DNA of 56,094 nucleotides from a virus (taxonomy: Duplodnaviria; Caudoviricetes), in the IMG/VR virus record IMGVR_UViG_3300027499_000663, positions 1 through 56,094 of that record; one strand, given 5' to 3'. Position numbers and translations under genes: made by a program. The notes below the pieces were generated by a model that was not told where the DNA came from, ran no database searches, and saw only the letters and a list, made by a program, of their open reading frames with translations. Shown one piece after another: positions 1 through 56,094 of the stretch (position 1 is the stretch's first letter; the number at the start of each line of letters is the position of its first letter).

Positions 1-1032
1 TCACTTAGTAGGAGTGACTTTCTTGCCCATGCGATTGCGGATGTACTGCTCAGTCATCACCACGGTCGTATGCCCAAGTTGATCTCTCGCCTGCATGATG
101 TCACCGCTGGACTCGGCTTTGTCCGTGCCTGCCTTGGCGCGTAAATCTCGCATCTGAAATTCGGATTTCTTCACCCCGGCCGCCTCCCTGGCCAAGTCAA
201 ACCTCCTGCGCAACATCGCCACCGTCATCGGTGTGCCGTCCTCTGTAACGATCAGCCGCGTCGAGCGGACTTTGTGTTCTGACTTTCGGGACATGATTCG
301 ATCAATCAAAACCTTCAGCTCACCAGTTACCTCAATCCGGCGCTTCGCCTTTGTTTTTCCCTGCAGCACCCAAATTTGCCCGTCGCGCACGTCCCGCTCA
401 TCCATCAACCTGGTGTCGGTCACCCGCTGGCCGGTGAGATAGGCAAGGTCCATGGCATCCTGAAGGCCAACATCGGCCTTATCGTGCACACGCTTGAACA
501 GCGCATCCTCAACGTACGTGTCCCGCCCGGTTTCTTTGTTGCCCTTGATGCCCGCGCAGGGGTTGGCGAGCGACGTATAGCCTTTGTCCCGGGCGTAGTT
601 CCAGATGGCGCTGAGCAGCGCTTTTTCACGATTCGCCCGGACGGGTGCCGCTTTGCGCCAGGTGAGGTACTGGCGAACGTGCAACGGCTCGATCGTCTCC
701 AGTGGCGCGGGCGGATCATCGAAGAACGCGATCAGGTTTTTCACTTCGCGTTTGTTATCGAACTGCGTGGCCTTCCCCTTGGAAGGAACAATGTCGACCA
801 TATATTTTTCAGCGACATAGCGGAAAGTTATGACTTTGGCGACAAGATCGGTCGCTGTGCGGTCACGCTCCAGCTTCGCGTACTCCATGATCGCAAGCCC
901 GTAATCGCTCCCAAGCGGAATTTCTTTGCGGTCCTTTCCGCCAGTGTCGTAATAGTAGAAGACTCGGCCGCTGGCCTTCTTGCGCTCCCGCAGCCGGGCG
1001 ATGGAGCCCGGTTTACTTGGTCGTCGTCCCAT
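1..1032 (-). CDS. int: Tyrosine recombinase (phage integrase)
   Basis: LTGQR, RDLRAK, LGHTT and QYIR catalytic motifs; ATG at 1032 directly after the xis stop. Confidence 0.95.
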   Translation of the reverse strand: MGRRPSKPGSIARLRERKKASGRVFYYYDTGGKDRKEIPLGSDYGLAIMEYAKLERDRTATDLVAKVITFRYVAEKYMVDIVPSKGKATQFDNKREVKNLIAFFDDPPAPLETIEPLHVRQYLTWRKAAPVRANREKALLSAIWNYARDKGYTSLANPCAGIKGNKETGRDTYVEDALFKRVHDKADVGLQDAMDLAYLTGQRVTDTRLMDERDVRDGQIWVLQGKTKAKRRIEVTGELKVLIDRIMSRKSEHKVRSTRLIVTEDGTPMTVAMLRRRFDLAREAAGVKKSEFQMRDLRAKAGTDKAESSGDIMQARDQLGHTTVVMTEQYIRNRMGKKVTPTK

Positions 1033-1033
1033 G

Positions 1034-1240
1034 TCAGCTGGCCTTACGTGATTTCCATATGGGTTTTTCCGCTTCAAACGTTCCGACCGCGGTCACTGCC
1101 ATGGCGGTAACGCTTGGCCAGCCGTTCACTTTAATCGTGTGACGGACGCCATTCTTCTTCAGGTTGAGGATTTGTCCTGCTTTGGTTCGCGCGCCAGTGA
1201 GCTCGCAAACCTCCTCGTGGGATAGAAACTGGATGGTCAT
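1034..1240 (-). CDS. Excisionase-like protein (DUF4224)
   Basis: FLSHEEVCELTG...LKKNGVRH...GWP pattern; immediately upstream of int. Confidence 0.8.
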   Translation of the reverse strand: MTIQFLSHEEVCELTGARTKAGQILNLKKNGVRHTIKVNGWPSVTAMAVTAVGTFEAEKPIWKSRKAS

Positions 1241-1279
1241 GAGCTGCTCCATGCCGCGAGTGGCGGCAGAAGGTGGGGA

Positions 1280-2005
1280 TTAGATGGCCATCTCGGCCTG
1301 GGTTTCTCGTTGCCAGATCGGCGAACTGTTGTGCGATTCGATGCGGTCAGCGATGACGTTGGCGCGCTGGCCGGCAGTTGGCGGTGGGTACATCCCGAAT
1401 CGGTTGATGCTTCCGCCGTTGACCGCAGCGTTTGTTGAGTCAGCCGAGGCGAATGGCAGGTGCTGGAAGATGGCAGGATCCAGCATGCGCAGACCGTGAA
1501 GTCGGCATGTGGGCCGCCCCTGGTCGTCGCAGATGACGTCCATCGCTGAACCGATCCGCTTCCACCATGGCGACGTGCCTGGGCTCGCCCATTGGCCGGA
1601 GCTGCCAATTGCCACTGTTGGCCAGTCAGCAGCAAGGCGCGCAAGCCGCTCGAGCGATTCATGCAGATGCCACACCGGCACGCCGCGCAACTCCGCCGGC
1701 CATGCCGCCAACAATGCATCGTTCGCCTCTTCGTCCCCATCAATGACATCGGGAATCAGCGCCCAATCGAAACCCGGGTGCCGATGCCATTGCTCAACCC
1801 ATCGGGTATATCCGTCGACGTCCAGCGTGCCGCCTTTCTTCCACACCGAAAACGCGCCGTTGTCGAAAACGAATGACTGACAGACATCGGCGACAATGCC
1901 CATATCGTCTTGGCGTGGGAACGGTACAAGCGCATGCCGGCCGGCAAGGAACCGGGCGCCGTCTTGCCGCGTGCCGCCGATGGGCGTGCCGTGATAAGCG
2001 ATCAT
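1280..2005 (-). CDS. TGT/DpdA-like transglycosylase-fold protein
   Basis: Ordered TGT-barrel motifs FDNGAFS, IPDVI, VPVWH, VAIGSS, LHGLRM, SADST. Confidence 0.7.
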   Translation of the reverse strand: MIAYHGTPIGGTRQDGARFLAGRHALVPFPRQDDMGIVADVCQSFVFDNGAFSVWKKGGTLDVDGYTRWVEQWHRHPGFDWALIPDVIDGDEEANDALLAAWPAELRGVPVWHLHESLERLARLAADWPTVAIGSSGQWASPGTSPWWKRIGSAMDVICDDQGRPTCRLHGLRMLDPAIFQHLPFASADSTNAAVNGGSINRFGMYPPPTAGQRANVIADRIESHNSSPIWQRETQAEMAI

Positions 2006-2247
2006 CCGCAGAGCCTCACTGTTTCGATTTCGACGCCCTGGTGGGTGGCTATGATTGTTTGATCACCGCCCAGCGCTTCAGACAGGCGATCAGCTATCTG
2101 TTCGTGCCAACCTTTCTTGATGATCGCGGTGGCTGCTTTTATGTGTTCGACGTGGATCATCGTCGGCGACCGAACTTCCAACTGGTAAATGATGAGTTCG
2201 CCGTCGGCCGGGCAGACGGCTGCAAAGGTGTGTCGGTAGATATTCAC
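2002..2247 (-). CDS. Small QueF-like T-fold protein
   Basis: FAAVCPADG and GWHEQI match the QueF catalytic Cys and substrate-anchoring Glu motifs; GTG start with GAGG SD; stop overlaps the next ATG. Confidence 0.6.
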   Translation of the reverse strand: MNIYRHTFAAVCPADGELIIYQLEVRSPTMIHVEHIKAATAIIKKGWHEQIADRLSEALGGDQTIIATHQGVEIETVRLCG

Positions 2248-2297
2248 GCGCAGTCCTCGCCCGCCGTTCACCGGCAGGCTGGTAGGTGGAAGAGGGG

Positions 2298-2576
2298 TCA
2301 GGCTGTTGCTTTGGCCAGGGCTTCGCGCCGGGCTTTCATGATCTTCGCCACATCGCCTGGGTATTCGATTTCAACCGCGCCAAAATCGACTGCCTTTTCA
2401 CGTTTGCTGGTGCAGATGTCGAAGTGGCTTTTGATCGTGCCAGGGTATTGATGCCAGCGCCGCTGTACGCCGATCTTGTCAGCCATGGCCAGCAGCTCTT
2501 CGTCGGAGTCGGCGAGCATGTGAAACATCTTCATTCGCCCATAGCTGGCGTTCATGTTGTCGACGTAGACGGTCAT
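2298..2576 (-). CDS. DUF4031 family protein
   Basis: MTVYVD...HMLAD..EEL..MA.KIG....WHQ...HFD...KR..AV..GAVEI pattern. Confidence 0.85.
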   Translation of the reverse strand: MTVYVDNMNASYGRMKMFHMLADSDEELLAMADKIGVQRRWHQYPGTIKSHFDICTSKREKAVDFGAVEIEYPGDVAKIMKARREALAKATA

Positions 2577-2629
2577 CGCCGCGGCCCCTTGTAGCAGTAC
2601 ACGTAGGCGAACCAGGCGAGGGCGATCAT
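2573..2629 (-). CDS. 18-aa micro-ORF MIALAWFAYVYCYKGPRR
   Basis: ATGA overlaps with both neighbouring genes. Confidence 0.4.
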   Translation of the reverse strand: MIALAWFAYVYCYKGPRR

Positions 2630-2922
2630 GGCGCCACCTTCAGGCCTGCGGCCTCGATGGCTTTTGCGCAGGCATGGCGCATGCCCTGGGCGGCGTAGTA
2701 AGCGTCCATGTAGCTGTCATCGATCGCGTCGTCGGGTTCATCTGGCTCGGTGGGTGTTGGTGGCAGATCAATCACCAGCGCGGCGCGGGACGCCGTCCAG
2801 CAACGTAGGTACAGGTCCCGGTTGCGTGCCGAGCTTGCACTGCCGGCTCCGATCATTTCCCGTTCGAGCGGGAACATGCCGAAATACCAAGCGTCGAATT
2901 CATCGCGAATCTTGTCGCTCAT
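2626..2922 (-). CDS. Hypothetical phage protein
   Basis: ORF in the coupled early operon. Confidence 0.7.
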   Translation of the reverse strand: MSDKIRDEFDAWYFGMFPLEREMIGAGSASSARNRDLYLRCWTASRAALVIDLPPTPTEPDEPDDAIDDSYMDAYYAAQGMRHACAKAIEAAGLKVAP

Positions 2923-2990
2923 GAGGTCACCCATAGGGTCAATGGAAGCCAGAAGAAGAGGGCGCAGCCGGCTATTGAGGTCAGGAGCAT
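2919..2990 (-). CDS. 23-aa hydrophobic micro-ORF MLLTSIAGCALFFWLPLTLWVTS
   Basis: TGATG and ATGA overlaps with flanking genes. Confidence 0.4.
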   Translation of the reverse strand: MLLTSIAGCALFFWLPLTLWVTS

Positions 2991-3436
2991 CAGTAATCCC
3001 CCCAGCCCAGGCCCTGAATGTATTCGCTCGGAATTGTCACGGCCCCGGTCGGGATCGTGCTTTCAACTTCGAGGTTACCGAAGTAGCCGATGGCCGCTAG
3101 TGCCCGCTCCATCGACAATTGCGCATGCCGAAGCTGCCAAGACTTACGCGCCTTGTAAGAGCGGAGCGCCAAGGCTTTGTCGGTGTAGGCGAAGCGACGG
3201 CCCCAGGTGCCGCCTTCCTTCAGGACGCGTTTTCGGTGCTTCTTCACTGCGTCTGCGGTCCAGCTGTATTGCGGTCCGTTGACCAGATCGCAGGTGTGCT
3301 TGTCGCCGATGTAGTAGCACTGCGCTGTTTCACCGATCACCTGGTAGGTGATGCAGTGCACCTCAAGACCTTCTGGCCCGATAGTGTCGATATAGCGGTA
3401 GTGCTCTGGCGAAGCCGGTTTCTTTTCTTCAGGCAT
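2990..3436 (-). CDS. Hypothetical phage protein
   Basis: ORF from MPEEKK, phage-like codon usage. Confidence 0.7.
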   Translation of the reverse strand: MPEEKKPASPEHYRYIDTIGPEGLEVHCITYQVIGETAQCYYIGDKHTCDLVNGPQYSWTADAVKKHRKRVLKEGGTWGRRFAYTDKALALRSYKARKSWQLRHAQLSMERALAAIGYFGNLEVESTIPTGAVTIPSEYIQGLGWGDY

Positions 3437-3623
3437 GACTTCATCCTTGCCGCTATAGCGGCTGACTTTGAGGGGTAGGGAGTTACTGCGGGTTGGAGGA
3501 CGGATGCACTCTAGAAAATGAATCTGGCACTCGATGCTTTTCGGCATCTTGGATGCGTTAATCTCGATGCCCGTGAACCTGTCAATTTTTGTTGCAGTTG
3601 AGTGTCGCTCAAGGGAAAAGCAA

Positions 3624-4406
3624 ATGCGTAATGGTTTATGCGGTTTGTGCGGACAGGCAGGGATCTTAAAGAAAAGTCACCTGCTACCTAAATCAGCGTA
3701 CAAGCAAGTTAGAGATCTGCCCTCAGAAGGTGGAAAATCACCTATGAGGATAGACATGCAGTCGGGAAAATTTGGTAGAACTGATAAGCAGGTGGATGCT
3801 CATCTCCTATGTTCAAAATGCGAGCATCTTTTTTCCAAACATGGAGAAGCGATCGTTGCCAAGCAATGGGGTACCCATCATGAATTTCCTCTGCTTGAAC
3901 GTCTAATGATTATTCGTCCCGCAGAAATTAGCGTTCGCAGACGACTGTTTGTTCCCAACCAGCTTCCCGACGAGTTGAGTTTAGCCCTCTACTACTTCGC
4001 AGTCAGCGTATTCTGGCGCGCCTTAGAATGGCCGGTCCCGGCGCCGGGCTTAAAAAGCTGTAAGGGGGCTTGCACTGGGGCGCAGCTAGAAAAGCTGAGG
4101 AGGTTTCTCTTGAATCCGCAGGGGTACATAGAGGGTTTATTGCTAGTGGCGGACGTTAACACTCAGCCAGAAATGAACGGGATTATGTCGCTACCAGCGC
4201 TAATGAGTCTGCCAAACATTAACAGTATGCAGTTTGACCTTTTGGGTATTAGATTCATGATGTTTGTTGGTGAGAGCCTCCCTGAAGAGCTAGAATTCTT
4301 ACAGGGGAGGCTAAACCGCAACTTCATTATTGTGATGTCTGATCACTCCGGAAGTAATTCGGCGAAGCAAGTCGCTAAATTTTTGCACGACAATGATATT
4401 GATTGA
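3624..4406 (+). CDS. Moron: zinc-binding HNH-like protein
   Basis: CGLC, SHLLPK and LLCSKCE motifs; AT-richer than flanks; antisense to the operon. Confidence 0.65.
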   Translation: MRNGLCGLCGQAGILKKSHLLPKSAYKQVRDLPSEGGKSPMRIDMQSGKFGRTDKQVDAHLLCSKCEHLFSKHGEAIVAKQWGTHHEFPLLERLMIIRPAEISVRRRLFVPNQLPDELSLALYYFAVSVFWRALEWPVPAPGLKSCKGACTGAQLEKLRRFLLNPQGYIEGLLLVADVNTQPEMNGIMSLPALMSLPNINSMQFDLLGIRFMMFVGESLPEELEFLQGRLNRNFIIVMSDHSGSNSAKQVAKFLHDNDID

Positions 4407-4457
4407 AGTTCAGTGATTCCGTTGCCGACCAGTCTAGTGTAAACATTGTGGCGGTCC

Positions 4458-6614
4458 TCATGCGGCCACCGCTTCGCGCTGTCTTACCTTCCATGGATCA
4501 TTCGCCCTGGCCAGTGCTGCCATCGGTGGCGGGCTGACGCTGTTGCCGCACATGTGGACCTGCTGGGTCTTGGTGAACGGCTTGCCGTCGGCGCCGTGGC
4601 TGATGATGTAGTCGGTGGGAAAACCCTGGGCTTTGTACAACTCGGCCGGTTGCAGCATCCGCAGGCAGATGTCGACGATAACGTAGGGCGTGCCCTTGAT
4701 GGTGACGGTTACCAGGCCCAAGCGATCCTTGGTGGTGATCGTGGGGGCTGGCTCGTCGGCGCCGCTCACGTTCTCGGTGCCGTAATAGCTGATCAGGAAT
4801 GCCGCGACCCTCAGTGCGCCTTCCTCATGCTCCGGAGAAAGCGTGTACTCAAGCAGCGCGTGGTGCTCGGCACTGGCCGTCAGCGTCGGCACCGTCTCGT
4901 CCATGCCTCGGCCGATGCAGTTCTTCCGGAGCGTGGTCAGGTGCGCCGAGCAAATAGCGTGGTGCTGCCCGGTAGTGACCGTTGGTACCGGGTTTCTGAG
5001 GTCTGTGGCCGCGTGGCCGGTTGTGTTGCTGATCAGCGTCGCCGTCACCAGCTGCTGCTGGCTGCCGGTGTTGGTCACCGTGGTCATCGGGTCTTCGATG
5101 CTCTTCGCGTCGGTAGTGTTGAACCCTCCATTCATCTGGGCCATGAAAACCGTCGAGATACCCATGGCGTGGGCGGCGCCGGCCGGGCGCTGGTAGGTGC
5201 CACCGCTGGTGATGGTCGGCAGCGGCTCGTCGATCGCCTTGCCTTCGTCCGAAAACCGAAACTTGACCAGGTGCGCCGAAGCTATCGCGCGGTGGTTCTG
5301 GGTCATCAGCGTTCCCGCGGGTTGATCCACGGATGCTGGCTTGCCAGAGTACTCGGGCCCACCGGTGCCGACCAAGACAGCACTTGTGAGCGCATGCTTC
5401 ACACCGCCTGCTACCACTGTGCCAAGCGGCTGGTCCAGGCCAGGCACGCGCGGCTCTTGCCCGGCGCGCTCGCCGTATCCGGTTTGAATCAGGGTCGGGC
5501 TGATCAGCGTCAGTTCACCCCGGTTGGCGCACGTAACAGTCGGCAGTGGTTCGTGCGGGTCGTTAATGCGATCGCTGCCCTGGTGCGTGGCTGGCGCGAT
5601 GATCGGGCTGGCCACGGCAAACGAACCACCGCGCGGCCAAGACGTTACGGTGCGCAGTGGTTCCTGCGCAGACTGGACGCTTTCACCGGACCAGTTCGCG
5701 ATCGGCACAATAAACGGATCGGCCGCATCGATGACGAATTTCTTCATGCCCTTGGCAATTCGGCGAAGCGTGGCTGGTGCCAGCGGCTTCGGCCTGTCGA
5801 AAATGCTTTTGCTCGGGATCGTCCAGTCGATGCATTCGGCGGCGGTGCGCCACTTCTTCTGTCCTTTGGCCGGGTGCTTGGCGTGGGTCGGCGCAGGCCA
5901 AACGATAGGCTGGCCGTCGCAGCGGGCGATCATGAACAGTCGCTCACGGCTGGTCGGCGCGCCGAAGTCGCATGCCTTGATGACCCGCCACTCAACGACA
6001 TAGCCCAGGCGCTGCAGCTCGGCGACGAACACGGCCCAGGTCTGCCCACGGCGTTTCGGGTCAGGCACCAGGAACTGCTGGTGAACCGATACCACTTCGC
6101 CAGGTTCAGCAACACCGCCGCCCAGCTTCACAACCCGGCCGGTTGCCTTGTCGCGCTTGGCAATCAGCGGCCCCCATTGGAGGATCTGCTTCACGTTCTC
6201 CAGGCTGATGACACGGGGCTTCTTCTTGCCTGCCCACTTTAGGCCGATCCACGACAGGTTCCGGATCTCCCGCTTGCGCGGTTGGCCCCCGGCGGCCTGG
6301 CTGTGATGCGTGCAGTCCGGCGACATGTGGAACCAACCAACGGCTTTGCCGCCGCACTCGGTATCCGGATCCCCATCGAACACGTCGGTGGTGTAGTGCA
6401 CCGCGCCAGGGTGATTGACGGTGTGCATGCTGATCGCCTGAGGGCTGTGGTTCTTCGCGACATTCACCGCGCGGCCCAGGCCCATCTCAAGCCCGGTACC
6501 GGCGCCACCACCACCGCAGAAGAAGTCGACAACGATTTCATCGTCCTGAGTGCTGAAGCCGAGTCCGTATTGAGTTTTGAAATCGAAGGGGTGTTTCTTC
6601 TGTTGTGCGGACAT
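4458..6614 (-). CDS. DNA (cytosine-5) methyltransferase with a long repeat-rich variable region
   Basis: DFFCGGGG (motif I), SPDC (IV), ENV (VI), RER (VIII), CGNSV (X). Confidence 0.92.
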   Translation of the reverse strand: MSAQQKKHPFDFKTQYGLGFSTQDDEIVVDFFCGGGGAGTGLEMGLGRAVNVAKNHSPQAISMHTVNHPGAVHYTTDVFDGDPDTECGGKAVGWFHMSPDCTHHSQAAGGQPRKREIRNLSWIGLKWAGKKKPRVISLENVKQILQWGPLIAKRDKATGRVVKLGGGVAEPGEVVSVHQQFLVPDPKRRGQTWAVFVAELQRLGYVVEWRVIKACDFGAPTSRERLFMIARCDGQPIVWPAPTHAKHPAKGQKKWRTAAECIDWTIPSKSIFDRPKPLAPATLRRIAKGMKKFVIDAADPFIVPIANWSGESVQSAQEPLRTVTSWPRGGSFAVASPIIAPATHQGSDRINDPHEPLPTVTCANRGELTLISPTLIQTGYGERAGQEPRVPGLDQPLGTVVAGGVKHALTSAVLVGTGGPEYSGKPASVDQPAGTLMTQNHRAIASAHLVKFRFSDEGKAIDEPLPTITSGGTYQRPAGAAHAMGISTVFMAQMNGGFNTTDAKSIEDPMTTVTNTGSQQQLVTATLISNTTGHAATDLRNPVPTVTTGQHHAICSAHLTTLRKNCIGRGMDETVPTLTASAEHHALLEYTLSPEHEEGALRVAAFLISYYGTENVSGADEPAPTITTKDRLGLVTVTIKGTPYVIVDICLRMLQPAELYKAQGFPTDYIISHGADGKPFTKTQQVHMCGNSVSPPPMAALARANDPWKVRQREAVAA

Positions 6615-6688
6615 AGGGGATCCTCGCCGGCTGGCGTGATTCGTAGAAGTGGGGTATTTGTGTTCGGCGAATTTTGACGAGTAGTACG

Positions 6689-6898
6689 ATGAATCTACGT
6701 AAAGTACAGAGAGGCCGCGTGACGGTCGTTGTTTCAGACACTGTCGCCGGTTCGGTGCTGAAGTCGGGCTGGGAAATTGAGTCGATCAGCATCTCCGCGG
6801 CAACACCAACCTCGGACGAAGTCGGTACTTATGCTTCGGAGCAAGAGGCAGTCGAGGCTGCATTTGTAAAGGCCAAGGAGCTCGGCCTGATGCCCTGA
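6689..6898 (+). CDS. Small hypothetical moron protein
   Basis: ORF antisense to the early operon. Confidence 0.55.
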   Translation: MNLRKVQRGRVTVVVSDTVAGSVLKSGWEIESISISAATPTSDEVGTYASEQEAVEAAFVKAKELGLMP

Positions 6899-6975
6899 GA
6901 CGCCGGTGGTAGCAATTGAGTTCGGGTTGGGTTCTTCGTGTTCGGCCCGGCATGGAGCCGGAACCAGGAGGAAAG

Positions 6976-7290
6976 ATGTCTGTTTGGAGCGAGTTGTTTT
7001 CCGGTGTGGCTGGCGCGCTGTTGGTTCTGGTGGTGCAGAAGACGGGGTCGACGTGGTCAAACCGTCGCGATTCGGACGCTATCTATCGATGGATGGAGAG
7101 CGAGTCCAGATTAGCTGGATCTCCGGACTTCAGGTCAACCCGTGCAATAGCGAGTCATACCAATCTCACGGAAGAGCGCGTTCGTCTTCTGTGCAGCATT
7201 CACCCTTTGATTTTCCTTTCGACGGGGACCCAGCCAGATCTATGGACGATCAAGGAGCGCATGCGGAACCCTCAGCACCACATGTCCTGA
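6976..7290 (+). CDS. Hypothetical protein with N-terminal hydrophobic helix
   Basis: AGGAGG SD; LFSGVAGALLVLVV segment. Confidence 0.6.
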   Translation: MSVWSELFSGVAGALLVLVVQKTGSTWSNRRDSDAIYRWMESESRLAGSPDFRSTRAIASHTNLTEERVRLLCSIHPLIFLSTGTQPDLWTIKERMRNPQHHMS

Positions 7291-7605
7291 TCAATCATCG
7301 TGACCGATGCGCAGCGACTCGCGGTCAAAGGCAAGCTTCAATTTCCGCGACACGTTTTCTGGTATCACGTATTCGTGTCGCGGTGGCGGTTCGAGCAGGG
7401 GAAGGGCGCCTCCCGGACCAAGACCGTGCAGGTGGTGAATCATCAGCGTAATCGCCTCGCCAGATTCCTCGATGCCACTCCAGGCCATCAGCTCAGCAAG
7501 TGCTTGCCGCGTGCCGGGCAGGCAATGAAACCGAACCTCTACTTCGCCGCGGCTCTTCCTCTTCGCCGCGGCCTTCTCTGACCGTTCCGCATTGCTCTTG
7601 GCCAT
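7291..7605 (-). CDS. Hypothetical phage protein, possibly DNA-binding
   Basis: Basic N-terminus MAKSNAERSEKAAAKRK; GAGG SD. Confidence 0.7.
   Translation of the reverse strand: MAKSNAERSEKAAAKRKSRGEVEVRFHCLPGTRQALAELMAWSGIEESGEAITLMIHHLHGLGPGGALPLLEPPPRHEYVIPENVSRKLKLAFDRESLRIGHDD
7346..7382. repeat. Dispersed palindrome copy 1, CGCGACACG-N19-CGTGTCGCG
   Basis: Read directly; other copies at 17098 and 24171. Confidence 0.85.
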
Positions 7606-7686
7606 GGCCTGCCTCTTCAATTCCGTGGGCCGGTATATCCAGCCATGTCTGTCGTCGGCGCTGGCGCACCTGGTTGCTGATGCGTT

Positions 7687-8151
7687 TCATGCGGCGACCT
7701 TCACCTGATGCCAGGCGCCGGCGGCGTAGAACAGCTTTGCGGCCTGGGCCTCATCGAGCGTTACCACCGCAGGAACGGCGATCCAGCCTGACGCTACCAG
7801 GTGATTCGGGTTGCAGCTGTTGCGCAGCTCCAGGTAGTAATGCTCGATGGCATCCGTCAGGCGCTCGACCTTGTAGATGCCCTCGGGCGAGATCTCCACG
7901 GACTTGATGTACTCACCGCCGCGCTCGTCGCGACACATGCCGGCGATGTAGATCGTCCAGCGGTAGGAGAAGTCGAACAGAGCGTTGGCAATGGCGAGGC
8001 TGCGAATCTGCTTGCAGCTCTTCCAGTTCACCATGATCTGGGAGCCGCTGGGGTCGATGTTCACGACCGCGACGTGATTGGTGTTCAGCAGGGCGCGGCA
8101 GGCGCGCTCGGCCCGGGCGAATCCGTTGTTGGGCTTGCGTACCTTGCTCAT
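7687..8151 (-). CDS. Hypothetical phage protein
   Basis: ORF with overlapping start/stop coupling. Confidence 0.75.
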   Translation of the reverse strand: MSKVRKPNNGFARAERACRALLNTNHVAVVNIDPSGSQIMVNWKSCKQIRSLAIANALFDFSYRWTIYIAGMCRDERGGEYIKSVEISPEGIYKVERLTDAIEHYYLELRNSCNPNHLVASGWIAVPAVVTLDEAQAAKLFYAAGAWHQVKVAA

Positions 8152-8390
8152 AGCGAGTCCACCATCTTGCGAAGGGCCTGGCGTTCGGCCAAGTTCAAGC
8201 GCTTGGGTTTGCGCTTGAGGACCGTTTCGGGATCGATCTTCTGCGAGCGGGGCGGCGGCAGCGGATTGCGCGGCGGGCTTTTCAGTTGAGCGATCTGTCC
8301 GCCGGCGGCCAGGTACTGAGCGACCCTGTCGTTGATTGATTCCGCGCTTTGCCGCTGCTGCTCGATGAGGTTGAGGTGGTTGCTGATCAT
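8148..8390 (-). CDS. Hypothetical phage protein
   Basis: VAQYLAAGGQI motif typical of small phage proteins. Confidence 0.75.
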   Translation of the reverse strand: MISNHLNLIEQQRQSAESINDRVAQYLAAGGQIAQLKSPPRNPLPPPRSQKIDPETVLKRKPKRLNLAERQALRKMVDSL

Positions 8391-8397
8391 GGTGGCC

Positions 8398-8961
8398 TCA
8401 CTTGATCCGGATAGAGCTCTCGCCGCGCTCCAGGTGCGCCCAGATCGGCTCGGGAAGCAGTTCGTGTTCTGCGTCTTCGCCAGCGTTCATTCGCTTGCGT
8501 ACTGCATCGTTGTGATCACGGATTTCCTTCAGCCTTGCCGCAATCGACTTCTTGTCTGGAGCGAATACGGTCTTTGTTTCAATGAAGTCGTCCGGGATTT
8601 CGTCTTCCTTGTCGACAATCACCTTCTCCGGTGCGAGCGCCAGGGTAATGGTGAAGAGGGGGCGCTTGATCGACTTGATGTCGGCGGCCTCCATGTTGCG
8701 ACGCAGGTAGTCGCTAATCTGGCTGACACTGTTTTTCTTGACGCGCTTCAGCTCGTTAAGCCGGTCGACTTCTTTGTCGATGGCATCGATATCGCTTTCG
8801 ATGTTCCGACGCAGCATGACAATGTTGTCCGCCTTGATCTCGAATTCACCTTGGATCGCATCCATGGTGTCTTGCAGGGCCTCTTTCAGACCCTCGTCGT
8901 CGGTATCAGCCATGGCTTGCAGTTCGGCCATCTGGCCGGTGAGCTTGTAGAGTTGGGTCAT
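8398..8961 (-). CDS. Siphovirus Gp157 family protein
   Basis: MTQLYKLT start, coiled coil, IPDDF..PDKKSI..., SIRIK end. Confidence 0.85.
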   Translation of the reverse strand: MTQLYKLTGQMAELQAMADTDDEGLKEALQDTMDAIQGEFEIKADNIVMLRRNIESDIDAIDKEVDRLNELKRVKKNSVSQISDYLRRNMEAADIKSIKRPLFTITLALAPEKVIVDKEDEIPDDFIETKTVFAPDKKSIAARLKEIRDHNDAVRKRMNAGEDAEHELLPEPIWAHLERGESSIRIK

Positions 8962-9695
8962 GCTGCGTTCTCCCTTTCAGTGGCTTCAGTGATGCGCTTC
9001 CACTCCAGTGAAATGCGCTCGGCACCCTTGGTGTCTTTTCGAATGGTTAGCTTGCGTACAGCGATGTCGTGGATCTTTTTCAGTTCCTGCGCAGACTGGG
9101 CGCCGGCCATGGTGTCGATCACTGATTTGATGTAGTCCAGTCGCTCTTGTTTCTGGCGATCTTCCTCGGCGACCCGGTCTTCGGCTTTGTTCAGTGCTAC
9201 TTCATCCCGCACCGTTTCGACATAAGCTGCGTCGTCGAACAGGCCCATATGGATGTCGGCGGAGAACCCGAGAGGTTGCAGACATTTGCCGATGGCGTCA
9301 GTAAGCGACTTTTTGGCTGCCTCCCAGTCGGTCATGATTTTTCCTTGCTGGAAGTAAACAAACGGCGTGTGGCCGTAATGCTCGACAGTGCATTTCTGCC
9401 CGTCCTTGCCCAGGTACCAAAGTTCGACCTTCAGCGTGTGCAGCTTTGCATTGATTCTCGGAGCTTCCGGCCACTCTTTAGTGGGCGCCTGCAGCGGGGC
9501 TCCCTCGTCAAACCGATCTTCGAGCACCGTCCATCCCCAACCTTCGCCGCACGGCCCGAAAACCTCGGTCGCCTTACGCATGAGGTAGGTGGGCTTGATG
9601 GCTGTGCCTTTGAAGCCGCCCATTCCGGTGAAGTTTTTCGTCGCACTGGGGTCGGTGGTGTCAACCTGGTCCCAGATTCTGGTGTTGTCAGACAT
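8958..9695 (-). CDS. Rad52/Sak-like single-strand annealing protein
   Basis: EVFGPCGEGWG and AAKKSLTDAIGKCLQPLGFSADI motifs; next to Gp157. Confidence 0.75.
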   Translation of the reverse strand: MSDNTRIWDQVDTTDPSATKNFTGMGGFKGTAIKPTYLMRKATEVFGPCGEGWGWTVLEDRFDEGAPLQAPTKEWPEAPRINAKLHTLKVELWYLGKDGQKCTVEHYGHTPFVYFQQGKIMTDWEAAKKSLTDAIGKCLQPLGFSADIHMGLFDDAAYVETVRDEVALNKAEDRVAEEDRQKQERLDYIKSVIDTMAGAQSAQELKKIHDIAVRKLTIRKDTKGAERISLEWKRITEATERENAA

Positions 9696-9738
9696 GGGGA
9701 ATCCTTGCCGCGATGCACGCAGCGTTTGAAGGTGTGGG

Positions 9739-9855
9739 TTATTGGGTAACGCGATCAGCCAGAGCGCTGAGCAGCATCAGGAACGTGAAGATGCCAATGG
9801 CCGAGAACGATCCGCGCCAGATCAAAACTCGGCGCGTCCATTGGCGGGCAGTCAC
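9739..9855 (-). CDS. Small membrane peptide (38 aa)
   Basis: GTG overlaps upstream stop; hydrophobic SFSAIGIFTFLMLLSAL. Confidence 0.45.
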   Translation of the reverse strand: MTARQWTRRVLIWRGSFSAIGIFTFLMLLSALADRVTQ

Positions 9856-9977
9856 CGGAACACCCGGTAGGTGGTTGAGTGCGGCACCTGGCAGATGCTG
9901 GTGGATTCCCGCACGGCGTTATAAGCGGCAGCCCCGGCAACGAGAACAGTGACGAGCGTCCAGTAGATGAGCTTCAT
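9852..9977 (-). CDS. Small membrane peptide (41 aa)
   Basis: MKLIYWTLVTVLVAGAAAY; ATGA overlap. Confidence 0.5.
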   Translation of the reverse strand: MKLIYWTLVTVLVAGAAAYNAVRESTSICQVPHSTTYRVFR

Positions 9978-10168
9978 GATCGGACCCTCACCGCGATCCG
10001 TCTGCCTTTCATGGTTGGGGCCAGGCGCTGGGGAAGATTCGCCACCAGTTCGTCACGCTGACGGCCGATAACCTCATTGAAAGGGAGCCCAAAGCCGAGC
10101 AGGGCGATCTTGCGCTCGATGTCGTCGAGCTGTTCGTCGATCAGGCTTTTCACTGGTGGAGTCGTCAT
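9974..10168 (-). CDS. Hypothetical phage protein
   Basis: ORF from MTTPPVK with ATGA overlaps. Confidence 0.65.
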   Translation of the reverse strand: MTTPPVKSLIDEQLDDIERKIALLGFGLPFNEVIGRQRDELVANLPQRLAPTMKGRRIAVRVRS

Positions 10169-10380
10169 GCGGCTCTTCCTTGCCGACGCTCGTAAACACG
10201 GCGCAGGCGTTCGGCATAGTCGGCTTCCTCGGTCGCGCTGATGATGCTCAGCGTACGGAAGATCAGAAGTGCGGTACCGGCGGAGGCCTTGACCACAACG
10301 GGACTGCAATCGGGATCGATCATGCGCTCGATGTAGCCGGACAGCATGCCAATGGCCAGTTCGTGGTTGCTGGCGCTCAT
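10165..10380 (-). CDS. Hypothetical phage protein
   Basis: Coupled ORF. Confidence 0.65.
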   Translation of the reverse strand: MSASNHELAIGMLSGYIERMIDPDCSPVVVKASAGTALLIFRTLSIISATEEADYAERLRRVYERRQGRAA

Positions 10381-10670
10381 GCTGCCCACCGTCCGTTCCT
10401 GCGGCGCGATTCGGCGTCAATCTCATGCCACAGCGCCGCCTCGATTTGCCGGCCGTACCGATTTGCCAGAACGGGAAGGGCCAGGTAGTCGACGTCCATC
10501 CTGACCCCGTCATCGTCGTAGCAGATGGCCGAAACAACCTTGAACTCGAGCTCGCGGCTGCCGTAGAAGTCCCAATCGCTGTTCCAGCTGTTGAGCGCTG
10601 GCGGGATGTTCTCGCAATGGGTCACCTCCACCTGGAGGACGAACCCTTCAACAATCACTTCGTAAGTCAT
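10377..10670 (-). CDS. Hypothetical phage protein
   Basis: ORF from MTYEVIVEG with GGAGG SD. Confidence 0.7.
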   Translation of the reverse strand: MTYEVIVEGFVLQVEVTHCENIPPALNSWNSDWDFYGSRELEFKVVSAICYDDDGVRMDVDYLALPVLANRYGRQIEAALWHEIDAESRRRNGRWAA

Positions 10671-10918
10671 GGTCGCCTCCAGAGTGGCGGTGTTGTTCCA
10701 ACAAAACTCGGCTGCACTCATCCATTCCGCTGGTTGCCGTTGGGCGCGGAGGGGAGTGCATGCGAGTGGTGTCGGGGAGAGTTGCCCAGGCCTGCTACTG
10801 GCGACTGCCTGTGTTTGCAACGTTAAATTGTGTTCTTGCGCGAGTGAGACGCCGGCGTCTCTAAAGTTTTCAGAGGTCATGCCGATTTAGATCTAATCAA
10901 CAACAAAGGAATATCGAA

Positions 10919-11257
10919 ATGGGATTTTTTGACATCGTTGCAGGGATTGGCAAGGCGGCTGGTAAGGCGATGGGAGACGCGCTGACCAAGCAGCATTTGG
11001 AGGCATGGGAAAAGGTTAAAGGTGCATCGTCTACCAGACTTCGCGACTTCTATGACCAAAACAACACTTCCGAGAAAAACAATTCATCCAAGCGCGCTTT
11101 GGCGTTGGCTGCAATGGGTGGATACGAAGCTCGCGATCTCCTCGACAAAGATGAAAGTGCACGCAGAGCACTCAAGAACATGCGCGAGAAAGTGGCGCTG
11201 GATGATTCGTACTCGGCCAATAGTCTGCGTGAAGCGATTGATTCGCTGCTGCGATAG
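10919..11257 (+). CDS. Moron, hypothetical helical protein
   Basis: AAGGA SD; antisense to the early operon. Confidence 0.65.
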   Translation: MGFFDIVAGIGKAAGKAMGDALTKQHLEAWEKVKGASSTRLRDFYDQNNTSEKNNSSKRALALAAMGGYEARDLLDKDESARRALKNMREKVALDDSYSANSLREAIDSLLR

Positions 11258-11470
11258 GATTCTGCAAAGGTTTTCAACTCAGCAGGACGCTTGAGTGTCC
11301 TGCTGACAGCTTTACTTCCACGCACCCAAACGGCCGCCGGTGATCTGATGTTTTAAGCTCACCCATTCCCAAGCAGTAACTCCTTCTCTAGTTCTATTTG
11401 GTGCCCTGTTCCTACTATCTCCCGTTGATTTGCCGCCTGGCCCTGTCGCCAAAGCCAGCTAGTAAAATCG

Positions 11471-11656
11471 TCATGCTGCAGCTTTGCAGTCAGCCGCCGT
11501 CATGCGCTGCCCATCGTCCAACTCGACTACGCACACGCCGTTGGTATAGCCACGCTCCGCATTGAGTCGGTTGGTCTCTCGGATGCAGGCGTCCAGGTCT
11601 TCGTCGGCGAATACCTGCAACTCGCCGCGAAGAGTGATGCGAAGAACCTTGTTCAT
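11471..11656 (-). CDS. Small hypothetical protein, first gene of the PL transcript
   Basis: GAGGG SD; 61 aa. Confidence 0.6.
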   Translation of the reverse strand: MNKVLRITLRGELQVFADEDLDACIRETNRLNAERGYTNGVCVVELDDGQRMTAADCKAAA

Positions 11657-11929
11657 CGAATTGCCCTCGGTTGTTTTCCCAATGCACCCGGTCGCCCAGA
11701 TGCATCAGTGAAAAACTCCGTGTTGCTATCCGCCCCATGCGCGGCGCCGCGGTTTCCCCACCTGGCCGGCGTCACACATTTCGTGTTCGGTGTTCTTCGC
11801 CGGCTGGCTTGCATGGTTTGGCGTCCTCCCATGAGGGGAGTTCGGCAGGTTCCAGAGCCTGCATGGAGATCGAAATTTATGTTTCGCGCTGTGCCCGTTG
11901 CCGGGGATCGATCCGCGAAGATTCCTGAC

Positions 11930-11941
11930 TGTTAAAGAGCG
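11930..11941 (-). promoter_or_regulatory. boxA antitermination element (nutL-like), CGCTCTTTAACA
   Basis: Matches the boxA consensus about 45 nt downstream of the PL -10. Confidence 0.7.
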
Positions 11942-11985
11942 GCGCGGCTTTCGCTGCTGTGCCGGTGATGCGCCGGCTTGAGTTG

Positions 11986-12015
11986 AATTTAAGCAAGCTG
12001 AAATTACCATGTCAA
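11986..12015 (-). promoter_or_regulatory. Leftward early promoter PL (TTGACA-N18-TAAATT)
   Basis: Perfect -35 overlapping the operator repeats. Confidence 0.7.
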
Positions 12016-12047
12016 GCATGCTGAATTAATTAATTCAGAATGCTGAA
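11989..12047. promoter_or_regulatory. OL: three 14-bp operators (11989, 12012, 12034), consensus TTMAGCATGCTGAA
   Basis: TTAAGCAAGCTGAA, TCAAGCATGCTGAA, TTCAGAATGCTGAA; same motif between cI and cro. Confidence 0.85.
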
Positions 12048-12060
12048 ATATTAGGGCGAT

Positions 12061-12084
12061 AAAAAGCCCGCTCAGTGGCGGGCT
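12061..12084 (-). terminator. Intrinsic terminator after the DUF1654 gene
   Basis: AGCCCGC/GCGGGCT stem with a T-tract on the minus strand. Confidence 0.75.
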
Positions 12085-12088
12085 CATT

Positions 12089-12340
12089 TCAGGCTTCGCA
12101 ATACTCTCGCCACCCGATCCGGACGGTGTCGCCGTCCAGGTGCTCAATACGCACTCCGCTCGTGTCCTCGATTTCTTGGATCACCTGGCGCCAGGCCTCG
12201 GGGCTTTCATCGTCGTTGCGCGCGACGGTGATGACTTGGACCTTTTGAACGCCGGGCGCAGTAATAAGGCGCTGGATACGCCGACCCACCAATTCATAGG
12301 ATTCTCGGGAAGGCGCTACGGGTGACGCGATTTTGTGCAT
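12089..12340 (-). CDS. DUF1654 family protein
   Basis: SYELVGRRIQRLI..P.VQ...W..V..EI..T.GV pattern. Confidence 0.75.
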   Translation of the reverse strand: MHKIASPVAPSRESYELVGRRIQRLITAPGVQKVQVITVARNDDESPEAWRQVIQEIEDTSGVRIEHLDGDTVRIGWREYCEA

Positions 12341-12359
12341 GGGAAACGCTCCTTGCTTT

Positions 12360-12379
12360 TACTGGATAAACATACAGTA
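12360..12379. promoter_or_regulatory. LexA (SOS) box TACTG-GATAAACATA-CAGTA
   Basis: CTG-N10-CAG with TA flanks, 20 bp upstream of the DUF1654 ATG. Confidence 0.8.
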
Positions 12380-12464
12380 TTGGTCCTGTAATATTTTGAC
12401 AAGAGGGGAGCTACTCAGCCTTTCGGATATGTAAACAATTCGCACATATCTTTTGTATGGACAC

Positions 12465-12488
12465 AAAAAAGCCCGCGGGCGGCGGGCT
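12465..12488 (-). terminator. Intrinsic terminator after the lipoprotein gene
   Basis: AGCCCGC/GCGGGCT stem plus T6 on the minus strand. Confidence 0.75.
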
Positions 12489-12505
12489 CGAACTTTCAAT
12501 CTAGG

Positions 12506-13021
12506 CTAGTCGGAAAACTTTATTTCAGTAGAAAGGGCCTGTCTGGAAATCTCATAAGCGGACTGTGCTTGGGTATCCGCAGTACTGAATGTGCTCATAG
12601 TCAAAAGGTAGGCATTCCACTTCGTATACAAGTCTTTACTTAGCTCAGCCTGCTTTGCTGGGGGCTTAGCTGTCTTGAGGCGGGCGACGGCTTGGTCGCC
12701 CTCCGAGCGAGCGTGCTTGATGCAGGTTAAGAATGAATCCCCGTATTCCTGAGCTCTCTGTCTTGCACCGATTCGCCGCATTTGAAATCCAGAAGATGCT
12801 TCAAGCCCGCACTGCCACGCAGCCAAGTCTAACTGGCGTGAAAAGTTCATGGCTTCGGGAGATTTTGAGTCATATTTAAATTCGATGGGCTTGAATACGT
12901 GAGGCTCAATCTTTTCCACTGGAACGGTAGGTTGAACTGCTTGTGTTGTTGCGGGTGGAGTAGCGCAACCAGACAGCGCCGAAACGGCAAAAATAGCGAC
13001 GGCAAAGTAACTTAACTTCAA
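12506..13021 (-). CDS. Lipoprotein in the immunity region
   Basis: Signal peptide with LSGC lipobox; TTG start after GGGAGG. Confidence 0.7.
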   Translation of the reverse strand: MKLSYFAVAIFAVSALSGCATPPATTQAVQPTVPVEKIEPHVFKPIEFKYDSKSPEAMNFSRQLDLAAWQCGLEASSGFQMRRIGARQRAQEYGDSFLTCIKHARSEGDQAVARLKTAKPPAKQAELSKDLYTKWNAYLLTMSTFSTADTQAQSAYEISRQALSTEIKFSD

Positions 13022-13153
13022 GGTGGATCCCTCCCATGATTGAGGCCACGACTTTACCATTCGTGGCGCACAGCCACCATTGATCTGAAGGTACAGAGGG
13101 ATGTTCTGGGCGCCATGATACGGTGAACTCCACTACGCAAAGGAGCGCCTGCA

Positions 13154-13309
13154 ATGAAGCTACCCGAAAGCTACAAGGTCAATGGCTACACCGTAATGAA
13201 GGTGGGCGACGGCTGGGAGGTGGCGAATAGCGATGACCACCTGGGTGGCCCGTTCGATCGTGAAGAGGACGCAGTAGAGGCCGCAAAGGCGTTGCCGCCG
13301 AAGGGGTAG
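13154..13309 (+). CDS. 51-aa small protein MKLPESYKV...AVEAAKALPPKG
   Basis: AGGAG SD; below the ORF-track length cutoff. Confidence 0.6.
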   Translation: MKLPESYKVNGYTVMKVGDGWEVANSDDHLGGPFDREEDAVEAAKALPPKG

Positions 13310-13424
13310 GGAAGGCCAGAAAAGAAAAGTCCGACGCTAGGCCGGGCTCTCTGTAGATGGGCCAAATACCTTTGACCGGCTTCACTGGTGGGTGTAACGA
13401 ATGAATACTCATGATGTGAAGGAT

Positions 13425-13814
13425 CTAAGTTTCGGATGAAGGCGGGCTGATGGGGGTGATTTGATATCCGGTCGCTTTACCATGATCATCGCGCACTGTC
13501 TGCAAGGATGCTTGGAGCCTCTCCATCCGCACACGGGTAGCGGCTTTAAAGTCATCTGACGCCATTTTGTCGGCCAGGTCAGCTTTACAGATCTTGATTG
13601 ATGCCTTCAAGTCCGCGATCTTCCTGGTTAACTCCGCCGGATCATCCGTACGAATGTAAACCTTCAGTAGCCAGATAGAAATGTATGGGCTTAACAGCCC
13701 GGTTATAGCCATTAGCACCTGCGTGGCTCCGGCACTATCAGCAAGGGGGGCAAGTACAATTGCCAGTGCATTCAGAAGGCTAGTTGCAAGAGCCATGAAC
13801 ATGTTGTTTTTCAT
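13425..13814 (-). CDS. Two-TM plus coiled-coil protein (operon gene 3)
   Basis: Two hydrophobic helices then a heptad-like tail; overlaps the upstream stop. Confidence 0.75.
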   Translation of the reverse strand: MKNNMFMALATSLLNALAIVLAPLADSAGATQVLMAITGLLSPYISIWLLKVYIRTDDPAELTRKIADLKASIKICKADLADKMASDDFKAATRVRMERLQASLQTVRDDHGKATGYQITPISPPSSET

Positions 13815-14077
13815 AGGCTACCACCTAACATCTTAGCGTCGACCTCGGAGATCCTTTTAAGGGTTCTTTTTCTTAAAAATGATCCGCTCAATAGATAGCT
13901 TTCAGTTTTCTCATCTTCCGTTTTATATTGGATTATTACTTCGCGCGGAAAAATTGAATAAGATATGTGCCGTACTACCTTTCTGGTAAATATGAAAATC
14001 AGTGGAAATCCACAAATTAATACGCCCCATCCAAGTGCTTGCGCTATAAGCTCACCAGTCCACATCTGTGCCTCCAT
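13811..14077 (-). CDS. Single-TM small protein (operon gene 2)
   Basis: ALGWGVLICGFPLIFIF followed by basic residues; AT-rich. Confidence 0.7.
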   Translation of the reverse strand: MEAQMWTGELIAQALGWGVLICGFPLIFIFTRKVVRHISYSIFPREVIIQYKTEDEKTESYLLSGSFLRKRTLKRISEVDAKMLGGSL

Positions 14078-14093
14078 TCCGGATCGTTAGCTG

Positions 14094-14945
14094 TTAGCCG
14101 GAGACTTTTAATATAGCATAAGATGTTCTTGTTCCACTAAGGTCTGTTACATCTTTCTTTTGTATTTCAACATTGTATGATTTGTCTTTTTGAAAGGCTT
14201 CTTCGTTGGCAGCGATTTTCTGCATGAACTCATCATCTAGAATAGTTACAGCAGCCTCAAAGCCGTCTTCACTTGCAATGCTCCATCCCCGACGACCTTT
14301 AAAGTTTAGCTTGGTAAATTTAATGATTTTTAGTATTGTTGTTGTTTCAATTTTTTCCGTAAGATCAGTTTTTAGCGGCTTGAAATTCGCTATTTCAGGT
14401 TCTTGAAGGGTGACGATGGAATCTGATGAGATAAAAGATATCTTAGGATTATCCTTCCCTTGCATTGGCCCTTGGATCACAGCATGTAGAGCCTGTCGCA
14501 CTTCTTTGCTAGATATAAGTTGAGCAACATCGCTACTGGTTTCAATTTCCTCTCCATCGACCGTTACAATGGCCGTTTTTTCTTGAGCGTTAATAAATAC
14601 GCGATCTATTTTTTTGTCTTTGATGCGATCTATGATTCCAATCGCTGAGCCAGATGCTGCAAACGCTGCGCCACCAATAATTCCAATAGATTTTAGTACG
14701 GTAACGGTCGTCAACGGGTCGGCAAATATGGAGTAAATAATCTCCAATGAGCCCTCGACCGCTGGCGCTACTACACTAAGGCTTGCTTCTGATGAACCAT
14801 TGCTAACAATTTTTGCAGATTTTGTTATTAGGTCATCCATGCCGATTATTGCAGCTCCAAGATCCTTTGCCTTAATCTGGTGGTGCTCCAAATCGCCGGT
14901 GGCGTCATAAGAGATTTTAAACTCTGTTACAATTTTATCGCTCAC
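14094..14945 (-). CDS. Hypothetical 283-aa protein (operon gene 1)
   Basis: GTG start after GGGGAG; AT-rich; central glycine-rich hydrophobic segment. Confidence 0.8.
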   Translation of the reverse strand: MSDKIVTEFKISYDATGDLEHHQIKAKDLGAAIIGMDDLITKSAKIVSNGSSEASLSVVAPAVEGSLEIIYSIFADPLTTVTVLKSIGIIGGAAFAASGSAIGIIDRIKDKKIDRVFINAQEKTAIVTVDGEEIETSSDVAQLISSKEVRQALHAVIQGPMQGKDNPKISFISSDSIVTLQEPEIANFKPLKTDLTEKIETTTILKIIKFTKLNFKGRRGWSIASEDGFEAAVTILDDEFMQKIAANEEAFQKDKSYNVEIQKKDVTDLSGTRTSYAILKVSG

Positions 14946-15101
14946 AAAAAAAACTCCCCATATTTAAAAGTGGTGGGAGGGGCGGCAACTACATCAATGG
15001 CCATCCCTGCCAATTATCATGTTTTATACGAAACCGTTTGTTATCGGGCTAAATAAATAAGCTCTATTCATTTATTATCCACCCTTGAGTGGACGATCCG
15101 C

Positions 15102-15314
15102 TCATTTCTTAATGTCTTCCGCATATCCCGCCAACTCGTCCTCATACTCCTTAAAACGGGCTGTGATCTTCAGAAAATCTTGGGCGTCAGCATCTTGCCC
15201 GGTTTCAGAAAATTTTCCGGCCGCCTGCATTAGATCGACGCCTGACCATTTGAGCAGGTCGGCGGCTTGTTTCAGCTCACACCGCATCTCTTGGTCGGGC
15301 TTGGTGAGGGGCAT
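15102..15314 (-). CDS. Small helical hypothetical protein downstream of cI
   Basis: ORF from MPLTKPDQ, 16 bp after the cI stop. Confidence 0.65.
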   Translation of the reverse strand: MPLTKPDQEMRCELKQAADLLKWSGVDLMQAAGKFSETGQDADAQDFLKITARFKEYEDELAGYAEDIKK

Positions 15315-15330
15315 CTTCGATTCCAAAGGG

Positions 15331-15984
15331 TCAAAACTTCTGAAGTGCCCGGACGACAACACCAACGATCCGGCAATCCTCGGTGAACGGTTCAATTCGC
15401 CAGGCTGGATTCAGCGGTTTCAGGAAGAGTTTCCCGCCGTCATTGACCAGCTTCTTGAAGGTCGCCTCATTGCTATCCGGCAGTTTGGCGATCACTAGCT
15501 TGCCTGGGGTCGCCTCGGATTCTGTATCCACCAGGATCAGCGTGCCTTCTGTGATGCTTTGCCCGACAGGCGAGGTCATCGAATCCCCTTTGACCTCTAG
15601 CCAAAACGCTGGGCCCTTCGAGTCGTATTCGGAGAATTCGTAGCGATCGGAAAAGCCGGCCGGGTAGGGCTCGACTGCCTCGGCCCAGGCGCCCGCGGCG
15701 ACCCAGCTGATAACCGGATAGCGGAAAGACTCTACTGGCTGCCGGGCTTCGCCGACATTTGATTCTGAGGCTTCACGCTCACCTCCCTCGCCGATCGCAA
15801 GCCATTCAGGTCTGAACCCGGTCGCTTTTGCCAGTGCGTAAAGGTTCTCGGGCCGAAGGCTTTTGCTTTCCCCCGAAATCCATTGAGTGACGGCCGAATT
15901 TGCGACGCCGCAAAGCGCCGCGATTTCGCCTTTCTTTTTCCCGCTGAGCTTGATGGCTCGTGCAATACGTTCGTGTCTTTCCAT
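15331..15984 (-). CDS. cI: CI-like repressor (HTH plus S24 autopeptidase)
   Basis: N-terminal HTH; VAAG cleavage site; GDSM serine and TFKK lysine motifs. Confidence 0.95.
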   Translation of the reverse strand: MERHERIARAIKLSGKKKGEIAALCGVANSAVTQWISGESKSLRPENLYALAKATGFRPEWLAIGEGGEREASESNVGEARQPVESFRYPVISWVAAGAWAEAVEPYPAGFSDRYEFSEYDSKGPAFWLEVKGDSMTSPVGQSITEGTLILVDTESEATPGKLVIAKLPDSNEATFKKLVNDGGKLFLKPLNPAWRIEPFTEDCRIVGVVVRALQKF

Positions 15985-15994
15985 GGACCCAATA

Positions 15995-16064
15995 TTAAGT
16001 TAACTGAATTTAAGCATGCAGTCGTCGAAAAACCACATTGACTCATTAAATTAAGCATGCTGAA
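15995..16064. promoter_or_regulatory. OR: three operators (15995, 16010, 16051) with divergent PRM/PR
   Basis: TTAAGTTAACTGAA, TTAAGCATGCAGTC, TTAAGCATGCTGAA; TTGACT -35 at 16038. Confidence 0.85.
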
Positions 16065-16093
16065 ATTGCGTAAAGCTCCAACGAGGATGCGCA

Positions 16094-16273
16094 ATGAATA
16101 CGCATGAAGTCGCCCAATTCTTCGGCAACAAAACAAAGCTGGCACTGGCGCTGGGCATCCGTCCGAGCGCAGTGACCATGTGGGGGGAAACCATTCCCGA
16201 ATCCCGTCAGTACCAAATTCAAGTCCTTTCCAAGGGCAAGTTCAAGGCGATCAAAAAAGAGCAGGCCGCCTAA
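16094..16273 (+). CDS. cro: Cro-like repressor (59 aa)
   Basis: MNTHEVAQFFGNKTKLALALGIRPSAVTMWGETIPESRQYQIQ; divergent from cI; not in the ORF track. Confidence 0.9.
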   Translation: MNTHEVAQFFGNKTKLALALGIRPSAVTMWGETIPESRQYQIQVLSKGKFKAIKKEQAA

Positions 16274-16485
16274 CTCAATTTTGCTCGCCTCGACGCGAAC
16301 AAGACGGTTGCGCGCTCAAAGCCGCGTAACTCATCAGAGCAAAGCCGATCTCGCATAGGGTCAGCGATCCGCTCAAACGCAGGCCACAGCCTGAGTTGGG
16401 ACGACAAGGGAAGGGTGGAAGCTAAGGCAACCATCAAGCAACAAAGGGCGGCTATCTCGCCTTGTAATTCGGAATGAGTGGTCAT
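16270..16485 (-). CDS. Hypothetical protein between cro and cII, on the opposite strand
   Basis: 71-aa ORF converging on cro. Confidence 0.4.
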   Translation of the reverse strand: MTTHSELQGEIAALCCLMVALASTLPLSSQLRLWPAFERIADPMRDRLCSDELRGFERATVLFASRRAKLS

Positions 16486-16568
16486 GGATGAGTCCCTGAT
16501 CAGTTGATGACCAGATCATCGCTTTGTTGGCGTAACGCCACCACGGAAACAAATTTGAGGTTTTACGA

Positions 16569-16991
16569 ATGGAAGATTTTCTGCGGGCCTGCCAAAGCGC
16601 TGTTCTGGATAACGAGGCCAAAGCACTGGCGGCAAAGATGGGCGTTGCGCACGTTGGCCTGCTCCAGCGTGCCAATCCCGACAACGATGCTCACCACCTG
16701 ACCGTGGAGCACTTGTTCGGGATCTTGCTGCACACCCGTGACATGCGGCCTCTGGCAGCGCTCGCAAATGAATTCGGTTTCGACCTGGTCGCCAAGTCTG
16801 CTCCCCAGCCTCAGGCGCTCACCAAATCGCTGATCAATGTCGGCAAGGAAGTGGCTGATTTGACTATCGCCGTGCACGAAGCGCTCGGCGACGACCATGT
16901 CAGCACCTTCGAAAAATCCTTGATTCGCCAAGAGATCAACCATGTCCGGCAAAGCCTGGACGTGATGGATGCATCGGTGAAGGCCGCCTGA
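16569..16991 (+). CDS. CII-like phage regulatory protein
   Basis: LAAKMG...ANPDND.HHLT motif; position after cro. Confidence 0.75.
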   Translation: MEDFLRACQSAVLDNEAKALAAKMGVAHVGLLQRANPDNDAHHLTVEHLFGILLHTRDMRPLAALANEFGFDLVAKSAPQPQALTKSLINVGKEVADLTIAVHEALGDDHVSTFEKSLIRQEINHVRQSLDVMDASVKAA

Positions 16992-17056
16992 ATACCAGGC
17001 ACAAAAAAGCCGGGATTGCGCCCCGGCTAATTCGATACCACTCAATGAGGCGGATT

Positions 17057-17863
17057 ATGCAGAGCCAACCCAATTCAAGCAATACCCCGATTCATGTCGC
17101 GACACGTTTTACGAATTCTGAAAACGTGTCGCGTACCACGATGTCTTCCCGCGAGATCGCAAACGTAACCGGTAAGCGTCACGACAACGTGAAGCGGGAC
17201 ATCCTCGCAATGCTCAAAGACCTGAAAGTAGATGCACTCAGTTTTGAGGACATCTATCTCGACGGCCGCAATCGCGAACAGGTGCAATACCTGCTTGATC
17301 GTGAACACACCGACTGCCTACTCACTGGCTACAGCGCACCGATGCGCATGAAGGTGATTCGCCGGTGGCGCGAGCTTGAACAGCAGCAGGGTGCCCGCGA
17401 GCAGGTCCTGCTCAATGGCACAAAGGTCGTCGGCGAGATCGCCATCATGGAGTGCTTCACGCGCCTGCTGAAGCCCGCCCCCTCCTGCCAGATGGCAATG
17501 CTGACGAAGATCGCCCAGAACAACGGCCTGGACCCGAAGTTTCTCCCAGGCTACGCCGTCGACGCTGCGCCAGATGCTGCCGGCGGCAGCTCGATGCCCA
17601 CAAAGTCAGCCACGGCCCTCTTGAAAGACCATGGGATTCGCTACGCGCCGGCGGCGTTCAATCGCGCCCTCGCAGCCAAGGGATTTCTCAAGCAACTGCA
17701 GCGCAAAAACTCCAAGCAGGAAACCGTCGACTTCTGGTCCGTGACCGAAAAGGGCATGGCCTTCGGCAAGAACCTCACCAGTCCTCAATCCCCCCGCGAG
17801 ACGCAGCCTCACTGGTACGTCGATCGCTTCCTCGAACTGGCCAAACTGGTCGGGAAGGCCTGA
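17057..17863 (+). CDS. Rha-family regulator with antirepressor-like C-terminal domain
   Basis: MSSREIANVTGKRHDNVKRDI, LLTGYS, WSVTEKG motifs. Confidence 0.85.
   Translation: MQSQPNSSNTPIHVATRFTNSENVSRTTMSSREIANVTGKRHDNVKRDILAMLKDLKVDALSFEDIYLDGRNREQVQYLLDREHTDCLLTGYSAPMRMKVIRRWRELEQQQGAREQVLLNGTKVVGEIAIMECFTRLLKPAPSCQMAMLTKIAQNNGLDPKFLPGYAVDAAPDAAGGSSMPTKSATALLKDHGIRYAPAAFNRALAAKGFLKQLQRKNSKQETVDFWSVTEKGMAFGKNLTSPQSPRETQPHWYVDRFLELAKLVGKA
17098..17133. repeat. Dispersed palindrome copy 2, CGCGACACGTTTT-N10-AAAACGTGTCGCG
   Basis: Perfect 13-bp inverted repeat near the 5' end of rha. Confidence 0.85.
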
Positions 17864-17864
17864 T

Positions 17865-18836
17865 ATGCAATTCACCGTCACGATCAACCAGGTGAAGGCG
17901 CTGGAGTGGGGGCTGAACTCCCAGCAGGCCCTGCTGTTCGCCTTCGTCTATGGCTGCCCGAGCTGGACCAAGCCAATCAAGACGGACGATGGGATCTTCT
18001 TCGCGCTGAGCAAGGCCAAGATCATCGAGGAGCTGCCGCTGCTCACTGACAAGCCGGACACCGCTTACCGCATGTTGAAGGCCCTGGAAGAGGCCGGCTT
18101 GATTGAGCTTTCCAGCACCTCGAACATCACGCTGTTCCGCCTGACCGAGAAGGCGATCGAGTGGAATCAGAAGCTTGATGGGTCGGAAAAATATCCGACC
18201 CCTCCAGAGAACAAGGGTCGGAAAAAAATCCGATCTACCTCGGAAAAAAATCCGAGCAAGGTCGGAGAAAAATCCGAGCAAGGGTCGGAAAAATCTCCGA
18301 CAAATCAGGATACCAATCATCAGGGTACCAATCAGGATACCAGTCAGGACTTGCAAGACGGCCCGGACAAGCCGGCCCGCAACCTGGTGCTGGTGGTTGA
18401 TCGCACCGACGGTCCCCGCGTCGAGATTCCCGCCGACATGCCGGGCCCCAAAGACCAGTCCTGCAAAACTTTCAAGGCTTGGGCGAACTACGCCATGGCT
18501 TACCGCAAGCGCTACAGCACCTGGCCGGTGTGGAACGCCAAGGTCGGTGGCCAGCTCGGCCAACTCGTTGACCGCCTCGGCGCTGATGTCGCCCATCATG
18601 TCGCGGCCCACTTCCTGAAGACCAGCGATGCTGCTGTCCTCCGCAAGTGCCACAGCCTCAACGAGCTGCTGGCCAACGCCGAGAGCTATCACACCCAGTG
18701 GGTGACCGGTCAGCGCATCAACGGCGCCACCGCGCGCCAGTTGGAGCGAACCGAGGCGAACGCATCGGCAGCCGAGCAGGCAGCTCAGATGGTTCTGGCC
18801 AAGCGCCAGGCGGGGGCACGCAATGAATACCTTTGA
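17865..18836 (+). CDS. Replication initiator (O-like)
   Basis: N-terminal wHTH-like region; internal iterons. Confidence 0.8.
   Translation: MQFTVTINQVKALEWGLNSQQALLFAFVYGCPSWTKPIKTDDGIFFALSKAKIIEELPLLTDKPDTAYRMLKALEEAGLIELSSTSNITLFRLTEKAIEWNQKLDGSEKYPTPPENKGRKKIRSTSEKNPSKVGEKSEQGSEKSPTNQDTNHQGTNQDTSQDLQDGPDKPARNLVLVVDRTDGPRVEIPADMPGPKDQSCKTFKAWANYAMAYRKRYSTWPVWNAKVGGQLGQLVDRLGADVAHHVAAHFLKTSDAAVLRKCHSLNELLANAESYHTQWVTGQRINGATARQLERTEANASAAEQAAQMVLAKRQAGARNEYL
18183..18350. repeat. Replication origin: five TCGGA-N6-TCCGA iterons followed by ATCAGGRTACCA repeats
   Basis: Iterons at 18183, 18218, 18240, 18262 and 18285. Confidence 0.85.
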
Positions 18837-19620
18837 GATGAATGACCAGCAGGTGGCCGGATTGGCGGCAGCGATCTGTGCCACCGCTGAGGCAATGGGC
18901 CAAGAGATGAACCCAGGCACTGCGGCAATGATGGCTGAAGACCTGTGCGCTTACTCCGTGCCTGTAGTGAAGGCTGCGCTAAAGGCGTGCCGCTTCGAAG
19001 TGAAAGGGAAATTGGCCATGGCCGACATCCTGCAGCGCGTCCAGGCCGCCGACGGCCGCCCGGGCAAAGACGAAGCCTGGGCGATCGCCATGACCACGAA
19101 TGACGAGTTCGAAACGGTGGTGCTGACCGACGAAATTCAACTGGCGCTGGCCGCCGCGAAACCTGTCCTCGATGCCGGCGATAAGGTCGGCGCGCGCATG
19201 GCGTTCAACAGCGCCTACGAGCGTCTGGTCGGCCAGGCCCGGGAGGACAACAAGCAGGTCAACTGGCACGTGTCTGTCGGCTTCGACGCCAGTCGCCGTG
19301 TGCAGGCAATCAGCAAGGCCGCGCAGATGCAGCGGATCCCCCAAGAGCGCGCCCAGCAATATCTGGCAGACCTGAGTGTCGAGCCAGTCACCGAGGATGG
19401 CCGGGCGCTGGCGGGTTTGATCACCGGCACCGTAACCCGCCCGGCGCCGAAGCTGCGCGCGAAGCTCGCGGCCGTGAAGGATTCGATGCTCGCAATGCGG
19501 AGAGCGTCGGCCGAAAAACAAACAGAACTGCGCATCCAGGCAGCCAACGAGCTGGCTGATCGCCGGGCGCTGCTGGTTCAGCAGGCCGAACAATTGGAAG
19601 CAAGGAGGGCGGCGCAGTGA
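18823..19620 (+). CDS. Putative helicase loader (P-position replication protein)
   Basis: Follows the initiator; GRPGKDEAW motif. Confidence 0.55.
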   Translation: MNTFEMNDQQVAGLAAAICATAEAMGQEMNPGTAAMMAEDLCAYSVPVVKAALKACRFEVKGKLAMADILQRVQAADGRPGKDEAWAIAMTTNDEFETVVLTDEIQLALAAAKPVLDAGDKVGARMAFNSAYERLVGQAREDNKQVNWHVSVGFDASRRVQAISKAAQMQRIPQERAQQYLADLSVEPVTEDGRALAGLITGTVTRPAPKLRAKLAAVKDSMLAMRRASAEKQTELRIQAANELADRRALLVQQAEQLEARRAAQ

Positions 19621-20024
19621 CCATCGATAAACAAAAACTCCAAAAGCTGCTGTGGAGTGAAGTCGCTTCCTGGAAGGCTGACTGCGGGGAGTGGAAGCAG
19701 AACGCTGAGGCGCTGGGTGACTTTCTCGGCGAAAAGACCGTGGAGGAGGTAGCGCTGGAACTGCTGGCCGACAACGAATCGCTTCGCAAGGATCTGGAAT
19801 CACACAAACGCATGCTTCTGGCTGCTGCTTGCGACATTGGCGCGATCGGAGAAGCGCTCAAGGCGGATATGGACGATGACGGCGATGCTTTGCTTGGCAC
19901 GGTCATCGACCTGAAAGCCCAGAACACGCGAATGCTGGAATGGCTCAAGGACATCAGCAGAACATCTGGAGACAAGGGTGCCGTCATGGGTGCGCGCCAA
20001 CTCCTCAAGGAGTTCGCCGAATGA
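19617..20024 (+). CDS. Hypothetical nin-region protein
   Basis: Coupled ORF. Confidence 0.65.
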   Translation: MTIDKQKLQKLLWSEVASWKADCGEWKQNAEALGDFLGEKTVEEVALELLADNESLRKDLESHKRMLLAAACDIGAIGEALKADMDDDGDALLGTVIDLKAQNTRMLEWLKDISRTSGDKGAVMGARQLLKEFAE

Positions 20025-20602
20025 ATGACTTCCGAGACTTGAAATCGATTGCGGAGGCGTGCCAGCAGCATCAGTCGCTTCGCTTCATGCGAAGCCATGG
20101 CGCGCTCTACATCCGCAACGACAACGGCATTGTCTTCGATGTGCATCAGAACCGGTCATTCCCTGACTACATGGCGCAGAACAAGGACTATGCGGACTTG
20201 GTGCTCGCTGCTAACCCTGCGACGATTCTGGTCCTGATCTCCGAGAACGAGCGGCTGAAGACGTTGCGTAGCACAGCCGAGCGTGATCTTGCGCAAGAGC
20301 TTGAGGTTTGGCGGCACGGCCCGTCCTGCTGGAATTGCGGAGACACCGGTGACGTGCATGACATGGTTGGCGAATGGCGTGGCCAATGCGATTGCAATGC
20401 AGCCAAGTTGATTGATGTTTCCAGCGAGCGCGACCAGCTCAAGGCCGAGAACGAGGCGCTGCGCAAGGCTCTGAGCGATCTCGTAAGCGGTGATGTAGGT
20501 CAGTCGGTCCAGTGGAAGCTGTCGAGCGGGCAGGGTGCCGAAACCGCAGACGGCAAAGCATGGTTGGCTGCTGCCGCCATGGGCAAGGGAGAGCAGTTAT
20601 GA
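20021..20602 (+). CDS. Ead/Ea22-like nin-region protein
   Basis: AANPATILVLISENERL motif, CxxC, coiled coil. Confidence 0.6.
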   Translation: MNDFRDLKSIAEACQQHQSLRFMRSHGALYIRNDNGIVFDVHQNRSFPDYMAQNKDYADLVLAANPATILVLISENERLKTLRSTAERDLAQELEVWRHGPSCWNCGDTGDVHDMVGEWRGQCDCNAAKLIDVSSERDQLKAENEALRKALSDLVSGDVGQSVQWKLSSGQGAETADGKAWLAAAAMGKGEQL

Positions 20603-21069
20603 CCGACAAAATCAGCGTCAACCGCCAGGCCAGGCTTACCCAGGCAATCACCCAGCTGACCACCATGTTCCGCGAGAAGAGGTTCGTCGTGGTATCGCTA
20701 CGCCCGGGCAAGGACCGAACTCTGGATCAGAACCGTCTGTGGTTTGCGATGTACAAACGCATCGCTGAGATGACCCAGATCGGCGACGAAGCGGACGCCC
20801 GCCGGTACTGCAAGTTGCACATCGGCGTGCAGATCCTGCTGAACGAGGATGCCGGGTTTCAGGCGGAGTGGTATCGGATCATGCGCCATCTGCCCTACGA
20901 AACGAAGCTGGACATGATGGGCGAGTGCCACCTGTTCGGGCCGGACGGATTCCCGGTGACCAGCCTGTTCAACCGTGCCCAGGGCATCGCCTACACCGAC
21001 CGCATCGTTGCGCGCTTCGCACCGCAGGGTGTGTACTTCGATGACCTTCTGAGTCAGGAGGCCGCATGA
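20599..21069 (+). CDS. NinB-like protein
   Basis: RTLDQNRLWFAMY motif. Confidence 0.65.
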   Translation: MTDKISVNRQARLTQAITQLTTMFREKRFVVVSLRPGKDRTLDQNRLWFAMYKRIAEMTQIGDEADARRYCKLHIGVQILLNEDAGFQAEWYRIMRHLPYETKLDMMGECHLFGPDGFPVTSLFNRAQGIAYTDRIVARFAPQGVYFDDLLSQEAA

Positions 21070-21344
21070 ACCATCAATTCAAACCGGGCGACCTAGCCCT
21101 GGTGATTGCGGGAGGCCATTTGGGCGAAACGGCCGAGATCATCCGCTTCGTGCAGCCGGGCGGGGTGGTGGTGTCGCCCACTTCCGGGAAAACATATCAG
21201 TTCAGGCCTGCTTCCGGATTGGGTGGATGGCTGTGCAGCTTCAAGGATTGTCTCGCCATCAAGCACGAAAAGAACCTCATGCCACTGCGCGGCGACTTCG
21301 AACCCGAGCATCAAAAAGCCAAGGAAGCCGAGCCATGCGCGTAG
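21066..21344 (+). CDS. Hypothetical protein (SH3/KOW-like)
   Basis: FKPGDLALVI...LMPLRGD pattern. Confidence 0.65.
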   Translation: MNHQFKPGDLALVIAGGHLGETAEIIRFVQPGGVVVSPTSGKTYQFRPASGLGGWLCSFKDCLAIKHEKNLMPLRGDFEPEHQKAKEAEPCA

Positions 21345-21946
21345 CACCCAAGGAAAGAAAGCCTCCCCGAGCAAAGAAATGCCGCGTCGAAACCTGCAGG
21401 GCCTCATTCGTCCCGCAGCGCCTGGGTCAGGCCGTTTGCAGCCCAGCCTGCGCCCTGGTCGACGCACCGCGGCACCAGGAGAAAGCCCGCAAGGCCATCG
21501 ACCTGCACGAGCGCCGCGAGATCAAGGTCCGCAAGGAGAAGCTGAAGAGCAGGGCAGAACACCTGCGCGAGGCCCAGGACGCGGTGAATGAGTATGTGCG
21601 CCTACGTGATGCCCATCTGCCGTGCATCAGCTGCGACTCGCTGCCCAACGACCATGACTTGATCACCGGCAGTCGCTGGGACGCTGGGCATTACCGCTCC
21701 GTGGGTGCCTGTCCGGAGCTGCGATTCGAGCCGCTGAACATCCACCGGCAGTGCGTGAAGTGCAACCGCAACCTTTCCGGCAACGCGGTCGAGTATCGCA
21801 TTCGCCTGGTGCAACGCATCGGCGCGGAGAAGGTGGCATGGATTGAAGGGCCTCATCCGGCCTGCAAATACACCGTCGAAGAAATAAAGGTCATCAAGGC
21901 CAAATACCGAGCAATGATCAGAGACCTGAAGAGGGCAGCAGCATGA
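21335..21946 (+). CDS. ninG: NinG/Rap recombination endonuclease
   Basis: CISC, DAGHYRS, NIHRQCVKCN motifs. Confidence 0.9.
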   Translation: MRVAPKERKPPRAKKCRVETCRASFVPQRLGQAVCSPACALVDAPRHQEKARKAIDLHERREIKVRKEKLKSRAEHLREAQDAVNEYVRLRDAHLPCISCDSLPNDHDLITGSRWDAGHYRSVGACPELRFEPLNIHRQCVKCNRNLSGNAVEYRIRLVQRIGAEKVAWIEGPHPACKYTVEEIKVIKAKYRAMIRDLKRAAA

Positions 21947-22620
21947 AGCTAATCGGAGCACGTCAGGCATGGACTGACTCTCAACACGAATCGAACGCCT
22001 CGATCACCGCGGCAGCCATCGACTCTGCGCAATCGGCGGCAGCAGTAAAAAAGGCAAGGGCGCGCCAGCATGAGGTGGTGTTTGCCGCCATGGGGGAGGA
22101 CAAGGAAGCGCGCATCATGGTCGCCCGGCAGAAGATCAGCATCAGCGAGACACGCCGGAAACCGATTGGTCGGTCAACCGCCCGGGCCGCGCACCTGGTC
22201 ACCATGGGGAAGATCCAGCGTGCGATCGGCACTTTGCCGTTCCAGGTGCAGCAGTTCGGTCACTTCCTCTATCACCCGATGATGACCATGCAGCATGTAA
22301 TGAACGCGGTGCTGCTGATCGCTTCGAAGGCGGAGTTGCCAGACCTGACCTCCGCCAAGCGCGTGAAGGCACACTACCTGGTGACGCTGGCTCTCCAATC
22401 GTATAAGTCCCAAGTCAGTGGGGCGGCGGAGTGGGGGCCGGCCCGGGTTGCGGCTGAGATGCACAGCTTCTTCGGCGTCACGATTGATCCGAAGAACTGG
22501 ACGCGTGACTGGCTCAATCTATGGGAATCCCTGAAAGCTGTGATCGTGGAAGTGGATATTCAAGCACAACAGCCACTATGGCAGGTGATTCACGCGGAAA
22601 AAGGCGAAGATGCAGCATAA
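21943..22620 (+). CDS. Putative late antiterminator (Q-position gene)
   Basis: Last early-right gene, directly before a strong promoter and terminator. Confidence 0.55.
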   Translation: MKLIGARQAWTDSQHESNASITAAAIDSAQSAAAVKKARARQHEVVFAAMGEDKEARIMVARQKISISETRRKPIGRSTARAAHLVTMGKIQRAIGTLPFQVQQFGHFLYHPMMTMQHVMNAVLLIASKAELPDLTSAKRVKAHYLVTLALQSYKSQVSGAAEWGPARVAAEMHSFFGVTIDPKNWTRDWLNLWESLKAVIVEVDIQAQQPLWQVIHAEKGEDAA

Positions 22621-22625
22621 ATGTG

Positions 22626-22654
22626 TTGACATGACGGGAGCTTTTGCGTAATTT
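22626..22654 (+). promoter_or_regulatory. Late promoter PR' (TTGACA-N17-TAATTT)
   Basis: Near-consensus sigma70 promoter right after the Q-like gene. Confidence 0.75.
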
Positions 22655-22697
22655 TCCCATAGTGCACAAGTAACGCGAAACGCACACGAAACCCTGA

Positions 22698-22723
22698 GCC
22701 CGGCCGCTGCACCGGGTTTTTTT
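22698..22723 (+). terminator. tR'-like terminator
   Basis: CCCGG/CCGGG stem plus T7. Confidence 0.7.
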
Positions 22724-22827
22724 AGAGTCGACATCACTTCGGGTTGCAAAAATAATCTTGACGCCATTAAATTGGCATCAATGTGCCGCCATTCTGTAGT
22801 GGCACGCATACCCCGAAGGATCCGACG

Positions 22828-23112
22828 ATGTTGAAACTCCGTTATATAACTACGCTGCTTCTGGCATTGGCCTCTGTGCAAGCGTTGGCTCAGCAAAACT
22901 CCAACGAAGCTGCTAATGCTAATGCTAAAACTCAAAACCAGAACATCGAAATTGACCCTATGAAGGGGTGCTATGCGGCCAATCAATTTTATTCCGAAGG
23001 CATGCGGCTTGAAGTTAAATCTGGCACGGTAGTCTGTGCGCATGGCCAGTCCATGTATGGTAAGCGCGATGCATCTTTGCCTTTTGAATGGGCGAAAGAG
23101 TCTGACCTTTAA
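22828..23112 (+). CDS. Secreted small protein, DUF1496-like (moron)
   Basis: Signal peptide; CYAANQFYSEG...VVC motif; own terminator at 23127-23156. Confidence 0.6.
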   Translation: MLKLRYITTLLLALASVQALAQQNSNEAANANAKTQNQNIEIDPMKGCYAANQFYSEGMRLEVKSGTVVCAHGQSMYGKRDASLPFEWAKESDL

Positions 23113-23175
23113 TCGGGTACGGAAGAAAAGCCCTGCAATGATGCGGGGCTTTTTTATGCCTGAAATTTATCTGTA

Positions 23176-23368
23176 GCCAGGACAGCCCTCGGGACGGCCT
23201 GGACGTCGATAGCCGGATAGTGCGACGTACGGAATCAACACCGGCAGCCCGCGCACCCTGTACACCAATGCTTCCAGGGTGGCGCGAGACTGGGCCAGCG
23301 AGATCGATGCAATGGGGCGTCGACGCTGCGAAGGTCTTTGGCGGACAGCGCGGAAAGACGCGCGCACC
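23176..23368 (+). ncRNA. Candidate structured ncRNA
   Basis: Several consecutive stems including an H-type pseudoknot; lies between two terminators; no credible ORF. Confidence 0.4.
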
Positions 23369-23488
23369 TATTTCAAGGCCTCGCATGAGCGGGGCTTTTT
23401 CGTTTTCGGCTCCACCACACCCATCGCGCTGAGCTGGGAGTGCTGCTGGGGCTGATTAAAATCAAGTCATGCCAACGGAGTCGAGCGC

Positions 23489-23827
23489 ATGGAGTACTTG
23501 CAGCGCCTGCTCGACAATCTCGACAGGTTTGGATTGCTGATTGCTGGCTTCACTGGCGCCGTCATTGCCAGCTGGTGGCACAAGGACGACCTCACGGACT
23601 GGCGCGCCTGGGCGATCTTTCTGATTACCGGTGTCGCCTGCTCCTGGTACCTGACGAGCATGGTCAGCACCTACCTGGGTGTGACCGAGCCGAGAATTGT
23701 CGCGGGCATAGGCTTTCTACTGGGCACCTTCGGTGGTTCGCTCCTGGCAGCCATCAACCGCGCCATCAAAGCCGCTGACCTCTGGGCGCTCATCCGCCAG
23801 CGGTTCGGGGGAGGCAACCCACCATGA
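23489..23827 (+). CDS. Holin
   Basis: Three TM segments; first late gene; GGAG SD. Confidence 0.75.
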   Translation: MEYLQRLLDNLDRFGLLIAGFTGAVIASWWHKDDLTDWRAWAIFLITGVACSWYLTSMVSTYLGVTEPRIVAGIGFLLGTFGGSLLAAINRAIKAADLWALIRQRFGGGNPP

Positions 23828-24168
23828 ATCTTGAACTGATCAACTCCATCGCCTGCGGCTTGATTGCCTTGTGGGCGACCTGGTGTGTCCTGAGCTGCCG
23901 GGTGCGAGACGGCATCCTCGGCAAGCTGATCTATTCGGCGATCGCCATCAGTGGTTTCGTTGTGATGACCCGCAGCCAGAACATTTTCTTCGGGCCAACG
24001 ACTGCGGGTCTGACTTTGCATGTGTCCCTGGCCCTTGCCGGCCTGCGCCACATCTTCATGGTCATCTGGTGGCAGCGGGTGAAAGCCTGGCTATGCCGCA
24101 CGCTGAACTGCCAACACTGCATGCGCTGCGACAAGGCGCCCGGTGGCATAGAGCGCCGGAGCAAATAA
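23824..24168 (+). CDS. Membrane protein coupled to the holin
   Basis: Three hydrophobic segments and a Cys-rich tail; ATGA overlap. Confidence 0.65.
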   Translation: MNLELINSIACGLIALWATWCVLSCRVRDGILGKLIYSAIAISGFVVMTRSQNIFFGPTTAGLTLHVSLALAGLRHIFMVIWWQRVKAWLCRTLNCQHCMRCDKAPGGIERRSK

Positions 24169-24170
24169 TC

Positions 24171-24206
24171 CGCGACACGTTTCGTGAATCAGCAAATCGT
24201 GTCGCG
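24171..24206. repeat. Dispersed palindrome copy 3, CGCGACACG-N18-CGTGTCGCG
   Basis: Intergenic, just upstream of the acb2 SD. Confidence 0.85.
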
Positions 24207-24227
24207 ACACGCGACGAGGAGAACACC

Positions 24228-24458
24228 ATGGATAACCAGCACAAGAAGATCACCGGTTACCGCGACCTGACCCAGTCTGAAATCGACGGTATGAACTCCA
24301 TCAAGGCGCTGGAGGCTGACGCCGGCGAACTATTTAAGCAGATCGGCCAGATCGAGGGCGTTGATCCGCGACTGCTGGCCCTGGCCAAAACGAATCTGCA
24401 GCAGGGTTTCATGTGGTTTGTGCGCTCAATCGCTAAACCCGCTGATCCATTCAGCTGA
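24228..24458 (+). CDS. acb2: Acb2-like anti-CBASS cyclic-oligonucleotide sponge
   Basis: MDNQHKKITGYRDLTQSEIDGMNSIK...RLLALAKTNLQQGFMWFVRSIAKP closely follows the Pseudomonas phage Acb2 sequence as recalled; GAGGAG SD. Confidence 0.85.
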   Translation: MDNQHKKITGYRDLTQSEIDGMNSIKALEADAGELFKQIGQIEGVDPRLLALAKTNLQQGFMWFVRSIAKPADPFS

Positions 24459-24649
24459 TGAGTACCGTGACCCGTCTGCATCACGCGCTACCGCTGAGCC
24501 CTGCCATCAACAACGCGGTCAAGGACCTGGACGGCGCTATTTCCAAGGCAATTGACGCTGCTAAGGCCGCCGGCCTGCCTCAAGGCCTGGTCGTGTCCGT
24601 CTTGCACGGGCACGCTCACGCACAAACCCACAACATGGTGAAGGCATGA
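24458..24649 (+). CDS. Hypothetical protein
   Basis: Coupled to the acb2 stop. Confidence 0.65.
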   Translation: MSTVTRLHHALPLSPAINNAVKDLDGAISKAIDAAKAAGLPQGLVVSVLHGHAHAQTHNMVKA

Positions 24650-24900
24650 CCGCAAAGCTCGTTGAGCTCAAACGTGAGGGCTGGCGCGATGCCGCCAAGA
24701 CGCTGCGAAAGATTGCAGATGACCTCGATGCCGGTGTGCACCCCGAATGCACTGTAGGCGCGTTGACCCTCATGGGATCGAAAGGTGAAGTGACGGTGTT
24801 CGGGCTGGGTCCAAAGTGCGACGACCTGCAGTGCCTGGGCGCAATGCGCCTTGGTGAGCAGAAGTTGATTGATGTGCTGCTCGATGGAGGGGAGGGGTAG
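24646..24900 (+). CDS. Hypothetical protein
   Basis: ATGA overlap. Confidence 0.65.
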   Translation: MTAKLVELKREGWRDAAKTLRKIADDLDAGVHPECTVGALTLMGSKGEVTVFGLGPKCDDLQCLGAMRLGEQKLIDVLLDGGEG

Positions 24901-24994
24901 ATGTGCCGCAGGTGGGTGCACGTTGACGTCCTAGCAGCTCGCGCATTGGTGGCTCCGTGATTGTCCGTACTGGCATACTGCTTATCCAATCTGG

Positions 24995-25474
24995 ATGGGG
25001 TATGTCATGAAATTCGAACCTGTAGCATTGAATGACCAGCACGTGGTTGAGAACACTGCCGAGATCGAACCTGCCGTAAAACATTATTGCGCTCGGCTTC
25101 TTGAGAGCCTGAAGAAAGCATTCGACTCAAAGCCGAATCAATTGAAATACGGTGTTGAGTTTTTTTCCAACGAGCGGCTCGAAGCAGAAATCAGTACGCC
25201 GTTTGGCAAGGCGCGAGGCCGCTTGGTGCTGCAGATTTCGGGCTCAGAAATAAATGGGCGGTACGTCTTCGAAAAAGGCGTGGTGTCAGAGCACGGGCTT
25301 GATTCATGGCGTCCTGTTTGGGCTCTTGTGATAACGAAAGATGGGATGGTGCGCCTAGGAGACGAAGGGTCTATGGAGATCAATGCGGCGGGCAACGATA
25401 CGCACGGTCAGGCTATCACTGCTGTTGCAAGGTCTTTGCTTTATGCAATCGGGGTGTCGCCCACATTCCTGTAA
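24995..25474 (+). CDS. Moron, hypothetical protein
   Basis: AT-richer ORF with its own terminator at 25494-25516. Confidence 0.65.
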   Translation: MGYVMKFEPVALNDQHVVENTAEIEPAVKHYCARLLESLKKAFDSKPNQLKYGVEFFSNERLEAEISTPFGKARGRLVLQISGSEINGRYVFEKGVVSEHGLDSWRPVWALVITKDGMVRLGDEGSMEINAAGNDTHGQAITAVARSLLYAIGVSPTFL

Positions 25475-25531
25475 TGGCCAACGAGTTGTCCTGCCCCGCC
25501 AAGTGCGGGGTTTTTTGTAACTGGAGTTCCC

Positions 25532-26131
25532 ATGACAACCAAGCAACCCGACTGGGAGGCAATCGAGCGAGCCTACCGGGCTGGTGCGCTTTCCATCCGA
25601 ACCATCGCTGAGCGTAACGGCGTCAGTGACACCGCGATTCGTAAGAAGGCTAAGGCCTTAGGATGGGCGAGAGATCTTTCCGAGCAGGTGCGCAAAGAGG
25701 TTCGCAACAAGCTGGTTCGCGGTGAGGTTCGCGATGATCAATGTGCGAACCCTGAGCGGGACGCCGAGATCATCGAAGAGGCAGCGGAAGAGGGCGCGAC
25801 GGTTGTTCGCAGCCATCGCCGAGACATTCGCAAAGCCACGAACCTTGCGAACCTGCTGATGGATGATCTGCTCACTACGATCAAGCGGCGTGAGGAAATC
25901 GAAGACGCCATTGCTGACGAAACTGCCGACGATGAGGGCGGTTTCCGTCGAGGCTCGATGCTCGCGGCGGTTGCTCTGCCCAGCAACGCCAAAACCCTTT
26001 TCCAATTGTCCTCGGCCATGAAGAACCTGCAGGTGCTCGAACGCACCGCATTTGGCCTTGATGACAAGGAGCAGTCGAAAGACTCCGACGAACTTTCGCA
26101 ACTGATGGACGAACTATCGAAGGACGCCTGA
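25532..26131 (+). CDS. Terminase small subunit
   Basis: PDWEAIERAYRAG...HTH; precedes terL. Confidence 0.8.
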   Translation: MTTKQPDWEAIERAYRAGALSIRTIAERNGVSDTAIRKKAKALGWARDLSEQVRKEVRNKLVRGEVRDDQCANPERDAEIIEEAAEEGATVVRSHRRDIRKATNLANLLMDDLLTTIKRREEIEDAIADETADDEGGFRRGSMLAAVALPSNAKTLFQLSSAMKNLQVLERTAFGLDDKEQSKDSDELSQLMDELSKDA

Positions 26132-26132
26132 C

Positions 26133-27620
26133 ATGAAGCCCGAGCACATGAAGCTGCTCCGGGATCGATTCTGGCGACTGAACAACCTCTACTTCATCAC
26201 CGACAAGCAGGGGAAGAAGGTCCGCTTCCGCATGACGCAGGAGCAGATCGATTACTTCCAGGGGATGCATACCCGCAACATTATCCTCAAGGCGCGGCAG
26301 CTGGGCTTTACAACGCTTGTCTGCATCGTCCAATTGGATGCGGCGCTGTTCGAAGCTGCGAAGTGCGCGCTGATCGCTCACACCCTTAACGACGCCAAGC
26401 GGCTGTTCCGGGAGAAGGTCAAGTACGCCTACGACAATTTGCCCAAGGAGATCAGGGCAGCCAACCCGGCACGCAACGACGCTGCCGGGGAGTTGGTGTT
26501 CAGCAAAGGCGGCTCACTGTATGTCTCGACTTCATTCCGGGGCGGCACGCTGCGTTACCTGCACGTTTCCGAGTTCGGGAAGATCTGCGCCAAGTTCCCA
26601 CACAAGGCGCGAGAGATCGTCACCGGCGCCTTCGAAGCCGTTGCCGCTGAATGCTTCGTCACCATCGAGTCGACAGCAGAAGGCCGGGCCGGGTATTTCT
26701 TCGACTACAGCCAGTCTGCCGAGAAGCAGCAGATGGCCGGTGTGCCCTTGGGCCTGTTGGACTGGAAGTTCTTTTTCTTCAGCTGGTGGCGCAATCCGCT
26801 GTACTGGCTGGATTCGACCGACGTCGTCATCTCGGACCGGCTGACCAAGTACTTCGACGACCTGGTCGCCAAGCACGGCATCGTCACAAACCCAGGCCAG
26901 CGCGCCTGGTACAGCGCCAAGGAAAAGACCCTCGGCGAAGACATGAAGCGCGAGTACCCTTCGATTCCTGCCGAAGCATTCCAGCAGACGATCGAGGGTG
27001 CTTACTACGCCAAGCAGTTCACCAAGCTGTATGCGGCCCAGCGCATTGGCAAGCTGCCAGACAACAGCCACTTGCCGGTTCACACGTTCTGGGACATCGG
27101 TGTCGGCGATTCAACGGCAATCTGGTTCGTCCGGATCGTTGGCGACGAATACCATGTCATCGATTTTTACCAGAACAGCGGGGAAGGCCTGCGGCACTAC
27201 ATGAAAGTGCTCAAGGACCGAGGTTACACCTACGGCGAGCACTGGGGGCCGCACGATATCGATAATAGGGAATTCGGCAGCGATGGCAAGACCCGCCGAG
27301 AGCTCGCCCGAGAGGGCTACGAGATCGATGGCCAGCGCTATTCGATGACGTTCCAGGTGGTGCCGAAGCTTGGTATCGATGAAGGCATCGAGCAGGCCCG
27401 GGAAATCCTTCCTAAATGCGCTTTCGACGAAGCCAAGTGCGAGGAGGGCATCACCGCCTTGGAGAGTTACCGCAAGGAGTGGGACGACAAACGTGGGTGC
27501 TGGAAGGACAAACCCCTTCACGATTGGTCGTCTCACCCAGCCGATGCATTCCGGTACTTCGCTGTCGCCCAGAGCGCGAGGAAGCCGGTCAAATCAATCA
27601 AAATGGGATTCGCACGCTAA
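26133..27620 (+). CDS. Terminase large subunit
   Basis: LKARQLGFTT Walker A, HVSE Walker B, ESTAEG, WDIG and SHPADAFRY nuclease motifs. Confidence 0.95.
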   Translation: MKPEHMKLLRDRFWRLNNLYFITDKQGKKVRFRMTQEQIDYFQGMHTRNIILKARQLGFTTLVCIVQLDAALFEAAKCALIAHTLNDAKRLFREKVKYAYDNLPKEIRAANPARNDAAGELVFSKGGSLYVSTSFRGGTLRYLHVSEFGKICAKFPHKAREIVTGAFEAVAAECFVTIESTAEGRAGYFFDYSQSAEKQQMAGVPLGLLDWKFFFFSWWRNPLYWLDSTDVVISDRLTKYFDDLVAKHGIVTNPGQRAWYSAKEKTLGEDMKREYPSIPAEAFQQTIEGAYYAKQFTKLYAAQRIGKLPDNSHLPVHTFWDIGVGDSTAIWFVRIVGDEYHVIDFYQNSGEGLRHYMKVLKDRGYTYGEHWGPHDIDNREFGSDGKTRRELAREGYEIDGQRYSMTFQVVPKLGIDEGIEQAREILPKCAFDEAKCEEGITALESYRKEWDDKRGCWKDKPLHDWSSHPADAFRYFAVAQSARKPVKSIKMGFAR

Positions 27621-29080
27621 TGGCAGACGTCACTTACACCCGCCCGGAATACGACGCGGCACAGTCCCGTTGGCGGCTGGTGCGCGACGTCTGCAAGGGT
27701 TCCGAAACGGTCAAGGCCCGCGGCGATGTTTATCTGCCGAAGCCGAATCCGCACGATACCAGCCAGGAGAACGTCGAACGGTACAAGGGGTACAAGCAGC
27801 GCGCCGTGTTCTACAACGCCACCGGCCGGACGAAACACAGCCTGGTGGGCGCGGTGTTCCGCACCTGGCCAACGCTGACCGTCCCCGGGGCTCTCGATTA
27901 CGTCTCGAAGGACATCGACGGGCAGGGCGTGAGCATCTACCAGCAGTCGCAATCGGTTATCGGGCATTTGCTCGAAGTCGGGCGCCACGGGCTGCTGGTC
28001 GACTACGCCGCCGTGAAGGCCGGCACCGTGAGCAAGGCAGACGAGCAGGCAGGCCGTGCCCGGGCGAGTGTTGCCAGCTATCCGGCCGAGTCGATCAGGA
28101 ACTGGAAAACTCGCAAGGTCGGTGGTCAGCACCTGCTGAGCCTGGTTGTCTTGCGCGAAGAGGTGGACATCGACACCGATGATGGCTTCGGCAGTGAGCG
28201 GGTTCTGCAGTATCGAGTGCTGCGCCTGGACGACGCCGGCGTTTACACGCAGGAGGTCTGGCAAGAGGGCAGCAGTGAGACAGCAATGATCATTCCCCCT
28301 TTCACGCCGTTGAATGGCCTTGGGCAACCTTGGAAGTTGATCCCGTTCCAGTTCCTCGGCAGCGAGAACAACGACACCAGTATCGACGATTCGCCGCTGT
28401 ACGACATGGCCGTGCTCAACATCGGCCACTACTGCAACAGTGCGGACTATGAGGATTCGGTGTGGTTCTCCGGACAGCCACAATTCTGGATTTCCGGTCT
28501 TGATGAAGCTTGGCGCGATCACTTGGAATCGAACGGCATTTATGTCGGCTCTCGGGCGCCACTGACGCTCCCGGCCAACGGTTCGTGCGGTTTCGCTCAG
28601 CCTGAACCGAACACGCTCGTCAAGGAGGCCATGGACGCCAAGAAAGAGGACATGGTCTCGCTCGGCGCCCGACTGATCGAGCGGGGAAGCGCGGTGAAAA
28701 CCGCAACCCAGGCTGACAACGACAGCGCCGCCGAACATAGCGTTCTATCTCTGGTGGTCAGCAACGTCAGCGAGGCATACAGCCAGTGTCTGGTGTGGAT
28801 GGCCGAGTTTGTGAACGCCACGGGCGAAACGCTCTACAAGCTCAATCAGGACTTCAGTCAGATCACCCTGGATGCGACGATTCTTACCGCGCTGTTTAAT
28901 GCGGTGCAGGGCGGCAAGCTGCCGGCGGGCGACTTCTGGCAGTACCTGCGCGATCGTGGTGTTATCGATCCCGAGAAGACCGACGACCAGATCCGAGACG
29001 AGCTCGAAACCGAGAATCCCGGCCCTGACCTGGATGACGACGAGGTAACCCCGAATGGCGGCAAACCAGGCGATCCTTGA
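27620..29080 (+). CDS. Portal protein (DUF4055-type)
   Basis: YLPKP..., RAVFYNAT, NIGHYCNSAD motifs; follows terL. Confidence 0.85.
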   Translation: MADVTYTRPEYDAAQSRWRLVRDVCKGSETVKARGDVYLPKPNPHDTSQENVERYKGYKQRAVFYNATGRTKHSLVGAVFRTWPTLTVPGALDYVSKDIDGQGVSIYQQSQSVIGHLLEVGRHGLLVDYAAVKAGTVSKADEQAGRARASVASYPAESIRNWKTRKVGGQHLLSLVVLREEVDIDTDDGFGSERVLQYRVLRLDDAGVYTQEVWQEGSSETAMIIPPFTPLNGLGQPWKLIPFQFLGSENNDTSIDDSPLYDMAVLNIGHYCNSADYEDSVWFSGQPQFWISGLDEAWRDHLESNGIYVGSRAPLTLPANGSCGFAQPEPNTLVKEAMDAKKEDMVSLGARLIERGSAVKTATQADNDSAAEHSVLSLVVSNVSEAYSQCLVWMAEFVNATGETLYKLNQDFSQITLDATILTALFNAVQGGKLPAGDFWQYLRDRGVIDPEKTDDQIRDELETENPGPDLDDDEVTPNGGKPGDP

Positions 29081-30140
29081 TGCCGCGATTCGGCACGCCG
29101 TCTTCCTCGAGCAGCTGAAATCCGGGGAGGTTGCGAAGTTCGGGCCTTTCCTCAAGGAGATCGACCGCTCGATCCGCGAGCGACTGACTCGGGCCGACCT
29201 GACGGATTACACCGTCGCGCGACTGGAGCGCCTGCTGAGCGAGGTCGACAGCCTGCTGCTGGGCATCTTCGACCTGTACAGCGAGAAGTTGAACCTCGAC
29301 CTGGTGGATATCGCCAACTACGAGGCTGAGTTTGAGGCGACCAGCCTGACCCGGGCAGCGCCCGTGGGTGTTTCATTTGACGCCGCGGTGCCAGGTGCTG
29401 CTGCAATTCGTGCTGCCATCCTTACCAATCCGCTCAGCGTGCGCGGTGCCGACGGCGGCAAGCTGCTCAAGACCTTCATTGATGGCTTCACTGCTACGGA
29501 GCGGCAACGCCTCACAGGCGCGATCAGGCAGGGCTTCTTCGAAGGCAAGACCAACTTCCAGATCATCAAGAGTATCCGCGGGACCAAAGCACTCCAGTAC
29601 AACGACGGCATTCTGGCCACGACCAACCGGAACGCCGGCGCGATCGTCCGGACAGCAGTGCAGCACGTCGCCACCCAGGCGCGCATGCAGACTCTGAAAG
29701 AGAACTCCTATGTCGTGCAATCGGTGGAGTGGGTCAGCACCCTGGACACGAAGACGACCAGCCAGTGCCGGACGCTCGACAAGCGTCGGTTCAAGCTGAC
29801 GGAGGGGCCTAGGCCGCCGATCCATATCAACTGTCGATCGACAGTGGTAGCGGTGACCCGCTTCAGCTCGTTGTTCGCCAAGGACGCCACCCGGGCATCC
29901 ATCGGTGACAGCGGCGCGCAGAAGGTAAGGGCGGACCTCAGCTACTACGACTGGCTCAAGCAGCAGCCGGCAGCGTTTCAGGATAGGGCTATCGGCCCGG
30001 TCCGCGCCAAGCTGTTTCGTGAGGGCGGGCTGAGTGTCGAGCGTTTCGCTGAACTGCAGCTTGATCGCAACTTTTCACCTCTCACCCTTGTGCAGATGAA
30101 GGCTCTTGAGCCGCTCGCCTTCGAGTTGGCGGGCTTGTGA
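29055..30140 (+). CDS. Minor head morphogenesis protein (SPP1 gp7/Mu F-like)
   Basis: STLDTKTT..C..LD and PPIHINCRS motifs. Confidence 0.9.
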   Translation: MAANQAILDAAIRHAVFLEQLKSGEVAKFGPFLKEIDRSIRERLTRADLTDYTVARLERLLSEVDSLLLGIFDLYSEKLNLDLVDIANYEAEFEATSLTRAAPVGVSFDAAVPGAAAIRAAILTNPLSVRGADGGKLLKTFIDGFTATERQRLTGAIRQGFFEGKTNFQIIKSIRGTKALQYNDGILATTNRNAGAIVRTAVQHVATQARMQTLKENSYVVQSVEWVSTLDTKTTSQCRTLDKRRFKLTEGPRPPIHINCRSTVVAVTRFSSLFAKDATRASIGDSGAQKVRADLSYYDWLKQQPAAFQDRAIGPVRAKLFREGGLSVERFAELQLDRNFSPLTLVQMKALEPLAFELAGL

Positions 30141-30656
30141 TTAACAGTCTTTCCTGAGGGCAGCAATTTCCGATAGATATTGTTGAAATTTTTGGCTCCA
30201 CTTCTGATTCGTTGCATCAAAGGTGTCCAGCTGTTTCTTAACTTCTTCGTCGCCATTCGCAGTCATGCTGTTTTTCAGCTCAATAACCATGTTTTGGCTC
30301 AGCGTTGACAATTCAGAGGGCGCGTACGCACTGAAAGCGTACCCCGTCCTCATGAGTGCATCCAAGCGGTCTCGGTATACATCTAGGGAAACCTTTAGAT
30401 GTCCGGTTTGAGCGGTGAACTCGCCAAGTGCGCTAAGGAATTTATCTGCCTTTTCCCGCAGGTCTTTTTCTTGGGCATCCAGCCGCGTTATGCATGTCTG
30501 AGTTTTGGTGATTTTCGATGATTGCGAGGCGGTTACCCAACCTATAACGCCCGTGCTCATGACACCAGCAAGAGTTAGGAAACCGGTGAGAGCTGATATC
30601 AAAAGAGCATTTGTTAGTTCGAGTTTTTTTGAGGCTTGGTTGGCGTCCGTCGTCAT
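30141..30656 (-). CDS. Moron: membrane-anchored helical protein
   Basis: N-terminal TM; GGAGG SD; antisense within the head operon. Confidence 0.7.
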   Translation of the reverse strand: MTTDANQASKKLELTNALLISALTGFLTLAGVMSTGVIGWVTASQSSKITKTQTCITRLDAQEKDLREKADKFLSALGEFTAQTGHLKVSLDVYRDRLDALMRTGYAFSAYAPSELSTLSQNMVIELKNSMTANGDEEVKKQLDTFDATNQKWSQKFQQYLSEIAALRKDC

Positions 30657-30766
30657 AGATCCTCCAGTGTGCGCGCTAAATTAAACGGCGCGCATTGTCA
30701 TCCTTTCCTCAGTTCAAATCCATATCAGCAGGCAGGGCCTGCACCTACGTCTCTGGGAGACAACCA

Positions 30767-31474
30767 ATGCTGAAATTCCAACTGGATACCCTGGAAGGGG
30801 TAGATGAAGCCGTGCGCGCTCTTTACACCGAGAAGGACGGCAAATTCGTACTCGGCATTGAAGGTTTGCCGCAGCAAGAAGACGTATCTGGCCTGAAGGC
30901 CAAAGTTGATGAATTGCTCGGCGAGAAGAAGCTGGCCGAGAAGAAAGCGCGTGAGGCTGAAGAAGCTGCACGCCTGGAGCGTGAAGAAGCCGCTCGCAAA
31001 TCTGGAAACGTCGAAGAGCTCGAAAAGTCCTGGTCCGAAAAATACAACCGCCGCGAAGCTGAGCTGAACGGCACGCTGGAGCAGGAGCGCGCCGCGCTGA
31101 GCGGGCAGATCCGGGATCTGACTGTCGGCCGTACCGCTACTGATATCGCGTCTGCCTTGGCAATTCCAGGCAGCGCCAAAGCCCTGTTGCCGCACATCGA
31201 ACGCCGCCTTGGTGTCGAGCAGCGCGACGGGAAGCCTGTGGTGGTTGTACTCGACCCGCAGGGCAAGCTCTCGGCGGCAACGCTGGATGAGCTGAAAGCA
31301 GAATTCGCAAACGACACGGCGTTCGCGCCGTTGATCGCGGGTAGCAAGGCATCGGGCGGCGGGGCTGCTGGTGCTGGAGGTGGCGGCGGGGCCGCAAAAG
31401 GAAAAATCGGCGGCACCAAAGAGGAACGCACGGCCGCAATCGCGAGCCGGTTCCCGGATCTCCCTCAATCGTAA
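30767..31474 (+). CDS. Capsid scaffolding protein
   Basis: Coiled coil with Gly-rich C-terminus, before the capsid gene. Confidence 0.8.
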   Translation: MLKFQLDTLEGVDEAVRALYTEKDGKFVLGIEGLPQQEDVSGLKAKVDELLGEKKLAEKKAREAEEAARLEREEAARKSGNVEELEKSWSEKYNRREAELNGTLEQERAALSGQIRDLTVGRTATDIASALAIPGSAKALLPHIERRLGVEQRDGKPVVVVLDPQGKLSAATLDELKAEFANDTAFAPLIAGSKASGGGAAGAGGGGGAAKGKIGGTKEERTAAIASRFPDLPQS

Positions 31475-31484
31475 GGAATAACTC

Positions 31485-32453
31485 ATGTCCCTGTCGCAAA
31501 TGCAGGTCTTCAACGAATACATCATGCCGGCGACTCTCGAGACGCTGGACCAGTATCTCGCCGCTTTCAACGCCGCAAGCCGCGGTGCAATCGTGCTTTC
31601 GCCGGATGGCTTCACAGGCGACTTCCTTCAAGAGTCGTTCTTCCAGACCCTGGCCGCTGCCCAGCGCCGCGTGGATCGCTACAGCGCAAACGCTACTGTC
31701 GCAGCGACCGACCTGACCGAGCTGAAGAACACTTCGGTGAAGGTAGCCGGCGGCTTCGGTCCGATCCGCTACGAGCCATCGCAGATGACCTGGCTGGAGC
31801 GCCCCACCGCGCAGGGCGTCGAAGTGGCGAGCCGCGCGTTCGCGGAGATCCTGCTCAAGGATCAGCTCAACACTGCAATCGCTGCACTGGTCGCCGCGAT
31901 TACCGCCCAGGCCGCCGCTGTCAACGACGTGTCGGCTACCGCCGGCATCACCTACGCCGGCCTGAACAACGCCCATGCGAAGTTCGGCGACGCGAGCCAG
32001 AACCTGGTCACCCAGGTGATGCAGGGCACCAGCTACCACAAATTGGTTGGTCAGAACCTGGCAAACCAGCAGCAACTGTTCCAGGCGGGCAACGTTCGCG
32101 TCGTGGACATCCTCGGCAAAATCTCGGTTGTGACGGACGCGCCGGCGCTGATGCAGTCCGGCACCCCGAACAAGGAGATCATCCTGTCCTTGGTGCAGGG
32201 CGCGGCGCTGGTGCACGACGGTCGCGACATCATCAGCAATGTCCAGACCACCAACGGCAAGGAGCGTATCGAAACCACGCTCCAGACCGACTACACCTTC
32301 GGCCTGGGCCTGAAGGGCTACACCTGGGACACCACCACCGGCGGCAAGTCGCCAACCGACGCCGAACTGGCAACCGGTACCAACTGGGACAAGACCGCCA
32401 CCAGCATCAAGCACACCGCCGGTGTGGCTCTGATCGGTGACGCCTCCAAGTAA
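31485..32453 (+). CDS. Major capsid protein
   Basis: 322 aa; GLKGYTWD...SPT...NW...KHTAGV C-terminus; strongly biased codons. Confidence 0.9.
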   Translation: MSLSQMQVFNEYIMPATLETLDQYLAAFNAASRGAIVLSPDGFTGDFLQESFFQTLAAAQRRVDRYSANATVAATDLTELKNTSVKVAGGFGPIRYEPSQMTWLERPTAQGVEVASRAFAEILLKDQLNTAIAALVAAITAQAAAVNDVSATAGITYAGLNNAHAKFGDASQNLVTQVMQGTSYHKLVGQNLANQQQLFQAGNVRVVDILGKISVVTDAPALMQSGTPNKEIILSLVQGAALVHDGRDIISNVQTTNGKERIETTLQTDYTFGLGLKGYTWDTTTGGKSPTDAELATGTNWDKTATSIKHTAGVALIGDASK

Positions 32454-32504
32454 CCCCATGATGTCCAAGCCGGGACGTGTGCCCGGCTTGGCGGAGATGC
32501 AATC

Positions 32505-33083
32505 ATGAGCAACAAAATCTGGTATCTGCCCGGACCGTTTCACCAGTACCGGGAAGACGTGAAGGCGCTGGCAAAGGCACACGGCCTGCGAATCATCGAT
32601 GCGAACATCACTGAAAGTCGCGAAGGAGAGGCCGATGATGTGCCGGAGGTGACGGTGCGGCAGTTTGAATCGGCACCGGCGCTGGTGCTCGCCGATAAAG
32701 GTAATCACGGTGCGCTGCAGGAGCTGATCGACAAGTTGAACGCCGAACGCGACGGAATCGTGCTGCTGATCGACGCTGCTGAAGGCCTTGCGCCGTTGGA
32801 ACACCCGGGCGCCGGCGAGCTGCCGATCCGCCTGTTCGATGCGTTGAAAGCCATCCACGAGGGTGTCATCTCCCTTACCGATCAGCGCGACAAGCTGGCG
32901 GGTGAGGCTGAATTGCTCCGGGCTGAAATCGCGCGCCTGAAGGCGGCAGCGGAGCAGCCGGTCGACAACGCCGAGAAGATCACTGCACTCAAAGCGCAAC
33001 TCGACGCCGCCAATGTGCAATATCGAGCGAATGCTTCGGTAGAATCGCTGGAAAAGGCAGTAGCTGATCTGCCAAAGGCGTAA
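32505..33083 (+). CDS. Head-associated hypothetical protein with HeH/LEM-like C-terminus
   Basis: LKAQLDAANVQYRANAS...L motif. Confidence 0.6.
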   Translation: MSNKIWYLPGPFHQYREDVKALAKAHGLRIIDANITESREGEADDVPEVTVRQFESAPALVLADKGNHGALQELIDKLNAERDGIVLLIDAAEGLAPLEHPGAGELPIRLFDALKAIHEGVISLTDQRDKLAGEAELLRAEIARLKAAAEQPVDNAEKITALKAQLDAANVQYRANASVESLEKAVADLPKA

Positions 33084-33140
33084 TCATTCGGGTGCCAGGG
33101 TATTCGGCACCCGACTCCAACCCATACAGCGAGCTGATTC

Positions 33141-33644
33141 ATGACTCTGATCATTGAGGACGGCACCGGGAAGCCAGACGCCGAAAGCTACGCGTCTGCC
33201 GATGACCTGGGTATGTATGCCGTGAAGTTCGGCCTAGTCATCCCCGCGGAGGTGCCTGCGCAAGAAGCGCTGCTGCGTCGGGCCGCCTTGGCTATGGATG
33301 GCAAGACTTGGAAGGGGCGCAAAACCAACAGCGAGCAGGCACTATCTTGGCCGCGTCGTGGTGTTGAACTGGATTGCGAGATCAAGCCCGACAACTACCT
33401 GCCCGCGCGCATCCAATATGGGCAGATGGCGCTGGCTGCCGAGATTCATCAGGACGACATCGACCCGGTCGAGAAGCGTAAAGGCGCAGTCACCCTGGAG
33501 CGTGTGGAAGGGGCAGTGACGCGCGAGTACGCGACTATCCCTAACACCAGTGGACGCCTGTTGCCGGCGGCGCCGGACCGGCCGAGTGCAACGCAGTTCG
33601 CCGATTACCTGCAGAAGCGTGGGTTGTTTGCTGTTCGTGCTTAG
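33141..33644 (+). CDS. Head-tail adaptor (DnaT-like family)
   Basis: LIIEDGTG..AESY and QALSWPR motifs. Confidence 0.75.
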   Translation: MTLIIEDGTGKPDAESYASADDLGMYAVKFGLVIPAEVPAQEALLRRAALAMDGKTWKGRKTNSEQALSWPRRGVELDCEIKPDNYLPARIQYGQMALAAEIHQDDIDPVEKRKGAVTLERVEGAVTREYATIPNTSGRLLPAAPDRPSATQFADYLQKRGLFAVRA

Positions 33645-33679
33645 TGTTGAATCAGCTCCTCATAAACAGGAGTTGATTC

Positions 33680-33853
33680 ATGATCAATGAAGAGCTGGGC
33701 ACCCTCACCGAAGATGAGCTACTTGCGTGGGATTCGTATGCAGCAGCAGCGCTTGGAGGTATTACAGCCAGTCCAAATAATGCAGCCAAGAAGGCAGCCG
33801 AAGCTGCAGATGCTCTTCTCTTGCAACGCAGGCTGAGAGACCCCGACGCATAA
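33680..33853 (+). CDS. 57-aa small protein with its SD inside a hairpin
   Basis: MINEELG...WDSYAAAALG...AADALLLQR; AGGAG SD. Confidence 0.55.
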   Translation: MINEELGTLTEDELLAWDSYAAAALGGITASPNNAAKKAAEAADALLLQRRLRDPDA

Positions 33854-33869
33854 AAATCCGGAGACCATC

Positions 33870-34241
33870 ATGGCCACCTTCTACAACGAAATGGCCGTGA
33901 TGGCTCTGGATATGATCACAGAGTTCGGCCAGCCCGTGACTATCCGCGCAACGACTGTCGGCGAGTACGACCCGGAAACTGGTACCGCACCGCCCGACAC
34001 CATCACTGAGCAGACGGCCCAAGGCATCCTGCTCGACTTCACAGGCCAAGAATTCCAGAACAACAGCCTGATAAAGCAGGGCGACAAGAAGCTCAAGATC
34101 GCCGCGCAGGGGCTCGAGTGGGCGCCCGACCTGTTGCACAAAATCATCGTTCAAGGCCGCACCTGGTCAATCGTACCGCCGCTGAAAGAGATCAACCCCG
34201 CCGGTACACCGATTCTGTACGAGCTGCAGGTGCGATCGTGA
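33870..34241 (+). CDS. Head closure protein
   Basis: Position; YDPETG and ILYELQVR motifs. Confidence 0.7.
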   Translation: MATFYNEMAVMALDMITEFGQPVTIRATTVGEYDPETGTAPPDTITEQTAQGILLDFTGQEFQNNSLIKQGDKKLKIAAQGLEWAPDLLHKIIVQGRTWSIVPPLKEINPAGTPILYELQVRS

Positions 34242-34834
34242 GCCGGGCCGGCGCCGGACAATCCGGCAGCTTCGCCCTGAGCCTTGCCGAGTTCGCAGCC
34301 CAGGCCACCGAAGCCATCGACGGCAGCCTGCGCGAAATCATCATTGAGGTCGGCAGTAGCGTCATCCGCATGTCGCCGGTGGGTAACCCGCAGATCTGGG
34401 CGCAGAACACCGTGGCCCGCCAGTACAACAAGGCCGTTGACGATCACAACAGCAGCCTGCGCAGCGATCCGGACAACCTGACGAAAGCGGGTCGACTCAA
34501 GCCAGGCCGCAAGCTGAACGACGGGATGGATATCGTTGCACCAGAAGGCTATGTCGGTGGGCGTTTCCGGGCCAACTGGCACCTTTCGATTGATGTCGTT
34601 GAGAACGTCACGTTTGACAAGGTTGACCCGGGTGGAGACGAGACGATTGCCGCGTTGGTTTCAGCCGTGAGCGACTTCACTGCTGGGCAGACTGCCTACC
34701 TCATCAACAATCTGCCGTACGCGATTCCGCTGGAGTTCGGCCATTCGACCCAGGCGCCCGGCGGCATGGTCCGCATCACCGTGGCCCGCTTCCAGCAGAT
34801 CGTGCTGGAGGCCATCAGGAACAATCAGGTATGA
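34238..34834 (+). CDS. Neck/tail completion protein (HK97 gp10-like)
   Basis: GRFRANW and NNLPYAIPLEFGHSTQAP motifs. Confidence 0.8.
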   Translation: MSRAGAGQSGSFALSLAEFAAQATEAIDGSLREIIIEVGSSVIRMSPVGNPQIWAQNTVARQYNKAVDDHNSSLRSDPDNLTKAGRLKPGRKLNDGMDIVAPEGYVGGRFRANWHLSIDVVENVTFDKVDPGGDETIAALVSAVSDFTAGQTAYLINNLPYAIPLEFGHSTQAPGGMVRITVARFQQIVLEAIRNNQV

Positions 34835-35247
34835 GCCACAACATCATTGCCTCGATTTACGAGACCAGAATAATCAATTGGGCGAAGGCGCTGCCGGTGC
34901 CGCTAAAGGTCGTCGTAGAGAACGAAGCCTACGCTTCGGTGAATGGCGCTACTTACCTGAAGGCTTTCACGCTGCCAGCTGACACCGCGAGCAACACGCT
35001 CGCAGGTGACCACAAGCTGTTCACTGGAGTGTTTCAGGTAAGCATCGTGACACCCTCCGGCAAGTTCCGCGGCGCGGCTGGCGCGATCGCCGACCAAATT
35101 GCCGCGTTGTTCCCTCTGTACGAACGAATCACGAAGGGTGCGCTCACCGTGGTGACCATGAGCCCGGTAGACCCAGGCCCCGGCATTCCCGACGACACCA
35201 ACTTTACTGTACCTGTGTCGTTCCAGTACCGAGCCGACACCAACTAA
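34831..35247 (+). CDS. Tail terminator
   Basis: GVFQVSIVTP motif; precedes the tail tube gene. Confidence 0.75.
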   Translation: MSHNIIASIYETRIINWAKALPVPLKVVVENEAYASVNGATYLKAFTLPADTASNTLAGDHKLFTGVFQVSIVTPSGKFRGAAGAIADQIAALFPLYERITKGALTVVTMSPVDPGPGIPDDTNFTVPVSFQYRADTN

Positions 35248-35316
35248 ACCCGCCCGTTGGGCAACACGGAACCCGCTATCGAGCGGGTTTTGTCATTTCT
35301 GCAAAGAGGAAACCCC

Positions 35317-35964
35317 ATGAGCGTCAAGATTCCCAACGGCACTACCTTCGAGATCGCGGCCACCCTCAGCCTTGCGAAATCGTTCACCGCCATCAGCAAC
35401 GCCAAACCGGCGGTGCTCACCGCAGCCGCGCACGGTCTGACCGATGGCGACGTGATCGTCATCGAATCGGCCTGGGCGAAGCTGAACGGCCGCCCGGCGC
35501 GCGTCATCGACTCCGACACCGGCGAGTTCGCGGCGGAAGGCATCGATACCACCAGCGTGAAGAATTACCCGGCTGGCTCCGGCGCCGGCAAGGTTCGCGA
35601 GGCTTCGGGCTGGACGCAGATCTCGCAAATCACCGAGCCAGCGGCGAACGGCGGCGAGCAGCAGTTCCTTACCTACGGTTTCCTCGAAGACGACGATGAC
35701 CGTCAGCTGCCGACCACGAAATCGGCCAGCAGCATGACCCTGCCGGTAGCGGATGATCCATCCCAGGCATACGTCGCACTCGTTGAAGCGGCCGACGAAG
35801 ACAAAGAGCCGCGCCTGATCCGCGCAAATCTCCCGGGCGGCGCAACGATCTACTACTACGTCTATGTGTCGATCACCGCGACCCCGACGTTGAGCCGCAA
35901 CAACATCATGACGCGGACCATCACTCTTTCGTTCGCCTCCCGCCCAACCCGCTACAACGCCTAA
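35317..35964 (+). CDS. Major tail tube protein
   Basis: GGEQQF...FLEDDDD.QLPT motif; position. Confidence 0.85.
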   Translation: MSVKIPNGTTFEIAATLSLAKSFTAISNAKPAVLTAAAHGLTDGDVIVIESAWAKLNGRPARVIDSDTGEFAAEGIDTTSVKNYPAGSGAGKVREASGWTQISQITEPAANGGEQQFLTYGFLEDDDDRQLPTTKSASSMTLPVADDPSQAYVALVEAADEDKEPRLIRANLPGGATIYYYVYVSITATPTLSRNNIMTRTITLSFASRPTRYNA

Positions 35965-35973
35965 GGGGTTCCC

Positions 35974-36357
35974 ATGCCGAAGTTTTCCATTGCGCCGAAG
36001 CCGACGTTCACCGTCGATGTGGCGATCCCCCAAGTTGGCGGCAAGCCGGCAATGGTGCCGTTCACGTTCAAATACCGTGACCGCACGGCTCTGGCTGAAC
36101 TGTTCGACACCTGGAAAGAAAGGGCAGAAGCCATCGGTGAGCGCTTCAAGGGGACTGAGCCGACGCTTTCTGAAATTACCGCCGCAGAGGTTGAGCAGGG
36201 CGTCGACCAGATCAAGGACCTGGTCGTGTCCTGGGGCTTTACCGACAAGCTCAGCGATGAATCCATCACTGCCCTGGTGAAGAGCTGCATCGGCGTATCG
36301 GATGCCGTGGTGAAGGCCTACAGCGAAGCCTTCGGCAAGGCCCGCCTGGGAAACTGA
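35974..36357 (+). CDS. Tail assembly chaperone (G)
   Basis: Ends in the slippery site G GGA AAC (ARLGN). Confidence 0.85.
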   Translation: MPKFSIAPKPTFTVDVAIPQVGGKPAMVPFTFKYRDRTALAELFDTWKERAEAIGERFKGTEPTLSEITAAEVEQGVDQIKDLVVSWGFTDKLSDESITALVKSCIGVSDAVVKAYSEAFGKARLGN

Positions 36358-36677
36358 CCGCCGCCGCCCGTGCGCTCTATGAGTCCGAAGGATCGGCGGA
36401 GCAGATGGCCTTGTTCGGCTTCTCGCCGGAGGACTACGACGAAATCGTCGAAGTCTGGCCAGACAACTGGCCATCCTTTCTCGTCATGGATGCGATGGGC
36501 ACCCAGTGGCGCACTGGCGCATGCGGCGCTACCGGGCTCGATTATGGCGTTCTGCCTAATGTGATGAAGCTCGTCGGCATCCCGGCGAAGGATTGCCCCG
36601 GCGTCTTCCACGATATCCGTGCGATGGAAACGGAAGCCCTCTCTGTTATGGCGGAAGCCCGCGACAACAGCCCGTGA
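36348..36677 (+). CDS. Tail chaperone GT extension (DUF1799-like) reached by -1 frameshift
   Basis: GGGAAAC at 36348-36354; the -1 frame is open into ORF 36405-36677 (TQWR...GLDY). Confidence 0.8.
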   Translation, partial: GKLTAAARALYESEGSAEQMALFGFSPEDYDEIVEVWPDNWPSFLVMDAMGTQWRTGACGATGLDYGVLPNVMKLVGIPAKDCPGVFHDIRAMETEALSVMAEARDNSP

Positions 36678-36704
36678 AAACGGGCACTTATTCAAGGTGA
36701 GTCG

Positions 36705-39700
36705 ATGAACATTGCAGAACTCGGCATCAAGGTCGATTCGGCTGATGCCGCCAACGCTGCGACCGATCTCGACAAGCTGACCAAGGCTGGTGATCGCGCT
36801 GAGCAGTCCGCCGTCGGCCTGATGAACGAAATGCAGGCGCTGGAAAAGTCACTGTCGAAAGGCGCGACCACCACGCAGGAACTGGCCAAGCAGCGCGAGA
36901 ACCTGGCGAAGCTGACCAAAACCGGTGCGTACGGTGAGGCCGAGTTCACCAAGATCACCGCGCAACTGGACAAGCAGCAAGCGGCGCTGGCGAAGTCGAC
37001 GCTGGATGAACAAAAAGCGCTGAACAGCCTGCTGGGCGCAATCGACCCGGCGAAGGCGGCGCTGGCCAAGCTGGACAAACAGGTCGAGGACCTGGGCAAG
37101 CATCTGGATGCCGGCCGGATCAGCCAGGACCAGTACAACTCGGCGCTCAGCAAGATCGATGGCAACTATGCAGCGCTGGAGAAAACCGCTACCGGATTTG
37201 ACAGGCTGAAGCTCGGCACCCGCCAGGCGCAGGAAAACGTCGTTCAACTCGGTAATGCGCTTTCGTCTGGTGACTGGGGCAGCGGCGTTCGAGCCGTGGC
37301 TCAATTGGGCGCTGGAGCCGGTAGCGCGGCGATAGGCTTTGCGGCGGTCGTCGTGCCGATTGCATTGGCCGCCGGCGCGCTCGCCACTCTCGCCAACGCC
37401 TATTACCAAGGCAGCAAGGAGGCTCAGGAGTACAACAAGTCTCTGGTATTGACCGGTAATTACGCCGGCACCAATGCCACCCAACTCGCCGAGATGGCGC
37501 GGCAGATCAGCGCAACCGTTGGCACGACCGGCGCAGCGGCTGAAGTTCTGGCTACCCTGGCTGGTAACGGCAAGCTGGCGAGCGGCAGTTTCGTAGAAAT
37601 CTCCGAAGCAGCCCTGGCGATGGAGAAGGCAACCGGCAAGTCGGTGGATGCCACTGTCGCCGAGTTCGTGAAGATCGCTGACGATCCGGTTGCGGCGGCG
37701 AAGTTGCTGAATGATCAGTATCACTTCCTGACTGCCTCCGTGTACTCGCAGATCGTTGCCCTGAAAGAGCAGGGTGATGAGGTAGGAGCGACCAAACTCC
37801 TCACCGACATTTATGCCGAAACCGTTAAAGGTCGAGCAGGGGAGATCACTCAGAATCTCGGAATTGTTGAAAAGGCCTGGGCTGCAATTCGCGGCGAAAC
37901 AGCGAAAACTTTTGATGCACTGAAGAATGTCGGTCGCGAACAAGACGAGCAATTGCGAGTCGCCGAGCTCACTCAAAAGCTGGCGTATCTGCAATCGACG
38001 GTCGGTACCGGATACGAGGATGGCGATGCGAAAGACCGCATCACGGCGATCACGGATGAGCTGAGCTTCCTGAAGGACAAGCGGGACGCAAGCGCTGACA
38101 TTGCGAAGTATGACGCCGACACGGCTAAGGCTCAGCAAGACGCTGTTTCCGCGATGTCGAAAGTTGATGCTCTCACCAAGTCTTCGCTGACCAATGAGCA
38201 AAAGCGCGCCGAGGCGATCAAGGACTACAAGAAAAGCCTGGACGATATCCGGAAGGTCGATCCGAAAGACTCTCGGCTGGACCCAGCGGCAGTCGCCAAG
38301 AACATGGCGAACCTAAACGACAAGTTCAAGGATCCCAAGGCTGCCGCCGGCAGCGTCGATCTGTCCGGCTTCAACAGCGCGAAGAACGTATTGGCCGAAA
38401 CCCTGGCCTATTACAAAAACGCGGACAAGGAGCTTGAAGCCTCCCAGCGCGCTGGGGTGATCTCTCAGGCCAGTTACACCGAGCAACGCGTCAGTCTGTT
38501 GCAGCAGGAGGCTAATGAGGTCGCCCAAAGCTATCAGTCGGAGATCGATTCGCTCGAAGCAGCCAAGACCAAGAAGGGCACGACCGCGGCTCAGGTCATC
38601 CAGATCGATCAGAAGATTGCCGATGCCCGCAGCGCCATGGTCAAGGCGCAACAGGACAGCGGCAGTGAATTGTCGATCATCGCCACAAACGAAGAGGGCC
38701 GCCTACGCAAACAGACGCTGGCGGTCAATACGTACACCAGCGCTCTGCAGCAACAGGTCGACACACTTCGGCAGCAGGGATTGCGGGCGGCATCAGGCCT
38801 CGGCCAAGGTGACCGGCAGCGCGCGCTGACCGATCAGCAGAACGGGATCGACGACCGCTTTAACCAACAGCGGCTGGAACTGGCCAACCAATACGGCGAC
38901 GGCTCGCGCGGTATGAGCCTCGACGAGTACAACCAGAAACTGGCAGCGCTGAAGGCTACCCAACAGGATCTGCACGACACTGTGCGGGCCAACTACGACG
39001 ACATGACCGCCGCCCAGGGCGACTGGAGCGCTGGCGCATCGTCGGCGTGGCAGAACTACTTGGAGTCAGCGCGGGACGTTGCGGGGCAAACGAAGAGCCT
39101 GTTCACCAACGCCTTCAGCTCCATGGAAGACGCGATCGTCAACTTCGCCATTACCGGGAAGCTGTCGTTTGCGGACTTCACGAAGTCGATCCTGGCGGAC
39201 ATGGCGCGCATTGCCACGCGACAAGCCAGTTCTGCACTGCTCGGCAGTCTGGTGGGGGCTGCAACCAGCTACTTCGCAGCGGGCTCAGGTAACGGGCTGG
39301 CTGCTGGATCAGCCGGCGCGGAGTCGTCGAACCTCGGCGCATCGCAAGCCGGATATTCCAACGTCGATTTCTCCGGTTATCGCGCTGCTGGTGGCCCAGT
39401 CGCGGCCAACTCTCTGTACCAGGTCAACGAACTCGGGCCAGAGCTTTACAACGAGGGCGGCCGGTCGTTCCTCATGACCGGCGCGAATGGCGGCAGCGTT
39501 ACTCCGCTCACGTCTGGAGCCAACGTTGCAGCTATGAGCGGCGGTGGAGGCCAGGGTGGAATCACCATTAATGCGCCGGTTAGCGTTACCACCCTGGATC
39601 GAAGTTCAGAAGGGATGCAACTCGATCAACAAGCGCTGGCGAAGAATCTCCAAACGCAAATGAAGGCGGCTGCTGAAAAGGCCCTTGCCGAATCTTGGCG

Positions 39701-39743
39701 CGCGGGCGGTATCAGTTTCCGTAACGCAAATGGGAGGACCTGA
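36705..39743 (+). CDS. Tail tape measure protein
   Basis: 1012 aa, Ala-rich and helical; lambda H-like C-terminal region. Confidence 0.95.
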   Translation: MNIAELGIKVDSADAANAATDLDKLTKAGDRAEQSAVGLMNEMQALEKSLSKGATTTQELAKQRENLAKLTKTGAYGEAEFTKITAQLDKQQAALAKSTLDEQKALNSLLGAIDPAKAALAKLDKQVEDLGKHLDAGRISQDQYNSALSKIDGNYAALEKTATGFDRLKLGTRQAQENVVQLGNALSSGDWGSGVRAVAQLGAGAGSAAIGFAAVVVPIALAAGALATLANAYYQGSKEAQEYNKSLVLTGNYAGTNATQLAEMARQISATVGTTGAAAEVLATLAGNGKLASGSFVEISEAALAMEKATGKSVDATVAEFVKIADDPVAAAKLLNDQYHFLTASVYSQIVALKEQGDEVGATKLLTDIYAETVKGRAGEITQNLGIVEKAWAAIRGETAKTFDALKNVGREQDEQLRVAELTQKLAYLQSTVGTGYEDGDAKDRITAITDELSFLKDKRDASADIAKYDADTAKAQQDAVSAMSKVDALTKSSLTNEQKRAEAIKDYKKSLDDIRKVDPKDSRLDPAAVAKNMANLNDKFKDPKAAAGSVDLSGFNSAKNVLAETLAYYKNADKELEASQRAGVISQASYTEQRVSLLQQEANEVAQSYQSEIDSLEAAKTKKGTTAAQVIQIDQKIADARSAMVKAQQDSGSELSIIATNEEGRLRKQTLAVNTYTSALQQQVDTLRQQGLRAASGLGQGDRQRALTDQQNGIDDRFNQQRLELANQYGDGSRGMSLDEYNQKLAALKATQQDLHDTVRANYDDMTAAQGDWSAGASSAWQNYLESARDVAGQTKSLFTNAFSSMEDAIVNFAITGKLSFADFTKSILADMARIATRQASSALLGSLVGAATSYFAAGSGNGLAAGSAGAESSNLGASQAGYSNVDFSGYRAAGGPVAANSLYQVNELGPELYNEGGRSFLMTGANGGSVTPLTSGANVAAMSGGGGQGGITINAPVSVTTLDRSSEGMQLDQQALAKNLQTQMKAAAEKALAESWRAGGISFRNANGRT

Positions 39744-40081
39744 TGGCAATCGAAACGTTTATCTGGCCAACAGAGCGAGGTAGTTCGCCAGAGATTACCT
39801 ATAGGGTGCGGACATCGAAGTTTGGTGGCGGCTACGCGCAGGTCTCTGGCGACGGACCAAACAACAAAGAGGACTCCTACCCAGTCACCTTCACCGGCCA
39901 GAAGGCGAAGGTGCTGGAGATAATGGAGTTTCTCGACCGGCACGCCGGAGCAAAGGCGTTTCTCTGGACAACGCCACTCGGCCAGCTCGGATTGTTCACC
40001 TGCAAAAATCCCTCACCTACGCCTGCGGGAGGTGGGGTCTTCAAGCTTACGGCGACGTTTGACCGTGCCTTTCAACCTTAG
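39743..40081 (+). CDS. Minor tail protein M-like
   Basis: FGGGYAQ and FLDRHAG..AFLWT motifs. Confidence 0.85.
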   Translation: MAIETFIWPTERGSSPEITYRVRTSKFGGGYAQVSGDGPNNKEDSYPVTFTGQKAKVLEIMEFLDRHAGAKAFLWTTPLGQLGLFTCKNPSPTPAGGGVFKLTATFDRAFQP

Positions 40082-40089
40082 GATCAACC

Positions 40090-40839
40090 ATGCCGCTGAT
40101 CAGTGACATCCAGGTGCTTGAGCCTGGCAGTGAGGTGCTGCTCTTTGAATTGGACGGCACGGACTACGGGGCGGACGTTCTGCGCTTCCACGGGCACGCG
40201 ATACCGCACACGCCTGCAGAGCTGATCGCTGCCGGTGACGATGCCGACCAGTTACCAGCGAAAGCGATTTACTGGCAGGGCAACGAATACAGCGCCTGGC
40301 CGATGCAGATCGACGGTATCGAGGCCAACGGCGACGGCACAGCAGTACGGCCCACCCTATCGGTCGGTAACGTCAATGGCCGAATCACAGCGCTATGCCT
40401 GGCGTTTCAGGACCTGGCGGATTTCCAACTGACGATGCGCCATACGCTGGGCAGTTACCTGGACGCGGTGAATTTTCCTGCCGGTAACCCGACAGCGGAC
40501 CCAACCCAAGAAACGATCGAGGTCTGGTATATCGACCAGAAGACGAACGAGGACGGGGAGACGGTGAGTTGGGAGCTTGCAAGCCCGGGCGATGTGGGCG
40601 GCGAATCCGTAGGCCGGCAGGCCACAACCCTGTGCCACTGGTGCCTCACCGGCGGGTACCGGGGGCCGAGTTGCGGCTACACCGGGGGCTACGTCACGAA
40701 AGACGGCGTGGCCACCGATAACCCTGAGCTCGACGAGTGTGACGCCACGCTGGGCCGTGGCTGTATTCCGCGCTTCGGTGAGGGTAATCCGCTGCCGTTC
40801 GGCGGATTCCCCGCAGTTTCCCTGATCGCCCGGAGTTGA
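40090..40839 (+). CDS. Minor tail protein L-like
   Basis: C-terminal Cys cluster and FGGFP. Confidence 0.9.
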   Translation: MPLISDIQVLEPGSEVLLFELDGTDYGADVLRFHGHAIPHTPAELIAAGDDADQLPAKAIYWQGNEYSAWPMQIDGIEANGDGTAVRPTLSVGNVNGRITALCLAFQDLADFQLTMRHTLGSYLDAVNFPAGNPTADPTQETIEVWYIDQKTNEDGETVSWELASPGDVGGESVGRQATTLCHWCLTGGYRGPSCGYTGGYVTKDGVATDNPELDECDATLGRGCIPRFGEGNPLPFGGFPAVSLIARS

Positions 40840-40841
40840 CC

Positions 40842-41606
40842 ATGCGCAAGCACATATTGAGTGCGATCCAGGCGCACGCGGCCACTGAGTACCCGAAAGA
40901 ATGCTGCGGCCTGCTACTGGGCATCGGTCGCAAGCAGCAGTATTACCCCTGCCGAAACATTGCCAGCGAGCCGAACGAGGAGTTCCGGATCGACCCGGAG
41001 CAGTACACCGCGGCTGAAGACATTGGAGAAGTGATCGGCATCGTTCACTCGCACCCGGACGCCACCAGCCGCCCGTCGCCACGTGACATGGCAATGTGCG
41101 AGGCGACCGAGTTGCCTTGGCACATCCTCAGCTGGCCGGAGGGCGATCTGCGCACGATCATACCCGCCGGTGACGTCCCGCTGTTGAAGCGTCCATTCGT
41201 TCACGGTGCTTGGGACTGCTGGCAGGTCTGCGCCGATTGGTATAAGCGCGAGTGGGGGCTGGAGTTCGAGGCCTTCAAGCGCGCCGACGGCTGGTGGGAG
41301 AGCAAAGACAACACCAGTCTGTACGAGGCGAACTACGAGGCCGCCGGCTTTTACCGGGTTGACCAGCCGCAGCGCGGCGACATGATCGTGATGGAAGTTG
41401 GCAGAACGGTTTACCCGAACCATGCCGGCATCTTCCTCGGCGTCGATCCGGCGCTACCAGGAGAGGACTCAACCACCTTTGGCCCTGGCCCTTTCCTGCT
41501 GCACCACCTGTATGGCAGGCCGTCAGAGGCGATCGTGTTCGGTGGGCCGTGGCTTGACCGGACACGCCTGATCCTCAGGCACAAAGACGCAAAACAATCA
41601 GAATGA
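40842..41606 (+). CDS. Tail assembly protein K-like (JAB plus NlpC/P60)
   Basis: ECCG, HSHP, DCW and NHAG motifs. Confidence 0.9.
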   Translation: MRKHILSAIQAHAATEYPKECCGLLLGIGRKQQYYPCRNIASEPNEEFRIDPEQYTAAEDIGEVIGIVHSHPDATSRPSPRDMAMCEATELPWHILSWPEGDLRTIIPAGDVPLLKRPFVHGAWDCWQVCADWYKREWGLEFEAFKRADGWWESKDNTSLYEANYEAAGFYRVDQPQRGDMIVMEVGRTVYPNHAGIFLGVDPALPGEDSTTFGPGPFLLHHLYGRPSEAIVFGGPWLDRTRLILRHKDAKQSE

Positions 41607-41699
41607 CGCGGCAGGTCCGCAGGAGAAAAATATGAAAAGTGTAATCGAGTCAGCAGCAAAAACCGCCAGTGGCGAACCGGTCTGGCGGCTAACTAAAGG

Positions 41700-41945
41700 C
41701 TAGTTTCCTTTGTTTTCCAGCAATTTTTCGATATCAGCTACGCTTCTCTGAACGACACTTAGAGGCCACTCATAAGCGTCAAAGTCATCCCCGTCGCTGC
41801 ATCCCCGAGCTGGAACTTCAGTAAAAAATTTTGCCGCTGCATCCAGGGCAGAGGAATCAAACCCTGGTGATTTTTTGAGTGCATATGTCAGCGATGCCAG
41901 CGCCATTAACACGCCATTTTCAAATGGTTTTATTTCGTATGCCAC
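41700..41945 (-). CDS. Moron, small hypothetical protein
   Basis: AGGAGG SD; antisense; AT-richer. Confidence 0.6.
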   Translation of the reverse strand: MAYEIKPFENGVLMALASLTYALKKSPGFDSSALDAAAKFFTEVPARGCSDGDDFDAYEWPLSVVQRSVADIEKLLENKGN

Positions 41946-42143
41946 TTTGACCTCCTAGGTCATAAACGCGCCGAAATTGGCGCAATCCCAGTCCTTGGGC
42001 TTGCAGGCAAAGGACTGGGGTTATCCGTTGCGTGAAGGCAGGAGGCTACTACGGAGAGTGGCGATGCGTTACTGGGGATTCGTACAGGCTGTTTGAGGAG
42101 TGATGCTAGAATGCTGGCTCCACTCGAGCGAAGGAATGTCCAG

Positions 42144-42629
42144 ATGTTGAAATACAGCGATATCACCCAACGATTCATCGAGTTCCGGCGCGAGCAGGAT
42201 GAGTATTGGGAGCACTTGCGGAAGGCGGCGTACCAGCTGCTGAAAGATCTTGAGATATCGTTAGAGTTGCCGTCTCAATCCTGGACGGACGAGACTGGCA
42301 AGCTCTTCCACTATGTCGACATCGGATCGATCGAAAGTGGTGAGTTCAAGCGTGTTCATCCGATGGAGTTCCAAGGAGAGGATCTTCGTTATAACTTCGC
42401 GATACGCATTGCTTTGGAAGAAAGCTCGAAGGATGTGTCGAAGGCTTTTTATTTCCAGCGCGTAACTTTGTTCGCTAACAATGAAGTCATTGTTGTCACA
42501 CTTGCTGGCGCAGATAACGAAACCGTCTTCAACACATCGAAAGACGTTGCGGACGGCCAATTCTCAACTGTCGTTGAGGCGATCAAGGAAAATCTGATGG
42601 GTGTGCTGACGCTGAAAGTGTCAGGCTGA
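42144..42629 (+). CDS. Moron, hypothetical protein
   Basis: AAGGA SD; terminator at 42638-42662. Confidence 0.7.
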   Translation: MLKYSDITQRFIEFRREQDEYWEHLRKAAYQLLKDLEISLELPSQSWTDETGKLFHYVDIGSIESGEFKRVHPMEFQGEDLRYNFAIRIALEESSKDVSKAFYFQRVTLFANNEVIVVTLAGADNETVFNTSKDVADGQFSTVVEAIKENLMGVLTLKVSG

Positions 42630-42715
42630 TTCCCAGTAGCCCGGCTCAGTTCCGGGCTTTTTCATTTCCGCCTGCGCCAGTGATATCGTTCACCCTTTCC
42701 ACAGGAGTGACGTGC

Positions 42716-43138
42716 ATGAAATTGATCGTAGGAGCGGTTGCGGCGATGTTGCTGGGGGGGTGCGCGACGTCGCCAACACCTTCAGGTCAGGCGCGCCAAG
42801 CGCCGTCGAGCCAAGTGCTGGCGTTCCAAAGCAAGCCGTCTGGAGCCTATGGCACTCTCCAAGTGATTCGCGACTCTGGACACACTGGCAGTCTTTGTTC
42901 TATGGCCGTTTTCATTGACGGCAAGCAGGCGGCCAAGCTCGACCCGGGGCAAAAGGTATCCTTCTATCTACCGCCGGATTCGGTGTCGTTGGGAGCGGCC
43001 TATACCGGCTCGGGTATCTGCTCTATGGGAGCGGACCGTGTTGAGCGCGAGGCGATCGTAAAAGACGGAGCGGTCAAAAAATACAGAGTGTTTACCAGCG
43101 GTGATGGGCAGGTAGACATACTCCCCACAACGCTTTGA
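42716..43138 (+). CDS. Moron lipoprotein
   Basis: MKLIVGAVAAMLLGGC lipobox; terminator at 43143-43164. Confidence 0.75.
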   Translation: MKLIVGAVAAMLLGGCATSPTPSGQARQAPSSQVLAFQSKPSGAYGTLQVIRDSGHTGSLCSMAVFIDGKQAAKLDPGQKVSFYLPPDSVSLGAAYTGSGICSMGADRVEREAIVKDGAVKKYRVFTSGDGQVDILPTTL

Positions 43139-43181
43139 AACTGGCCGCCTTCGGGCGGTTTTTTATTGGCCGGAGGAAATC

Positions 43182-43790
43182 ATGGCTTCATCTGCTCACT
43201 ACACTCCGACAACGAAGGTCATGTTGTCCGGATCGCTGGCCAAGAGGTTTTTCCGCAGCAAACCATTTTTGCTTGATGGTGGATCGGGATCTGAAGTTCT
43301 TCGCGCACTGAATGCCACGGTTGAGGGTTTTGCCGAAGAAATAAAAAGGCTTGAACGGCTAGGGATGACATTCGCGATTTTTCGAAATCGCAAAAACATT
43401 GGGATAAGTGGCCTTGACCTCGGTGGGGCACGTGAAGTCCGAATCGTGCCTGTAGTTTCGGGCAGCAAGCGCGCCGGTGGCCTGCAAACAATTATCGGAA
43501 CGGTTCTTATCGCAGCAGCATTCGTGCTGTCTTTCACGCCTTTCGCTGCAGCCTCACCGTTCCTGTATCAGATAGGCGCCGCAATGGTAATCGGTGGCGT
43601 AATTCAAATGCTCAGCCCCCAAGCCTCTGGCCTGAAGCAGAGCTCATCCCCAGAAAACGCTCCGTCTTACGCTTTCGGCAGCGCCAAAAACACCACCGCC
43701 AGCGGCAATCCAGTCCCGATCTGCATTGGCGATCGGCGCTGGGGCGGCATGATCATTTCCGCATCGATCTATGCCGAAGACAAAACGTAA
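43182..43790 (+). CDS. Tail assembly protein I-like
   Basis: IVPVVSGSK and NTTASGNPVP motifs. Confidence 0.9.
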   Translation: MASSAHYTPTTKVMLSGSLAKRFFRSKPFLLDGGSGSEVLRALNATVEGFAEEIKRLERLGMTFAIFRNRKNIGISGLDLGGAREVRIVPVVSGSKRAGGLQTIIGTVLIAAAFVLSFTPFAAASPFLYQIGAAMVIGGVIQMLSPQASGLKQSSSPENAPSYAFGSAKNTTASGNPVPICIGDRRWGGMIISASIYAEDKT

Positions 43791-43847
43791 TCCGCACGCA
43801 GCAAGCAGGCCGCCCATGAGGCGGTTTTTTTTCGCCTGGAGGAAAGC

Positions 43848-46800
43848 ATGGGCGCAGCACAGATGATCGACATCCACGGGGCGAAGGGCGGCGAAAGCAA
43901 GCCAAAGTCGCCGACCGAGGCCAGCGACAACCTCCGCTCGACCAACCTGGCCAAGCTGCTGATAGCCGTTGGCGAGGGCGAATTCGACGAAGTCCCGACC
44001 GATTACGACATCTACCTGGACAACACTCCGATCCGTGACGCCAGTGGCAACGTCAACTTCCCGAACGTGAAATGGGACTGGCGCCCGGGCTCGGTTGATC
44101 AGACCTACATCCCCGGCATTCCTGCGGTCGAGAACGAAACCTCGCTGAACGTCGAGTTGCGCAACGATGCGCCGTGGGTTCGCTCGATCACCAACACTCA
44201 GCTTTCGGCCGTGCGCATTCGCTTCGCCTGGCCAGCGCTGCAGCGACAAGATGATGAGGGAAACGTCGTCGGCTACCGGATTGATTATGCGATCGACCTG
44301 GCCACCGACGGCGGAGCGTACCAGCAGGTATACCCCGACGCCGTCGACGGCAAGACCACCACGCGCTACGAGCGCTCCCGGCGAATTGATCTGCCAGACG
44401 CCACCACGGGCTGGCAAGTCCGCGTCCGCCGCCTGACGCCGAACCAGAACAGCAACAAGATCGCTGACACCATGCTGATTGCCGGTATCACCGAGGTGAT
44501 CGATGCCAAGCTGCGGTACCCGAACACCGCGCTGCTTTACATCGAGTTCGACGCCGAGCAGTTCTCCAACATTCCGGCAGTGACTGTGCGGTGCAGGGCT
44601 CGGCGCTGGATGGTGCCGAGCAACTACGACCCGATCCAGCGTACCTACACCGGGACGTGGGACGGCTCGATGAAGTCGGCCTGGACCAACAACCCTGCAT
44701 GGGTCACCTATGGTGTGTGCACCGAAGACCGCTTCGGCCTTGGCAAGCGCATCAAGCCGTTCATGGTCGACAAGTGGGAGCTCTACCGGATTGCCCAGTA
44801 CTGCGACCAGATGGTGCCTAACGGGCTTGGTGGTGTAGAGCCGCGCTTTCTCTGTGACATGAACCTGCAGGGCAAGGCCGACGCGTGGTCGCTGCTGCGC
44901 GACATCGCCGGCATTTACCGTGGCATGACCTACTGGGCGCAGGGCCAGCTGGTGATGCAGGCCGACATGCCGCGCGCGCAGGACTTCGACTACGTGTTCA
45001 CCCGGGCCAACGTCGTCGACGGCAAGTTTTCCTACGGCAGTGCGTCGGCGAAAACCCGTTACACCCGTGCGCTGGTCAGCTACGACAACCCGGCGAACAA
45101 CTACGACACCGACGTGATTCCGTTTGCCGATCTGGATCTGCAACGCCGCTACGGCGACCGTCCCACCGAGTTGAGCGCCATTGGCTGCACCCGCGCCTCA
45201 GAGGCCCAGCGCCGCGGCAAATGGGCAATCCTCAGCAACAACCAGGACCGCACCGTTTCGTTCAAGACCGGCATGGAGGGCGTGATCCCGCTGCCCGGCC
45301 ACATCATCCCGGTGGCAGACTCGCTGCTGGCGGGGCGGGAGGTCGGTGGGCGTATCTCGGCGGCCGCCGGCCGCGTGGTGACATTGGACCGTGACACCCA
45401 GGCCAAGGCCGGCGACCGACTGATCATCAACCTGCCAGGCGGACGTGCCGAAGGGCGCACCGTGCAGAGTGTGAGCGGCCGGGCGCTGACCGTGACCGTG
45501 GCCTACAGCGAGCCGCCGCTCCCGCAGCTGCAATGGGCGCTCGACGCCGATGATCTGGCGATCCCGCTGTATCGCGTGCTGCGGACCAAGCGCACCGCCG
45601 AAGGCGACTTCGAGATCAGCGCGCTGCAGTTCGACCCCAGCAAGTTCGCGCACATTGACACTGGCGCTCGGCTGGAAGAGCGCCCGATCAGCGTCATTCC
45701 GATCACCGTGGTACCGGCGCCGGCGAGCGTCACCCTCACTGCAAACTCGGTTGTGTCCCAGGGCATCGCCGTCGCCACCATGACCATCACCTGGCCCGCA
45801 GTGAACGGCGCCGTGGGTTATGACGTGGAATGGCGCAAGGACAGCGGCAACTGGATCAAGCTGCAGCGCACCGGCGGTACCAGCGTCGACGTGGTCGGCA
45901 TTTATGCCGGCGCCTACGTGGCCCGCGTCCGCGCGGTGAGTGCCTTCGACATTTCGTCGATCTGGCGCAACTCGATCCTGACCAACCTGAGCGGCAAGCA
46001 GGGGTTGCCGCCGGCGGTGTCGTATCTCACGGCCTCGCCGCTGCTGTTCGGCATCTACCTGAAGTGGGGCTTCCCGGCGGGCGCCGAAGACACCCAGCGC
46101 ACAGAAATCTGGTATGGGCCGTCGACCAGCCTGGAGGCGGCCACCAAGCTGACAGACCTGTCGTACCCGCAAAGCGACTTCTCGATGCTCGGTCTTCGAG
46201 CTGGCGTGACCTTCTACTTCTGGGCGCGCTTGGTGGATAGGATCGGTAACATAGGTCCTTGGTACCCGGTTGGCATTGGCGTGCAAGGACAGTCAAGCGC
46301 AGATGCGGCGGCGATCCTGGAAATGATCGCCGGCGAGATTGGTCGTACGGAGCTTGGCCAGGACATACTTGACGAAATCGACAAAATTCCCGGCCTTCAG
46401 GATCAAATTGACTCACTCGACGGGCTGAAGGGATACGACCCTGATTTGCCGTACGCCAAAGGGACTCTAATTGTCGAGGGAGGGCACATTTACCAGGCTG
46501 TGCAAGACGTCCCGGTCGATACCCCACCACCGAACACGGCGTATTGGGCTGATGTCGGCGATCTTCTCGAAACCGCGAATGGGTTGGCCGAGCAAGTAGC
46601 CACTCACACCGCAGAGATCACCGAGCTCGACGGTGTCGTAACTGCGCAAGCGACCAGCCTCCAGGCATTGCGTTCGGCCTATCGGGAGGATGACGGGGAG
46701 GGCGATGCCATCGACGCACTGCGCGGTTGGAACGCTACCTCAAGTTTCGCGCAAGAGGTAAAGGTCCGAACGTCGCAAAACAGCGCTCTTACGGAGAGAC

Positions 46801-47411
46801 TCACCACACTGGACGCTGAGGTCGGAGAAAACTCGGCCAACCTCACCGAGCTCGAGCAGGTCGTCGCGACGAACGAGGAAGCCACCACTACAAAGATCAC
46901 GCAGTTGACGGCGACCGTTGGTGAAAACACCTCTGCCATTCAGGAGACCGCTGAAGCGTTCGCTGACCTTGACGGAAACCTTAGCACTATGTGGTCCGTT
47001 AAAATGTCGGTCACGGCGAACGGGCAGTATGTCGCCGCCGGCATTGGCCTGGGCATCGAGAACGTCGGCGGGGTTTTCCAAAGCCAGTTTCTAGTGAGCG
47101 CGGACCGTTTCGCGATCGTCAACACCATAGCCGGCGGAGCCATCTCGGTCCCGTTTGCAGTGCAAGGCGGTCAGGTGTTCATGAACTCGGCCTTCATCGC
47201 CGACGGCACGATCACCAACGCCAAGATCGGCAGCTACATCAGTTCGACGAACTACATCCCAGGCCAGCAGGGCTGGATTCTCAACAAAGACGGAACGCTG
47301 GAGATCAACGGCATCGTCCCGGGGCAGGGGCGGCTGGTGATCAACTCGCTGAACGTGTCGGTCTACGACGCCAACAACGTGCTGCGTGTCCGTCTCGGCT
47401 ACCTGGGGTAA
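43848..47411 (+). CDS. Central tail tip/host specificity protein J-like
   Basis: 1187 aa; NNPAW and EPRF motifs; Fn3-like region; SQFLVSADRFAI C-terminal domain. Confidence 0.93.
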   Translation: MGAAQMIDIHGAKGGESKPKSPTEASDNLRSTNLAKLLIAVGEGEFDEVPTDYDIYLDNTPIRDASGNVNFPNVKWDWRPGSVDQTYIPGIPAVENETSLNVELRNDAPWVRSITNTQLSAVRIRFAWPALQRQDDEGNVVGYRIDYAIDLATDGGAYQQVYPDAVDGKTTTRYERSRRIDLPDATTGWQVRVRRLTPNQNSNKIADTMLIAGITEVIDAKLRYPNTALLYIEFDAEQFSNIPAVTVRCRARRWMVPSNYDPIQRTYTGTWDGSMKSAWTNNPAWVTYGVCTEDRFGLGKRIKPFMVDKWELYRIAQYCDQMVPNGLGGVEPRFLCDMNLQGKADAWSLLRDIAGIYRGMTYWAQGQLVMQADMPRAQDFDYVFTRANVVDGKFSYGSASAKTRYTRALVSYDNPANNYDTDVIPFADLDLQRRYGDRPTELSAIGCTRASEAQRRGKWAILSNNQDRTVSFKTGMEGVIPLPGHIIPVADSLLAGREVGGRISAAAGRVVTLDRDTQAKAGDRLIINLPGGRAEGRTVQSVSGRALTVTVAYSEPPLPQLQWALDADDLAIPLYRVLRTKRTAEGDFEISALQFDPSKFAHIDTGARLEERPISVIPITVVPAPASVTLTANSVVSQGIAVATMTITWPAVNGAVGYDVEWRKDSGNWIKLQRTGGTSVDVVGIYAGAYVARVRAVSAFDISSIWRNSILTNLSGKQGLPPAVSYLTASPLLFGIYLKWGFPAGAEDTQRTEIWYGPSTSLEAATKLTDLSYPQSDFSMLGLRAGVTFYFWARLVDRIGNIGPWYPVGIGVQGQSSADAAAILEMIAGEIGRTELGQDILDEIDKIPGLQDQIDSLDGLKGYDPDLPYAKGTLIVEGGHIYQAVQDVPVDTPPPNTAYWADVGDLLETANGLAEQVATHTAEITELDGVVTAQATSLQALRSAYREDDGEGDAIDALRGWNATSSFAQEVKVRTSQNSALTERLTTLDAEVGENSANLTELEQVVATNEEATTTKITQLTATVGENTSAIQETAEAFADLDGNLSTMWSVKMSVTANGQYVAAGIGLGIENVGGVFQSQFLVSADRFAIVNTIAGGAISVPFAVQGGQVFMNSAFIADGTITNAKIGSYISSTNYIPGQQGWILNKDGTLEINGIVPGQGRLVINSLNVSVYDANNVLRVRLGYLG

Positions 47412-47414
47412 TCA

Positions 47415-47771
47415 ATGGCTCTATTTGGCTTGCGTGTCTTTAACGAGAGCGGTCAGCTCGCCATGGACACCAACTCCTTCACCTACCAGGTGCTCTGGCA
47501 GGGCGTGATCGACTTCAGTGGGGGCGTGCCCAGCTACACGCTCAGCATCCCGGGCTTCAACCCTGCCAATTGCGTTTTCATGATCATTCCTACAAGGGCA
47601 CAGGATGTGCAATCGGCTGAGAACGACGGCTTGGGAAACACCAAGTCGTATCCCTACGTCACCACCGCCGCAGGACAGGTAACGGTTCTCGCGAAAAATC
47701 CCTCAGCTGCCGCCGGTGTCACCCAAACAAGGATTGTCGCCAAAGGCTACGCCATCAGGTTTGCAACATGA
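47415..47771 (+). CDS. Tail tip accessory protein
   Basis: FGLRVFNESG start; follows J. Confidence 0.65.
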   Translation: MALFGLRVFNESGQLAMDTNSFTYQVLWQGVIDFSGGVPSYTLSIPGFNPANCVFMIIPTRAQDVQSAENDGLGNTKSYPYVTTAAGQVTVLAKNPSAAAGVTQTRIVAKGYAIRFAT

Positions 47772-48427
47772 GCTACGGATTCCAGAGCATCAACGACAAC
47801 TCGTTTGTCCAAATCGACTCAGAGATGCCGCGGTTGTGCATGCTGACGAAGGGGTCGTATGCAGGCAGCACCGATGCTTCGGGGGTTTTCGCCAGGCCTA
47901 TCACCAGTCAGGACCCACCGATTGTGTTTATCCGGCCGGATCCGGGAGGAATCCAGGTGCCGATATCCATCTGGTTCACTGGCGGCCCCGGCAACTGGAC
48001 CGGCTTTTCAATGAAGGCTTCGGTCGTGACGGCCACTTTGAGTGGTCAGTATTTCGTCGCCGCATGGGCATCGATGGGGACTGCCGCGTACGGAATGCGT
48101 CTGTGGGGGCCGGGCGGTGAGCTGGTGTACGACAGTGGGGCGCCGGCTGTGGTGGTCACTTTCGCCGCCGGCAACTGGACATATCTGGGCGACGAGGTAC
48201 TTACAGTCGGTCGTCGTTACATCTGGGGCATCGGCAAGTCACTGGGGGCTGATGAGTTCATTTCTTTGAACCCATTCGCCATGAACTGCCACAACGCCTC
48301 CACCGGTGGCGGGTGCGCGCTGGGCGTGGACTACGCCAATGGTCGCATCCTGATGTATAGCCTCGCGACAAACGCCTGGACCGATCAAGGCCACAGGCCA
48401 TTTCTCTGCGCCAAGTTGCTGGCCTGA
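47768..48427 (+). CDS. Tail tip accessory protein
   Basis: YGFQSIN...QIDS and YGMRLW...VYDS motifs. Confidence 0.65.
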   Translation: MSYGFQSINDNSFVQIDSEMPRLCMLTKGSYAGSTDASGVFARPITSQDPPIVFIRPDPGGIQVPISIWFTGGPGNWTGFSMKASVVTATLSGQYFVAAWASMGTAAYGMRLWGPGGELVYDSGAPAVVVTFAAGNWTYLGDEVLTVGRRYIWGIGKSLGADEFISLNPFAMNCHNASTGGGCALGVDYANGRILMYSLATNAWTDQGHRPFLCAKLLA

Positions 48428-48448
48428 TCAAATTTCTGGAGATATTTA

Positions 48449-49714
48449 ATGCCCTGGTACAAGTCAGGAACGGTCTCTGTCGCCCAAAATTCGAATGCAG
48501 TGATCGGCACCAGCACCGCGTTTATCGCTAATGGTCGAGTAGGGGATGCTTTTCAAGGTCCAGATGGTAACTGGTACGAGGTCACGAATATTGCCAGCGA
48601 CACGGCGATGTCGATCGCTCCCAACTATCAAGGCCTCACGAATGCGGCCGGTGCTTACGCCCTGGCCCCGATGCAGGGCTACGTGAAGGACACCGCTGAT
48701 GCCCTGCGTGAAGCATCGTTACAGATGGGCAATGCATTGGACGGGTTGGATGAGAGCGTGCTGCAGGCAGCTGGCTCTGCCGCAGCGGCGCTCGCTTCCA
48801 AAAATGCCGCTGCGACGTCAGAAGCCAATGCCGGTGCGTCCGCCGGTGCGGCGCTTAGTTCGGAGAACGCGGCAGCAACGTCGGAAACCAATGCGGCTCA
48901 GTCAGCCTCGGCGTCGCTCGCTTCCAAGAACGCCGCGGCGATCTCCGAAACGAATGCGGGCACCTCGGCTTCCGCTGCTTTGACCTCCAAGAACGCAGCT
49001 GCGCTCTCTGAAACGAATGCTGCTGAATCCGCAGCAACGGCTGCCGGATTAGGTGTCGGCCCGGGCTACATCGATGGCTTGATCCCGGTTTGGAACTCAA
49101 GCAGTTCGATAACCATCCTCCCGGGCGCGGCTTTCATTCAGAGTTCGAACAAGGTGCTGCGAGTACCGTCCGGGATAACCCTGACGGGAATAGGGGGGCT
49201 GACCGCTGACGTATTCTATTACCTCTATCTCTACGATAATGCCGGAACCCCAGCCATTGAACTTTCTGCTGTCGCGCCTGCCGCACCGTACTCGGGAGCG
49301 GCGCGGTCAAAAACTGGCGATACTTCCCGCAGGTTTATCTGCGCGCTGCGATCAGGGGCGGGCGGTACGCTGTACGGATTTCAGGCTTCGAACGGACTGA
49401 TCTACTACGCGACAGGTACGAATGTGGCTCCATTCCGCCGGCTGAGCGGTGGTGGATCGACTACCTACGCTTCGATTTCTCTTTCTACGGTAGTTCCCCC
49501 TACCACTCAAACAGCCATCATCCGGGGAGCTGCGACTACCGGTGTCGCCGGCGTAAGTAACTCCGTTGCGGGAAGCACACCGGTAACACAGTTCGATGCC
49601 GGTGCGCGTTATGAGATGGCGTTCCCCACTGCGGCGGATCAGTCAATTCTGTACGCGATGCTCAGTGCTGGAATCTTTAGCCTTGATGTCTGCGGATATG
49701 GGATGGACCGATAA
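48449..49714 (+). CDS. Side tail fibre
   Basis: WYKSGTVSV N-terminus; four ~21-aa SKNAAATSETNA-type repeats. Confidence 0.85.
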   Translation: MPWYKSGTVSVAQNSNAVIGTSTAFIANGRVGDAFQGPDGNWYEVTNIASDTAMSIAPNYQGLTNAAGAYALAPMQGYVKDTADALREASLQMGNALDGLDESVLQAAGSAAAALASKNAAATSEANAGASAGAALSSENAAATSETNAAQSASASLASKNAAAISETNAGTSASAALTSKNAAALSETNAAESAATAAGLGVGPGYIDGLIPVWNSSSSITILPGAAFIQSSNKVLRVPSGITLTGIGGLTADVFYYLYLYDNAGTPAIELSAVAPAAPYSGAARSKTGDTSRRFICALRSGAGGTLYGFQASNGLIYYATGTNVAPFRRLSGGGSTTYASISLSTVVPPTTQTAIIRGAATTGVAGVSNSVAGSTPVTQFDAGARYEMAFPTAADQSILYAMLSAGIFSLDVCGYGMDR

Positions 49715-50052
49715 TGCCTTATGCAATCACTGAAAGTGGATGGCGCGGCGTGGACGAGGGGTGGCCGGTTGAGCCTGGTGAAACCTATGTCGAGGAACTG
49801 CCTGAATGGTTGGTCGAGAAAGGCGTACAGGCAGAGCTTGTTCGTGAATCGACGGCCGCACTCAAGATCCTGATGGAGGTGGCCAGCACGGTTATCGCCC
49901 CGCTACAGGCGGGGGTCGATCTGGATGAGATCAGCGACGACGATCGTGTGCGCTGGCGCAACTGGAAACGCTACCTCATCGCCTTGAGCAAAACTCCGGA
50001 GCGCACCGGATGGCCATCGGCCCCTGACTGGCCGAACACCCCTGAATCCTGA
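49714..50052 (+). CDS. Tail fibre assembly chaperone
   Basis: IAPLQ..VDL...WKRY...WP..P motif. Confidence 0.85.
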   Translation: MPYAITESGWRGVDEGWPVEPGETYVEELPEWLVEKGVQAELVRESTAALKILMEVASTVIAPLQAGVDLDEISDDDRVRWRNWKRYLIALSKTPERTGWPSAPDWPNTPES

Positions 50053-50093
50053 GCCCGCTATTGAGCGGGTATTTTTTTGCCTGGAGAAAAGTG

Positions 50094-50627
50094 ATGCCCA
50101 TCACCCAGCAGCAACTGCTTCAGATCCTCCCGAACGCTGGCGCCAAAGCCGGCGTTTTTGTTCCTGTCCTTAATACGGCGATGCAGCGGTACCAGATTGT
50201 CGGGGCCAAACGCGCGGCAGCGTTCATTGCGCAGATCGGCCATGAGTCTGGCCAGCTTCAGTGGGTTCGTGAGATTTGGGGGCCGACACCGGCACAGGCG
50301 AAGTACGAGGGGCGGGTGGACCTCGGAAACACCGCCGCCGGCGACGGCTTCAAGTTCCGCGGGCGCGGCCTGATTCAGGTAACCGGCCGGGCCAACTACG
50401 CGGTATGCGGCGAAGCGCTGGGCATGGACCTGGTCAAACAGCCTGAGCTGCTGGAGTTACCGCAGCACGCGGCGATGTCGGCGGCGTGGTTCTGGAAACA
50501 GAAAGGGTTGAACGACCTGGCTGACAGCGACCAGTTCAACACCATCACCCGGCGCATCAATGGCGGGCTTAACGGCCTGCAGGATCGTCTGGAAATCTGG
50601 GCGCGTGCCCGGAAGGTGCTGGCGTGA
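50094..50627 (+). CDS. Endolysin, glycoside hydrolase family 19
   Basis: AQIGHES, FRGRGLIQVTGRANY and RRINGGLNG motifs. Confidence 0.93.
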   Translation: MPITQQQLLQILPNAGAKAGVFVPVLNTAMQRYQIVGAKRAAAFIAQIGHESGQLQWVREIWGPTPAQAKYEGRVDLGNTAAGDGFKFRGRGLIQVTGRANYAVCGEALGMDLVKQPELLELPQHAAMSAAWFWKQKGLNDLADSDQFNTITRRINGGLNGLQDRLEIWARARKVLA

Positions 50628-51130
50628 ATGCCGTCCCGTGGAGGGTTGTTGGCGCGCTGGCGCTACTCCTGCTCGGCGCCGCCAGTGCCTGGCAGTTCCA
50701 GGGCTGGCGCTACGGAAAGCAGTTAGCCGATCAGGCCCGCTCCCACACCGACACCCTCAACCAGCTGGCCATGGTCGGCGCGGCTGCGCAGAAGGACGAG
50801 CAGGACAAGCGCCTGGTGCTCGAGCAGCGGCTGGCGGCCAGCGAGCAAACCCACTTCGAGAAAATGACCAATGCTGAAAAAGACCAGGCTCGCCTGCGCG
50901 ATCGCCTTGCCACTTCTGATCTGCGGCTGTCAGTCATCCTTGCAAAGGGTTCAGCCAGTGGCTGTTCAGTGCCTGCCTCCCCCGGCGCCGGCGGCGTGGT
51001 TCATGGCCCCATACGAGCCGAACTTGACTCGGCGTATGCTCAACGAATTATCGCTATCACCGATGAAGGCGACCGGGGATTGATCGCGTTGGCCGCGTGC
51101 CAGGCCTACGCGTCAGAATTATCTCGCTGA
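50624..51130 (+). CDS. i-spanin (Rz-like)
   Basis: N-terminal TM, coiled coil, ACQAY C-terminus. Confidence 0.85.
   Translation: MNAVPWRVVGALALLLLGAASAWQFQGWRYGKQLADQARSHTDTLNQLAMVGAAAQKDEQDKRLVLEQRLAASEQTHFEKMTNAEKDQARLRDRLATSDLRLSVILAKGSASGCSVPASPGAGGVVHGPIRAELDSAYAQRIIAITDEGDRGLIALAACQAYASELSR
50871..51083 (+). CDS. o-spanin (Rz1-like lipoprotein) embedded in Rz
   Basis: LLICGC lipobox; Pro-rich CLPPPAPAAW. Confidence 0.8.
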   Translation: MLKKTRLACAIALPLLICGCQSSLQRVQPVAVQCLPPPAPAAWFMAPYEPNLTRRMLNELSLSPMKATGD

Positions 51131-51214
51131 TATGAAAAAGGGGCGTCGTAAGGATCCTCACCTTTGAGAATTCGAATTTGGGTGCTCAGTTCGTTTCGAA
51201 ACGCGAATAGAGTT

Positions 51215-53110
51215 TTAGCGAGTCCATTGACGGTAACTCCCAAACACCGCTTCATGCCATTCATTGGTTAAGCCTAGTCCATGACGAACCACTTCCGGCG
51301 GACATTGCACGGCAGCGACGACTTCGGTTAGGCCCCGCCACAACTCAGCCGCTCGAACGGATCCGAGTTTGGAGAAATCGCAAGTTACGAGGGCCATCCC
51401 AGCCGCCCCCCGTAAGACTCCTTCTTCATTGCGACCAGCATTGGAGAAGATCATCTCAGTATCGACCGGACGGGTCACAATAAATCTGATGTCGGGGCGC
51501 AATAACCCAAGAATGGTCACAATCCTATAGTCGGCTAGCATTACAGCCCCCGTCGCGGTGTTTGCCGCGATCTGCTGAGCTGCCGCTAGATCTTGCGGTG
51601 GGAACTTAAGGCCCGGCTCGGCGACCACCGTGCTATTCAGTGCTGGCACCTTCGCCAACACTGTGCCCGCAACCAGCATACAGGCGACGATTACAGCACA
51701 CACACGGCGGCTTCCTGGAATGGAAGCCCACCGATACAGAGCCGCGGTCGCTAGCCCGGCCCAGAGCGGCACCACAAATGCGTACGCCAGGCGCCAATAG
51801 GCGCCCGGGGTCACGATACGCATGAGAACATCGCGAACCCCCGGCGACGTTATTAGAAGGACACACACCAGCAAATAGGCAAAGAGCCCTCGGGTTTGCG
51901 GGTTCCTTCGGCCCAGGAAGATCGCAGTAGCTAGCAGAGCCAAATCCAAAAGAATGCTTGGTCGATCGAACACCAGAGCAAGGCTATCCAAATAGGAAAT
52001 TGGCCAGCCGCCTGTCTGGTAGAAAGAGATGTTTCCAAGCTTCGGGAGCAAGCCGATCCACGGCAATATTGCCACCAGCGCCGGCAACAACAAGACGGAA
52101 GCTACTGCGAGCATTCTTTTGCCTGAGTTTCGTGACATGCCAAGGGCGAGCCAAGCGCCGACGCTCGCAACCCCAATCACGAATGGCATCAAGAATAGTG
52201 CCGTACCACTGAGGCCTATGCCAGCCACGCTCACGGCATGCAAGCGCACAAAGTCAGAGCTTCGCCCGAACTGCACAAAGCGCATGCCGAACAGCAACCC
52301 CAGGGGGACCATTAGTTCTATGAGAGCGCACTTACCTTGCCAACTTCGTAAGACCGTGAAGTTTCCCCAATCACGATGGCTGTTGCCACTCAGCAAGAAA
52401 GCGATCAAGACCACCAGAGTTCCTGATATGGCTGCCGGCATAGGCACTCTACAGAAGCGCAGCAACAGGAAATATACTAGTGGCAGCATGAAGTTAACGA
52501 GCGTCCCGATGCCTTGATGAACTGCCAAAATTTGAGGAATATGTAGGATACGTGCCATCAGAGCCGTGGTCACTTCGAAGGACGTGAAGACGTGCAACGG
52601 CGTCAGCGGCGGAAGGCCAGCCACCTCGTGGGCTGTGTCGCCCAATGCGAAGGGCTGGTCGAGTGAGATCGAAGCGACAATCGCGCGATGCGAAAAAGCC
52701 ATATCGTCGCTGTCTGGCCGGTTGGTAAACGTGCTGACTGTTGCCGAGAGCAAACAAAGCGAGAGCAACAAAAAGCTCCAACGCCCATATCCAGAGATGC
52801 GCCAATCAAGTTTTCCCATTCTTAGCGAAATCAAAGCTGCAACGGCCAAAGCCAAGCATGCCGGGAACCAAACTTTTCCTGGGAGACGTAAAAGGAGCAC
52901 CGCCCAGTAAGCGATGCTAGCCACGACAGCCCACGTCAACATCAGATCGACTGCAAGAGCCGCAGTCCTTTCCGGGTGGGATGCATTTACGGTACGGTTT
53001 ATCTGGCTAGGATTAAAGCGGTTCGTTGAACGGAATTGGGGCAAAGTCACGATAATCTTGGGGCCTTCGAGTCGTTTTATTTGGACCTGTGGAAATTCGA
53101 AACGGATCAT
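51215..53110 (-). CDS. Polytopic membrane protein, probable GT-C fold glycosyltransferase (DUF6077-like)
   Basis: More than ten TM segments; DSDD loop after the first helices; WQGK motif. Confidence 0.6.
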   Translation of the reverse strand: MIRFEFPQVQIKRLEGPKIIVTLPQFRSTNRFNPSQINRTVNASHPERTAALAVDLMLTWAVVASIAYWAVLLLRLPGKVWFPACLALAVAALISLRMGKLDWRISGYGRWSFLLLSLCLLSATVSTFTNRPDSDDMAFSHRAIVASISLDQPFALGDTAHEVAGLPPLTPLHVFTSFEVTTALMARILHIPQILAVHQGIGTLVNFMLPLVYFLLLRFCRVPMPAAISGTLVVLIAFLLSGNSHRDWGNFTVLRSWQGKCALIELMVPLGLLFGMRFVQFGRSSDFVRLHAVSVAGIGLSGTALFLMPFVIGVASVGAWLALGMSRNSGKRMLAVASVLLLPALVAILPWIGLLPKLGNISFYQTGGWPISYLDSLALVFDRPSILLDLALLATAIFLGRRNPQTRGLFAYLLVCVLLITSPGVRDVLMRIVTPGAYWRLAYAFVVPLWAGLATAALYRWASIPGSRRVCAVIVACMLVAGTVLAKVPALNSTVVAEPGLKFPPQDLAAAQQIAANTATGAVMLADYRIVTILGLLRPDIRFIVTRPVDTEMIFSNAGRNEEGVLRGAAGMALVTCDFSKLGSVRAAELWRGLTEVVAAVQCPPEVVRHGLGLTNEWHEAVFGSYRQWTR

Positions 53111-53316
53111 GTCGCAACATGATTGTTAAAGCTTCGTCATTTATCTACTCGAACAAACTACTTACATAGTTTATCACAGGATGCCCATCGAATTCTTGTT
53201 TATAGGCAGGGCGTCGATCATGGAATCCTAAGATAAGTTTGCCGGATAATTCCTATGCCCTTATGAAGTACGCTCAGGAACATGAATCCCAATATCAGCT
53301 TTTAAGCCGATTGCTG

Positions 53317-53526
53317 TCACTCCGGTGTCATCATCACCGCAAGCGTCATCTTGATGAACACCTCATTTCGGTCGATCGCGACCAGGGCGCCCCGGACGTT
53401 CTCGGCGATCTCGACACCGCCGCGAGACTCAACCCAGTTTGAAAGCTCCATGATGGCGGTCTCGAGGGCCAGCTGGTTTTCGTTGATTTTGAACAGCAGG
53501 GAAGGGAGCAGATCGGAATGTGGCAT
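53317..53526 (-). CDS. Small hypothetical protein (copy 1)
   Basis: MPHSDLLPSLLFKINENQLALE; near-identical copy at 55034. Confidence 0.7.
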   Translation of the reverse strand: MPHSDLLPSLLFKINENQLALETAIMELSNWVESRGGVEIAENVRGALVAIDRNEVFIKMTLAVMMTPE

Positions 53527-53856
53527 CGCGAATCCTCTGACTTGAGGTCAAGCGTAGCACTGCATAGAAAGGATGTTTAACGGTCGGCAGGACGCCGAAA
53601 GGAGGGGAGAGACCTGTCTAAAACTACCTCGGCCTTACTTGGTTTCATTGGCCCGAAAAGCGCCTATGTCGGGATAGAGTTTTAGACGGTCGTCAATGCA
53701 TACCATTGGAATAGAAGCCCCGCCGGCCATTTCCAAAAGTACTGCTGCATCAGTGGTGCATTATTGGGCGGAGGGCAAGCAACGCCGGCGACTTTGGCGT
53801 CGACGCCGCAAGCGTGAGTCTGATGAATGGACAATTGAGCCGTTCACTGGCTGAGC

Positions 53857-54873
53857 TCAAGCCTTGGCAGTTTCCATGGAGCGTTTGCGGAAGCTCCGCG
53901 CATAACTTAACGCGGGCTTCTCAAAACAGAACCACGACAGGGTTGCGAGTAGCACCGTTACACACGCGGCGGCAGCCATGGATGGATAGAACCCTAAGCC
54001 GGTACAGTTGATCAGCAATTGCTGGACTGGGAAAGCGTATAGGTAGAGGCCGTACGAGATGTCAAATCGACCACGGATGATCGGGTCGTTGAGCATGGTC
54101 CCGAGCGCGAGCGTGAAGAGGCTGAAGCCGATGCTGGAGAGCATCAAAGGCGCGGGGCCGACGACGGAGACACCGATCAGTACCACCCCCAGCCCGGCCA
54201 TAATAGTTTTCGAGCGCAAGCTACCCAGCAGGCTCTGGTGGAACGCCAGTGTTGATCCGACGAAGAACGCAATGCACACAGACGTGTAAATACCGACCTT
54301 GCCCGCAATGGGGTGGTCTACCGATATGCTGACGATGTGCAGCGCGCAGAAGCCTATAAGGACGAGCAATGGTACCAAAGACTTAATCGACAAGCTCAAT
54401 GCCAGTGCAACCAGGACATAGCAGCCGAATTCAAATTTAAGCGTCCACAGGCTTCCGTTTAACGACTCCTGAAAAATAAACCCTTCTGTTACTGCTTCTA
54501 TGTTTGCCCGGCCAAACGCCGCTATCTGGAGAAATTTCTGCAGCGCTTCACCGCTGCGTGCTGTGACTAAAATGCCGTCTCCGCTGAAAAAGCCACCTAT
54601 CAGGTACACCATTACGAATGAGCAAACGATGAGAGCCGGGAATATCCTGGCGATCCGGTTGACCGCGTAGACCTTCAGAGAGGTCCGCGTGAAGCTTTGG
54701 GTTATGAGGTACCCCGAGATGGCAAAGAACGCGATGACTGCAAACCCTCCCAAGGAATTGACTCCGTGGAATGCGGGCTCAGTTTTGCCGGACAGAACGA
54801 AATGGTGGCTGATTAGAACCATCAGCGCGGCGATATGCCTGATCAAATCAAATGCATTGTTGCGACTCAGCAT
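53857..54873 (-). CDS. Acyltransferase-3 family protein (OafA/Oac-like O-antigen acetylase)
   Basis: FDLIR..AALMVLISH, FFAISGYLI, RIARIFP, NGSLWTL..E, DISYGLYLY motifs. Confidence 0.9.
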   Translation of the reverse strand: MLSRNNAFDLIRHIAALMVLISHHFVLSGKTEPAFHGVNSLGGFAVIAFFAISGYLITQSFTRTSLKVYAVNRIARIFPALIVCSFVMVYLIGGFFSGDGILVTARSGEALQKFLQIAAFGRANIEAVTEGFIFQESLNGSLWTLKFEFGCYVLVALALSLSIKSLVPLLVLIGFCALHIVSISVDHPIAGKVGIYTSVCIAFFVGSTLAFHQSLLGSLRSKTIMAGLGVVLIGVSVVGPAPLMLSSIGFSLFTLALGTMLNDPIIRGRFDISYGLYLYAFPVQQLLINCTGLGFYPSMAAAACVTVLLATLSWFCFEKPALSYARSFRKRSMETAKA

Positions 54874-55033
54874 TAACAGCGCCCGCTATATGTATTCCTG
54901 AGTGCGTCATCTTCCATGGAACGTTGGAAGTTTTCTACTCGCCGGCAGACTTTTGTTGAAAATTTGATACAACATTGGGCTGATACATTTCTCAGCGAGG
55001 GGTGCAGGACCTGAACGTAGCGATCAATTGTTT

Positions 55034-55243
55034 TCACTCCGGTGCCATCATCACCGCCAGTGTCATCTTGATGAATTCCTCGTTGCGGTCGATCGCGACC
55101 AGGGCGCCGCGGACGTTGCCGGCAATCTCAGAGCCGCCGCGTTTCTCTACCCAATCTGACAGTTCCATGATCGCCGCCTCCAAGGCCAGCTGGTTTTCGT
55201 TGATTTTGAGGAGCAGGGAAGGGAGCAGGTCTGAATTTGGCAT
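55034..55243 (-). CDS. Small hypothetical protein (copy 2)
   Basis: MPNSDLLPSLLLKINENQLALE. Confidence 0.7.
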   Translation of the reverse strand: MPNSDLLPSLLLKINENQLALEAAIMELSDWVEKRGGSEIAGNVRGALVAIDRNEEFIKMTLAVMMAPE

Positions 55244-55526
55244 TGCGAAATCCTCCGTGAAGATTTCATCGTAGCAGCCAGTATGCATTGAAGGTTTTTG
55301 GGGGCGGCAGGACGCCAGGGAAGAGGCGGAGAGTTATGCAGTATCGGCATAACTTAACCGCTCGCAGCGCAGGCAAAACGGGCGAAGAGCGCTCGAAATT
55401 ACCTCCATTTTCCGGTCCGCAATTATTCCAAGGTATGCGGAAACATTGGGCTGCATGGCAGCTATTTGCCCACGATTGCGAACCAGAAAACCTATCGCAA
55501 GCCGCAGCCTGATTGATTTCCTCTCA

Positions 55527-55584
55527 GGACTTAAAATCCCCCGCTCGTAAGGGCGTGCCGGTTCGATTCCGGCTTCGGGCACCA
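55527..55584 (+). tRNA. 3' fragment of tRNA-Leu(TAA), the right attachment site; not a complete tRNA
   Basis: GGACTTAAAATCC anticodon arm, long variable arm, GGTTCGATTCC T-arm, CCA end; no 5' half upstream. Confidence 0.9.
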
Positions 55585-55592
55585 TGAATATC

Positions 55593-55631
55593 AAGGGCTT
55601 GCATGAGATACCTCATGCAAGCCCTTATTTT
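55593..55631 (+). terminator. Hairpin/terminator downstream of the tRNA 3' end
   Basis: AAGGGCTTGCATGAG/CTCATGCAAGCCCTT perfect stem plus T-tract. Confidence 0.75.
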
Positions 55632-55650
55632 TGCCTGACGAAACCCTGGT

Positions 55651-56094
55651 TCATTCACAAGCCCCCGCAACAGCCTTCTCCGCCCGCTGAATCTCCTGTT
55701 TCACATCAACGGTAATACGCTGCTCCTTGAGCTGTTGCCCGAGGAAGGTTTGATCGCCGCGTGACCTCACTTCGGCATCGGTCGCTGCCACCTTCGCCTC
55801 GACGGTCGCAGAGTGTTCGGAAATGACGGCTTCGACTTCTTCTTTGGTGTTAGCGGTGTCCAGCGCGTGGATGAGCTTGCCGACGTCTTCTTTTTCCGAT
55901 TCGGCGTAACCCTCTACCGACAGGCCAGCGACCATCGCGCGGGCTTCGATTTCCGCCGATTTCAGATGGTCGCGCGCAACCTGGCACAGCTCGTCCTGGC
56001 GCCGATCCTTGATGGCTTCCCAGGCGCTTAATCCATAAGCCCCGGCACCTATGCAGGCCGCGACGACCGCAGCGCCAATCAATCTGCCTTTCAC
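55651..56094 (-). CDS. Hypothetical exported protein outside the prophage
   Basis: N-terminal hydrophobic segment; start is at the window edge. Confidence 0.6.
   Translation of the reverse strand: MKGRLIGAAVVAACIGAGAYGLSAWEAIKDRRQDELCQVARDHLKSAEIEARAMVAGLSVEGYAESEKEDVGKLIHALDTANTKEEVEAVISEHSATVEAKVAATDAEVRSRGDQTFLGQQLKEQRITVDVKQEIQRAEKAVAGACE

Follow-up and report, generated by a model that had tools for sequence, protein, structure and literature searches.

A three-gene prophage operon related to MichelleMyBell gp29, with a likely role in anti-phage defence, downstream of the repressor of a Pseudomonas-type lambdoid provirus

The leftward genes g1, g2 and g3 described in this work seem best explained as a prophage-borne anti-phage operon akin to MichelleMyBell gp29/gp30, in a three-gene Gram-negative form that was acquired as an AT-rich cassette downstream of the repressor, a reading that we consider probable rather than secure. 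A defence role for the operon is likely, and its mechanism is what we infer below. Defence of the gp29 type and the candidate family PDC-S42 were already known; what is new is the Gram-negative operon in which a gp29-like protein has g2 and g3 as partners. The operon lies in a window of 56,094 nucleotides (the whole stretch of DNA that was analysed), whose provirus is lambdoid and of the Pseudomonas type. An earlier, sequence-only reading of this window had proposed an anti-phage role of the abortive-infection type, and homology to a tested system, that of MichelleMyBell, now supports it.

The three ORFs, all on the minus strand, are g1 (14094..14945, 283 aa from a GTG start), g2 (13811..14065, or up to 14077 if a longer start is taken) and g3 (13425..13814, 129 aa), and their conservation across related loci indicates that they are real at these coordinates. 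Among the 23 loci in which tblastn finds a relative of g1, g2 comes immediately downstream in 20 cases and g3 in 21, and the layout of an ORF of 83-93 aa and then one of 125-136 aa on the same strand is kept in all 22 loci whose sequence continues beyond g1, with one third ORF (in L015) shortened to 100 aa by the end of the locus. The overlap between g2 and g3 is of 4 bases in 20 of these 22. Seeding the search with g3 instead returns only contigs that also hold g1 (16/16), and the same triad layout occurs in 10 of 13 distant non-mycobacterial loci examined, including a Vibrio prophage, a Pseudomonas megaplasmid and a Proteus prophage. The co-occurrence of the three genes elsewhere, which the first reading required, is thereby borne out. 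Where dS was computable, dN/dS was 0.017 for g1 (one of nine pairs), 0.071-0.088 for g2 (four of nine) and 0.045 for g3 (one of nine), the other pairs having saturated dS and a dN of 0.04-0.42. Thus g1, g2 and g3 are real, selected and co-inherited genes. A search of genome contigs gave no locus with a single g1 protein and four with a g1 alignment, and neither g1 nor the operon had a match at 1e-5 among 50,697 phage records searched with tblastn and blastn.

The gene that precedes the module on the same strand (15331..15984, minus strand, 217 aa) is a cI-type immunity repressor with an HTH and an S24 peptidase domain, as seen in its matches to Pfam Peptidase_S24 (9.6e-27) and HTH_3 (1.1e-7) and to the PHROGs transcriptional repressor family phrog_4 (7.5e-51). 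Together with the divergent Cro-like (16094-16273, plus strand) and CII-like (16569-16991, plus strand) genes, these matches confirm both the identity of cI and its co-orientation with the operon. The strand and location of the operon fit read-through from cI, which is the likely origin of transcription into the module in the lysogen. The proposed equivalence to the position of rexAB holds, the operon following cI in the same orientation, with the correction that a real gene of 70 aa (15102..15314, minus strand; phrog_6388, 4.2e-16, residues 1-69) separates g1 from cI. This small gene has normal GC and an ATG 17 bases past the cI stop, gave no match in Pfam or PADLOC, and probably shares a leftward transcript with cI and the g1 module. 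Between it and g1 lies an AT-rich intergenic region (14946..15101, minus strand; GC 0.40-0.45) ending in GGGGAG-T8-GTG, which may be the site of the module's own promoter; a consensus scan found no promoter-like sites in it. The same kind of scan places a terminator-like hairpin with a T-rich tail at 13331..13345 (minus strand), about 80 bases past the g3 stop, which is a possible end of the operon, although a weak one, since such sites are no more numerous in the region (5) than in shuffled sequence (4.2). The AT-richness of the module relative to the phage core is clear in 300-base windows, where GC is 0.377-0.44 over 13750-15099 and 0.55-0.60 in the flanks, in the GC over g1 and g2 (0.38-0.44, with about 0.58-0.60 for the phage), and in the GC3 of g1 (0.35) and g2 (0.37), g3 being less deviant (0.55).

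The relationship of g1 to gp29 emerges from profile comparisons. With hhalign, profile A4 aligns with MichelleMyBell gp29 over 272 columns (Prob 98.9, E 1.7e-17) and with the gp29-family profile A5, built from 23 sequences, over 276 columns (Prob 99.5, E 9e-23); the profile of the close Pseudomonas clade (A1) aligns with A5 at Prob 91.5 and E 8.7e-7, whereas two unrelated control proteins of similar length reached E 0.55 and 0.61. BLASTP of g1 against gp29 gives E 9e-4 over the C-terminal domain, with W221, D237 and F240 retained, and the PDC-S42 model discussed below matches gp29 too (1.6e-16). Foldseek pairs g1 with the Pipsqueaks protein A0A142K7V1 (E 5.5e-7, rmsd 1.6 over 87 columns), and Pipsqueaks gp31 (184 aa) shares 99% identity with a portion of gp29. 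The methods are consistent in making g1 a remote homologue of gp29 over its full length. Given how remote the homology is (16-18% identity in the profile alignments of the g1 family with gp29), function may have drifted. The partners are a different matter: profiles of g2 and g3 against gp30 gave E 0.39 and 0.087 with Prob below 1, and so no detectable similarity. Since they are analogous to gp30 in position and not demonstrably homologous to it, the operon is set apart from the gp29/gp30 system proper.

Dedrick et al. 2017 is said to be the primary paper for the MichelleMyBell gp29/gp30 defence, which DefenseFinder names MMB_gp29_gp30. According to the accounts of it, MichelleMyBell lysogens lower the plating of Tweety by 4-5 logs (PMC8549241), in an abortive-infection type of defence where adsorption and injection go ahead (PMC6426606); a secondary source describes gp29 as toxic and gp30 as a putative membrane protein, and in 2025 still gives the mechanism as unknown (PMC11856565). 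The two modules resemble each other in several respects. The large proteins are of similar size (310 aa in gp29, 283 aa in g1), have the W/D/F residues of the C-terminal domain in common, and each bear, close to residue 90, a Gly/Ala-rich stretch of moderate hydrophobicity; a small membrane-protein gene comes directly after both, and both modules occupy a variable prophage region near a repressor or an integrase. They differ in their partners, a single gp30 (67 aa, two hydrophobic stretches) as opposed to g2 with one TM helix and g3 with two and a hairpin, and in their hosts, actinobacterial in one case and a Gram-negative proteobacterium in the other.

Databases do recognise g1. It matches the PADLOC model PDC-S42 (PDLC05015) at 5.5e-29 and 99.6 bits, residues 7-281 aligning with model positions 4-286 of 302, so that novelty, which was to be judged by the absence of a hit, fails; with this match and the remote homology to gp29, the idea of an unrecognised new system is not supported. 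The related statement that none of the three products belongs to a named system is wrong for g1, which falls in PDC-S42, NF053583 ('LAPAL') and phrog_3243, and right for g2 and g3, for which Pfam, PHROGs, NCBIfam and PADLOC hold no family. PDC-S42 is itself described as an untested candidate obtained by 'guilt by embedding' (PMC10855318), and its link to gp29 gives that candidate a tested relative. PADLOC files it as a single gene, whereas no complete close locus has g1 without g2 and g3; the distant relatives of g1 that bear the triad match PDC-S42 at 1e-24 to 1e-34, and the clade closest to the model (L030, L031 and L033, with L031 at 8.3e-103) is without g2- or g3-like partners. The functional unit in most proteobacterial clades is therefore one of three genes, and detection rules based on a single gene fail to capture it. 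In Pfam, g1 has a match to DUF7946 (PF25678) over residues 9-73 (0.002), which at 18.6 bits is below the cut-off of 27; PF25678 appears in the precomputed annotation of 24 of the 63 g1 homologues listed. The neighbours of g1 in the Protein Atlas are unnamed clusters, and one cluster near it bears DUF7946 and DUF7947 (score 0.89), which is a lead only. No mention of PDC-S42, DUF7946 or the LAPAL motif was found in paper text.

The AF2 model of g1 (pLDDT 83.1, pTM 0.73) consists of an N-terminal alpha/beta domain, a hydrophobic, Gly/Ala-rich helical insert at about residues 77-108, and a C-terminal OB-like barrel at about 198-283. All the motifs previously quoted for this protein are present, and most are invariant columns in the 20-sequence alignment A1: H22-x-I24-x-A26-x-x-L29, E64-G-S-L67, W221, I235/D237/F240 and F251, with W221, D237 and F240 located in the barrel. 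That the C-terminus is OB-like receives weak backing from VIA-align comparisons with SSB, RPA and PriB (Z 5-6.6, a range that the tool's own warning calls common) and from Foldseek matches to OB-like folds (E 3e-3 to 7e-3). As matches of fold these are modest, with Z below 7. The suggested nucleic-acid binding is not supported, since the domain is near neutral, its charge being +1 here and between -1 and +6 among 20 homologues. The protein lacks a signal peptide and is cytoplasmic. Its central stretch, with residues 88-105 reading GIIGGAAFAASGSAIGII, has a hydrophobicity of KD19 1.85; a classical TM helix is unlikely there, as AF2 puts the flanking strands in one domain and the segment is shorter and less hydrophobic in distant homologues. 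Against PDB sequences, the g1-family profile found one chance match only (E 0.49), and a match of g1 to a holin PHROG (0.04) was likewise treated as chance.

As for g2, its start is more likely the second ATG at 14065, given that all 17 aligned homologues begin with MW and that GGAGG stands 5 nt before this ATG. The product would then be of 84 aa rather than 88, and the gap to g1 of 28 bp rather than the 16 bp derived from the longer ORF; the overlap with g3 remains as first described, the g3 start overlapping the g2 stop by 4 bp (ATGA). The protein has one N-terminal hydrophobic helix (residues 9-32 of the 88-aa ORF, KD19 2.0), in agreement with its description as a single-TM protein, followed by a soluble domain of about 50 aa predicted to be cytoplasmic. 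The two hydrophobic helices expected of g3 are also there (KD19 2.03 for helix 1) and are followed by a conserved 'IRxDDPxELTR' motif; the coiled coil, however, is modelled by AF2 as a cytoplasmic helical hairpin and not as one long coil (helices 2-24, 28-56, 60-81 and 87-114; pLDDT 76.4 for the whole model, rising to about 90 for the hairpin). K/R counts are 0-1 ahead of the g2 helix and 2-4 behind it in 17/17 homologues, and 3-4 after the second g3 helix in 16/17. The soluble parts of g2 and g3 are thus predicted to be on the cytoplasmic side, the same side as g1, and the layout of one cytoplasmic protein and two small membrane proteins agrees with hydrophobicity, AF2 and the distribution of charge. 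Matches of g2 to a PADLOC cyclase (0.02) and of g3 to DUF2939, DUF7269 and a scaffold protein (0.04-0.2) were treated as chance. One Protein Atlas neighbour of g3 is labelled "low affinity iron permease" (0.90), a lead only, with no Pfam backing.

The other system with which the operon invites comparison is RexAB of lambda and its counterpart gp30/gp31 of Sbash. In both cases, the genes follow cI in the same orientation and encode small membrane protein(s) along with a soluble protein that is some 280 aa long, and the logic proposed is one of abortive infection via the membrane (PMC6426596). The domain of RexA and Sbash gp30, DUF4747, is nevertheless absent from g1 in a Pfam scan at E up to 1, which gave only DUF7946 and one chance match, and RexB and Sbash gp31 are described as having four TM helices in one protein (PMC6426596), as against three across g2 and g3. 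The operon is not a member of the RexAB family, and any Rex-like working would be by analogy at most.

Relatives of g1 occur mostly in prophages, with some on a megaplasmid and in non-prophage spots of the chromosome. In 12 of the 19 non-redundant close loci, the gene immediately upstream encodes a co-oriented HTH+S24 repressor, and only one of these 12 repressors resembles the cI of the window (61%). More distant family members in prophages follow a repressor, adjoin an integrase or precede lysis genes. Known defence genes are few among the neighbours, which speaks against the defence reading: of 50 flanking and other proteins scanned, PADLOC matched two, an HNH protein of L003 that resembles type IV restriction and a WYL protein of L019. 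The gp29-like/PDC-S42 proteins as a whole make up 1376 clusters at 50% identity, and the gp29 family is hereby extended to prophages of Pseudomonas, Vibrio and Proteus and to megaplasmids of Pseudomonas.

If such interpretation of the locus is correct, the operon would be transcribed in the lysogen together with cI or just after it, and g2 and g3, being translationally coupled, might form a complex in the inner membrane whose cytoplasmic domains restrain g1. A heterotypic phage would infect and inject its DNA normally, upon which a phage product or replication intermediate would be recognised, probably through the conserved W/D/F face of the OB-like domain of g1. The complex could then harm membrane function, either via g2 and g3 or by insertion of the conserved Gly/Ala-rich hydrophobic hairpin of g1, and phage growth would be aborted. 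The roles of sensor (g1) and effector (g2 and g3) may be reversed, seeing that gp29 is called toxic by the secondary source (PMC11856565). A bolder and rather doubtful extension is that the gp29-like/PDC-S42 superfamily of Actinobacteria and Proteobacteria is a sensor-toxin chassis with interchangeable membrane partners, in which the g1 hairpin would kill when the OB-like domain binds its trigger, and g2 and g3 would serve as a safety catch and not as effectors. The partners would then be the 2-TM gp30 in mycobacteriophages, g2 and g3 here, and Imm-like or lipoprotein neighbours, or none, in the PDC-S42 archetype clade; if true, this would be a new class of membrane-acting abortive infection. 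The link between gp29 and PDC-S42 also offers a genetically easy host for working out how the family senses phages and what it does to the cell.

Other explanations of the same module have to be weighed against the defence operon. The one that survives best, though we think it unlikely, is a toxin-antitoxin-like addiction or stabilisation cassette in which g2 and g3 hold the toxin g1, and which is kept by killing on loss or by stabilising prophages and plasmids, with no real protection against phages. The tight, translationally coupled genes are typical of toxin-antitoxin pairs, a copy of the module adjoins IS26/IS6100 on a Pseudomonas megaplasmid and another (L003) sits in a chromosomal spot beside HipA, and the reported toxicity of gp29 (PMC11856565) points the same way; yet most copies are in the lysogenically expressed slot after the repressor (12/19), and the MichelleMyBell relative does defend, by the drop in Tweety plating cited above (PMC8549241). 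Many defence systems are toxin-antitoxin-like, so this explanation overlaps with the defence operon rather than excluding it.

Slightly less likely still is a superinfection-exclusion complex at the inner membrane that blocks DNA entry without killing, in the manner of T4 Imm, P22 SieA and HK97 gp15. Exclusion genes typically neighbour cI, small proteins of the inner membrane make up two of the three products, and in the distant locus L033 an Imm_superinfect protein (PF14373, 6.1e-14) follows the gp29-like gene. An entry blocker, however, has no need of g1, the largest and best-conserved part of the module, which is cytoplasmic and without a signal peptide, and the MichelleMyBell system is reported to permit adsorption and DNA injection (PMC6426606). 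Finally, that g1 is a structural or morphogenetic phage protein and g2 and g3 unrelated small membrane genes is very improbable, for although g1 scores 180.7 bits over residues 9-281, against a cut-off of 60, with the mostly prophage-borne NCBIfam family NF053583 ('LAPAL motif-containing putative phage structural protein'), the word 'structural' in that name is not supported by a gene that shares its strand with the repressor within the immunity region, is separated by some 10 kb from the head and tail genes (25.5-50 kb), is foreign in composition to the phage core, is linked to g2 and g3 and not to structural genes, has relatives on a megaplasmid and in non-prophage chromosomal spots, and has a defence gene, gp29, as its mycobacteriophage homologue.

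The operon was also followed across samples. The stretch is present in the likely source sample only, and in four other runs, including one of RNA, coverage is confined to cI; contigs of other samples carry a cI that is 90-95% alike, followed by unlike DNA from the cI stop onward.

Downstream of cI (15331-15984, minus strand), which faces Cro-like and CII-like genes, lie four genes on the same strand: a 70-aa gene (15102-15314), g1 (14094-14945, 283 aa), g2 (13811-14077 as an open reading frame) and g3 (13425-13814, 129 aa), the start of the last overlapping the g2 stop by ATGA. An earlier sequence-only reading had described g1, g2 and g3 as an AT-rich operon, and this observation is confirmed with small corrections. 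GC is 0.38-0.44 across 13750-15100 against 0.55-0.60 in the surroundings (GC3 being 0.35 in g1, 0.37 in g2 and 0.55 in g3), and all the protein motifs cited in that reading are found, most of them invariant in a 20-sequence alignment. Since the homologues of g2 all begin with MW... and a GGAGG precedes its second ATG, this gene most likely starts at 14065 and encodes 84 aa. The 70-aa gene, absent from the earlier list, sits between cI and g1 and matches phrog_6388 (unknown function, 4.2e-16), and a palindromic hairpin (15086-15104) is seen at its stop.

That the operon is an unnamed system, with the absence of a PADLOC match to count as support for novelty, is not borne out. g1 matches PADLOC's phage-defence candidate PDC-S42 over its full length (5.5e-29), NCBIfam NF053583 ('LAPAL motif-containing putative phage structural protein', 180.7 bits, cut-off 60) and phrog_3243 (unknown function, 1.7e-54), as well as gp29, the large protein of a defence pair in the mycobacteriophage prophage MichelleMyBell; its score against Pfam DUF7946 is 18.6 bits, under the 27-bit cut-off. 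g2 and g3 have no credible match in the four libraries (Pfam, PHROGs, NCBIfam and PADLOC). The family is a large one, as a g1-family profile retrieves 1376 clusters at E <=1e-3 and 535 at 1e-10 from a library of 1.84 billion proteins, nearly all of the best 150 matches being ~285-310 aa long and aligned end to end. PDC entries, picked out by 'guilt by embedding', are described as candidates yet to be tested (PMC10855318); a search of the main text of papers found none of the terms 'PDC-S42', 'DUF7946' and 'LAPAL motif'.

The homology to gp29 is remote. In the MichelleMyBell record gp29 has 310 aa, and its end is overlapped by gp30, a putative membrane protein of 67 aa. When a profile built from 47 distant g1 relatives is aligned to gp29, it covers 272 columns at Prob 98.9 and E 1.7e-17; against 23 gp29 homologues from actinobacteria, pooled into a profile of their own, it covers 276 columns at Prob 99.5 and E 9e-23. 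As controls, two window proteins that are unrelated but about as long give Prob 0.1 and E 0.55-0.61. The close Pseudomonas-clade profile also matches the gp29-family profile (Prob 91.5, E 8.7e-7), and BLASTP of g1 itself against gp29 gives E 9e-4 over the C-terminal domain, where the family-invariant W221, D237 and F240 align. Two independent lines agree with this homology: the PDC-S42 model, built by others, matches gp29 at 1.6e-16, and among the viral models searched with Foldseek the third-ranked is A0A142K7V1 of Pipsqueaks (E 5.5e-7; 87 columns at rmsd 1.6). Pipsqueaks gp31 (184 aa) is 99% identical to part of gp29. A distant g1 homologue in Vibrio phage 10N.286.45.F8_PE001 bears the depositor's note 'MMB_gp29_gp30__gp29'; genes of 83 and 161 aa and an integrase come after it. 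Neither g2 nor g3 shows likeness to gp30 (E 0.39 and 0.087).

Scans using the g1-family alignment gave 23 loci, 4 in genomes and 19 on viral contigs, with L007, L011, L015 and L017 as near-duplicates. By tblastn, g2 lies directly downstream of g1 in 20 of these and g3 in 21; L021 stops within g1, L024 is without g2 and g3 matches, and L005 is without a g2 match. By layout, each of the 22 loci that reach beyond g1, L005 (Halomonas) and L024 included, continues on the same strand with a reading frame of 83-93 aa and next to it one of 125-136 aa (the third frame of L015, 100 aa, is cut at the locus end); in 20 of the 22, the g2 and g3 frames share 4 b. A scan with the g3 alignment found 16 viral contigs, every one of them already in the g1 list. 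The three genes travel together elsewhere, a co-occurrence that the sequence-only reading had proposed to check, and they are one inherited unit. Where dS could be computed, dN/dS is 0.017 for g1, 0.071-0.088 for g2 and 0.045 for g3; in most pairs dS is saturated, with dN at 0.04-0.42.

Further away, the partners vary. Among 14 further distant loci (L032, L036-L038, L040, L041 and L045-L048 being omitted as near-copies), ten carry an ORF of ~80 aa with an N-terminal hydrophobic helix and then an overlapping ORF of 123-198 aa, the latter reaching the hydrophobicity threshold in nine; these are Vibrio L025, megaplasmid L026, Proteus L027, L029, L034, L035, L039 and L042-L044. The clade nearest the PDC-S42 model (L030, L031 and L033, of which L031 scores 8.3e-103) is without g2/g3-like partners in all three loci. 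L031 neighbours a lipoprotein-like gene and DUF2846, and L030 has no clear partner gene. In L033, a prophage, the gp29-like gene is followed (4359-4769, plus strand) by a 136-aa membrane protein in which a T4 Imm-type 'Superinfection immunity' domain (PF14373 Imm_superinfect, 6.1e-14) is fused to a zinc ribbon, and which is either a different membrane partner or a neighbouring exclusion gene. As partner genes differ among the triad loci, this clade and MichelleMyBell with its single gp30, the large protein is the constant element, whose membrane partners change.

The AF2 model of g1 (pLDDT 83.1, pTM 0.73) has three parts. An N-terminal alpha/beta domain (residues ~1-75 and 113-175) weakly matches ferredoxin-like/ABM folds (Z 5-5.8). 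It is interrupted by a helical segment (77-108) rich in Gly, Ala, Ser and Thr, with a hydrophobicity (KD19) peak of 1.85; values of 1.6-2.1 recur at this position in 20 of 22 homologues from related loci, and a milder version extends across distant relatives and the gp29 family. The C-terminal barrel (~198-283, net charge ~ +1) matches the OB folds of SSB, RPA and PriB (Z 5-6.6; Foldseek E 3e-3 to 7e-3), scores that the fold-comparison tool notes to be common, so that 'OB-like' describes the barrel and not its function. g2 has one N-terminal hydrophobic helix, which in 17/17 homologues is preceded by 0-1 K/R and followed by 2-4. g3 has two hydrophobic helices, beyond which come the conserved motif IRxDDPxELTR and a hairpin of helices (pLDDT ~90); 3-4 K/R lie just past helix 2 in 16/17 homologues. 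Membrane proteins orient by the positive-inside rule, and this distribution of K/R would place the soluble parts of g2 and g3 facing the cytoplasm. g1, which lacks a signal peptide, resides on that same side.

The MichelleMyBell prophage and the Phrann prophage each lower Tweety plating four to five orders of magnitude; both are countered by Tweety gp54 (PMC8549241). The operon is probably, if by no means certainly, a lysogen-expressed defence of the abortive-infection type, and would be a proteobacterial version, with three genes, of the gp29/gp30 type of system. Of the earlier interpretation, then, the defence role stands as likely, and the claim to an unnamed system falls with a g1 family already in libraries. 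In such a defence, phage would be recognised through the conserved face of the g1 OB-like domain, g2 and g3 would exert control through their cytoplasmic parts, and the membrane might be damaged via g2/g3 or by g1's own hydrophobic hairpin. Lambda RexAB shares with the operon position and logic only, and differs from it in that g1 has no DUF4747 match and there is no four-TM partner. Against defence count the remoteness of the gp29 homology, the scarcity of known defence neighbours (2/50 flanking or other proteins by PADLOC) and the 'structural' name that NCBIfam gives the g1 family. A TA-like addiction cassette is an unlikely alternative, and entry exclusion a slightly less likely one still; a structural role is very improbable. 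The analysis links a widespread family of candidates, itself untested, to a defence system that has been tested, shows that the unit comprises three genes in most proteobacterial clades, and offers a tractable host for studying the mechanism.

The settings of the module are diverse. Of the 19 close loci that are not redundant, 12 have an HTH+S24 repressor as the gene immediately upstream, on the strand of g1, and since only one of these repressors (L008) resembles the window cI (61%), the cassette has landed behind different immunity repressors. Elsewhere, close relatives follow a small HTH gene (L023) or HTH and WYL genes (L019), adjoin DUF6119 (L004), sit between a TraR-type gene and the integrase of a P2-like prophage (L005), or share a chromosomal spot with HipA, a Bro-N protein and a type IV restriction-like HNH protein (L003). 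Contigs from other samples (runs X2 and X3) carry cI 90-95% alike and then unrelated DNA from exactly the cI stop (window 15329-15333), which fits a variable slot after cI where relatives carry different cargo. Database protein P0115 (179 aa), which fuses an S24 repressor C-terminus to a g1-relative N-terminus, is probably a read-through gene call and a further sign that the repressor and the g1-like gene abut. A triad of 308, 84 and 139 aa (L026; NZ_MF344571.1 227252-228828) occurs on a Pseudomonas megaplasmid family of 370-500 kb; 34 plasmid-collection records match, 30 of them from Pseudomonas, and in NZ_MF344571.1 it adjoins IS26/IS6100 and tet(C).

By PHROG and Pfam matches the window, an IMG/VR provirus record of 56,094 b, has a lambdoid siphovirus layout, with an integrase at the left end of the window, a leftward early region after it, an O-like replication gene, NinG, a Q-like gene, holin, terminase, portal, capsid (31485-32453), tape measure, J-like tail tip, fibres, endolysin and spanin. 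Downstream of g3 on the same strand, a 184-aa ORF (12506-13060, minus strand, GC ~0.50) has a lipoprotein-type N-terminus (...AVSALSGC...); none of the four family libraries gives it a credible match, and it may be a second moron for lysogenic conversion or exclusion. A 51-aa ORF (13154-13309, plus strand) converges on the operon end, with a sub-threshold DUF2188 match (8e-4, 20 bits, cut-off 22). Two reverse ORFs of 171 and 85 aa (30141-30971, minus strand; GC3 0.51 and 0.37), without family match, lie between head-morphogenesis and capsid genes and look like another inserted moron. A 627-aa ORF (31137-33020, minus strand) is spurious, the Gp13-like major capsid gene occupying the plus strand there. 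Past the lysis genes, at the right end (51215-54873, minus strand), a 631-aa DUF6077 protein and an O-acetyltransferase-like protein (phrog_3333, 5.3e-40) may be cargo for surface-polysaccharide modification (serotype conversion). A queuine tRNA-ribosyltransferase-like gene (1280-2005, minus strand; phrog_887, 1e-69) adjoins the integrase, and the early-left region encodes a 718-aa DNA methyltransferase (4458-6614, minus strand).
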